The notes beneath the pieces are model-generated. The model did not search any database and had not been told where the DNA came from. It worked only from the letters and a program-made list of their open reading frames with translations. The position numbers and the translations under genes were made by a program. Shown here one piece after another: positions 1 to 64,000 of a DNA stretch of 64,000 nucleotides. This DNA is from Heterodontus francisci. Its lineage: Eukaryota. Position 1 is the first letter of the stretch; every line of letters starts with the position of its first letter. The DNA is taken from positions 28,288,762 to 28,352,761 of the forward strand of contig NC_090395.1 of NCBI RefSeq assembly GCF_036365525.1, read 5' to 3'.

Positions 1-472
1 GCAATAATCCAACTCCCCCTCCCCCGCTACAGTAACAGCTGAAGATCAACAGCTTCTCATAGTGAATGTTCGCTGTTAACTATCTGAGTGCCAGGCCCTT
101 TTAGAAATACTTTGCATGTTTGGCATTCCCTAGGACTAGGACAAGCAATCAGAGGACGTGTGACTTCTTGTTGGGAAATCAAGTATATTTTTTGACACGT
201 CCGTTTGAGTGATGTACTGGATGCTGAGTAATAACACATCACCTTCCCTCCGTGACCAAAGATCACCGTGCCATTGCAGGTTATCCCAGTCTTAGCCACC
301 ATCGTGTCCCACATTTAAGATTCCTAGATTGGTACCCATGTGTTTATTTCCACCCTCCCACATTGCACATGTAGTTCTGCCCACTCCCCTACCAAGTTTC
401 TCGAGGAGGCCATTGGCAAAGCGGTGGGGGACATTCTCAATCATGTAAATGGTGAATAGCCTGGGAAGGAAA

Positions 473-552
473 GAAAAAGAGACTTGTATTTATTTAGTGT
501 CTTTCAAAGTGGTTCACAGTCAATGAAGTGCTTTTGAAGTATAGTGACTGTT
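473..552 (-). mobile_element. Deu-domain SINE / L2-type 3' tail fragment
   Basis: gacttgtatttatttagtg...caatgaagtgcttttgaagtatagtgactgtt matches the tail of the copies at 6905 and 41925. Confidence 0.6.
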
Positions 553-910
553 TAGTTTAGTTTTAGTTTAGTTTAGAGATACAGCACTGAAACAGGCCCT
601 TCGGCCCACCGAGTCTGTGCCGACCATCAACCACCCATTTATACTAATCCTACACTAATCCCATATTCCTACCACATCCCCACCTGTCCCTATATTTCCC
701 TACCACCTACCTGTACTAGTGGCAATTTATAATGGCCAATTTACCTACCAACCTGCAAGTCTTTTGGCTTGTGGGAGGAAACCAGAGCACCCGGAGAAAA
801 CCCATGCAGACACAGGGAGAACTTGCAAACTCCACACAGGCAGTACCTGGAATTGAACCCGGGTCACTGGAGCTGTGAGGCTGCGGTGCTAACCACTGCG
901 CCACTGTGCC
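553..910 (-). mobile_element. HE1-type V-SINE, full length
   Basis: The reverse strand has a tRNA-like head (ggcacagtggcgcagtggttagc), the V-domain (gtgtggagtttgcaagttctccc...ggtttcctcccac), a CR1-like tail and a (TAAAC)n end. Homologous to 24345-24680. Confidence 0.9.
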
Positions 911-1400
911 TGGTGCCTTGTCAACTTTAAGTGCAGACAGCCTATCCAATACTTCCTCCTTATCAATTTTAAACCTTTCAAGCATCTGAATTACCTCCCC
1001 TTTTGCCATGACCTTCACAGCATCTTCCTTGGTAAAGACAGATGCAAAGTATTCATTTAATACCTCAGCCATGCCCCCTGCCTCCATGCGTAAATCCCCT
1101 TTTTGATCCCTAACCAACCCCACTCCTCCTTTTACCACCTTTTTACTATTTATGTGCCTATAGAAGACTTTTGGATTCCCATTTATGTTAGTTTCCAGGC
1201 TCTTCTCATACTCTCTCTTTGCTTCTCTTATTTTCTTTTTTAATTCCCCTCTGAACTTTCTGTATTCAGCCTGGTTCCCCACTGTATTATCCACCTGACA
1301 TCTGTCATGAACACACTTTTTCTGCTTCATCTTGATCTCTATCTCTTTCATCATCCAGGGAGCTCTAGACTTGTTTGCCCTACCTTTCCCCTTTGTGGGA
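911..1400 (-). mobile_element. CR1 LINE ORF2 fragment (endonuclease-RT linker)
   Basis: ORF 716..1462 contains RAPWM...NPKVFYRHINSK...MAEVLNEYFASVFT...KVDKAPG, typical of CR1 ORF2. Confidence 0.9.
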
Positions 1401-1403
1401 ATA

Positions 1404-1660
1404 TTAGAGAGGAGTTGAGAATTATTTTCACCCAGAGGATGTTGGGGAGGTCTGGAACTCACTGCCTGAAAGGGTGGTAGAGGTAGAAACCCTCATCGCA
1501 TTTAAAAATCTCTTTGATATGCACTTGAGGTGCCATAACCTACAGGACTATGGACCAAAAGCTGGGAGGTGGGATTAGGCTGGATAGCTTTTCATTGGCC
1601 AGCATGGACACAATGGGCTGAATGGCCTTCTTCTGTGCCATAAATTTTCTACATTTCTAT
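1404..1660 (+). mobile_element. CR1 LINE 3' end
   Basis: ttcacccagagg...tggaactcactgcctgaaagggtggtagagg...atgggctgaatggcct...ttct tail. Confidence 0.85.
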
Positions 1661-1989
1661 AGGAAGTTGTAACAACTACTTCTCTTTCAGTAAATGTTAC
1701 CACATAAGTGGTTAAAAGTGGACATCGTTTCTGATACTTTGCAGCCAATTTGATGCCAGGCTGTGACCTCGCAGCCCAGATCTGAGCAAACATGAAGGGA
1801 CGAGTGGTTTTACTCCAATGTGTATCTGAAGTAAACACCTTGAATTCAGTGGTTTTTTGGCTACTTTCAACCGCAGCTGATGTACCCAGGCCGCAAACAC
1901 AACACTGCAGCCACAGAGAGCTGTCTTCTCAGTAGAGACCCTATTTTAGGGGCGGGTTCAACTCAAGTTGAATGTATCACATGACCTCC

Positions 1990-2300
1990 TGCCACTCACT
2001 GCCCCGCCCCCATACTCCTACAATTGGTTGGCTAGTATGTCCTGCCTCCCAGCACGCTGCCTTCCCATGGCCAATTGGAAAGCGAGAGGACTTTTCACCC
2101 AATTGGATGATTCTTGTCAGCCAAACAACGATTTCTTCCCCTCCTCTGCCCCCACCACCCATTTCCAATATCTTTATTCAAAGATTTTTTTGTTTTATTG
2201 CCTTATGATTTTTCTCCTGGGTTGTTCATAGAGGTGCCCTCCAGATTAATCTTCAATTCCTGGAGACTCCCAGGCCAATACTGGAGAGTTGGTAACCCTC
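1990..2300. mobile_element. MITE-like non-autonomous DNA element (AGGGTTGCCAAC-type terminus)
   Basis: Ends caattcctggagactcc...ggagagttggtaaccct. Internal ttggatgattcttg is shared with the copy at 55999-56888. Confidence 0.6.
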
Positions 2301-2561
2301 GCTAGCTCGCTCTGTGCCTCGGGCAGTTGATCACTTGACCCGAAAGGTGTGCCAATGCCAAGTTGTGAAGTTCCTGCAGAACAGGTACCTACGTATTGGA
2401 GTTGTGTGGCAACAGAGCAAGAAGTTACAGCATTGGACTTGCAACCTTAATACCATGTCAACAATTAATTCAATTTGCACAGTGCAAGTTGTCTAAATAA
2501 ATGGGTTCTAATAAGCATGGACAGGTTCAATACACACAGGTATGTTTCTGGAGAAAGGAGG

Positions 2562-2662
2562 TACAAAGAACAAAGATAATTACAGCACAGGAACAGGCGA
2601 AGGGCCCTCCAAGCCTGCGCCGATCCAGATCCTCTCTCTAAACATGTCGCCAATTTTCTAAA
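2562..2662 (-). mobile_element. CR1 3' tail fragment
   Basis: acaaagaacaaag...tacagcacaggaacaggc is the reverse-strand CR1 terminus. Confidence 0.65.
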
Positions 2663-3074
2663 GTTTGAGAGATGTAATGAGAAGGCAAAAAATTGGGAAA
2701 CAAAGCAGGTGGTTTTATTGGACCTTAATCACCCCTCAAATTGTGGTCATTGACTGTGGCTCCTGAGTGTTCTACCATTAAGGGCCTAGATATATGTGTT
2801 AGATGAGAGACGAGAAAATGGAAACATCTCACATTTGGAATGTTTTGACTGTGGATCTAGTGAAGGGGGCTGACCTGAGCCTTGTGCACGCACAGGAGCA
2901 TGGGCCCAGAACTTGTACCAGAACTGGTCAGCTTAGGATTGAAGCACAGCAACCTCAGGTATTCTGAGAGGGTGCTTGCACAAAATTGGTTTCATTTCAA
3001 AACCCTTGATCCGCCCGCCATTGGGTTTAACGGCACACGTGGAACAGAACTGCAGAAGAAAATAGTCTTGTTAC

Positions 3075-3410
3075 CTTGATGGTTCAGTGGGTGATGCACT
3101 GCTCAATGTGGGACTGAGCCAAAAAGACTAAGAAGGCCCCAGGCTCAATCTCTGGCCTGTTCTGCATTAGCCACCCTTGGCTAGTGTGGACATAGGGATG
3201 GTACAATCAGCCTTGATGCCCTTGGGAGTGGGGGGAAAACAAACAGCCATCAAAAAGCAGGGGACAGTGCCTCCTGGAAAGTGATTATGTATGGACATGT
3301 GTTAAGGACAAGATTAGATTTAGCTTTGCAATGCCCTCAGTAGTCAAGCAGGCTGCTTGCATTCACATTTCAGTCTTACGCAAGGAGAAGAGCCAGTTGG
3401 GTCACCAGTG
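3075..3410 (+). mobile_element. Old tRNA-headed SINE (family not named)
   Basis: Head ggttcagtggg...ggactgagcc...aaggccccaggctcaatctctggcctg, with body similarity to 4810-5135, 35290-35520 and 55740-55990. Confidence 0.55.
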
Positions 3411-4809
3411 TCAATGGAACTGGACCCCAATATCAGGCGGCCCCTTTTGGAGAGAAGGGGAAGGTGTTGGGATAAGCTGATGGAGCTCTCTGTGCTGAGT
3501 GGGGAAGGAAAGCCAAGCCTGGGCCCAGGACTCAGAGGGTTAATGTGCTGGTCCAGCTGGCACACGTTGAATCATTTGTCTCCCATGTACAGCTGCAATC
3601 CCCTCACATACAGGCTGCGATCCTATTCACTTATGTCATTCGAAAATTAATTAATTTATTTTTAATACGGGCCACAGAACACGACCTGACAGAAGAAGTA
3701 CCTGTAGTGGGCTATCTTGCTTTATCTGCCCTTCCTGTCAGTGCTCGATTTGGTGTTTTTGGTGTCTTTTTGTTGCAAGGCCAGGATAATAGATTTAAAA
3801 TGCCATAATCACAGTTATCTCTCTCTTTTTCACTTCCCTCAAAATTAACTTGACTAGAATGCAGCCAGACCGGTTTAACATTTCCTTTCTCAGCCTGCTC
3901 TTGGGCATTGGGCCAAGCTTCGAGTAGTTAACCAACAAAATCAGCCCTGAGGCTGGAGCTGAGGCAATTACACACAGTGCAATGATTAATGGAGTCGAGG
4001 TTTCGAGTTTCGTTGTTTAAAAACCCTGATCCTCAGTGAAGCTGTAGCTGCATTATGTTTGGTGCTTTTTTTTTGTTTTTGAGTTTAAAAGTTTTGTTAT
4101 TGTTTGTAAATAATTCTGTAGCAGGAGGTGTCCTGGACCTCTTCTGCCAGCAGATGCCTTTGAATCCAAGAGTGTGGTGAGATTTGCATAAGGTTTTCTT
4201 TGCCTCCTGGTGTAGGCCCAACTGAGCTTAATAGACCTTCTAACACCATCTCTCAAGTTGACATCTTTGTTTGTCAACATACGTACAATTACCTCATTGC
4301 ACAATCTGCTGGTATCTTTTATAACAACACTGAGTTAATGGGCAGGTTGCGAAAACCCAAGGGCTGTCAGCTGTCCCAGAAGCCTCAGCAAACTTGGCAA
4401 CACCTCACAACCTTTTACCCTTGTAAAACTGCCCTGAGGTTGGCAGCTCTGTAGCTGTTTGCTCAGATGGCCTGAATCCTCGCACTTGTAATTATTTATC
4501 TGTGTAAGGAAGCTGGTCATGACTCATGAGTCCTTGCCCATCTCTTGATAACAGCTCGTAATGTCTCCTGTATAACAGAGGTGAGACTTGGCATCATTGT
4601 TACAGCCATAGAAACTGCACCAAATACAGTTGACTTTAGGCAGCAACCTTTTTTTTCACAAGAACGTCAAACGGAAACATGTGGAATGCTCTTTGTTGAA
4701 TGCATTGTTCGTCCACTATAGCCTTGAAATGGCCATGGCTACCCAAACCAAAGGTGTGTGATGATGATAAGTTTTGAGTGTATGATTCAAAAATATAGAG
4801 TTCCCCACG

Positions 4810-5135
4810 GTGACCCAGTAGACACCAGATGGTGTAGGACTAAAGGTGCAGAGAGCAGTTCTGGTTCTGTCCCCAGCCTGTGCTTAGTTGGTTGATCCCT
4901 GTCAGAGCATTGTGATGGACACTGCAGTTCACCTCAGCACCCAGACATATAAGAAGCCAGGGTTCTTGCTCCAGATCACTATCCAATGGCCATTGGGGGT
5001 GAGAAGGGGATGGGACAAAACTGTGATGCACCACGTAGTCAAATAGCCTGCCAACATGCACTGTGAAAGTTCACGTTTGGAGAATGGGCAGCTTGGTGAG
5101 GTGCTAAAGGACTGTTGGCACCCACAGAACCCCAA
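4810..5135 (+). mobile_element. Old tRNA-headed SINE, same family as 3075-3410
   Basis: Shared blocks ggttct.tcccc.gcctgtgct.agtt and gtagtcaa.tagcctgc. Confidence 0.5.
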
Positions 5136-5794
5136 CTAGAGTTGGCACTTGCGGGAAAGAGGCGAGAGAGTGGGGGGGGAAGAGATCATCAATGGAGTCA
5201 AATGGTGTCATTCGTGAGGTGCAAATACAGCTTGCAACGGGCATATTCTCCCTTCAACAGCAGGGAGAGGACTTCTTGGGACAACTGTACAAACTTAAAT
5301 TATTACTAACACAGGACTGTAGAGCCAGTAACAAGCTCCTCCCTCCCATCCCCACCTCCCCTATTTTACATACAGAAAGGTTTTCCTGTCTCTGTTAATC
5401 TGCCGCTGAGGGGCTGGGTGTCTCCTTGAACATGGTTACTGTGTTCGACTGAGCTAGCGCAGCAGTGCTGCTTCACACCAGCCTACAGAGCTAGGCCAGG
5501 AGGGAAAGGATGAGAGGGATTGTCAGAGACTTTAAACACTTTTACTGTGGAACAGTGCCAGGGCACAGATCAGCTTTGAAGCTGGGCCGATGTCCTTATA
5601 AAGAAATCCTCACAATAAAACCCTTATGTTTTGCTTTCCCCCCCCCACAATCTGGAGCAAATAGATAATGCATCTGAAGTAATATTTTAGTAATTAAAAG
5701 TAGAGTACTCCCAATTTCTTTTTAAGGAAGAATTTCAATCACCTTCATCTTTCAAACTACCAGAATCAATTGGATGTAGTATATACAAGAGGGA

Positions 5795-5813
5795 CACTGC
5801 CTTCTAGTGGCCA
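5795..5813 (-). promoter_or_regulatory. Candidate CTCF motif
   Basis: The reverse strand reads TGGCCACTAGAAGGCAGTG. Motif match only. Confidence 0.35.
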
Positions 5814-5914
5814 ACAGGGGAATCTTACTGCATTTCCAACCAGATCTGTTTTCTCGATCCCATGCATCTTTGAAACCTTTTTTGTTGGTTTCGCTGGCAC
5901 AATTATTTTCGTTG

Positions 5915-6310
5915 TATTCATTCCTGGAATGTGGGCATTGCTGGCAAGGCTGGCATTTATTGTCTGACCCCTGTTTGCCCTTGAGAAAGTGGTGGTGGGT
6001 TGCCTTCTTGAACTGCTGCAGTGTAGCAGTTTGATGCAACTGAGCGGCTTGCTTGCTATGACACTTCAGAGGGCAGTTAAGAGTCACATCAGTGTGAGAC
6101 TGGAGTCACGTATAGGCCTGACCAGGTAAGGACAGCAGGTTTCCTTCCCTAATAAACGTTATTGAACTAAGTGGGTTTTTACAACCACCCACTAGCTTCA
6201 TGGTCACTTTTACTTTTTTAAAACTGAATTCAAATTCTCAAACTCAATGGTGGGATTTGAACTCCTGTTCTCTGGATTACCAGTCCAGTTACATAACCAC
6301 TCCACTACCC
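5915..6310 (-). mobile_element. tRNA-derived SINE (Meta-domain-like) with RTE-type LINE tail
   Basis: Contains tcagagggcagttaagagtca...ctggagtcac.tataggcc.gaccaggtaagg...ttccttcccta. Homologous to 38628-39020 and 63465-63850. Confidence 0.8.
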
Positions 6311-6904
6311 AGCCTCAAATATGATGCAGGCCTGGGCTGGGCCTATGGCCAACACAGCCTCATTTGAGCAGAGTTTCTGGGAGCAAGTTACTGTTGGTAG
6401 TTCCAGGAACTCCCCCTCGCTGTGAGAACAAACCTTGTTAAACTCCGTCGAGCAGTCTCCCAGAATGAGGAAGATCTATCAGCCACAATGCCATCTGAAA
6501 TATAATTACACCCGCCGACTGCCTGGCTGTTGTGTGTTCTGATAGTGTGGATCATGAACCAAATAGACCCTCTCTCTTTTTTTTTTTGGGTGGAGGGATT
6601 GATGTTGGGTAGGTGATTTTGTTTTGAGCTGGGCCGTATCCTACTTGACCCCCCCCACCCCCACCTGGGGCTCCAGGTTGCCCCAGTGTCTCTATATGCA
6701 ATTATCCCTCTGCGTGACGGGGTGTTTGTGAAATACTAAACCACATTGACTAAACCTCTGCAGGCAGGGCTCGTATATTTCCACAATACCACATGAGTCA
6801 TTCAAATGGGGTTAGGATTGAGGCAAAGCATCTTCCAAATGAGGGAAACTGTGGCGTCTGCTGCTGTAAATCCTCACACCAAGTGTCAGCTCCTTTCAAG
6901 AAAG

Positions 6905-7320
6905 AAACAACAATCTTGCATTTATCTAGCAGCTTTCACGACCTCAGGACGTCTCAAAGTGCTTCAAAGCCAATGAAGTACTATTGAAGTGTAGTCACTG
7001 TTGTAATGTAGGAAACACAGCAGCCAATTTGCGCACAGCAAGCTCCCACAAACAGCAATGACCAATTTGTTTGTAATGATGGTTGAGGGATAAATGTTAG
7101 CCAGAACCACCCACACCTGCTCTTCTGTGTAATAGTGCTCTGGGATCTTGTGCATCCACCTGAGAGGGTAGACATCTCATCTGAAAGACAGCACCTCTGA
7201 GAGTGCAGCACTCCCTCAGTGCTGCACTGGAGTGCCAGCTTGGATTTTGTGCAGAAGTCTCTGGAGTGTGAGATTTGAATCCACAACCTTCTGGCAATAG
7301 TGAACCCCACACACTAACAC
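6905..7320 (-). mobile_element. Deu-domain SINE (SacSINE1-like)
   Basis: Contains gcagcactccctcagtgctgcactggagtg and catccacctgagaggg, with a cttgcatttat tail and a tRNA-like head at about 7260-7320. Confidence 0.85.
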
Positions 7321-7489
7321 AGATATTTGTTTGATTAATGGATCGAATGTGCTGCAAGGTTTGTTGCCCTTTTAAAGTTTTAGTTAGCGTCTTCCACAGG
7401 TACTATTGTTGGGTGCTGCTCCATCAGACCCGCCTTTCCCTTGAGATGGCTCCCATTTATCATTAGGGAAACCAACCTGCCATGTTTAA

Positions 7490-7720
7490 TAGGAACTGAA
7501 GTAGTCCAATCAACCCTTTGAGCCTGTTTGCCATCAATCAGATCGTGTCTGATCTTGTACCTCAATCCAATTAAACTGTCTTTGCTCCATATGCCTTGAT
7601 ACCCTTTCCAACAAAAATCTGGCACTCTCCGTCTTGAAATTTCTAATTGTCTTCCAGAATCCATAGCCTTTCGGGGGAAGACTCCAACATTTCTACTACC
7701 TCATGAAAAGGTACTTCTTG
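7490..7720 (-). mobile_element. Degenerate CR1 3' fragment
   Basis: gagcctgtt.gccat.aat.agatc.tg.ctgatct...ccatatgccttgataccc. Confidence 0.6.
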
Positions 7721-7724
7721 ATTT

Positions 7725-7972
7725 GAACAAGAAAACTTGCATTTATATAACGCCGTTAATGTGGTAAAACATCCCAAGGTGCTTCACAGGAGCGTTAGCA
7801 AACAAAAGTTGGCACTGAGCCACATGAGATATTCGGGTAGATGACCAAATGCTTGGTCACAGATGAAGGTTTTAAGGAGTGTCTTAAAGGAGGAATGAGA
7901 GGCGAAATGGTTTAGGAAGTGAATTCCATAGCCGTGGAGGGATTTGAAAGCAGGGATGAGAATTTTAAAATT
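7725..7972 (-). mobile_element. L2-clade LINE 3' end
   Basis: aacttgcatttatataacgcc...cccaaggtgcttcacagg...atgaccaaa.gcttggtca, homologous to 61950-62300. Confidence 0.75.
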
Positions 7973-9414
7973 TTGCACCTCAACAGCTTGGGTTCCAATT
8001 CTCGGATTGATCCAGAGATTGAGTTGGTTCAGCACCATCTCTGAGATTCCAAAACTTTTGTGTCATATTCCCAGTGCCAATCAGCTCTGACAATGATCTG
8101 CACTTAGAGTTCACGCACACCGTTTTTAATCATTTCCTCAATCTCCAGGATCTCTTTTCAATGACACTTTTCTCTTCCTCTCTTTTTGCATTGCAATGTT
8201 CCTTCTGTATATTTAAACTGAAAACAGGTGATTAGAACAGACAATTTTTCTCTAGTTGGTTTTAATCTACAATCTCTTTTGTTTCATGCAGTTGAGGCAA
8301 TTAGAGATGCCTTTCTCACAGAAAAAAAATTACATTCTAGTTGAACAAAAACTGCTGTGTAAGAGATTAAAGTTTCCAGTCTTTTGTTTTTGCAAACTCT
8401 ACAGTACAGCCAGATCGAAAACAGCTGCTCTTCACCTAGGGATAAATTTGAATGGCCAACATGGCGACCAAATGATTTATATTAAAAAGAAATGTAGTCT
8501 TGAACCTATTATGGTGGATACCTGTTGGCTATCCTCCTGAGTTGGGCACTTATGTACTAATAAATTACACGCTCTTAAAGCCGCTGGACATCTTAATGGT
8601 GGGAATCTATTGATACAAGTTTCATACTGATTCCAAACTGAAACCCATTCTGTTGGAATGAATAAAGTTCACGTGAGGGAAGCTCAGAGCATCTCAGATC
8701 ATACCAACACCTTCAATTCTGATGGAGACTTGCTGCACGATTTGCTTCAGAGTGTGACCAATTTGTGATGAGGCAGGGCAGAGGGCAGAGGTCAAAGTGC
8801 GATTTGATTCCAAACTGATGTGGTTCGTATGAAGCCAGGCTTTGTTACGTTTGTGCACTGATTGTTTTGTATCCGTGGCGAAATGGAAACTTGGAACTGA
8901 GACGAGTTTTTTTTTTCTCTCGCCGCTGAGCTGTGAAGGAAGACAATGATCATAATTTTTGTTTTTTCCTTCATTGGCTTGCCACACTTTGATGGGAAGC
9001 ACTGTGTTGATTGCCTACAGCTTGCACTTGGATAGCACCGAGTCAAAGTATACCTGTAAAAAGGGGGTGTAAATGAGTGGCATTGGCAAGAAGAATTTTA
9101 GTGAGCTATCTGACCACCATCTTGGCTGGAAAAAGAAATCCACAGAGACAACTGCCGCTGACTGGTGAGAGAAAGGGGCACCAGACAGGTTAAACATCTG
9201 AAAGAACCAGTTGGTCCAGTGCCAGTTGTTCTTGCAGTTGCAATATTATCTTTTGTGGATATGAGGACAGGAGCATAAGATAACTTGCAACATGAAATGG
9301 ATTTCCTTACTGTGAGGAGCTCTGCTAGGGTGTTAATGGGCAGGATGTGGGCAGTGCCAGGTATTGAGGGTCACGAGATATCACAGAGATAACACCGATC
9401 CAAACTTTTCCTGT

Positions 9415-9850
9415 ATCCTAACTCGCACCAAGTCCTGCTTGCCCATCACTGCCGTTTCTCACTGGCCTACAATGGCTCCCAATTAAGCAATTCCTCGATT
9501 TAAAAATTCTTATGCTTTGTTTTCAAATCCCTTGATGAACTCACCCCCTCCCTCCTCCCTATCTCTGTAACCTCCTCCAGCTCTACAGCACTCCGAGATC
9601 TCTGCATTCCTCCAATTCTGGCCTCTTGCACATTCCCGATTTCAGTCACCCCACATTGGTGGCTGTTTCTTCAGCTGCCCGGGCCCTAAACGCTTGAATT
9701 CTCTCCCTAAATTGCTCCACCTCGCTCTTTCCTTTGTTACACTGCTAAACCTACCCTTTTGACCGAGCTTTCTGACCAAACGCAGTGTCAAATTTTGTAT
9801 GATAACAGTCCTGTGAAATAAAGCTACATTAAAATTGCAATATAATTGGA
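9415..9850 (+). mobile_element. L2-clade LINE 3' fragment
   Basis: cccatcac...ggctccc...ttcaaatccct...ctccaattctggcctctt is the reverse complement of the L2 at 62100-62400. Confidence 0.75.
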
Positions 9851-11509
9851 AGTTAGTGTTGTTGGTCTTATTTAACAGGGCACTGTTACTGTTCTGGGAA
9901 TTAAACCAGCCTGACTTTGGTTGCAATGGGATTGCCTGCACCTGACTGAGCAGCCTTCCAGCACTGTGCCTGTGTGTGGTGAGGACAAGCCTGGATCTTT
10001 CGATCCTGATGATACCCCTTTAGAGGGAGTAAAATGCTTCACAGCACCACCTCAGAGGCAGATATATTTGAAGCGTTGGAATTGGTTGTGAGCTGGACTT
10101 GCTGAACCGTCCGAACTGCAGTGTGAAATTCATTTGCCCTCACAAGTTGTCTCGGGGTTTGCTTAACAGCTCTGCAGTTACTGAAAATTTAATGGTGCTT
10201 TCATTTGTCTTTTTAAAATCTCTTTAAACTCTTGTCACTGTTTTCCTCCTCCTCCAAAACCAGATATACTCCAGAGAGCATAGTTTCAGCCTGGCTTAAG
10301 TTATCACTCTGCCCCTGCACCCTAAGACTCAACACACCATAGGTATTTTTTGCTGCTGTTTATAAATCTCTGAATCTGTTTGCAGCTGCTCAGGGTTTGA
10401 GCAGGCTCGACCCCATCAAGTAGAACTCATTACTGGCCTCTAGTGGTGGCTTCCTTGGCCTGCATGTTTTGAATGTACTTCAAATGCCATCAAAAGCCAA
10501 TGTTAATTTTAAAGGTGGAAAGTGGGTGGGCGATGGGTACGGAAGATTCAGATTTGAAAGATAATATTTAGACTCTGAGCTGATTCCCAAACCCTGTTTC
10601 CAAAAGCGAGCTGCTTGTGCTAAGAAAGCACACACAGTACACAGTGAGTCACTACAGGACGTAGCTGGACCCTGTCGCAGGATCGGAAAGAAATGGTGTG
10701 AGATGATTCTGGAGAGCAGAAGAGAATCAGACTCCCAAACTGATACCTGAAGGCTGTGTGCTCTAATGAATGAGTTTACAGTTTGTCGGCCTTTTTAAAC
10801 ATTGGCTCTTCTATTTATTGGAGTTGAATAAAGTGAATGGTCTCCTCCGGTTCCTGTGTTCATCACAGACCAAGGGTTGAACCGAGGGCCATCAGGGTCT
10901 GTAGGGCTGAGTTCCACACTGATGAATGTATTTACCCATTGAGCTAATGGGGGAAGGTACCCCCTTGTACGAGCCTAATCTTATTCATGCTCAGTGTCCA
11001 CATGCATGCGGTTCCAGCAGGATCCTGGAACTGTTGCCAGGATGGAAACCTTGGTAATATCTGCCTCCTTAATACAGGGATGGGGAGACTGACTGCATTG
11101 AAATTTGCACCGACCAGAGATCGAACCTGGGACATTCCTGGTCTGTTTGCTCAAGTACTCAAATGAGTTCTTAGTGAATGCTCCTGAGTAATGCCTCTTT
11201 GAGGGGCTTCATGCCCTTCAGTTGTGTTCCCAGATAGACATCTTGAAGACATTGCTCTGTTAGTTGGCATATTTTAAGGGGCACGAGGCTGGAATCATTC
11301 ACATTAAACGTGACGATTGTAGAGGTGGCTGATGTGTAATTCCTATTAAGCCAGCAGCTGAAAGACTTCAGTTCCAAGTGCATACCTTTTGACAGAAGTA
11401 TTCACAATTGTTGCTGCTTAATATAGCCAATTGACAGGAGGTTTATCAAAGTAATCCCTTAATTTATGGCCTGATGGAGTTTGCAATAAATAGGTTAAAA
11501 TGCCATTTT

Positions 11510-11820
11510 AAAATCTAGGCTGACACTCCAATGCAGCACTGAGGGTGTACTGCACATCAGAGGTGCAATCTTTCAAATGAGATGTTAAACCAAAGGCCTA
11601 TGCATGTTCAGGTGGACTTAAAAGAGCCCATAGTACTATTTTGAATATGAGCAGGGGAGTTCCCTCTCGTGTTTAATAAATAATTATCCCTTAACCAACG
11701 TCACCGAAACAGAATATCTGTGGGAGCTTGCTGTATGCAAATTAGCTGCCATGTTTCCTACTTCAAAAATATTTAGTTGTGATGTGTTCAGAGGTTGTGA
11801 AAGGCACAAATGCAAGTGCT
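11510..11820 (+). mobile_element. Deu-domain SINE, 5'-truncated
   Basis: aaatctaggctgacactcca...gagatgttaaacc...gtgggagcttgctgt...aaatgcaagt. Confidence 0.8.
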
Positions 11821-12689
11821 TTAGAGCAAGAATGGACTTAGTTAAAATTGATAGAGCAAAATCCTGAAGGTCCGGATCAAAAATGTATTTTACTTTATGT
11901 GGTTTAAGCTTTGCAGCTTGCTCAGTAGTTCTCAAAAGTAGCAGCGGAGAGCAGGTTGTGTTTGGGACCAATGCAGAACAAGAGGGAGTGAGCTCAGGAT
12001 ATTGGCAACAAAGAGCAGCCCCGGCTGTACTTCAAAATAATTGGGAAGAAATGGAGGGGAGGGGCTTACCATAACTGATGTGACATGCAGCCAATCTGAG
12101 AGTAAATTACCTCCATTGCTCAACACCTTCCTAGGGTTTAAATGACCGGTTCGCATTTTAAAGTTGCAAATTTGCAGCAAAAGCAAATACAATGTGCAAA
12201 TGTGCTTAGATTCTCCCCTGTAAAGCAAACAGCTGTAGATAAAACAATTGCCCAGAGGTTTTTATTTGACCATATAACCAAACAGCTATAAATTAAATTG
12301 ACATTTTAAATCTTGCATTGAGAACTTCCTGTTCCTTGTTAAGTTCAGCCTCACAAATGTTATGCTAAATGAGCAACATATGAAAGCATCATCATGCACT
12401 AAAATGCCATAAGCATTTTGTTCCAAAACACATTTTAATAAGTTCGACATCTATGAATTTATGCACACACGAGATCGGTCAGCAGGAATTTTCCTGTCTG
12501 TGTGTGCATGTATAACTGAAATTGGACCCATTTTAGTTTTCATGTTCTGGATTTGTTTGCAGAGTTGTTATGATACTCTAGCCACTTTCTCTGTTATTTA
12601 GAGGTTAAATCTTTGTGGCAATTAACTCCAGGGACTCTCATCTGTGGAATAGAACTCACTTCCTACTACGTACGTTCAGTATCAGCATT

Positions 12690-12920
12690 GTGCACCTAAC
12701 AGGCAAGCTGTAGAGTGACGTCCCTTCCACCCTGAGCCAACAACACACCTTAACCCTAAGCTCAGGAGACAGCCCTTACTGCAGCAACGTGATGGCCTTA
12801 TTCTCCATACAAGCAAACAAGATTACCAATCACTGACAGAATGACAATCAATGGCAGGGGACTCATTTCACATAGGGCCCTTACAGCCATTAGAGAAATG
12901 AGAATTGGATTCAACAGCTG
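12690..12920 (-). mobile_element. LF-SINE-like element fragment
   Basis: The reverse strand reads ctaatggctgtaagggccctatgtgaaatgagt, close to the LF-SINE core as I recall it (CTGATGGCTG...GCCTATGTGAAATGAGT). Confidence 0.6.
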
Positions 12921-13309
12921 AGAGGGATCAGGTTAATACGTTGATACGTTAAAAATCAGCGGAACCATTCACTAACCAGTGGATGCTTTTTGAATGAATG
13001 AATTTTCACAAGTAGCACCTTCTCCAGAATATCTGCGAATATTGTTCGCATTTCGCAAGTTTAAACCTAAGGTCCTTGAATGGATAATGCTTGTACCTAT
13101 CCCACCCGTTGAAGACTTGGTGCTGGTGACCATATTACCCCTCCCTCTTTGCTTTCTTTCCCCTGAACACCTATCTACTCATAACAGCTACATTCTCTTT
13201 TAGTATCGTCTTGTACATGAATTTCTTATGTGATACCTCCTCAAATGCCTTTTGGAAATCCATACCTACAGCATCCACCACATTTATTTTATCAATATTC
13301 ACCAGCAAT

Positions 13310-13805
13310 GGATGCAATCTATCTACAGGATGCACTGCAGCAATTCACCAAGGATACTTCAATAATGCCTTCCTCCCTTACCTCTACCACCTGGGACATG
13401 AACAGCAATGTTATTTTTAAAAATTCATTGCTGGCATGTGGGCATCGTTGACAAAGTTAACATTTATTGTCCATCGCTAGTTGCCCCTCTGCAGGTGGTG
13501 ATGAACCTTCTTATTGAACTGCTGTATTCTGTGTGGTGAAGGCACTCCCACAGTGATGATAGGTATGAAGTTCCAGGATTTTGACCCAGTGACGATGAAT
13601 CATCTCCAAGTCACACACCATCCTGACATGCATTGCCATTTGTTCTTCATCACTGGATCCTGGAACTGTGTTTCTTTCACCATTGTGTGAGGATAAGCAC
13701 TGCACTGGGTCAGTAGGTTCACTGCAATGGTTCCACCATCACCTAAACTCAACTAGGACTGGGCAATAAATGTGGCCTTGCCCGTATAACCCACATCTCA
13801 ATTAT
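13310..13805. mobile_element. RTE-type LINE 3' fragments in both orientations (minus piece about 13420-13660 nested in a plus piece)
   Basis: Plus: atctacaggatgcactgcagcaa...gggcaataaatg. Minus: atgtgggcatcg...catttattg.ccatc...gttccaggattttgacccag. Both match 37700-38330. Confidence 0.6.
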
Positions 13806-13909
13806 AAAAGGGCTATGTGAAGGACCATTGGCCATGTGTAGATGTAGGAGAGAAGACCAGATTAATCAAGTTGTTGTGGTCAAGGTTTTACAGGCTGTAG
13901 ATTATAGAA

Positions 13910-15325
13910 GAAATGATGAATAGGTAGATAAGGTGACCCAGGAAACTACAAACGAGTCACTTTGTCATTGTGGGTAAAGTTCTGGAAACCCTTTTGGAGC
14001 ATCTGAATAGAAATATAATCATAAAAGATATCCATTGTGTGTTCATGAAGGAAAGTTCTTGCCAATCTAATTTTAATTGTGACAAAAAAGCTTGATCGTG
14101 ATAAAGCAATGAATGTGATGCACTTGGATGTCAGTCAGACCTTTGATACACTTTCTCTAGAAATGCTGGTACTCAAAAAGAAAGCAGGAATAAATGGAAA
14201 TATATTGCAATGGAAACTTAATTGTCTAATCCAAAGAACCCAGATGGTAGTGGTACAGGGATTGTCATCATTCTCGGAGAATGTTACCAATGGGATCCCT
14301 TTTGTTTATCTTCGTAAAGGATCTAAAGCTAGGAGTCACAAACACAGTGGCTAAATCTGCAGATGATACAAAGCTAATGAATGTGGTAGACTCCAAAGCA
14401 GAACAGGATAATATACTGGGGAATTGGGCAGACAGATGGCAGATAAAATTCAAAGTAGAGAAATGCAAAGAGCTTCATGGGGGAACAAAAAAAATCCAGG
14501 AAGGAACTATTACTTAAAAGGGAAGAAAATAACGTGGCTGAAAAATGACAGATCTGGAGAACCTGATTGACAATAAATTGGAGCTGTCGCAGTGATGCTC
14601 AGTGGTAGTGAGTAAAGCAAATCAGGTGTTAGGTTGCCAGTATTGAGCTGAAATAATGAGGTAATCATGCCATTTTATAAATCATTGCTGCAGCTGCACT
14701 TAGAATACTGTGTATGGTTCCGATCGTCACAGTACAAAAAGGATATTGCAGTTATTGGAAGGATACTGAAAGGAGCAAACAAAATGATTGAAGGGATGGA
14801 GGGAGTGGATTATGAGGAGCAATTATATCAATTGGGTGTGTTCTCACTGGAAAGGAGGAGGCAGAGAAGTGATGTTGATAAAATTGTTGTATTTAGGGTT
14901 CTGAAGGGACTAGTCAATGTCGACCAGGACAAGCTATTTCACCTTGTCTAGTAGACGAGAGAACATAGCCTGTGGAAATCTTATTTCAGTGAGTAAGCAG
15001 TCAATCTAAAGCATAAACACCCTGGGGAGATGATGCAAATTAGATGGATTTCCTTCAGAAAGCAATAGTTTGGGATACATTATTCAAATAATTATAAAAT
15101 ATGTTAATTGTGGCATGCTTTGGAGGAATAGGTGAATTTAAACCTGTGGTTTCCAAAGTGCTCCTCCGCTGGGGATTTCCTCACATTACGTTTGGCTCTG
15201 TTGCAGACTAATTTGATTGCTGTGATTAGTCAACAGTTCCCTTATCCTTGTATCATGAAACTGCCAGGATGGTAGAAGGCAAACTAGATGGATCTTGGTC
15301 TTTTTTCATGCAACAGTTCCTCTGA
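13910..15325 (+). mobile_element. Old CR1 LINE, RT to 3' end, frameshifted
   Basis: ORFs 14079, 14281 and 14667 give HLDVSQTFD, KSADDTKL, WADRWQIKF, LEYCVWF and LGVFSLERRR. Confidence 0.85.
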
Positions 15326-16171
15326 CAGTAGAGGAGTATGGTTTTTGAGATTGTGGGAAAGAATAGGTTTGGGTAGGACATGGTGCAGTGAGTCTAAATT
15401 TAAACACTGGTTCTCAGGAGGCTGTGACCCTTACGTGTGGGACTAAAGGAGAGAGGACAGGCTAGCACCAGCCAATTGAGTTGTTTTACAATCTGGAGGA
15501 GAGATTTATTTATTTATAGTATGTCTGAGATGACACAGAGTTTGGTGTTAAGATTGGAGAGCATCATTGTAGGACTTTCCAAGCCTGTTTTCAATTAGCA
15601 GTGATGAATGAGAGATCACAAGAATGTGTCTACTGACACATTGTCAGGTTGAGGTTAATTGTGGGTTTATTTTTCAGTGTGAGAGGAATTTTAAATGTTT
15701 GTGTGTGAATGTGGAATTTGATGAGCAATCACAACTGCACACAGTCCATAAATTATAACAAGACCCTCGCTTTCCGGCTTCCCCAAGTTTGCGCATCTCT
15801 GGATGCTGCCCACGAGGCCTCTGATGGGTGATGCTGCTAGCTTTAGCATGTGCTGTGAGCCCAAGGTTTAGTAATCATTCTGATTTATCAGAGAGCTGAT
15901 ATTCAGCAGTTCAGACAACTCCCTAAGCTTGTTATTGGCACGTTGATGCGGGAAGTTAGCCTCAAGAGTTCAGGTCACAGCCCATTTCTACTACTATTAC
16001 TACAGCTCACCCCCACTGAGATCCCCTAACTCAGAAGAGACCAGGGCTTAAACTCAGAATTTTCCTAGTCTGGTTTGGTGCAGTCCCTTGCCACAAGATG
16101 CATTTGCAGATCATTGTACACTGTGGACAAGTAATGGATTGATGTTTTCTGATGCTGCTATTGTGTCACCT

Positions 16172-17480
16172 GGCAGCCGTGGCTCTGTATTTTCACCTCT
16201 GAGTCAAAAGGTTGTGGTTTAAGTCCTACTCCAGGGTCTTCAGCACAAAAATCCCGGCTGATGCATCTTTGCAGTACTGATGGAAGTGATGTCTTTCAGA
16301 TGAGACGTTAAACTGAAGTTTCATCTGCCCTCTCAGTTGGATATGCTATTTTGAAGAAGAGCATGGGAGTTCTCCCCAGTATCTTGGCCAATATCTATCC
16401 AATCACCAACATCATTAAAACTGTTATGCTAGGCCCCCACCTGCCAAGAATGAGGCACATTAATTTTGTCATGAACATTGATTTTAAACTGTTACTGGAG
16501 TGAAGAAAGGACTTGTTAAACAGATCAGTTGGGGCTGGAAAATACATTTGCATATTAACAGACAGTGCTTGGAAAGACAAAAGGACCATTCCCTGACACA
16601 TTCAACCCATAATAGACCTTGATCACCAGGTAGTGTGTGTAAGAGGAGCATTCTAAAGACTACTAAAAGGTGATATAATCCAAGACATGGTCAGACCAGT
16701 TAGTCACATGACTAACCTGCTGGGCAACCTGTTTTTTTCTGAATTGTACAAATAATTTGAAGAGTGTGTCTGTTTGCTCCTGGATTGAGAAGATCTCTCC
16801 TGTCTGCTCCCATCTCTTTCTCACAAACCTCTGAATCCACTGAAGACACATAAACCCCAAGAGAGAAAAACCTCCTACAGCGAACAACGTTTAAGAATAC
16901 TGGGCCCCAATGAAAAGCAAGATCTACTTACAATCAAGGATTCTACAAGGAGCTCGAAGAACCATAACAAAAACTCTGCAGATATTGCCTCAAACTTTTC
17001 CACTATTGTTCTTCTCTTTTCTGCCTCTATTTGCAAGTGTGTTTCGCATATTCATGCCAGCTTGGGCGCATTGTGTATCCGTAGGCGTCAACCTAATTAG
17101 AGTTTAAATTTAATTAATGTCAACCTTTTTTCTTTAAACCTAAGAAAACCTGTTTGTGCTGGTTTCTTTGCCTTATAATTGGAAAATGGTGAACAAGGAT
17201 CCACCAAAGGGGAGCTAAAAACTGTGTTTAAAATTAAACCATGTTACGGTAAGACCAGGTGAAGGCAGAGAGGGACCCCCTAGACACCTTTCTTACCTGA
17301 TCGTAACAAAACAAAAGATCTGGTCATTTATCTTGTTGTGGGACCTTGCTGTGCTCAAATTGGCTGCTGTGCTACCCTACATTGCAACAGTGACTACACT
17401 GCAGAAGTACTTCATTCGCTGAAAAATGCTTTGGGATGTCCTGAAGTTGTGAAGGTGCTATAGAAATGCACATTCTTCCT
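16172..17480 (+). mobile_element. Deu-domain SINE split by a solo LTR
   Basis: The 5' half (ggcagccgtggctc...ccaacatcattaaaac) ends at 16421. The 3' half (aaaagatctggtcatt...tagaaatgca) resumes at 17309. Confidence 0.85.
16422..17308. mobile_element. Solo LTR (Gypsy/ERV-like), 887 bp, with 4-bp TSD
   Basis: Termini TGTTA...TAACA, AAAC on both flanks (16418-16421 and 17309-17312), and a clean interruption of a SINE. Confidence 0.85.
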
Positions 17481-18136
17481 TCCATTCACATACTGATAAA
17501 CCCTATGCCGGCTGGTAACATTTTCCATTAACTGGCATCGCCTAAAGAAAGAAGACTGATACTTCATCTGGTGGTTGCTGTTTATGGGATCTTGCTGTGT
17601 GTAAAATGGCTGCCATACTTGCTTCCATAATAGTCACTTCAATTCAGAGTTATTTGTTGTATAATAAATATTTTGATGTTTTGGAGAGACTTAAAGTGCA
17701 GTATTAATGCTAGTAACTGAATGATAACAAACCACTTGCCCTAAATATTACCCTGAGCCAGGCCTCTCTGCACTGCTGTTATTTACACTTAAAACTCTTT
17801 GACTTTCCTCAATAAGTTAAAAGCGAGAATTGGCCTCAATGTCCCCCAGATGATGACATTCAGGAATGTAATGTTTGTTGTGCCTGTTTACGTTTTTAGA
17901 GTGGAGTGATTAGTCAACCGTGTGAGTGCAGCTGGGACCACAGGCTCCAATGTGACAGCGGCCTGTGGTTCATAGCACACCCACTTTGTTGTCTAACCAC
18001 CCTAAAGCTAAATAAGGACTTGATTTAACAAATAATAAATAGGCCAGTGCCTTTTAATTGCACAAACTGGAATGTCAACTGGCGACTGCCGACACTGCAT
18101 CTGTATGAGTGCCCCAGCAGGCAGCACTGTAGATAC

Positions 18137-18788
18137 GGTTGTGCAGGCCCCCACCTGCCAAGAATGAGGCACATTAATTTCGCTATATGGACATTAAATT
18201 TCAAATTGTTGCTGGGAAGAGGAGAAGACCTATTACAAGGGGTTGCCAGGCCCCTGGCTGGAAAGACTTCTCCTGACTGCTCCCATCTCTTTCTCAAGGA
18301 ACTCCCAAACTCACTGAAGCCAGATGAACACCAAGAGAGAAAAGTCTCCTACAGCAAACAAGGTTTAAGAAGAATACTGGGCCCCAACGAAAAGCAAGAT
18401 CTACCTACAATAAAGGACACTACAGTGAGCTCAAAGAACCGTAACAACAACTCTTCAGATATTGCCTCAAACCTTTCCACTTCATTTTTCTTCTCTTTTA
18501 TCTCGATTTGCACGTGTGTATTGCGTGTGCATGCTAGCGTGGGGCACGGCGTGTATCCATAGGCATTAACCGAATTAGAGTTTAAGTTCAAGTTTAATAA
18601 CATTTCACTTCTTTAAACCGGAGAAAACCTGTTGTGCTGGTTTCTTTGCCTTATAATTGGAAAGTGCTGAACAAGGATTCACCAAGGGGGAAGCTAAAAA
18701 CAGTGTGTTTAAAAATTAAACCCTGTTACAGTAAGCCTAGGTGAAGGCTGAGAGAGATCCCTAGACCCCTTTCTCACCTGGTGTAACA
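18137..18788. mobile_element. Second solo LTR, related subfamily with internal deletion
   Basis: Shares aggcccccacctgccaagaatgaggcacattaattt and the whole 3' half with 16422-17308. Ends gtaaca; flanks ATAC/ATAG. Confidence 0.8.
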
Positions 18789-19490
18789 ATAGTAACAGTT
18801 GAAGTTTTGAGAGAGGTGATGGTGAACTAAGAGCTGGGTGTTGTCAGAGTATATGTGAAAGTTGACCTCACATCGGCGGATGATTTCATCAAGGGGCAAC
18901 GTGTACATGAGGAAGAGGAGGAGACTAAGGATAGATATTTTGGCAAATTCAGGGTTTTCTGGTTACTTACCTTATTTGCTATTTGTGGGAGCTTGCTGTG
19001 CCCAGATCAGCTTCCATATTTGCCTATATAACTCACTATACATGGAAAAAAAATTGGGGAATTCAGAGTGAGCAGTGTAGGGTGGGAAGAGAGACCATTA
19101 CTGGAGATGCAACGGCTACGATTGGATAGGCAAGTGTGGAACCAGTTGAGAGTAGTCTCACTCAGCTAGTTAGTTAATGGAGGAGAGGCATTGGAGAACG
19201 ATGACCATATCAAAGGCTGCAGAGGGGTGGAGGAGGGATAACGCACCCATGACCACAAATCACAGAACATATCATTTGTGACTGGTTCGAACCATTTCAG
19301 TACTGTGGCAGGGGTGGAAACCAGATTGGAGAAATTCAAGCATGGAGTTGTAGGAAAATGGATACTGAGTGCAAGTATTTACAGTGTCAGCTAGCATGGG
19401 GACCAGCAAGGGAAGTCAGCAGTTTAGTGGGAATGGGGCCAAAGGGAGCAGGAGGTGGATCTTATGGAAAGGTTGAGCTTGGAGAGGGCA

Positions 19491-20722
19491 TAGTCAGCGA
19501 TGGTCAGCACAGTTTTATGAAGGGTAGGTCGTGCCTCAAAAACCTTGAGTTTTTCGAAGAAGGTGACCAAACAGGTGGATGTGGTGTATATGGATTTCAG
19601 TAAGGCGTTTGATAAGGTTCCCCACGGTAGGCTATTGCAGAAAATACAGAAGTATGGGGTTGAAGGTGATTTAGAGCTTTGGATCAGAAATTGGCGAGCT
19701 GAAAGACAGAGGGTGGTGGTTGATGGCAAATGTTCATCCTGGAGTTTAGTTACTAGTGGTGTACCGCAAGGATCTGTTTTGGGGCCACTGCTGTTTGTCA
19801 TTTTTATAAATGACCTGGATGAGGGTGTAGAAAGGTGGGTTAGTAAATTTGCGGATGACACGAAGGTCGGTGGAGTTGTGGATAGTGCCGAAGGATGTTG
19901 TAGGGTACAGAGGGACATAGGCTGCAGAGCTGGGCTGAGAGATGGCAAATGGAGTTTAATGCGGAAAAGTGTGAGGTGATTCACTTTGGAAGGAGTAACA
20001 GGAATGCAGAGAACTGGGCTAATGGGAAGATTCTTGGTAGTGTAGATGAACAGAGAGATCTTGGTGTCCAGGTACATAAATCCCTGAAAGTTGCTACCCA
20101 GGTTAATAGGGCTGTTAAGAAGGCATATGGTGTGTTAGCCTTTATTAGTAGGGGGATCGAGTTTCGGAGCCACGAGGTCATGCTGCAGCTGTACAAAACT
20201 CTGGTGAGACCGCACCTGGAGTATTGGGTGCAGTTCTGGTCACTGCATTATAGGAAGGATGTGGAAGCTATGGAAAGGGTGCAGAGGAGATTTACTAGGA
20301 TGTTGCCTGGTATGGAGGGAAGGTCTTACGAGGAAAGGCTGAGGGACTTGAGGTTGTTTTCGTTGGAGAGGAGGAGGAGGAGTGGTGACTTAATAGAGAC
20401 ATATAAGATAATCAGAGGGTTAGATAGGGTGGATAGTGAGAGTCTTTTTCCTCGAATGGTGATGGCAAACACGAGGGGACATAGCTTTAAGTTGAGGGGT
20501 GATAGATATAGGACAGATGTCAGAGGTAGTTTCTTTACTCAGAGACTAGTAGGGGCGTGGAACGCCCTGCCTGCAACAGTAGTAGACTCGCCAACTTTAA
20601 GGGCATTTAAGTGGTCATTGGATAGACATATGGAATAGTGTAGGTCAGATGGTTTCACAGGTCGGCGCAACATCGAGGGCTGAAGGGCCTGTACTGCACT
20701 GTAATGTTCTAAAAAAATTCTA
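19491..20722 (+). mobile_element. Relatively young 5'-truncated CR1 LINE (RT domain and 3' UTR)
   Basis: ORFs 19545..19979 and 19949..20638 give [33 protein letters not shown] and LVRPHLEY, with few frameshifts. Confidence 0.95.
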
Positions 20723-20819
20723 AATAAGGGGAGATAGGAGAGAAACTAGAGAAGAATGTGCGTTCAAGGCTAGGGCAAAGCTGAACGTTGTGGCGGACAA
20801 AGAGAAAGGAAGATGGGAC

Positions 20820-22080
20820 AGCATGGTTTTACTAAAGGGTGATCCTGTTTGGCAAATTTTTGAGTTTTTTGAGGATGTAACTAGTAGGGCAGATAAAGGG
20901 GAACCAGCAGATGTAGTATACCTGGATTTGCAAAAGGCATTCGATAAGGTGCCACATAAAAGATTAATAGGCAAGATAAGGGCTCAGTGTTGGGGGTAAT
21001 AGCATGGATGGAGGATTGGTTAACAGGCAGGAAGCAGAGAGGGGGTATTCAAGTTGGCAGACAGTGAATAGTGGGGTGCCACAAGGATCAGTGCTGGGGC
21101 CTCAGTTATTTACACTCTATATTAATGACTTGGGTGAAGAGACAGAATAATGTATCTAAGTTTGCTAATGATACAAAGCTCGGTGGAAAGGTAAGCTGCA
21201 GGGAGGACATAGAGAGGTAGCAAAGAGATAGACAGGTTAAGTGAATGGGCAACAAGATGACAAATGGAGTATAACGTAGGGAAGTGTGAAGTTGTTCACT
21301 TTGGTCATAAAAATAGAAAAGCAGGATATTTTTTAAAAAGGTGTGAAACTGGTAAATGTTGATGTTCAGAGAGACTTGGGGGTACTCGTACAAGGAACGC
21401 ACAAAGTTAACATGCAGGTGCAGCAGGCTATTAGGAAGACAAATGGCATGTTGGCCTTTATTGCAAGGGGATTGGAATACAGGAATAAAGAAGCCTTACT
21501 AAAATTGTACAGGGCTTGGGTGAGACTGCACCTGGAATACTGTGTGCAATTTTGCTCACCACATTTAAGAAAGGATATACTTGCACTGGAGGTGGTGCAG
21601 CGAAGATTTACTAAATTGGTCCCTGGGATGAGGGGGGTTGTCCTGTGATGAGAGGCTGAGTAAATTGGACCTATATTCTCTGGAGTTAAGAAGAAATGAG
21701 AGGCAACCTAATTGAGATATTCAAGATTCTGAAAGGGCTTGATAGGGTAGAAGCTGAGAGATTGTTCCCACTGGTCGGGGAATCCAGAACGTGGGTATTA
21801 CAGTCTCAGGATAAGGGGCCGATCATTCAGGACTGAGATGAGGAGAAATTACTATGCTCAAAGGGTTGTGAATCTTTGGAATTCTCTACCCTAGAGGGTT
21901 GTGGATACTCTGTCATTTAAGGCTGGGATAGATAGATTTTTCGTCTCACAGGGAATCAAGGGATATGGGAGTGGTCAGGAAAGTGGAATTGAAGCCCAAG
22001 ATTGTCATAATCATATTGAATGGCGGAGCAGGCTCGATGGGCCATATGATCTACTTCTGCTCCTATTTCTTGTGTTCTTG
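20820..22080 (+). mobile_element. Second 5'-truncated CR1 LINE (different subfamily)
   Basis: [13 protein letters not shown] (ORF 20790) and QRDLGV...LEYCVQF (ORF 21343), ending ctgctcctatttcttgtgttcttg. Confidence 0.93.
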
Positions 22081-23004
22081 GGTGGTGAGGAGACAGAACA
22101 GGCAGCTGAACAGATGGTCTCCGTATTAATAACAAAAATGCCCCATGAGCTCCTGGCCCTTGTTAAAAAAGTGACCATGCTGGAGGAGGGATTTGACTAG
22201 ATAGTCAGTAGAGGATAAAAGATGCTGGGAGCTATCTTCATTCGCCAGGATGATTCCAGAGGTGTGTGTCATTTGGCAAAGGAGAATGAGGACCCAGAAG
22301 TGTGTGATGGAGTCCAGCCTGATGATTGAGAAAGATGTACATGTATTCCAAACAGATATAGGATTTGAAACTGTATAGGGTTAAAATCGAATAGGACATC
22401 GAGCGAAGGGACAGGGTGTGAAGATCCACTCTTGACCATTGACTACTAATGGATACAGTTGAGTTGGCCCCATCTGTGTCACAGTAACCAGAGATGAGAG
22501 TTTTATATTTGGAGTTCTATTCTTTTAACCAGAATTAGGAGTGTGGAGAATTTGTTTCTGAATGCCAGCTGTTGTTCTGAGATTGGAGTGGGATTGTATT
22601 GTTGGAGGAATGTAGGAGAGACCAAGCCAATACCATTCAGCCTAGACCATGAGGTGAAAGGAGTTTCTGTTCTTCAGCAATATTCCTCTGTCACAATAAT
22701 CACAGGTCTACACATTTTACATAAACGCAACCACAGGTTAGGCCCAGGAGGGTGGAGAGGAATGTTCAGGTGATTGAAGAGTCAAATGTAACCGCAATGA
22801 GTCAATTACTGACAGAAGGGATTAAAATGACTCACTTCTTTTGTGGGGATGCGGTTAGAGATCCTGCTGGAGGCTATTTTTAGCAGTTTATTGTGTGACT
22901 CTGCTTGAATTTGAATGAAGTTTAAGAATGCAGTGACTAAGAGATGGGCACGCCCATCACTACAATTTCACATTTTCAGGCTCTTTGCATCCTTACTCTA
23001 AAAG

Positions 23005-23597
23005 AAATACTTGCATTTTCATAGCACCTTTCACAACCTCAGAAAGCACTTTACGCCAATAAAGAACTTCTGAATTGTTGTAAAAACAAGAAATGCTGGA
23101 ACCACTCAGCAGGTCTAGCAGCATCTGTGAAAAGAGAAGCAGAGTTAACGTTTCGGGTCACTGACCTGAAACGTTAACTCTGCTTTTCTTTTCACAGATG
23201 CTGCCAGACCTGCTGAGTGGTTCCAGCATTTCTTGTTTTTATTTCAGATTTCCAGCATCTGCAGTATTTTGCTTTTATTCTGAACTGTTGTTCCTGCTGT
23301 AATGAAAGAAATGCTGCAGCCAATTTAATGATGTTGATTGAGGGATAAATATTGGCTAGGACACTGGGGATAACTCCCCTGCTCTGTGTCATGGGTTCTT
23401 TAACGTTCACCTGAGGGGGCAGATAGGGCTTAGTTTCACTCCTTATCTGAAAGACAGCACCTCTGACAGTGCAGCACTCCCTCAGCATTGCACTGGGAAT
23501 GTCAGCCCAAATAAGGTGCTCAAGTCCTGGAGTGGGGCTTGAACCCACAGCCTTCTGCATCAGAGGTAAGGAATGTTAGCGGAGCCACGGTTGACAC
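23005..23597 (-). mobile_element. Deu-domain SINE interrupted by a palindromic insertion
   Basis: Tail acttgcatttt at 23009; body 23290-23597 with gcagcactccctcag and a head ending gagccacggttgacac. Confidence 0.85.
23081..23277. mobile_element. Penelope-like terminal fragment in inverted (palindromic) arrangement with 13-bp TSD
   Basis: Arms 23081-23160 and 23162-23241 are reverse complements at 77 of 80 positions. Flanks are ttctgaattgttg and ttctgaactgttg. Confidence 0.75.
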
Positions 23598-24344
23598 CCG
23601 TAGAGAACATTTTCAATTTGGAGCACAGTTAGGAATAGCAAGCTATAAACACTGCCTGTGTAGGACAGTGTTTACACCATGTGGCCACTGAGGAGGCCAG
23701 ACAGGTTAATACTGACTGCTCCAGCCTCAGCTTGTTCTGCTCTTGAACTACAGCTCTCGTGCTGTGGTCGATGCTCAGCATATCCAACTCCACAATGTAC
23801 AGGTGTACACACAGACGCACATGTACCATACAGCACCAGAAGCAAGTGAATTGTTTACTTTTGTGTTATGAACAAAGCTGAAAGTAATGAGACTGAAAAC
23901 AGTCTTCTGGAACTGAGAATAATGTGGTTGCTACAGAATGCCTGGGAGTCCTATTGACTCATCTCCAAGCTATTTGGGTGGGAAGAACTTCTGAGATTTA
24001 CTTCAGATTCAGACCACTTGAAAGTCTAGTGGTCCACGTACTCTCTAACTAGCAAAAGCCAGAAAAAGTCTCCCAAAGCTTGCAGGGAACTGGCTTAGAT
24101 GTTACCATCTCCCTTCTTCTCTCTAAGAGAGAAACTCCTGGCATAGTTGCCTCAGCTCTATGGTAGATTGCAGAGAGTGAAACATTTGGATTGCTAACCT
24201 AAACCACTACCTTACAACTACTCTTGCTCCTGTATCAAAAAACCTTGATGTAATTTAGAAAATGAGGGCACCTGTGATCACTGAGGGGTGATAGCAACAC
24301 GCAGCTCATGAAAATGTATCCGAATCCAAATCTGTACTAATGGA

Positions 24345-24680
24345 GCCACAGTGGTTAGCACCGCAGCCTCACGGCTCCAGTGACCCGGGTTCGATTCTGG
24401 GTACTGCCTGTGCGGAGTTTGCAAGTTCTCCCTGTGACCGTGTGGGTTTTCTCCGGGTGCTCCAGTTTCCTCCCACAGCCAAAGACTTGCAGGTTGATAG
24501 GTAAATTGGCCATTATAAATTGTCCCTAGTGTAGGTAGGTGGTAGGGGAATATTGGGAAGGTGGGGATGTGGTAGGAATATGGGATTAGTGTAGGATTAG
24601 TATAAATGGGTGGTTGATGGTCGGCACAGACTGTGGGCTGAAGGGCCTGTTTCAGTGCTGTATCTTTAAATAAAATAAAT
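24345..24680 (+). mobile_element. HE1-type V-SINE
   Basis: cagtggttagcaccgcagcctcac...V-domain...gaagggcctgtttcagtgctgtatct(taaa)n; a near-copy of 553-910. Confidence 0.9.
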
Positions 24681-25380
24681 ATGACTCAAATTAGACTTTT
24701 TGCTTGGAGCTTCTATTAAGATCACACTTAAATCCATAAAATGTTAGTGTTAGGTACATTTTAAATTTATCCTTTTTTCATCAATTTTGGGACTGGATGG
24801 TAGGAATCTTAGCTCCATTGCTATACTCAGTGCAGTTTCCCCGAGGTGCCAATGTTATTATCTATTGAATATGACTGTAGGATACGGATTTCATTTAGAG
24901 AAAATGCATTTCACTGGCAACAGAATTTTAACCAGGTTAAACCCAACCAATTTGGAATTATCTGGAAATCTTTGCGGAGATGTGCACTAATCTCAAATGT
25001 GATTGGCAGAAAAGGTAGAGGTGATAATACTCAACTCTAAACAGCCATTGCTATGCAATGTACCTGATCCAGCTTGTCGAGGCAGTGAGGGTCCGTCACC
25101 TTTTGGACAATGAAGATCATCACTGCCAAGCCTGATCTTGTCATCACCCAACTTATACACTGTCCAACACAAGTCATTGGGTAATAATGGAGTCTGGGTA
25201 TCCAGGCTGATCTGCCACCCCTCCACTCACCTCAAGCTGGAGCCCAATGGTGGTGGCCTTTAAAGATGGGACAGAGATTAATGTGTCGAGTCAGTTCATT
25301 TCTGCTGCTGGTTACATTTGCTTTTGATGAAAATGGAGAAAATTTAAGGATTTGATTTAATTTGTCTTTAATTCTGACAG

Positions 25381-25445
25381 GCCGCAATGAGTTGATAGCA
25401 AGATACATCAAACTACGGACTGGCAAAACACGAACAAGGAAGCAG
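25381..25445 (+). CDS. TEAD: TEAD-family transcription factor, internal exon (TEA domain helix 2 to start of helix 3)
   Basis: ctgacag|GC CGC AAT GAG...AAG CAG|gtaaag. The 65 nt translate as (G)RNELIARYIKLRTGKTRTRKQ, the invariant TEA-domain sequence, with phase-1 start and phase-0 end as in vertebrate TEAD genes. Paralog not resolved. Confidence 0.97.
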
Positions 25446-25864
25446 GTAAAGCTAGTCGGGCAAGCTTTGCTTTGGGGCCAAAGGGGTGGCTTGTGCTGAA
25501 ACGTGGCTGCTGCTGCTTTAAGGCTGGCATGGTGAATGGGTAATGGGGCAGCATGGTGGGTAATGAGAGGGGTATAGGCACTTCATTGGGGTCCGAGGAG
25601 CAAGCACTTAAAATAGGTGTTAGAGAAATGTCATGCTTTAATAGTTCAGGTGGGATAGTACAGTTTGGCCAAACCTTCTGCTTAGCTATCAGAATAAAGT
25701 TCTTTGGGAACACTGTTTCCTCAAGAAAGTTAAGTACAATTCACACTACGTCTAAACTTACTCCAGGCATATAATTTCCTGTAGGCCATTTCTTCAGAAT
25801 CCTGCAAAAGAGAGAATGAGATTTATTTTTATTGCGGGTTGTTGCTCATCATTTCTCCATTTCA

Positions 25865-26170
25865 GGCAGCCACCATCAGCAAGTCCCAGATCAGCTACAG
25901 CACAGGCCAGATGCTGTAAAGCTCCCTCCATCATGCTATAACCCCAACCCAAAAAGAACGCCCCCTACTGCCAGTGTGACATCTTTTAATTTCCTACGCT
26001 GGCCATCTTTAAGCCTGTCGGAGTAGCATTAACAATTGGTGCCAAAGGACAGATGGTGTACTGTGGGTCTTATACCCATGAGGAGCTAGAATGGGACAGT
26101 CCCAAAGATAGTTTCACCTAGGACCCATGTAGCGGACAGAGAGAAGACGGTCAGCTATTCGGTCTAAAGA
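25865..26170 (-). mobile_element. LF-SINE-like element
   Basis: The reverse strand has gggtcctaggtgaaa..., ttggcaccaattg and gggagcttta...tgtgctgtagctg. The block ccagtgtgacat is shared with 52923-52934. Confidence 0.55.
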
Positions 26171-26419
26171 TATGGCAGTAGTTAATCCTCATGTGCTCCT
26201 TCCATACTGCCAGGACAAGATGGCCAAACTGAAATGAAAACTATTGGGGGAAATTAAAAAACGAATAGGAAGGCAGTGATTGCATGGGGTACAGGTTTAA
26301 TTGCAGGGTCAGGGGAAGGTCTTTTCTAGCAGTTTGCAAGATCAAAGGACTTCAGCTGGACAGCACCTGCCAATTCCCTTCCAGGTACATGTCCACTCCA
26401 ACCAGCAATTCCACGTTCA

Positions 26420-26770
26420 TTAAAAAGTGTTCGATAGGATAGAGCGAGAGAGAGCGACTATTTCCTCAGGTGGGGGAAATCCAGGACAAGGAAGCATAGC
26501 ATTAAAATTAGAACTCAGCCAGTGGTGATGTCAGGAAGCACTTCTGCACACAAAGGGTAGTAGAAATCTGAAACACTCTCCCCAATAAACCCTGTTGAGG
26601 CTGGGAGTCCGTTGGAAATTTCAAATTTGAGATTGCTATGTTTTTATTAGACAAAGGGTATTAAGGGTTAGGGGACCAAGCAGATCGATGGCGTTAAGAT
26701 ACACATCAGCTATGAGCGAATTGAATAAAACAGGCTCAAGGGCTGAATCACCTCCTCCTGTGCCTATGTT
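26420..26770 (+). mobile_element. CR1 3' fragment
   Basis: ttcgataggatag...aggaagcacttct.cacacaaaggg...gggctgaat...ctcctcctgt.cctatg. Confidence 0.75.
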
Positions 26771-27329
26771 TTATTCTAATGGAAGCACATTAATATTGAA
26801 AGCTACTAAATCACAATGAAGCTGCTCTTAGTGTTATCCAATAGATATTTTTAAAACCTTGCAATTCAGAGTCCAATTGTGTAATCCACAGTTTGTTGTC
26901 CCCCTCTTCTCCTGAAGGGCAGACTGTACTGCTGCCTATAGCCGTAAATTTTGTAAAATCCAAATATATAAGAGAAGAGGCACTGTCGTTAAACATTTCC
27001 CCTCACTTGTGAAATTTAGTTTGAAATCTAGCTGGGAGATAATGAATGAAGCTTCCTTCCTCAGATTGGGTTTGGTCATTCCATAGACCACACCCTGCAA
27101 TGAAGAAAGCAAGCAAGGGAATCGATGCATTTGATTTGATCTGCTATAATTTGTTGCTCTATTGTAACACATAGCCTAGTCATTGAGAAGATACAGCTAT
27201 TAACGGATGGTTCAGACTTAGTGTCTTATAAAGATTGGCCTAGTCACCAGGTGAAGCTTTGCCATCTTATGCACTGTCATAACACAGACCCTTCTTGATT
27301 AGATTAGGCTATCAGCATCATTGTCTAGG

Positions 27330-28342
27330 TGGGATCACAACTTGAGCACAGAAGAGTTAAGGGTAGGGATTGTGCATAAATTGGGAGAGCTGTTCCACAG
27401 ACTAGTCATGCAACAGCCAGACAGTCATACTCACGGAAACATACATGTCCCAGACTCATCCATCACCAACCCTGGCGATGTCCTGTCACACTGGCAGGAC
27501 AGACCCACCAGAGGTGGCAGCGCTGTGGTATACAGTAAGGAGGGAGTGGCCCTAGGAGTCCTTAACATTGACTGTGGACTCACATGAAGTCTCATGGCAT
27601 CATGAGTGCCTCCGTAGCACTACTACTGAGAGAGTCCTGAAGGATATAGCTGCCAAACTTGGCCGACAGCCGGTGGTGAGAGAACCAACAAGAGGGAAAA
27701 TCCTACTTGACCTTGTCCTCACCTGTCTAGCTGTTGCAGATGCATCTGTCCATTACAGTATTGACAGGAGTAACCACCACACAGTCCTTGGAGATGAAAT
27801 CTCATCTTCACACAGAGGACCTATCATGTGTGGCACTACTGCCATGTTAAATGGGATAGACAAAGAACAGATCTAGCAGCTCCAAATTGGACATCAATGA
27901 GGTGCTGTGGGCCAACAGCAGCAGCAGCATTGTATTCAACCATAATCTGTAACCTCATGGCCTGGCATAGCCCAAACTCTACCATTACCATCTAGCCAGG
28001 GGGAGGAGTGTAGGAGAGCATACCTGGAGCAGCACTAAGCATACCTAAAAATGAAGCGCCAACCTGGTAACACTACAAACAACTAAACAGAGGAGGAGGC
28101 TCCACAAACATCCCCATTCTCACTGCTGGGAGAGTTCAGTGCAGAAGACGAGGTTGAAGCATTTGCAACAATCAGCCAGAAGTGTTGAGTGCATGATCCA
28201 TCGCAGTCTCCTTCTGAGGTCCCCACAATCATAGATGCCAGTCCTCAGACAGTTCAATTCACCCCATGTGATATCTAGAAACAGCTGAAGGCACTGGATA
28301 CAGCTAAGACGATGGACCCTGACAACATCCCGGCTGTAGTAC
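27330..28342 (+). mobile_element. RTE-type LINE (clade tentative), endonuclease/linker region with deletions
   Basis: QDRPTRGG, VVREPTRGKILLDLVLT and ALDTAKTMDPDNIPAVV-like coding remnants. Confidence 0.7.
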
Positions 28343-28344
28343 CT

Positions 28345-28492
28345 GTTTGGATTTTCTCCCCATCCAATATTTTTATAACCAGTAAAAATTTTGAATGTCT
28401 GATTTTTCTGCGGTGTTGCTTGCAGCAGTGACCTGAAGATCAGTTTTTCAAGCCTAGAGACTTCAGGTCAATCTTGGAGGCTTGGCAAGTTA
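28345..28492. mobile_element. MITE fragment, same family as 1990-2300
   Basis: ccccatccaatattttt...cctagagact.caggtcaatcttggagg.ttggcaa. Confidence 0.5.
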
Positions 28493-29039
28493 GTAAAGCC
28501 ATATCTTAGAAGCAGGTGGGTGAGTAATGCCATTATAAATAACCCTTTGGATTAGGCAGCAGTTGCCACAACAGTCAGACCAGGTCAAATCTTACCACCC
28601 AGTCCTTGCTGTAGTCATTCGAATAGAGATTTTAGAAGATCAAAGATTTCACTGATTGAGCGAACTCTCCTAATGGGGAATGGCACTTTAAGGGCACGTT
28701 GGTTGGAAATGGTCTGCCCGCAGCCCCAACTGACTTTAAAATGGATGGCCAGTGAGTTGCAGATTTGTGATCTCCTCAGGTGAAAAGGAGAATGGTGTTC
28801 TGTAATTATCTAGAACCTGCTACACGAGCAGAATAACTGAATTTCTGACCTCCACATTGATGGGCCACAATTGAAAAGGTTAAATTCCCAAGCAACTAAC
28901 CATTTGTTTGTGGACCTGCTCCGGTCTTAACCATTTCCCTAACAAATTCAAATCCCTGCTCATTATCCAGCAAATTTCTCAACGTTTTACTGTGTAGGAC
29001 TGGGGTCGAGGCAGATCCTTTACAACACCAGTGCAGTTT

Positions 29040-29170
29040 ATACACTTGAATAGGAACAGAATTGCAGGGCTATGGGGAAAGAGCAGGGGAGTGGAACTAA
29101 TTGAATGCCACTTTCCAAGAGCCAGCACAGGCACAATGGGCTGAATGGTTATCATCTGTGCTGCATGATT
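29040..29170 (+). mobile_element. CR1 3' tail fragment
   Basis: gcagggctatggggaaagagcagggg...agagccagcacaggcacaatgggctgaatgg. Confidence 0.75.
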
Positions 29171-29256
29171 ATATACACTGATAAACAGCACGTTAGTAAA
29201 ATGGAAAAATCTTACTAGTGTACGGGAGGGCATATGGAACTATACCTCAGCATGTT

Positions 29257-29304
29257 GGGGGGGGGGGGGGGGGGGGGGGGGGGAAAAAAAAAAAAAAAAA
29301 AAAA
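29257..29304 (+). repeat. Compound homopolymer G27-A21
   Basis: Direct count: G at 29257-29283, A at 29284-29304. Confidence 0.9.
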
Positions 29305-29643
29305 GAGGCCTTTTGAATTACAAATAGATAATCTTTGATGACCTCCAGTGGCCTGATATCAGACGTAGTAGGTGAAGAAAGATCCCACTGTCCACTGGGC
29401 TGAAACCATTATGTGATCAGTTAATTACTTTGACTTAAGTGAAATTGGAGACACTCAGAGCTAGAGGAAAGCAAGTAAACCAGACAGCATTTTGCTTAAT
29501 GACCTGTTTTTAGTAGAACCCTATGGTAACTCGGGGCTCATTACTGCTTGCCATGACAACAAATGCTGGAACTTCTTTCAAGAACAAAAAAAAAGTGAAA
29601 ACTTGAGATATTTTGCCTGCCAAAAAGTAATATGGCTGACGGT

Positions 29644-29752
29644 TGCATGGCTGTTTGCAGCTGCAAAGTATTATGGGAGCTTGGGGAAGGGGTGGGGAAA
29701 GGGAGATGGTGATGGAAGGCCTGGCTCTGCATGCCCAAACTAACTAACTAAT
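29644..29752 (+). promoter_or_regulatory. Candidate splicing-regulatory cluster (2x TGCATG, 3x overlapping ACTAAY)
   Basis: TGCATG at 29644 and 29728; ACTAACTAACTAAT at 29739-29752, about 90 nt upstream of exon A. Confidence 0.55.
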
Positions 29753-29838
29753 AAATAATGTAAGCACTGTGTACCATAGTGACAGAAGCATCGACTTTCA
29801 TTTGTGTTTTTTGTCTTTAAATTATCTCGTCGACATAG

Positions 29839-29901
29839 GTGTCTAGTCACATACAGGTGTTAGCCAGGAAGAAAGTGCGAGAGTACCAAGCAAGCATCAA
29901 G
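29839..29901 (+). CDS. TEAD: TEAD exon, helix-3 variant A (VSSHIQVLARKKVREYQASIK)
   Basis: gacatag|GTG TCT AGT CAC...ATC AAG|gtatgt; 63 nt, phase 0/0. Closest to the TEAD3-type KKVREYQ exon. Confidence 0.95.
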
Positions 29902-29987
29902 GTATGTGCAGCCGGCATGAATCCGGGGGATATTCAGCTCCATGGTTACAGGCTCTTCTTTTTCTTCCCCTTTGCTCTTTCCTGCAG

Positions 29988-30050
29988 GTGTCTAGTCATA
30001 TGCAGGTTCTTGCCCGAAGGAAAGCTCGTGAGATTCAGTCCAAGCTGAAG
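29988..30050 (+). CDS. TEAD: TEAD exon, helix-3 variant B (VSSHMQVLARRKAREIQSKLK)
   Basis: Long pyrimidine tract then cctgcag|GTG TCT AGT CAT...CTG AAG|gtatgc; 63 nt, phase 0/0. Resembles the RRK(S/A)REIQ(S/A)KLK exon of TEAD2/TEAD4. Confidence 0.95.
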
Positions 30051-31189
30051 GTATGCGCTTCTCTGCTTTGGCCTTGTGGTTGGCTGCTGGCTGAGGCTGA
30101 ACTGCAGATGTACAGAGTTCTGATAACACCAAATCCAAATTCTTTGTTAATGTACTGTACACTTCTATTGGGGAGGGGTCACAGTTGCACTGGCAGATCT
30201 GGCAATGCTCTCTCTGAACATTAATAATTTTCACACACGCACCTGTAAACTGCTGTTGCTGCAGCAACCAGTTTTTTTTTTTTAAAAAAGCGCTGAGCTA
30301 CCACAGGGTTCCACTAAAGGCAGCTCAACAATTTGTGGCATATAGGATATTCTAGATCAAGCTGAGTTGGTTGCTCTTTAGATCCATTGGGACCTGGGTT
30401 TCTGTGGGATAGTTCTCTGCCACAGAGTGCCAGAAAATCCTCTCGCCCGTCCCCACGCCACTCTCCCCATGTGGAAAAGAGCACAATATTTGCATACTGA
30501 AGACTTCTCATACTTGTGAATGGACTAGTACAATGCCTGGCAAGTGTGGTGCACTTGCCCAAATTCTGTGTGAATTTGCAGCTGGGTGGCTGATAAAATG
30601 AAGGACTTTACAACATTTCACTAGTGTCTGATCAGGGGAGTGTGAAATGTCACCCTGCCACCACCCCAACCCATAGTTCATATCACAGCTGAGATGGCTG
30701 TCACTGAAATTCCAGCCTAAGAGATGATATTTTTGAGTACACTTGACCAAGAGCCTGGCAATTCACCAACGTAGTCACCTTGAAGCTTAATGGTTTACCA
30801 ATAGCAGTCTGCAACAGTGACTAAGACACTCCTTTCTCTAATTCCCACCCTTAGAATACCAAGTTACTCTAGGATACAGGCCCATGGGTAGCAGCGGACT
30901 GGTGCCACCTTGGTGAAACAGCCATTCTTTACCAAGCATGTACAATGCAAAGCTAATTTTCCAATGTGTGCCCCAGCATAGAGCTTCACCCACTAGTTCA
31001 TGCATCAGGAAACTGCGGGCGCAGTGATTTCCTGATGGTTTATGGTTAACAGAATTGCCTGTCCATGGTATACGAGAGAAAACAAATTATAATTAAAAAA
31101 ATTTTTTTTTTAAAGTCCTCCCTTGTGTGTCAACGGGCAGTTTGACCAGATGATCACAGCTGAGCCTAATCCTGTCCCCACACATACAC

Positions 31190-31665
31190 CTTTGCCCTCT
31201 TCATTTCCTGGGTGGGAAGAGGAAGGAAGGAGGAGGATTCCATATGGATTGATCCCAGGTTGGGGCTCTTTTCTCTAGAAGAGAGATGACTGAGGGGTGA
31301 CTTAATAATGGTCTTTAAAATTCTAGACGGTTGATAGGGTAAATGTAGATAAGATGTTTCCACTTGTGGGGGAGACTGAAACTGGGAGGCCATAAAGATA
31401 AGATAGTAACTGATAACTCCAATAAAGAAGAAACTTCTTTACCCAGAGAGTGGTTACAATGTGAAACTCACTACCACAAGGAGTAGTTGTGTTGAATAGT
31501 GTAAAGGGTTTAAGGGAAAGCTAGTTAAGCACATGACGGAGAAAGGAATAGGAGGATATGCTGAGAGTCGTAAGAAGTAGGGTGGGAGGGGGCTTGTACA
31601 AAGCATAAACACCAGCATAGGACAGTTGGACCGAATGGCCTGTTTGTGCTGCAACTCTATAATCT
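31190..31665 (+). mobile_element. CR1 3' segment with a non-CR1 5' head (composite)
   Basis: CR1 sequence from ggggctcttttctctagaa to aatggcctgttt; the head is shared with 57430-57850. Confidence 0.75.
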
Positions 31666-33906
31666 GTGTAGCAGCCCCATTACTGCCCCAGCTGCAATGG
31701 TCAAAAGACTGGAAAAAAAAAAGTCAGTCTCAATCTAAACAAACCCTTTGAGTGCCACATTGAGAGCATGCCAAACATTGAGATATTAAAAGAGCACGTA
31801 AATACTGAGGTGCATTTTTGTCAGTAGTATGTTAGCATCAATAACGAACAGAAATGCTCCATGACTCTGCTTACTTCGAAACAAATATAGATCAGCGCTG
31901 AGGAGTAGCTTTTCAGCTCTGGAGAGGTTGAAAGTTCAGGGCATTTGGCAAAAGGGTGTCACTTCATTGGGGGTTTCCGAACCATGTGGACCTCCCAGAA
32001 GAGCAAGATTGAGAAACCTCATTGCTTGATAACCCCAGTCAGGAAAATTTAGCACTGGAGTTAAGCACTAAACACAGCACCAGGGTGGGCCAATTCATCT
32101 ATCTTATCCAAGATGAGCAAAAGAAAGTCACTCCCTGTTCAGTGAACTGGTGACAAACATGCTGCTAAGAAGTTCCTTTGAAGGAAAAGTCCATGTGCTG
32201 GAGTCTGGCTAAAAGGCAACAGTGCAGACTCTGTACAAGCCCAGGCATGGCTACAATTTGCATGTCATCTGTTCACTGAACATCCCACAGGTGTTATCAG
32301 AACTGTGCTATACTTCAGGTTCAGGCCTCAGCTTCTCTCTGGCTAATTATGGGGCGACTTTTTTTTATTTTGGCTTTGTGGCAGTGTGCAGTGAAATCGC
32401 AAGCTAACCTGCTTCTGTGCTTTATTAACTGGTCCCTCTCCTCTGTGGTTCCGCTTCCAGAGGCTCTTTCACGTGCCATTCCTTCTTGCAATCTAGTTCC
32501 ACTTCCTTCCTCTGCAGTAGGTCTTCCTTCCCTCAGTCGCTTCAATTGAAACCGGACTGTGAAGTCTTCTACAAGCCTGACCTCCGATTATTGTAGCTGA
32601 TCGATGAGGATTACATATTATGGGGTGCTCAAAATAGAGAGAGATTCAGTTGGGAAGAAAGGCTACCAAAGGATATGGGAGAAGGGCAAGGAACTGCAAG
32701 TTAACAAGAAGGAGCTGCCATGCCGTGATGTGCCAGTGGCATACTTCTGTTTTGATATTGAGTTAGGAACTGTATCGTGTGTACTTTTTGAATAAATCAT
32801 CAATAGTTTGAGGGGGTCCTGTAGGGATCATTGCATAACAGGACTGAATTGTTCTGATTCAATAGTATTTTTCCCCCACTCTCCTGTCCCCTTGCACGAT
32901 GTCCTATCCTCTTTGTCCAACCCACCCTTCTTTACTTAATCCTGAACCAAGGCAAGTCAGAAAAAAAAAAAATGGGCACTTTGAGTGGAAAGTAGCTCAT
33001 GAATTTTATGAGCTCAATAATTGGAAGACTTGAAGGGCTGAATGGCCTCCTGCTTTTTTTTTTAATTTTTTTTTTTAAATAAGGAGTGCATGGTGACCCT
33101 ATTTTGGGACACAAGGGGAGGTCATCCCTCCTCATTCTATATTGAAGATATGAAATTCCATTCCCCACCAGTTCTGAAATCTGTCAATCTTCTGTGTGGT
33201 AGTAGTTTTCTTTCCTTGAGCCACTCAGTGCCTCCAGCACAGTTGGAGGGCAGGGCTCATGGTGGAGAGAAGTCTGAATCTCATCAACTTATGTCCTACC
33301 ACAAGATGCTGCACCAGTCTCTGACACAGCAATATTGCCACAAACGAGCACGCTCAGTTAATCCTGGAGATTTCTGGCTGGTGACCATTTAGTAAGGAAG
33401 GGAAAGAGGGAAGCTGAAAATCAATCAAGATCCCAGAAAAGGGGATCTCCATTTAACAAAGATCCCTTAGTTGTTGGGGAAGAGGGGGGTACACAGTGAG
33501 CAGTTTGAAGTAAACAAAATCAGATTTATATTTAACAAAATTAAACAGAGCCACGGAACACAGACTTTTTGTTCAAGTTCTGCAGCAAGAGGTCTGTGTA
33601 GACTTCAGGCTCCAAGAAGTAATCATTACCATGTGCAACCAGAGACTGAGTAGAAGTTGGTTGTTTTTTCCCCCCCAACTTAGTGATTTGGTTAGTAATT
33701 AGAATTTACACCCACAGTGCTGTTAGGTAGGATCTTCATGACATAAGGCTGCAGCAGTTCAAGGCAGCAGCTCACCATCACCTTAAGGGCAACTAGGGAT
33801 GGACAATAAATGCCAACCTTGCCAGAAATACCCATATCCTAAGAATGAGTTATAAAAACAGATGGAGTCACAATGCACTTCACAGTCATTAAAACGAGTG
33901 TTTATA

Positions 33907-33954
33907 GGGGGGGGGAGGGGGAGGGGGAGGGGGAGGGGGAGGGGGAGGGGGGGG
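33907..33954 (+). repeat. (GGGGGA)n purine tract
   Basis: Read directly from the sequence. Confidence 0.9.
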
Positions 33955-34649
33955 AAAAGAAATCAAACCACATGGAACAGCACCTACAGGTCTTCCCCCA
34001 GAGTGGTGGAGGTTAGAAGGAGCTCATTCCCTTTTCCAGAATGTAATGTCACACTCAGATCCCTCTCCTTGCCACTAGCTTTTACCCATCCTCCTCTCCA
34101 TGTAGATTGCTACTGGTTTTACTGGGCATTAACAGCCCTCTGTACTTCCTCAAGCAGCAGCTCATCACAAGTAATCTTTGACAGTAAGCACCAGCTAACT
34201 GCTTGATTATGGAGGGCCTTGGTGCAGATCCCACTCATGTGCTTGCCTATACCCATTCACGTGCTGCATGTCTAGCTGGAGCAGCCCCAGGCCACTTTAC
34301 CCCTCTCTAATCCAGGTTGCTGCAGCCAATTATAGTACCTTCTCTTACCACCCCAACCGAGACGAACTAACTCACCATTGGATAAGCTGAAGATCTTCCT
34401 AGTTTGTGCCACAGCTTTGCACTGCCTAAGTCGCTGAGCCATTGAGACGAACACAGCTATTAAAACACACTATGTGCGAGGTAGGTAGGTCTGTGCCAGC
34501 TGAAAGTACATTCAAACCACTTTTACCACAGACTGTGGAGCGAGGAGGCTGGTGGGCTGAAGGTGTAAGTCAGTGGCTGAAAGATGCCCGCTTGGTCATG
34601 TTACTTCCACGTGGGAGGTGAAGGAAGAGCTGAATGGTATTGGAGACCA

Positions 34650-35140
34650 GCACATAGAAAATAGGAGTAGGCCCTTCAAGCCTGCTGCACCAGTCATTAT
34701 GATCATGGCTGATCATCCAACTCAGTAGCCTGTTCCCACTTTCACCCAATACCCTTTGATCCCTTTAGACCCAAGAGCTACATCTAACTCCTTCTTGAAA
34801 ACATACAATGTTTTGGCCTCAACTGCTTTCTGTGGTAGCAAATTCCACAGGCTCACCACTCTCTGGGTGAAGTAATTTCTCCTCATCTCAGTCCTGAAAG
34901 CTATACCCTGTATCCTTAGACTATGACCCCAGGTTCTGGATTCCCCGATCATCAGGAACATCCTTCCTGCATCGACCCTGTCAAGTCCTGTTAGAATTTT
35001 ATAGGTTTCTATGAGATCCCCCCCCTCTCTTCTGAACTCCAGCAAATATAATCGTGACCGACTCAATCTCTCCTCATACGTCAGTCCCACCATCCCATCA
35101 ATCAGTCTGGTAAACCTTTGCTGCAGTCCCTCTATAGCAA
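34650..35140 (-). mobile_element. CR1 3' fragment
   Basis: ORF 34722..35093: YEERLSR...GDLIETYKIL...FTQRVVSLWNLLP. Confidence 0.9.
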
Positions 35141-36064
35141 GATTGCACAGTGTCCAAACTCACCTGGATTGGGTCTTTAACAATATGCACATAGCTCCAC
35201 CCCAATGTAATTGCATCTCTTTAGGATAGAGATATTAGCAGAGAAATACCAACAATGAAAACTAATTAGAATGGTTTTACTGCGTTAGTAGGACTGCACC
35301 TAAAAGCTCTATTATCCTCAGTTCCCCCTTTCAGCAACACAGACAGGAGTGGCCATCGACTGACAAGATGTGACAAAACCCCCTTCCCACCCCTGATGGA
35401 AATATTGGGGTAGGTCCAAGTCAGGCTTGGCTCTGATTTTTCCAGAAGACATTTTGCTTGTCCTTAAACAAGGTCATAATATTGCAGAGAATTGGCTCAT
35501 TAATTCCAGTCTCCTGTACAGAGAATGTGTGAAGTCTGAACCTGCTGTTGTTCATTTGTCATGGGTCCACCACAGTGGATGCTTTCAGCCCCACATATAC
35601 ACACTTGCCTAATAGGAGAGAAAATTGTCATTTTACTTCAACATCTGCACCAAACAAATGCTATAGCTGGTTGCTAAGAGACACAGGTTAACTAGTTTGT
35701 CATTTTTCCCCTCCAGGGAAAAATGGACTCTGCCCTCCATCGCCCCACAGTGTCGAGACTCAACCTGAGCAGACTAGGCCACTGACATCTGTCTGTCATT
35801 CCAACTTGTATCAGTGGGCTACCTTTGTATTTGAATCCCACACTATTGAAGGCTTTAAGCTCTGAATTAGCATTTAGACCAAGTGAAGTACTAGCCACTT
35901 GTTTCTGAATCTAGTTTCCACAACTGTGCCCATATCCCCACACCCTCCTCTCCCACTGTGCCCCCAGCAACAAAAGGCAATGATTTATGCTGGGTCACAA
36001 TTTCATTGACTTTAAATCACCCCCAAGTGATTGATATGTCTAGGTACAGACATGAACATAGCCA

Positions 36065-36200
36065 AAAATAAAAAGCAGAAAAATGCTGGAAATACCCAGC
36101 AGGTCAGGCAGCATCTGTGGAGAGAGAAACAGTTGATGTTTTGGGATTGATCACCTTTCGTCAACTCCTGCCCGAGAAGGTTGATCTGAACAGGTTAGCT
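36065..36200 (-). mobile_element. Degenerate Penelope-like terminus
   Basis: aaaatgctggaaatacccagcaggtcaggcagcatctgtggagagagaaac, homologous to 23081 and 52378. Confidence 0.7.
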
Positions 36201-37699
36201 ATTTTTCATTGCAAACTCTGCTTTAATCTTCACCCAAAGTAAAAGGTTGCTTTGAGAAGTAACCCTATTAGCAATCCAGGATGTCTCTTTGGCATTTATA
36301 GGTTAGAATTATCATTCAGTAGGCCATTTGAAAAGGTGGGTCAGCAAGAGTGATTCTTTGGCAGGAAGTGATCAGTGACAATAGTGTTCTGCAAAGAGCT
36401 GAATGGTACATCATTCCTTACAATTATATTATTGACATTGCCAGCAAGGCCCCACAGCTAACAATGTTTGATGAGCAAGCATCTTTGCCACAGAAAGACC
36501 TATTGTCCAGTTTACATTGGCTGTGAAGATCTGTATTATTCAAGTTGGACTTGTGTTCTAAAAGTGATTATAGGCACAAGGATCCATTTTAGATGCCAGC
36601 TCACCTCCCTACTTGGGTTTTTAGGTCTTCTAGTTTTCACGTGATTCAGCAAATGTTACTGGTCAGAAAGTCAGGTTTGATCTTTCTTGAAATGGAGCGA
36701 TCCTTACATCTCCCATCACTCATTGTTAATGGCTTTTGTGTTTACGCTGGAACGAAACACCCAGCAGCCAACCACTGCCTGAATTTAACACCAACTGCAC
36801 TTTGGATTCAAATTCAAGGGAATTCTTGTCCCTTCCTGGACAACATTGACTTGTGGTGGTGGGGGGGGGGGGGTGGGGGGAGATGCACTGACCTTACAGG
36901 CAACCTCCCTTCTCTTGCTGTGCCGCCACCAAGCATGTTTTTGCTGTTAACCCCTCCTGCCCATTTGCCTCTTTTTCCTAAACACTTCCAGCACGTTGCA
37001 TGACTAAAAAGCTGCTGCTTCGACCCATTTTTATTTCTGGGCTTGTCCACATTCTTTATATTCTCAGTAAAAGTGAGACTCATGGTTTGTTAAACCATGG
37101 GATTGACAACAGCAGAGGAAGAAGTGAACAGAAAAGAGATAACAAGAAAGGCTTGGACAACCAAATCCTGGTTATTGGGACACCCACTTCTAAATTGTCC
37201 TCATTCAGTAGACAAGTCTAATTTAAATAGTGTGGGGATCAATTGGACTTAGAATTCCAGTTAACTAGTGTCTTCTATACAATGTATTAAAAGGTTCCTC
37301 CTTTAGATGGATTGAAGTCAATTCAGAGGCAATAACAGCTTTGATTACATTCTTCAACTTGAGACAACATTTAAAAAAAAAAAAAGGGGGAACTCTTACT
37401 CTTATATTTCTTTTGCCAAAGTAAATTTAGTTCTCACCAATGCAGTCCCTCGTGAGATATTAGAGCCACATTACTGTGCTCTATTTTAAAAGAATTCTAG
37501 CATGTAAACTAGATTCCTGTGTTCGAACCCCCAAAAAATGTGATTGAATTTAGATTATCCAGCCTGCAATGCATTCTGGGCTAACTTGTGCTGGAAACAG
37601 TTTTTCAGAGTTTTGGGAGTTTCTTGAAGTGAAAGTGGAAAATGGAGCCAAAACAGGTACAGAACAAGGCATCAGTTAGCCAGAGTGTTGCCACCCTCC

Positions 37700-38330
37700 A
37701 CAGAATGCACCTCATGGAGGAGTATCAACATCCTGGTAGTTACCATTGACCAGAAACTCAACTGGAGCAGCCACATAAATACTGTGGCGACAAGAGCAGG
37801 TCAGAGGCTGGGAATTCTGCAGTGAGTAACTCACCTCCTGACTTCCCAAAGGCACATGTCAGGAGTGTGATGGAATACTTTCCACTTGTCTGTTCGTGGA
37901 GCCATACTCATCTACTCAGGAAGCTTGACACCCCATCTACCACCTTCAACATTCACTCCCTCCACCAATGCATAGTGGCAGCAGTGTGCATCATATACAT
38001 GATGTGCTGCAGCAACTCACCAAGGCTCCTTAGACAGCATCTTCCAAACCCACAACTTCTACCACCTTAAAAAAAGGACAAAGGCAGCAGATGCATGGGA
38101 ATGCCACCTTCTGCAAATTGCCCTCTAAGCCACACAGCATTCCGGACTTGGAAATATATTGCCGTACCTTCACGGTCGCTGGATCAAAATCTTGGAACTC
38201 CCTTTCTAACACTGTGCGTGGACTGCAGCGGTTCACGAAGGTAGCTCACCACCACCTTCTCTAGGGCAATTAGGGATGGGCAATAAATGCTGGCCTGGTC
38301 AGTGAGGCCCACATCCCATGAAAGAAAAAA
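37700..38330 (+). mobile_element. RTE-type LINE 3' end
   Basis: TIDQKLNWSSHI...AGQRLGIL and HVRSVMEYFPL remnants; tail gggcaattagggatgggcaataaatgctggcc...cccacatcccatgaaaga. Confidence 0.8.
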
Positions 38331-38627
38331 ATAGTAGTAAGACACAACCCTTAGTGGTGAAACAAAATACAATGTTACAGACTGCCAGCTTGATAGGAGC
38401 AGGTTCTGAACTCTTGACAAAGAAATTGTTTACTCTATGACCTTGAATTTTCATTAGTAAAGACATTAGATCTCCCAAGGAATTTTCAATTTGTGACTGC
38501 TGTTTTAATAATAGTGTTCAGAAAAGCAGGTCCTGCTGCAATTCCTACATTAAATAGAATCCTGATCTCTAGTAATAGTTTCCCTTTACCCGAATGACAT
38601 GCACACCTCCAGCTGAAGGGAATTTTT

Positions 38628-39020
38628 TTATTCTTTCATGGGATGTGGGCATCGCTGGCAAGGCCAGCATTTGTTGCCCATCCCCGATTGCGCTTGAACT
38701 GAGTGGTTTGCTGGGCCATTTCAGAGGGCAGTTAACAGTCAACCACATTGCTGTGGGTCTGGAGTCACATGTAGGCTAGACCAGGTAAGGAAGGCAGATT
38801 CCTTCCCTAAAGGCCATTAGTGAATCAGATGGGCTTTTATGACAATTGATGATAGTAATGGTGCCATAAAAACAGACCAATTCCAGATTTTTAATTAATT
38901 GAATGTATTAATTGAATTTAAATTCCACTAGCTGCCATGGTGGGATTTAAATCTGTGCCCGCAGGGCATTAGCCTGGCCCACTGGATTACAGGTCCAGTG
39001 ACATTACCACTACACCACCA
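38628..39020 (-). mobile_element. tRNA-derived SINE (Meta-domain-like)
   Basis: Reverse complement of 63465-63850. Confidence 0.85.
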
Positions 39021-39094
39021 GCACTGTATCCAACTCATGTCTAATTGCCCAGTCAGTGCTAGCACAAGCTAACCTCTTCAATGGAGGGAGAGGC

Positions 39095-39812
39095 AATATA
39101 CACTTAATGGCACAGTTCTAAAGAGAGTGTGCAGGGGCAGACGATCCTGGGGGGTTTATGTGCATCGATCTTTGACAGTGGCAGGACATAGAGAAAGCAT
39201 ATGGGATATTGGGCATCATAAATATAGAGGTATGCAGTACAAAAAGGAAGTCATGTTGAAATTTTACAAAGCTCTGGTTAGGCCATAACTAGAGCATTGC
39301 ATCTGGTTCTGAACACCACACTTCAGGAAGTAGGTGAGGGTCCTTGAGAGGGTGCAGAGGATATTTAAATAAATGGTTCAAGGGATGAAATTTTGCTACA
39401 AAGGTTAGGCAGGAGAAGCTGGGGTTCTCCTTGGAGCAAAGGAGATTGAGGGAGAGATTTGATAGAGGTGCACAAAATTGACAGGTTTAGATAAGGTAGA
39501 TAAAGAAAAGCTGTTCCAATTAGCTGATGGTGCATGGACTGGGGACACAGATTTAAGGCTTTGGGCTGGAGATATGGGGGGGAAATGTAAGAACTTTAAA
39601 AAAAAAAACACAGTAAGCAGTAACAGCCTGGAAATTTGCTGCCTATGAGGGTGATGGAAGCAGAGCTGATGAATGATTTCAAAAGGAAATGGATGGGCAT
39701 GTGAGGGAAATAAACTTGCAGGGCTACAAAGACAGAGGAGAAGAATGGGACTGATTGGATTGCTGTACAGAGAGCCAGCATGGTTTCGATGGGCTGAATG
39801 GTCTCCTTCTGC
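39095..39812 (+). mobile_element. CR1 3' fragment
   Basis: aaagctctggttaggcc...gggtccttgagagggtgcagagg...gatgggctgaatgg; same subfamily as 56177-56740. Confidence 0.85.
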
Positions 39813-40354
39813 TCTTTCTTGATGTTGGCCATCAGCTAAGATGGTACTTTAACAGGTATTGATTGCTAACTTGATGTGCACTGTAGAAGCAATTTTTATG
39901 AATGTCCCACACAGGGTTATTGATGGTTGACTGGATCTGTCAAACTGTTCTATTAAATAGAAAACAACTGGGTCACAGGAGTAGCTACTTCCTGGACCGA
40001 AGAGGAAATTCTCCAGCCAGCCACTTTATGCGCTTTGTGAAAGGCTGATGGTTTTGCACTTTTCCCACATAACACATTTCCTTTTCTAGTGCATTCTTAT
40101 TCTGCAGATTTTAAGAATGAGGAAATGGTAGAAGAAATAGGGTTTGAACGTAGCTTAACTGGTCCGAGCAGTGAAGGGGAATAGCAGCAACAAGAATTTT
40201 GGGAGGGGAGGGGGTGGTGGGAGAAAAAGATGGGAGGAGTGGGAGAATAGGATATTTCTTCTGGTGTAAACCCGAAGTGTTGACTGGGGTTAATTCATAT
40301 CTGCATGCAACTCTTGGGAAAATACAGAATACAAGACCAATGAAATCTCTCAAA

Positions 40355-40555
40355 AGACAGACTTGCATTTATATAGCATGTGTCCCAAAGTGATTTACAG
40401 CCAAAAGAACAACTTTTTGAAATGTAGACTATTGTAATATAGGAAATTTGGCAGCCAGCCAATTTGGACACAGCAAGGCTCCACAAATGAAAATGACCAA
40501 TTTTTTTAAAAAAGTAATGTTGGTTGAGGATAAGTATTGCCAGGATACTGGGGAG
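40355..40555 (-). mobile_element. Deu-domain SINE 3' fragment
   Basis: agacttgcatttatatagc...cagcaaggctccacaaa...ttggttgaggataa. Confidence 0.7.
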
Positions 40556-41284
40556 AAACAAGACTGTAAAATTGATCTTTGCAAAATTTATGTTCAGTTA
40601 TAAAATTGCTGTAAATTTGTAACTACAAACGTCATCTAGTGTTGAGAGTTTGAGTATATACAAAATCCTCCGTTCTGGCTGATCAATCCACTCTGGGACT
40701 GATGTATAGATTCTTCCCAGTGATTTGTTTAAAAGCATTAGGATATGACTTGTGATACAAGCAGTCATCTGTGAAAAGTACATCCCGTTATTTTATTTTA
40801 ACCCCTTCCAACACCATTACACCTCAATTCATTGAGTTGCATTGTACATTGCTGCATTGGTTTAGCAGGTTGCAGAAGGAGTGCAGGGAAAGTAATGATG
40901 TCCCAGTCAAGCAAAGCAGTGACCCTGGTTGTACAAGAGCACAAGGTGAAACGAGCTGATGGTTATCTTGGCTGTGCGTAACAACAATGTTAATTGGAGA
41001 TTGGAAGAGATACACTGAAACTAATGGCTACAGTAGATGTTCATGCAGCCCTGAAAAGAACCATTAGCCCAGGATTTAACAGTAAGACAGACTTGCATTT
41101 ATATAAAACTATTTTCATGAACTCGGGATGTCCCAAAGCTTCATAGCCAATGAAGTACTTTAAGTGTAGTCACTTGTGGTATAGCAATGCAATACTGGGG
41201 GAAAAAAGTCAATTTTGTATGTACAGAAAGATTGAAATCCTACAGATAGCACAAGTTAATAAATTTCAAGAACACAAGATAGCA

Positions 41285-41660
41285 GCTTCATTACAGGATG
41301 TATGCATAATGAGGAAATTTAGCTCACGATTAGATTGGAGAAGCTGGGGTTATTGTCCTTGAAACAAAGGAGTTTGAGGGGAGATTTGATGGAGATGTAC
41401 AAATGAGAGGTTTAGATAAGATGGACAAAGAAAAGCTAGTCCCATAGGACACTATTTAATGTAGTGAGTGATCATGCCCTGGAACTTGCTGCCTACGAGG
41501 GTTGTGGAAGCAGAGTCGATCAATGATTTTAAAGGAAACTGGATGGGCAATTGAGGGAAATAAACTTGCAGAGCCACAGGAATAGAGTGGAGGGAATGGG
41601 ACTGATTGGACTGCTCTAGAGAGAGCTGGCATGGACTTGAGCTGAATATAGCACAGAAGG
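41285..41660 (+). mobile_element. CR1 3' fragment
   Basis: ttagattggagaagctgggg...gagggaaataaacttgcag...gagagctggcatggac. Confidence 0.8.
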
Positions 41661-41924
41661 CAACCAATGACTGGCTTTTAGTTCCGGACTAGAGCTAATG
41701 GAGCTATTGCTGCCCTTTCTCTATTGGCTACCAATCTGGGATGATATTTCAGACAACTGTTTAATACAGAAACAGTTGTACCAACCAATCCATTATAAGT
41801 CAGAGATCCCAAATCCTACACTGCATTTTGAGACTATGGGGATGTGTTCGAGCATGGGCTGTTGCAATGAAGGAATCCTTGGATAGTGGTCGAGGTTCTG
41901 CAAAACACAAAGTATAAAAGATAG

Positions 41925-42420
41925 AACGAATGAACTTGCATTTCTATAGTGCCTTTCAGGACCTCCCAAAGCACTTTAGCGCCATGAAGTATTTTCGAAG
42001 TGGTCACTGTTATAATGTAGGAAACAGCAGCCAAATTGCAGACAGCAAGCTACCATAAACAGCATAGAACTATAGAAAAATTACAGCACAGAAGGAGGCC
42101 ATTCAGTCCAACATGTCTGTGCCAGCTGAAACAATGCAACAATGACCAGATTTTTTTTGTTTAATAAAGCATCACGTTGGTTGAAGGATGAATACTGGCC
42201 AGGACTTGCCTGCTGTTCTTCAAAAGAATCTTTTTTTGTCCACCTGAGAGGGCAGATAGGGCCGTTGGTTAACATCTTATCTGAAAAAGATGGCTTCTTC
42301 TGTGGCGCAGCACTCCCTCAGTACTGCACTGGAGTGTCAGCTTGGGGTTTTGTGGAGTTGGACTTGAACCCACAATCTTCCGCTCAGGCAAGAGTACTAC
42401 CCACTGAGCCACGGCTGACT
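41925..42420 (-). mobile_element. Deu-domain SINE with a short CR1 tail inserted (about 42063-42130)
   Basis: aacttgcatttctatagtgcctttc...gcagcactccctcagtactgcactggagtgtcagc...cccactgagccacggctgac, with catagaactatagaaaaattacagcacagaagg inside. Confidence 0.85.
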
Positions 42421-42659
42421 GAGGTAATTAATCTCAGGTGGTGGTGGAAAATGGGAGATATCTAATTGGTCGTCCATTCTATGCAGCACTTGAATATCAG
42501 GCTCTGCCTGTAACAGGCAGCCAGATATCTCTCACTTTGTGCTATTGCCCAAGACCCCTCATATTTAAAAAAATAAAATTAACCCAGGAATCTGCAAACC
42601 CATTTATAAAAATGACAGGTAAACTAATATTCTAAAGGGTAGACAGGAACAGTATATTC

Positions 42660-43660
42660 AAGTAGGAAGTATCCAGCGCGTCTTTAGAAAAGGATGATGT
42701 TCCTGAGCTTGCTCTTTGACAGGTCTTAAATTAAGTAGAGATTTGCATCGCTTAGATTAATTCTTTCACTAAAGTTTTCCAAAGTTCAAAATCCCATGTG
42801 AATAACTTCTAATTAAACGAAAGCCTGTAAGTATCCAGAGTAGAACATGGAACTGGATTAAGGTTGTTGAAACAATGGTCAAAAGCATAAATGTTAGAGA
42901 CTGGGAAAGGAGAACAAATCAGTGCTGGAACTCCTTGTTGCTTAATTATGAATTAATGACCTGAAAACCAAATGCAAGCTTTACAAATTTGTAAAGCCTA
43001 CTAAAATAGGAGGACCAGTGGATGCAGAGCGAGAGACTTACAGAAGGATTTTGATGGGGATTTGTCAACACGATATATTTGCATTTAACTTGAAGTATCT
43101 ATTATGGCCCTTTGAAGATTTGGTCAAGTAAAACATGAATGGTATTGAATTGGTAGAGACCTAGCCCCAGTGGCAAAGTCTTCATTTTCAACGTCTGGGC
43201 ATGTGCTGACAGTATATTAAAGAAAAACACATTTAGTCAGAAGTATAGAGTTAAGTATAGATTACACACTGATCAGAGCTGAGATGCTGCATTAATTATG
43301 GCCACAGTATCACAAAAGCGGTCCAAGTATTGGAAGGAGTGTAGAGTGCAACATCAACCCAAATGCAAAAGTGGCCAAATTATGTACAAAGACGCTTGTT
43401 GTGGGGGGGGAAGAAATGTAGGGGAGAAGAGAAAGACTGAGAAGGACCCATGAGGCAACACTAGATATTAAATTGATAAAGGTGACCTATTACGTTTTAA
43501 ATTAGAGTAGGACTGGGTAAAATAGGTTAAACCCATAATATGTAAATTGTTTGAAACAGTCGGTCAGGAAGTGTAGACAAGAGACGACATTAGATAATGC
43601 TAGAATGGGAGAGTTGGTGGTGTATTAAAGGATGGGACTTATTGTCCTTTTCTAGAACAG
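42660..43660 (+). mobile_element. Very old CR1-like remnant
   Basis: Degenerate aaatttg...actaaaataggagg (KFADDTKIGG-like), preceded by aactggatta and gtgctggaactc motifs in RT order. Confidence 0.4.
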
Positions 43661-44949
43661 AAATCAGATAAAATTAATATCGCAAATTTGCAACGAGGGG
43701 AAATAAATTCACCATAGATCCACCTCAGCATACCTGGACTGTGTGTCAGAGAACGGTTTTACTAAATGTAGGCAGCTGCTTCCAAAATGTCTTCCACCAG
43801 TGGGTATCAAGTTTTTCTGTATGGGGTGGGAAGAAAAGGCTTTTCCTGAAAATATAGACTACCTCAGAGACCCTCTGCTCCAACTTCCTAAAAGATACAT
43901 TCATCTAACTAAAAGGAAAACTGATTTCTGTTCTATTTGCAGAAAATAAGAAATCTCATTCTTTTAATGCCTGACTCCCATTCTGTGTCTATCTAAACTA
44001 CTCTGCCCAAGTTCAACAATGCCACACAATCTCCCAAAGTCATTGATACTCAATTAGATTTATAATAACTAGTTCTTTAACTATTGAGACAAACATTTGA
44101 GCAGACCAATGTAAATTACAAATTTACAGTTCCACTTCCAGCACGGATTTCTAGAGTAGCAGGTTGTACAAGGACAGCCAGTTAGCACTGCACCATATGA
44201 AATTTTAGTACTACTTTGCACATTAAAAATCATCATGACAATCTAAGCTCATCATAGCTTAGGTCAGCATCATTAATTCTGTATGGACATCAATTTGAAA
44301 TAAGACTCCTAATTTATGAAGCAAATAGTGCTACATGTTATCAAGATGATTAAGGCAGTTTGAAACCAAACTCCTCCCATCAACTTCATGGCATAACTTT
44401 AAGCCTCTAGAAAAGCTCGAAGGCTGCGAGGTCATCTCTAGTTTTATATGAGCAATAAATCTCCAGAGTTTCACACAGCATTTAGGATATAATCAATCGC
44501 ATATGTCTGTTATTTACTTTTTTTTTTAAAAAAAAGTTTAAAACAGGACACCAATCAGCAATAAGACCCCAGTGTTTTGATTTTTTTTTTTTAAATCTTG
44601 CATTCCTTTCAAATCTGGACATTTCCAGAGAAAATCAGCAGAATGGTTTTAAGCAAATGTGCAAGAGTAGGCAGTGGGTTTAACCTATTATCTTTAGGTC
44701 ATCTCATCCACAATTTTAACTTTTCAAATCGTACAAGGGTCACGGTAATCAAAAGAAATCCACTGATCGACCCTAGAGGATTCCCAGTTCACCTGCAACA
44801 GCTCCCAAAATTGTAAGCAAATGTCCCAGCGCCACTGGCTCCCATACCTCCATCAGCCAGCCCTAACTGCAGTCAGGAGCCTTTCCTGCCACTTTACAAA
44901 TTGAGAAGTGATACACCATTGTGTTGGGAGGCTTGTAACATATATTGGA

Positions 44950-45490
44950 AGTAGGGGGTGCGCGGGTTTTTCAGACCCATTTTTAATCTTCCTCAACCAA
45001 CAGGTTAAAATGACCTCCCGTGCGCTTTTTGTTCTGTTCATGCCTGCAGTCATTTTAAGTGTAGGTTTTAGATCTGGGAAAGGTGCCCACCGCAGGCAAG
45101 CGTGGCTTATGATGGTCATGAGGCAATTATGACTCCTGATGGGCATACAAGTGATTCCAGACCCACTAGCAAAGTCTGGAGGGGAGTGGGAGCAGAGCCA
45201 GAAGAGGCCCAGGATGGTAGGCAATTTGAATTTTTTTTATTGTTTCCTTGTGGGCTAGTCAGTCTTCTGGGTCCTACAAGGAAACCCTAGGCTTCCCATC
45301 TCAGGGTAAACTCCCCATGCTGCTATTCTCTTTGTCTGGAAAAATCCCACTCGCACCCATTGGTCAGGTAGGTTTTCCTGCCGCATTTGAATGGGAGTTG
45401 GACATCCAACATGAAAATGATGCTTGGGCATTAAAATCTCACCAGGTCTGAAGTGGCGCAGTCATGTTCACCCCCTCCCCGATATTAAGA
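44950..45490. mobile_element. Probable non-autonomous DNA transposon remnant
   Basis: GC-richer block with gcgggttttt...caggttaaaat and aaaatcccac...ggttttcctgccg motifs of the kind seen in Harbinger-type MITEs. No TIR pair confirmed. Confidence 0.35.
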
Positions 45491-46239
45491 GCGTTGTGTT
45501 CAGATCTCAATTTAACAGCTCAAAACCTTTATTTCCAAATCTCCAAGCCCACAATTTAAATCAGGCAATGCAGAAATAGAAGCTGAAGTAGCACTGAATT
45601 TCCAGGGCTCGAGGCCTTTAGATAACCTGTGGATGAGAGTTTGGACACCCCTGCACTGGGGATCCCTGTTTATCCCACTCAGGAATAAATATTATAAACA
45701 GAGCATTAGATCACCATTCAAATAAAGGATGCAACTGTGTGAAGTAAAAACAGGTGCCATCTGATCTACACAGTGAATCACAGGAGACCCTGAGCATACA
45801 GTCTTGTTGCACTGAGTGTCAGTCAAAGCAAAGGCACTCAAAGGGTTAACACACCATCCTATTCAAAGTGCTAAATCAGAGTTATTTTTACAAACCGGCA
45901 CAGTAACCCAGGATTTATTTGGCCTGCAATTTTATCTTGTATAAACAAAATCTACACTTGTTTCAATAAATACACTGCAGCATTGAATGGGCAATATTTG
46001 CCTTACAAGGCACTATCTTGACAGGCCAATACCAGCTCTCAGATTAGCTTCACAGGAACACCACAGCTTGCGTCTCAGGAGTAGTGGGAAACTTCCAAAA
46101 ACAGCACAGTAGCAGTGCTGGCAGTTGGACTCACACATTTACCAAGGGGCTTTAAGTCAGGTTGCATGCTCACAACTGCTTCATTAGATTATGAAACTTA
46201 GCCTTTCCTTAGTCCAATGTTACATGTAGTCACTATATA

Positions 46240-46410
46240 ATTCTAGCACAGAAACAAGCCATTCAGCTCAACTGGTCTATGCCAGTGTTTATACTCCAAA
46301 TGAACCTACTCATCCAACCTTACTTCATCTTAGCTTATCAGCATATCCTTCTATTCCTTTCTCCCTCATGTACCTCGCTTCCCTTTAAATGCGTCTATGC
46401 TAGTCATGTA
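46240..46410 (-). mobile_element. CR1 3' tail
   Basis: agcacagaaacaagccattc...atcagcatatccttctattcctttctccctcatg. Confidence 0.75.
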
Positions 46411-47534
46411 GACTAGAGAAAGCTTAATGAACCCCTCCACCTCTCAGCCTGGAGATTGGTACTACTATCACCAAGGATTCCACCCCCCAACCATCAACAT
46501 CATGGGTGAGGGGGTGTCACCATTGACCAGAACCTCAATAGGATCAGCCACATTAACAGGTCAGAGGCTGGGTATTTTGTTAAATTGAAGACTGTAATGT
46601 TCAGAATATCAGTAACGTGAAATATACATACACCAGTTAATGGAAATATATGGATATACATTTTATATATGGCCCTAAAGGTACCAAGGGTGTGAACCTA
46701 CATGGCCCACAAAGACTAAAATCTTGCACACTCCCTGGTCTAATCCATATTAGAATTTTCCTGAGAGAAGTTGGTCACCCATGCCAATGTTTAGAGTTGC
46801 AGGAACAAGTCCTGACTACACAAGACAAATGAGTCAGGGCACTTAGGACCTGTGGCCACAATTGTGACCCTCAGAAAACATTTAGTGACCAGCATTACCC
46901 TGTAAAAAATTCATTGGGGGAAAGAATTACTACTGGCACTTCAGGGCCTTGCAATTAGAGTGTCAGAATTAGAACCCAGTCTGGGGGGGGAAAAAAATCA
47001 ATTCAACACTCAAGTTCTTTTCTTTGCCCCCACCTTTTACCTGCCTTGATATTTTCAGCTCGATGGTGAATGTTGGTGCCATCGCTGGTAGACCCCCAGG
47101 ATAGAGAAGCCAGTGAGCCTGACTGGACAAGCGAGCAAAATCCACATTTGCTTATATAGCCTGTGGGTAACTTCTGTCTCTCAAGACAGCAGCACAGCTT
47201 CAAGTGTGTAAAAGCCAGAGATGCAGTCAAAGCTTTATGCAGGCTCAAAAACTACAGCTTTCATTAGTTTAGATGATTCATCCTTGGTAGGGTGTGGGGT
47301 GACACAGCGGAAGTAGCAGCAAAGCAAGTTGCTGAACAATCGGCAGAAAAATGTGTCATCCTTTGTTGCTTGTAGTGCCCTATCAATATGAACAGCCCTT
47401 TCAATTGAAGAGGATTTGAACAACCCCCTTACTACCCCCACTTTGAAACTCATGAAAACAAGTCACCAACTCCCAGAACATTGTCTGTTTGATGTAACCC
47501 ACAAAGCAGCTATATCCAATGTTTGCAGCTCAAC

Positions 47535-47920
47535 AGTGCCAGCTTGATAGCACCCTTGCTATCAAGTCAGCAAGTATTGGGTTCAAGCCTCACATAATTT
47601 AGGCTGATCCTCCAATTCATTACCGATAGGATCTCCTGCATTGTTGCAGGTGCCACCCTTCAGAGGAAATATTAAACTAAGGCAAGGCAATTATTTCCCT
47701 GTTAGAGGTTCCTGTGGACACAACACAACATTATTTGAAGATCAGGGAGCGCTCCTGGTCATCAGCTATTCTTTCCAGACATGGCACATAGATTATTAAT
47801 CTGTTTGTAGGATTTTGCTGTGTATTAAAAAAGGTTGCTATGTTCACCACAGCAATGAATGAAGTAAAAACCAACTGTTCAATGCTTTAACATGATATGC
47901 TATATAAATGCAAGTTCCTT
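47535..47920 (+). mobile_element. Degenerate Deu-domain SINE
   Basis: gggttcaagcc...taggctga...gctatataaatgcaagt. Confidence 0.65.
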
Positions 47921-49480
47921 CATTGTGATTAAACCAAGCGAATGCTGAAAAAAAACACAGCAAGTTCCACACTCGCTGGAATTTGCACCATTTTATAACT
48001 ATTTTGGAGTTAGTCTAATTAATACATTTGCATTAACCAGTGCAGAATAAAACTAGTTCCAGATACAAAATAGAGCAATTTGTATCTTTTACGCTGTTCT
48101 GCTTGTAAACCACGTCCATATTAAGAGGCTGCTTAACCCAAGGAGTCATCACCAGCACAGCGTATATAACGGAAGCAGTGCCAGAGACAGTGCTGCAGTG
48201 TTCTATTGGCAAGTGTTTGTAGGGCTACTAGATGCAAAACAGAGGCACAGAATGAACAGAAGAGTCCACCTTTGGTGCACAAGACTGGTCACTGGGGAAC
48301 ACACAAAGGCTGAGTGACACTACCTGCTGCTTTTCACCATCAGTTCAGGAATGAACTTGCTGTACTAGGCACACAGTGCTCAAATGGAGCAACGAGAAAC
48401 AAGGGTGAGGTAGGAGCAGTGTGCTTCCAACAGTAAGTCAATCCCCACTTCAGACCAGTTACTACCAGCTCCCCACTTCGAATTTTCCACTCAACTCCAG
48501 GCAAATTTTTTTTTATTAAAAACTTGAATAGAATTAATGGAAACTCAAAGATAACAATGCATGTGTAAATCGAAAATTCTCACCATTGATTGCATTTTGT
48601 TTTGTCTGTTTAGTGAAACCTGCTTAGAAATATTCACCTCTAACATGAAGCTATTCCTTAAATGTTTACATAAACAATATAGTCACAGTCCTCAGAACTG
48701 TGTTTCATGGGCCATTTGAATCAGTGGGTCACCCTCTTTTTACAGGTCTTGCACCAATAATCACTCACAGCTCATACAAAAACACTGCACAGTTACTATC
48801 TAAATAGAAAGAAAAAAAAATTAGTTATACATTCAGCAGAAGACTTGATAGCAGTCATTCTACCCCAAATACACTACAGGATTAAAAAGAATCTGCTTGA
48901 CTCTGTCTTTTAGTATAGCACCTAGGGCAGAACATTGAATCTTTAAAAGGCATTGCTTCTTACAGACCCAAAGTGCTGTGTTAGCTTGTCCTTTATGGAG
49001 CATTACATCACTTATTACCTCGAATTCCCAAGATCTTTGGCAACCCATTGTCTAAGGATGGAAAATACTTAGGAATAAGGATTAGCAGGGGCAGAAGCAG
49101 TCATTGATTGACGTAAAAGGCAAAGTTTTCACTAAATAAGTGATCATTCTTTTTAGGAAAATATCTATTGAATCCAAATAAGCATGAATTGGTGCCATAA
49201 ACCACACAAAAAGAATTATTCAGAGCTTCAGTGTAATTTGGATACAAGCATCATTTACTCAAACCAGTAACTATGACCAGATCTCGTGCCCATGTTAGGT
49301 GGTGTCTGCTCCATCGAGGTACAGACCCAAATTCCAAAGCTACTGCTTGAACTCATTTGACAACTGACTCCTCAAGGCAGGATTGTTGAACCAAGGTGAC
49401 CTGGGCAGGTTTCACTGTTGTGATTAACTGAATGAAAATTGTGTTCAATCCCATTAATGATGTGCTTTTCTTGAATTCAG

Positions 49481-49492
49481 GCAATGAATGTG
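49481..49492 (+). CDS. TEAD: TEAD 12-nt microexon (AMNV)
   Basis: cttttcttgaattcag|GCA ATG AAT GTG|gtaagt. It sits at the position of the 4-aa insert in TEAD3 (AMNL), TEAD2 (ALNV) and TEAD1 (VTSM), and has a consensus donor. Confidence 0.88.
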
Positions 49493-49538
49493 GTAAGTAT
49501 CTAATGAATTATATTGTCCATTTCTGTGTGTATGTTTG

Positions 49539-49544
49539 TGCATG
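49539..49544 (+). promoter_or_regulatory. Candidate RBFOX site downstream of the microexon
   Basis: TGCATG about 47 nt after the microexon donor. Confidence 0.55.
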
Positions 49545-61949: not shown

Positions 61950-64000
61950 TACAACAACAACGTATATAACATCTTTAACGTAATAAAATGTGCCAAGGTG
62001 CTTCACAGGGATATTATTTTTTAAAAATGACATTGAGCCACATAAAGAGATATTAGGTCAGATGACCAAAAGCTTGGTTAAAGAGTCAAGTTGTAAAAAG
62101 TGTTTTAAAGGAGGAAAGCAAGGTAGAAAGCTGGAGAGGTGTAGGGAAGGAATTCCAGAGCATAGGATCTGGAATTAAAATCAGGGTTGTTCGAGAGGCC
62201 AGAGTTAGATGAGTGCAGATATCTCGAAGGGTTGTGAGACTGGAAGAGATTAGAGAGGAATGAGGTCATCGAGGGATTTGAAAACATGGATGAGAATTTT
62301 AAAGTCAAGATGTTGCTTGACTGGGAGCCAATGTTGATCAGCAAGCACAGGGGTGATAGGGGAACGGGACTTGGTGTGAGTTAGGACACAGGCAGCAGAG
62401 TTTTAGATGACCTCAAGTTTATGGAGGTTAGAATGTGGGAGCCCAGCCAGGAGTACATTGAATAGTCTAGTCTAGAAGTAACAAAGGCATGAATGAGGGT
62501 TTCAGCAGCAGATAAGCTGAGATGGGGGCGAAGTCAGGCAAGGTTACAGAGGTTAGATATAGGTAGTCTTCATGATGGCACAAAAATGTGATCAGAAGCT
62601 CATCTTGGGGTCAAATATGATACCAAGGTTGCGAACAATCTGGTTTATTTGCCAGGAAGAGCGATGGAGTCAGAGCTAGGGAAGAAGTTTGGAGCTGAGG
62701 ATCATAAACAATGGCTTCAATCTTCCCAGTATTTAATTGGAGGAAATTTCTGCTCATCTGGTACTGGATGTCAGATAAGTAGTCTGATAATTTACCAACA
62801 GTGGAGGAGTCGAGAGAGGTGGTGGTGAGGTGGAGCTGCATGTCGTCAGTCTACGCTGAGATTCTGGATGGTCTTGCTGAGGGGAGCATGTAGATGAGAA
62901 ATAGGAGGGGGCCAATGATAGATCCTTGGGGAAAAACCAGAGGTAACAGTGCTGGAGCAGGAAGAGAAGCCATTGTAGGTGATACTCTGGCTACGATTAG
63001 ATAAATAAGAATGGAACCAAGTGAGAGCAGTCCCACCCAGCTGAACGACAGTGGAGAGCATTGGAACAGGGTGGTGTGGTCAGCTGTGTCAAAGGCTGCA
63101 GACAGGTCGAGAAGGACAGGAAGGGATAGTTTACCTTTGTCACAGTCACACAGCTGTTGTTTATGACTTTGATGAGAGCCGTTTTCGTACTGTGGCAGGG
63201 GCGGAAAGCTGATTGGAGGGTTTCAAACATGGAGTTCCTGGAAAGATGGGTGCGGATTTCAGAAGCAACAACATGTTCAAGGATTTTGGAGAGGAAAGGG
63301 AGGTTGGAGATGGGGTCAGTAGTTTGCAAGGACGGTGGGGTCAAGGGTCTTTTTTTGTGGAGGGGGTGATGACGGCAGATTTAAAGGCGAGAAGGACAAC
63401 ACCTGAAGAGAGAGAACCGTTAACAATATCATTTAATGTGGGGACTAGGAGGGGAAGTTGGGGAGACGGCATCTTGGTAATGTCACTGGACTAGTAATCC
63501 AGAGGGCCAGGCTAATGCCCGGGGGGCATGGGTTCAAATCCCACCATAGCAGCTGGTGGAATTTAAATTCAATTAATTAAAGATCTGGAATTGAAAGCTA
63601 GTCTCAGTAATGGTGCCATGAAACTATCATTAATTGTCATAAAATCCCATCTTGTTCACAAATGTCCTTTAGGGAAGGAAATCTGCCTCCCTTACGTGGT
63701 CTGGCCGACATGTGACTCCAGACCCACAGCAATGTGGTTGACTCTTAACTGCCCTCTGAAATGGCCGAGCAAGCCACTCAGTTCAAGGACAATTGGGGAT
63801 GGGCAACAAGTGCTGGCCTGCCAGCAACGCCCACATCCCATGAAAGAATAAAAGCTGTTTAGTGGGAATAGGGTCGATGCAGCAGAAGGTGAGTCTCATG
63901 GATAAGATGAGCTTGGAAAGGGCATGAGGGGAGATAGGAGAGCAGCTAAAGATGAGAGTTCAGGGCTAGGGCAAAAGGGGAGCCTAGAGACAGTTTGGCA
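61950..64000 (-). mobile_element. L2-clade LINE, 3' end through RT, running off the window
   Basis: PISNLPFLSKILE...QSAFRPCHSTKTALIKV, PQGSIIGPLLFLIYM and MSRNFLQLN; (aac)n tail at about 61950. Confidence 0.9.
63465..63850 (+). mobile_element. tRNA-derived SINE (Meta-domain-like) inserted in L2
   Basis: tggtaatgtcactggactagtaatccagagg...gggttcaaatcccacc...atgtcctttagggaaggaaatctgcc...cccacatcccatgaaagaataaaa. Confidence 0.88.

Follow-up and report, generated by a model that had tools for sequence, protein, structure and literature searches.

The window analyzed here is the whole 64,000-nucleotide stretch of the Heterodontus francisci genome (NC_090395.1, positions 28,288,762 to 28,352,761), and it covers only part of one TEAD gene. 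Best matches and tree placement identified this gene as the TEAD3 (TEF-5) ortholog rather than TEAD1, TEAD2, or TEAD4. The exon part at 54651-54782 showed 100% identity to TEF-5-like proteins of Heterodontus and Scyliorhinus, and a 24-row tree restricted to the sequence that follows the alternative exons placed P0003, the best match, inside the TEAD3 clade at 100/99. The features of the locus are collected in Table 1, in which A and B denote two homologous exons that encode helix 3 of the TEA domain and its basic tail.

Table 1. Features of the TEAD3 locus in the window
Feature	Position	Strand	Description and basis
Upstream TEAD3 exon, 65 nt	25381..25445	+	Helix 2 of the TEA domain, the first part of helix 3, and the basic pair on the N-terminal side of the bipartite NLS; matched by shark TEF-5-like proteins in tblastn; AG/GT sites
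TGCATG	29644, 29728	+	Upstream of exon A; candidate splicing-regulator motif
ACTAAY, three overlapping copies	29739-29752	+	Upstream of exon A; candidate splicing-regulator motif
Exon A, 63 nt, phase 0-0	29839..29901	+	Helix 3 and basic tail, A type (RKKVR...ASIK)
Intron A-B, 86 nt	29902..29987	+	36-nt pyrimidine tract
Intron element	29925..29954	+	Common to a TEAD1-type fish locus; core CCATGGTTACAGGCT; local alignment
Exon B, 63 nt, phase 0-0	29988..30050	+	Helix 3 and basic tail, B type (RRKAR...SKLK)
Exon B donor region, GTATGCGCTT	30051..30070	+	Same in TEAD1-type and TEAD3-type fish loci (alignment)
Alternative microexon, 12 nt (AMNV)	49481..49492	+	Positional counterpart of TEAD1 exon 6 (PMC9410899); found by motif
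Next conserved exon, 135 nt	54651..54785	+	Basis for the TEAD3 identification (tblastn, tree)

Several other features were observed in the window. A 75-nt in-frame exon in the proline-rich linker (58792-58866, +) was present in all three elasmobranch TEAD3 models compared (P0003, P0007, and P0019) and not in the Callorhinchus model P0023, so it is possibly an elasmobranch-specific exon. One TGCATG lies at 49539, downstream of the microexon. Within the intron upstream of exon A, the stretches 26470-26650, 27300-28470, and 28970-29310 displayed very high depth and many loose ends in the contigs described below, and we regard them as repeats or transposon fragments. The translation of 19533-19859 (+) resembles a LINE reverse-transcriptase fragment.

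Exons A and B are both open, with AG directly in front and GTATG directly behind. They are identical at 42 of 63 nucleotides and 14 of 21 amino acids, with six synonymous codon differences among the 14 common residues, and the seven amino-acid differences fall at exon positions 5 (I/M), 11, 13, 16, and 18-20. The BLOSUM62 cross-score of A and B was 72, compared to 30-34 for the best match elsewhere in the six frames of the window, and this six-frame comparison revealed no third copy. The pair thus consists of adjoining homologous exons of equal length and splice phase, which is how tandem-duplicated exon substitutions are recognized in PMC8373072. An initial annotation had described two 63-nt phase-0 exons 86 nt apart with AG/GT sites and no stops; these coordinates and translations were reproduced, and its upstream junction at 25445 is the end of the upstream exon. 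The first 20 nt of exon A (29839-29858; 380-399 in the TEAD1-type fish locus L003) were identical in shark TEAD3, fish TEAD3, and fish TEAD1, synonymous sites included, which suggests an exonic splicing constraint. Downstream of exon B, at 30095-30150 (+), short blocks of similarity to L003 were seen, for which no chance comparison was made.

The A/B event in TEAD3 is already known in human. The supplement of PMC8373072 lists TEAD3 event 210 as an internal tandem-duplicated substitution with Vertebrata as the last common ancestor (row 212, rows 458-459; transcripts ENST00000338863 / ENST00000639578), flagged also in the Lam and the Kondrashov and Koonin lists. The human list of PMC7954323 supplement file 5 contains the TEAD3 gene id ENSG00000007866, and a search of this supplement did not find the TEAD1 gene id. 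The human counterparts of A and B are chr6:35480312-35480374 and chr6:35480060-35480122, respectively. Human and shark share the gene, the two 21-aa exons, and their order, and each exon of the window is identical to its human counterpart at 19 of 21 residues. Human TEAD3 thus carries both exons, and the shark pair, its ortholog, is neither new nor shark-specific. The idea that reference TEAD3 uses A while the shark gene makes two paralog-like ends is not supported by these published data. The A-B intron differs in length, at 86 nt in shark and 189 nt in human TEAD3. At positions 5 and 13, shark B reads M and A and human TEAD3 B reads L and S, so the serine of the RRxS motif is absent from shark B.

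What is added here is the common origin with TEAD1, the pair in amphioxus, and the conservation of the intron element. Literature searches of sources other than subscription journals and bioRxiv supplements gave no title or abstract on a TEAD1/TEAD3-shared or amphioxus origin, and within the same scope the A-B intron element common to fish TEAD1 was not found in print. The catalogue of PMC8373072 lists no TEAD1 event, and all five of its 'tead' entries are TEAD3. The accessible parts of PMC5867882, PMC9554796, PMC6628201, and PMC9741552 contain nothing on the TEAD A/B pair; the word 'TEAD' is absent from the main text and from one supplement of PMC9741552.

The splicing of both exons was evaluated with contigs from four runs of two studies, which are presumed to be RNA from relatives of this shark and show intronic differences from the window; their depths were not used to rank the exons. 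One X4 contig contained the joint 25445->29839 with GT..AG ends, which connects the upstream exon to A. On exon A, the match of an X4 contig stops at 29902, with the contig running on; this is the end computed for joining A while skipping B, and an X3 contig on exon B spans 29984-30051, equal to the ends computed for joining the upstream exon to B. The ends computed for A->B joining (29903 and 29986) were not those observed, although the skipping inference rests on single contigs and on differences of 1-2 bases in their ends. No A->B joint occurred among the 15 joints listed of 21 and the 32 pieces listed of 2784. Both exons are thus spliced in contigs of related sharks. The 21 chondrichthyan TEAD3 models comprised 5 with A only, 8 with B only, and 8 with A+B; with the contigs, likewise from relatives, the 13 single-exon models provide the substitution transcripts by which PMC8373072 recognizes such events.

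These data support the prediction that both exons are used alternatively. On the stricter prediction that they are mutually exclusive, the indications are mixed: the contig ends fit single-exon use, whereas 8 of the 21 models and a mouse Tead1 transcript hold both exons, and from the models the exclusion may be leaky. A+B models are common in other vertebrates also, where the queries favored such models. The mouse transcript, with a 63-nt exon 4 plus exon 5, is used as 'full length' in 10.64898/2026.04.17.719138, and its exon 4 would be A, judging from its size and position. PMC9410899 describes TEAD1 exon 5 as alternative and states that TEAD3 has no cassette exons.

Alternatively, A and B could be independent cassettes with A+B co-inclusion as a major product. 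Helix 3 would then be completed by A, and B would follow it with another basic helix or half of an NLS. With 63 nt in each exon, co-inclusion keeps the frame; A+B occurs in lamprey and amphioxus models in addition to the eight chondrichthyan ones, and the mouse Tead1 construct containing exons 4 and 5 proved stable and localized to the nucleus (10.64898/2026.04.17.719138). However, the observed contig ends and 13 of the 21 models correspond to one exon, some of the A+B models are no more than predictions (P0016, for example, is labeled 'hypothetical'), and the human TEAD3 event is curated as a substitution in the supplement of PMC8373072. An AlphaFold model of the A+B form was of low confidence (mean pLDDT 53), with one helix at 61-106 and values of about 86 over the first half of A and 49-58 over residues 81-100, and it was left out of the evidence. 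We consider co-inclusion as a major product unlikely, and prefer the use of one exon at a time.

The A-B intron contains no adenine from +50 to the final CAG, and the last adenines before the pyrimidine tract lie at +47 and +49. An adenosine branch point would therefore lie at most 49 nt from the A donor, which also argues against co-inclusion. The intron element scored 50 in local alignment to L003, a score reached by 0 of 2000 dinucleotide shuffles, and more weakly, 38, to the TEAD3-type fish locus L015 (3 of 2000 shuffles). Its translation was recognizable by eye in 11 of 11 TEAD1 models and 7 of 11 TEAD3 models reading through the intron; those without it were two pufferfish and two mammalian TEAD3 models. 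The adenine of GGTTAC is at +47 in shark (29948), +49 in L003, and +62 in L015, and the shark adenine is the predicted branch point for exon B.

The steric threshold between donor and branch point is about 50 nt (PMC7969005), and a branch point too near the A donor would hinder A->B joining by steric exclusion. The candidate is borderline at this limit, so the exclusion would be leaky; at the threshold, a branch point would make A->B joining harder but still possible, in keeping with the mixed annotation. Against this step stand the GGTTAC adenine of L015, which lies above the threshold, and the 189-nt human intron. OGDH 4a/4b and alpha-tropomyosin, whose exons are exclusive through steric, distant-branch-point mechanisms, share with shark TEAD3 a short intron, a long pyrimidine tract, and a branch point, here a candidate, less than about 50 nt from the upstream donor. 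The branch point in shark TEAD3 is only predicted, at +47 to +49 and so at the threshold, whereas in human OGDH it lies well below it, at 25-41 nt; in addition, TEAD3 has annotated models that include both exons.

Exclusion by RNA structure (docking/selector) found no support, as the fold z-score was 1.07 and 177 of 200 shuffles were equally stable. No favorable covariation was found around the exons in a partly misaligned alignment of three sequences, which gives low power. The 300 nt with the motifs upstream of exon A hold 2 copies of TGCATG and 3 of ACTAAY, compared to 0.13 and 0.11 expected from the window frequency. We take TGCATG as an RBFOX-type label and ACTAAY as a QKI/branch-point-type label of candidate sites.

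At the protein level, the Pfam TEA match ends at exon position 9, and up to there A and B differ at position 5 only. The other six differences, at positions 11-20, lie past the match. The claim that the recognition helix is swapped was therefore overstated. TEAD4 S100 and Q103, which were named for ATOH1 binding, map by spacing to positions 3 and 6 and are identical in A and B; we take both residues to contact DNA. Exchanging A for B would hardly affect the first half of helix 3, which reads the bases; the changes would fall in the end of the helix and in the basic cluster on the C-terminal side of the bipartite NLS. In Scalloped, the bipartite NLS spans this segment, and a refined C-terminal consensus K(K/R)X(K/R) is quoted in PMC3121794. 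Four of the five basic residues are kept in both exons, and in our own reading the consensus fits A and not B. When exon 4 was missing, part of the mouse Tead1 protein was found in the cytoplasm in some cells (10.64898/2026.04.17.719138). This would agree with the NLS reading if exon 4 is A, though the comparison is of A+B with B. With helix 3 nearly unchanged in its first half and the NLS cluster altered, the switch would, more likely than changing the choice of motif, tune import or binding strength. Literature searches outside the subscription journals found no A-versus-B binding or import data.

The emphasis of the initial annotation had been on DNA specificity, with TEAD3-like and TEAD4-like recognition made from one gene. 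The identification of helix 3 as the recognition helix (PMC7547805 and PMC12672301), which is mostly encoded by the exon, speaks for such a change. Against it, positions 1-10 differ by I/M only, the S100 and Q103 equivalents are the same in both exons, and all five solved TEA chains found are of B type, so that an A structure for comparison is absent. A change of specificity is accordingly quite improbable. A paper from 2000 reportedly described TEF-1 isoforms with altered DNA binding and may bear directly on the A/B swap. A PKA-site switch, with RRxS in B presumably as the site position, cannot apply to the shark gene, whose exons A and B carry V and A, respectively, at position 13. An effect on import or affinity remains our preferred reading of the swap.

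The same two exons occur beyond TEAD3. TEAD1 carried A then B in Callorhinchus (P0035 and P0038), Mobula, Xenopus, teleosts, birds, and mammals, and the Lethenteron and Lampetra models did so as well. The alternative helix-3 exons of TEAD1, a paralogous gene (mouse exons 4/5; RefSeq/UniRef TEF-1 isoforms), are A-type then B-type and 63 nt long, as in shark TEAD3. The fish TEAD1 locus also has an A-B intron of about 90 nt with the intron element and B donor in common with shark TEAD3, and in both genes a 12-nt microexon follows the pair. In PMC9410899 and 10.64898/2026.04.17.719138, these TEAD1 exons are treated as cassettes and not as a duplicated pair. Both exons are thus intact and conserved in order in TEAD3 and TEAD1 of jawed vertebrates and in a lamprey gene.

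Across six genes, amino-acid identity averaged 19.2/21 between A exons and 18.2/21 between B exons, compared to 13-17/21 between A and B within a gene. DNA identity among the window, L003, and L015 was 51-54/63 for A-A, 50-56/63 for B-B, and 40-43/63 for A-B within one gene. The exons are therefore closer to their counterparts in other species than to their neighbors, another feature by which PMC8373072 recognizes these events. In an exon tree of 21 columns, the vertebrate A exons fell together on one side, though support was weak (75/85), and AU tests rejected a clade of window A+B (p 6.6e-05) and a clade of all TEAD3 exons (p 0.043). The exons thus group by type, as had been anticipated, and the gene-specific duplication is rejected. 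All seven TEAD2/TEAD4 protein rows retrieved were B only, in agreement with the B-type use proposed for these genes, and the five solved TEA chains found in the PDB are from TEAD1 and TEAD4. The proposal that the duplication predates the split of the TEAD paralogs gains support from A then B in TEAD1 and the lamprey gene and from the type-wise grouping. Judged from these sequences, the pair is likely older than the split of the vertebrate TEAD genes: one duplication in a pre-vertebrate single TEAD gene would have been kept in TEAD1 and TEAD3, and A would have been lost in TEAD2 and TEAD4, as indicated by the seven protein rows and the PDB chains.

Outside vertebrates, three Branchiostoma models had two tandem exons, the first with a hydrophobic position 13 and an S-I-K end as in A. 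This first exon joined A at 69/78, and an independent amphioxus duplication was not rejected (AU test, p 0.36). The 22 metagenome loci matching the exon-A pattern included 3 vertebrate-type pairs and 6 non-vertebrate-type pairs; the remaining 13 had one copy within the available flank. The six non-vertebrate-type loci (L005, L006, L008, L017, L019, and L021; L008:801-960) represent a TEAD gene with two tandem helix-3 exons separated by a 34-nt gap. An intron of this length can probably not be spliced, which would bar co-inclusion in this gene. The placement of the pair as its own clade gave p 0.061 in the AU test. P0123 (303 aa) is a read-through prediction with three diverged tandem copies of a longer exon version covering TEA helix 2 and helix 3, and its sequence suggests a cluster of three alternative exons in another organism; no other protein with this arrangement was found among the 150 matches listed in a representative search.

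That the pairs of TEAD1, TEAD3, lamprey, and amphioxus are separate duplications or were homogenized by conversion is very improbable: the exon seems duplication-prone, as in the six 34-nt loci and the three copies of P0123, and the clade of amphioxus exons 1+2 was not rejected, but the vertebrate pairs share their order, cluster by type in DNA and protein, and have the intron element and B donor common to TEAD1 and TEAD3.

Our main reading, to which we assign a probability of roughly 80%, is that the shark exons are orthologs of the human TEAD3 pair, each spliced in alone, that the pair likely predates the TEAD1-4 split, and that A-B joining is likely hindered by a close branch point. A broader reading is offered tentatively, at less than even odds: the A/B switch would be chordate-old in a single ancestral TEAD gene, policed by the branch-point element and setting NLS strength, with TEAD2/TEAD4 fixed for B and the non-vertebrate pair from a re-duplication or an earlier duplication. 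In this broader reading, the A-like then B-like exons of amphioxus would make the switch a feature of the ancestral gene, and the non-vertebrate pair with its unspliceable 34-nt gap would suggest that two helix-3 tails were selected for repeatedly.

In Hippo-YAP signaling, TEAD proteins provide the DNA-binding output, and this splice switch was kept for more than 500 million years in two of the four paralogs. It is under-studied, since all five solved TEA chains found are of B type and no A-versus-B comparison was found in the papers covered. The contribution of the shark sequence is not the discovery of the switch; it serves as an outgroup that exposes the conserved intron element and a concrete branch-point prediction.

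Three database labels disagreed with the sequence. P0127, labeled Lampetra, groups with teleost tead3b at 100/99 and was rejected as lamprey evidence, and P0257, labeled TEF-3, is TEAD1 by sequence and was rejected as a TEAD4 with A. Callorhinchus P0290, labeled 'TEF-1', groups with TEAD2. In two annelid TEAD models (P0026 and P0272), the segment encoded by the next exon (the KALQ..SSAQIV block) is repeated in tandem, which we regard as a separate duplication downstream of helix 3.
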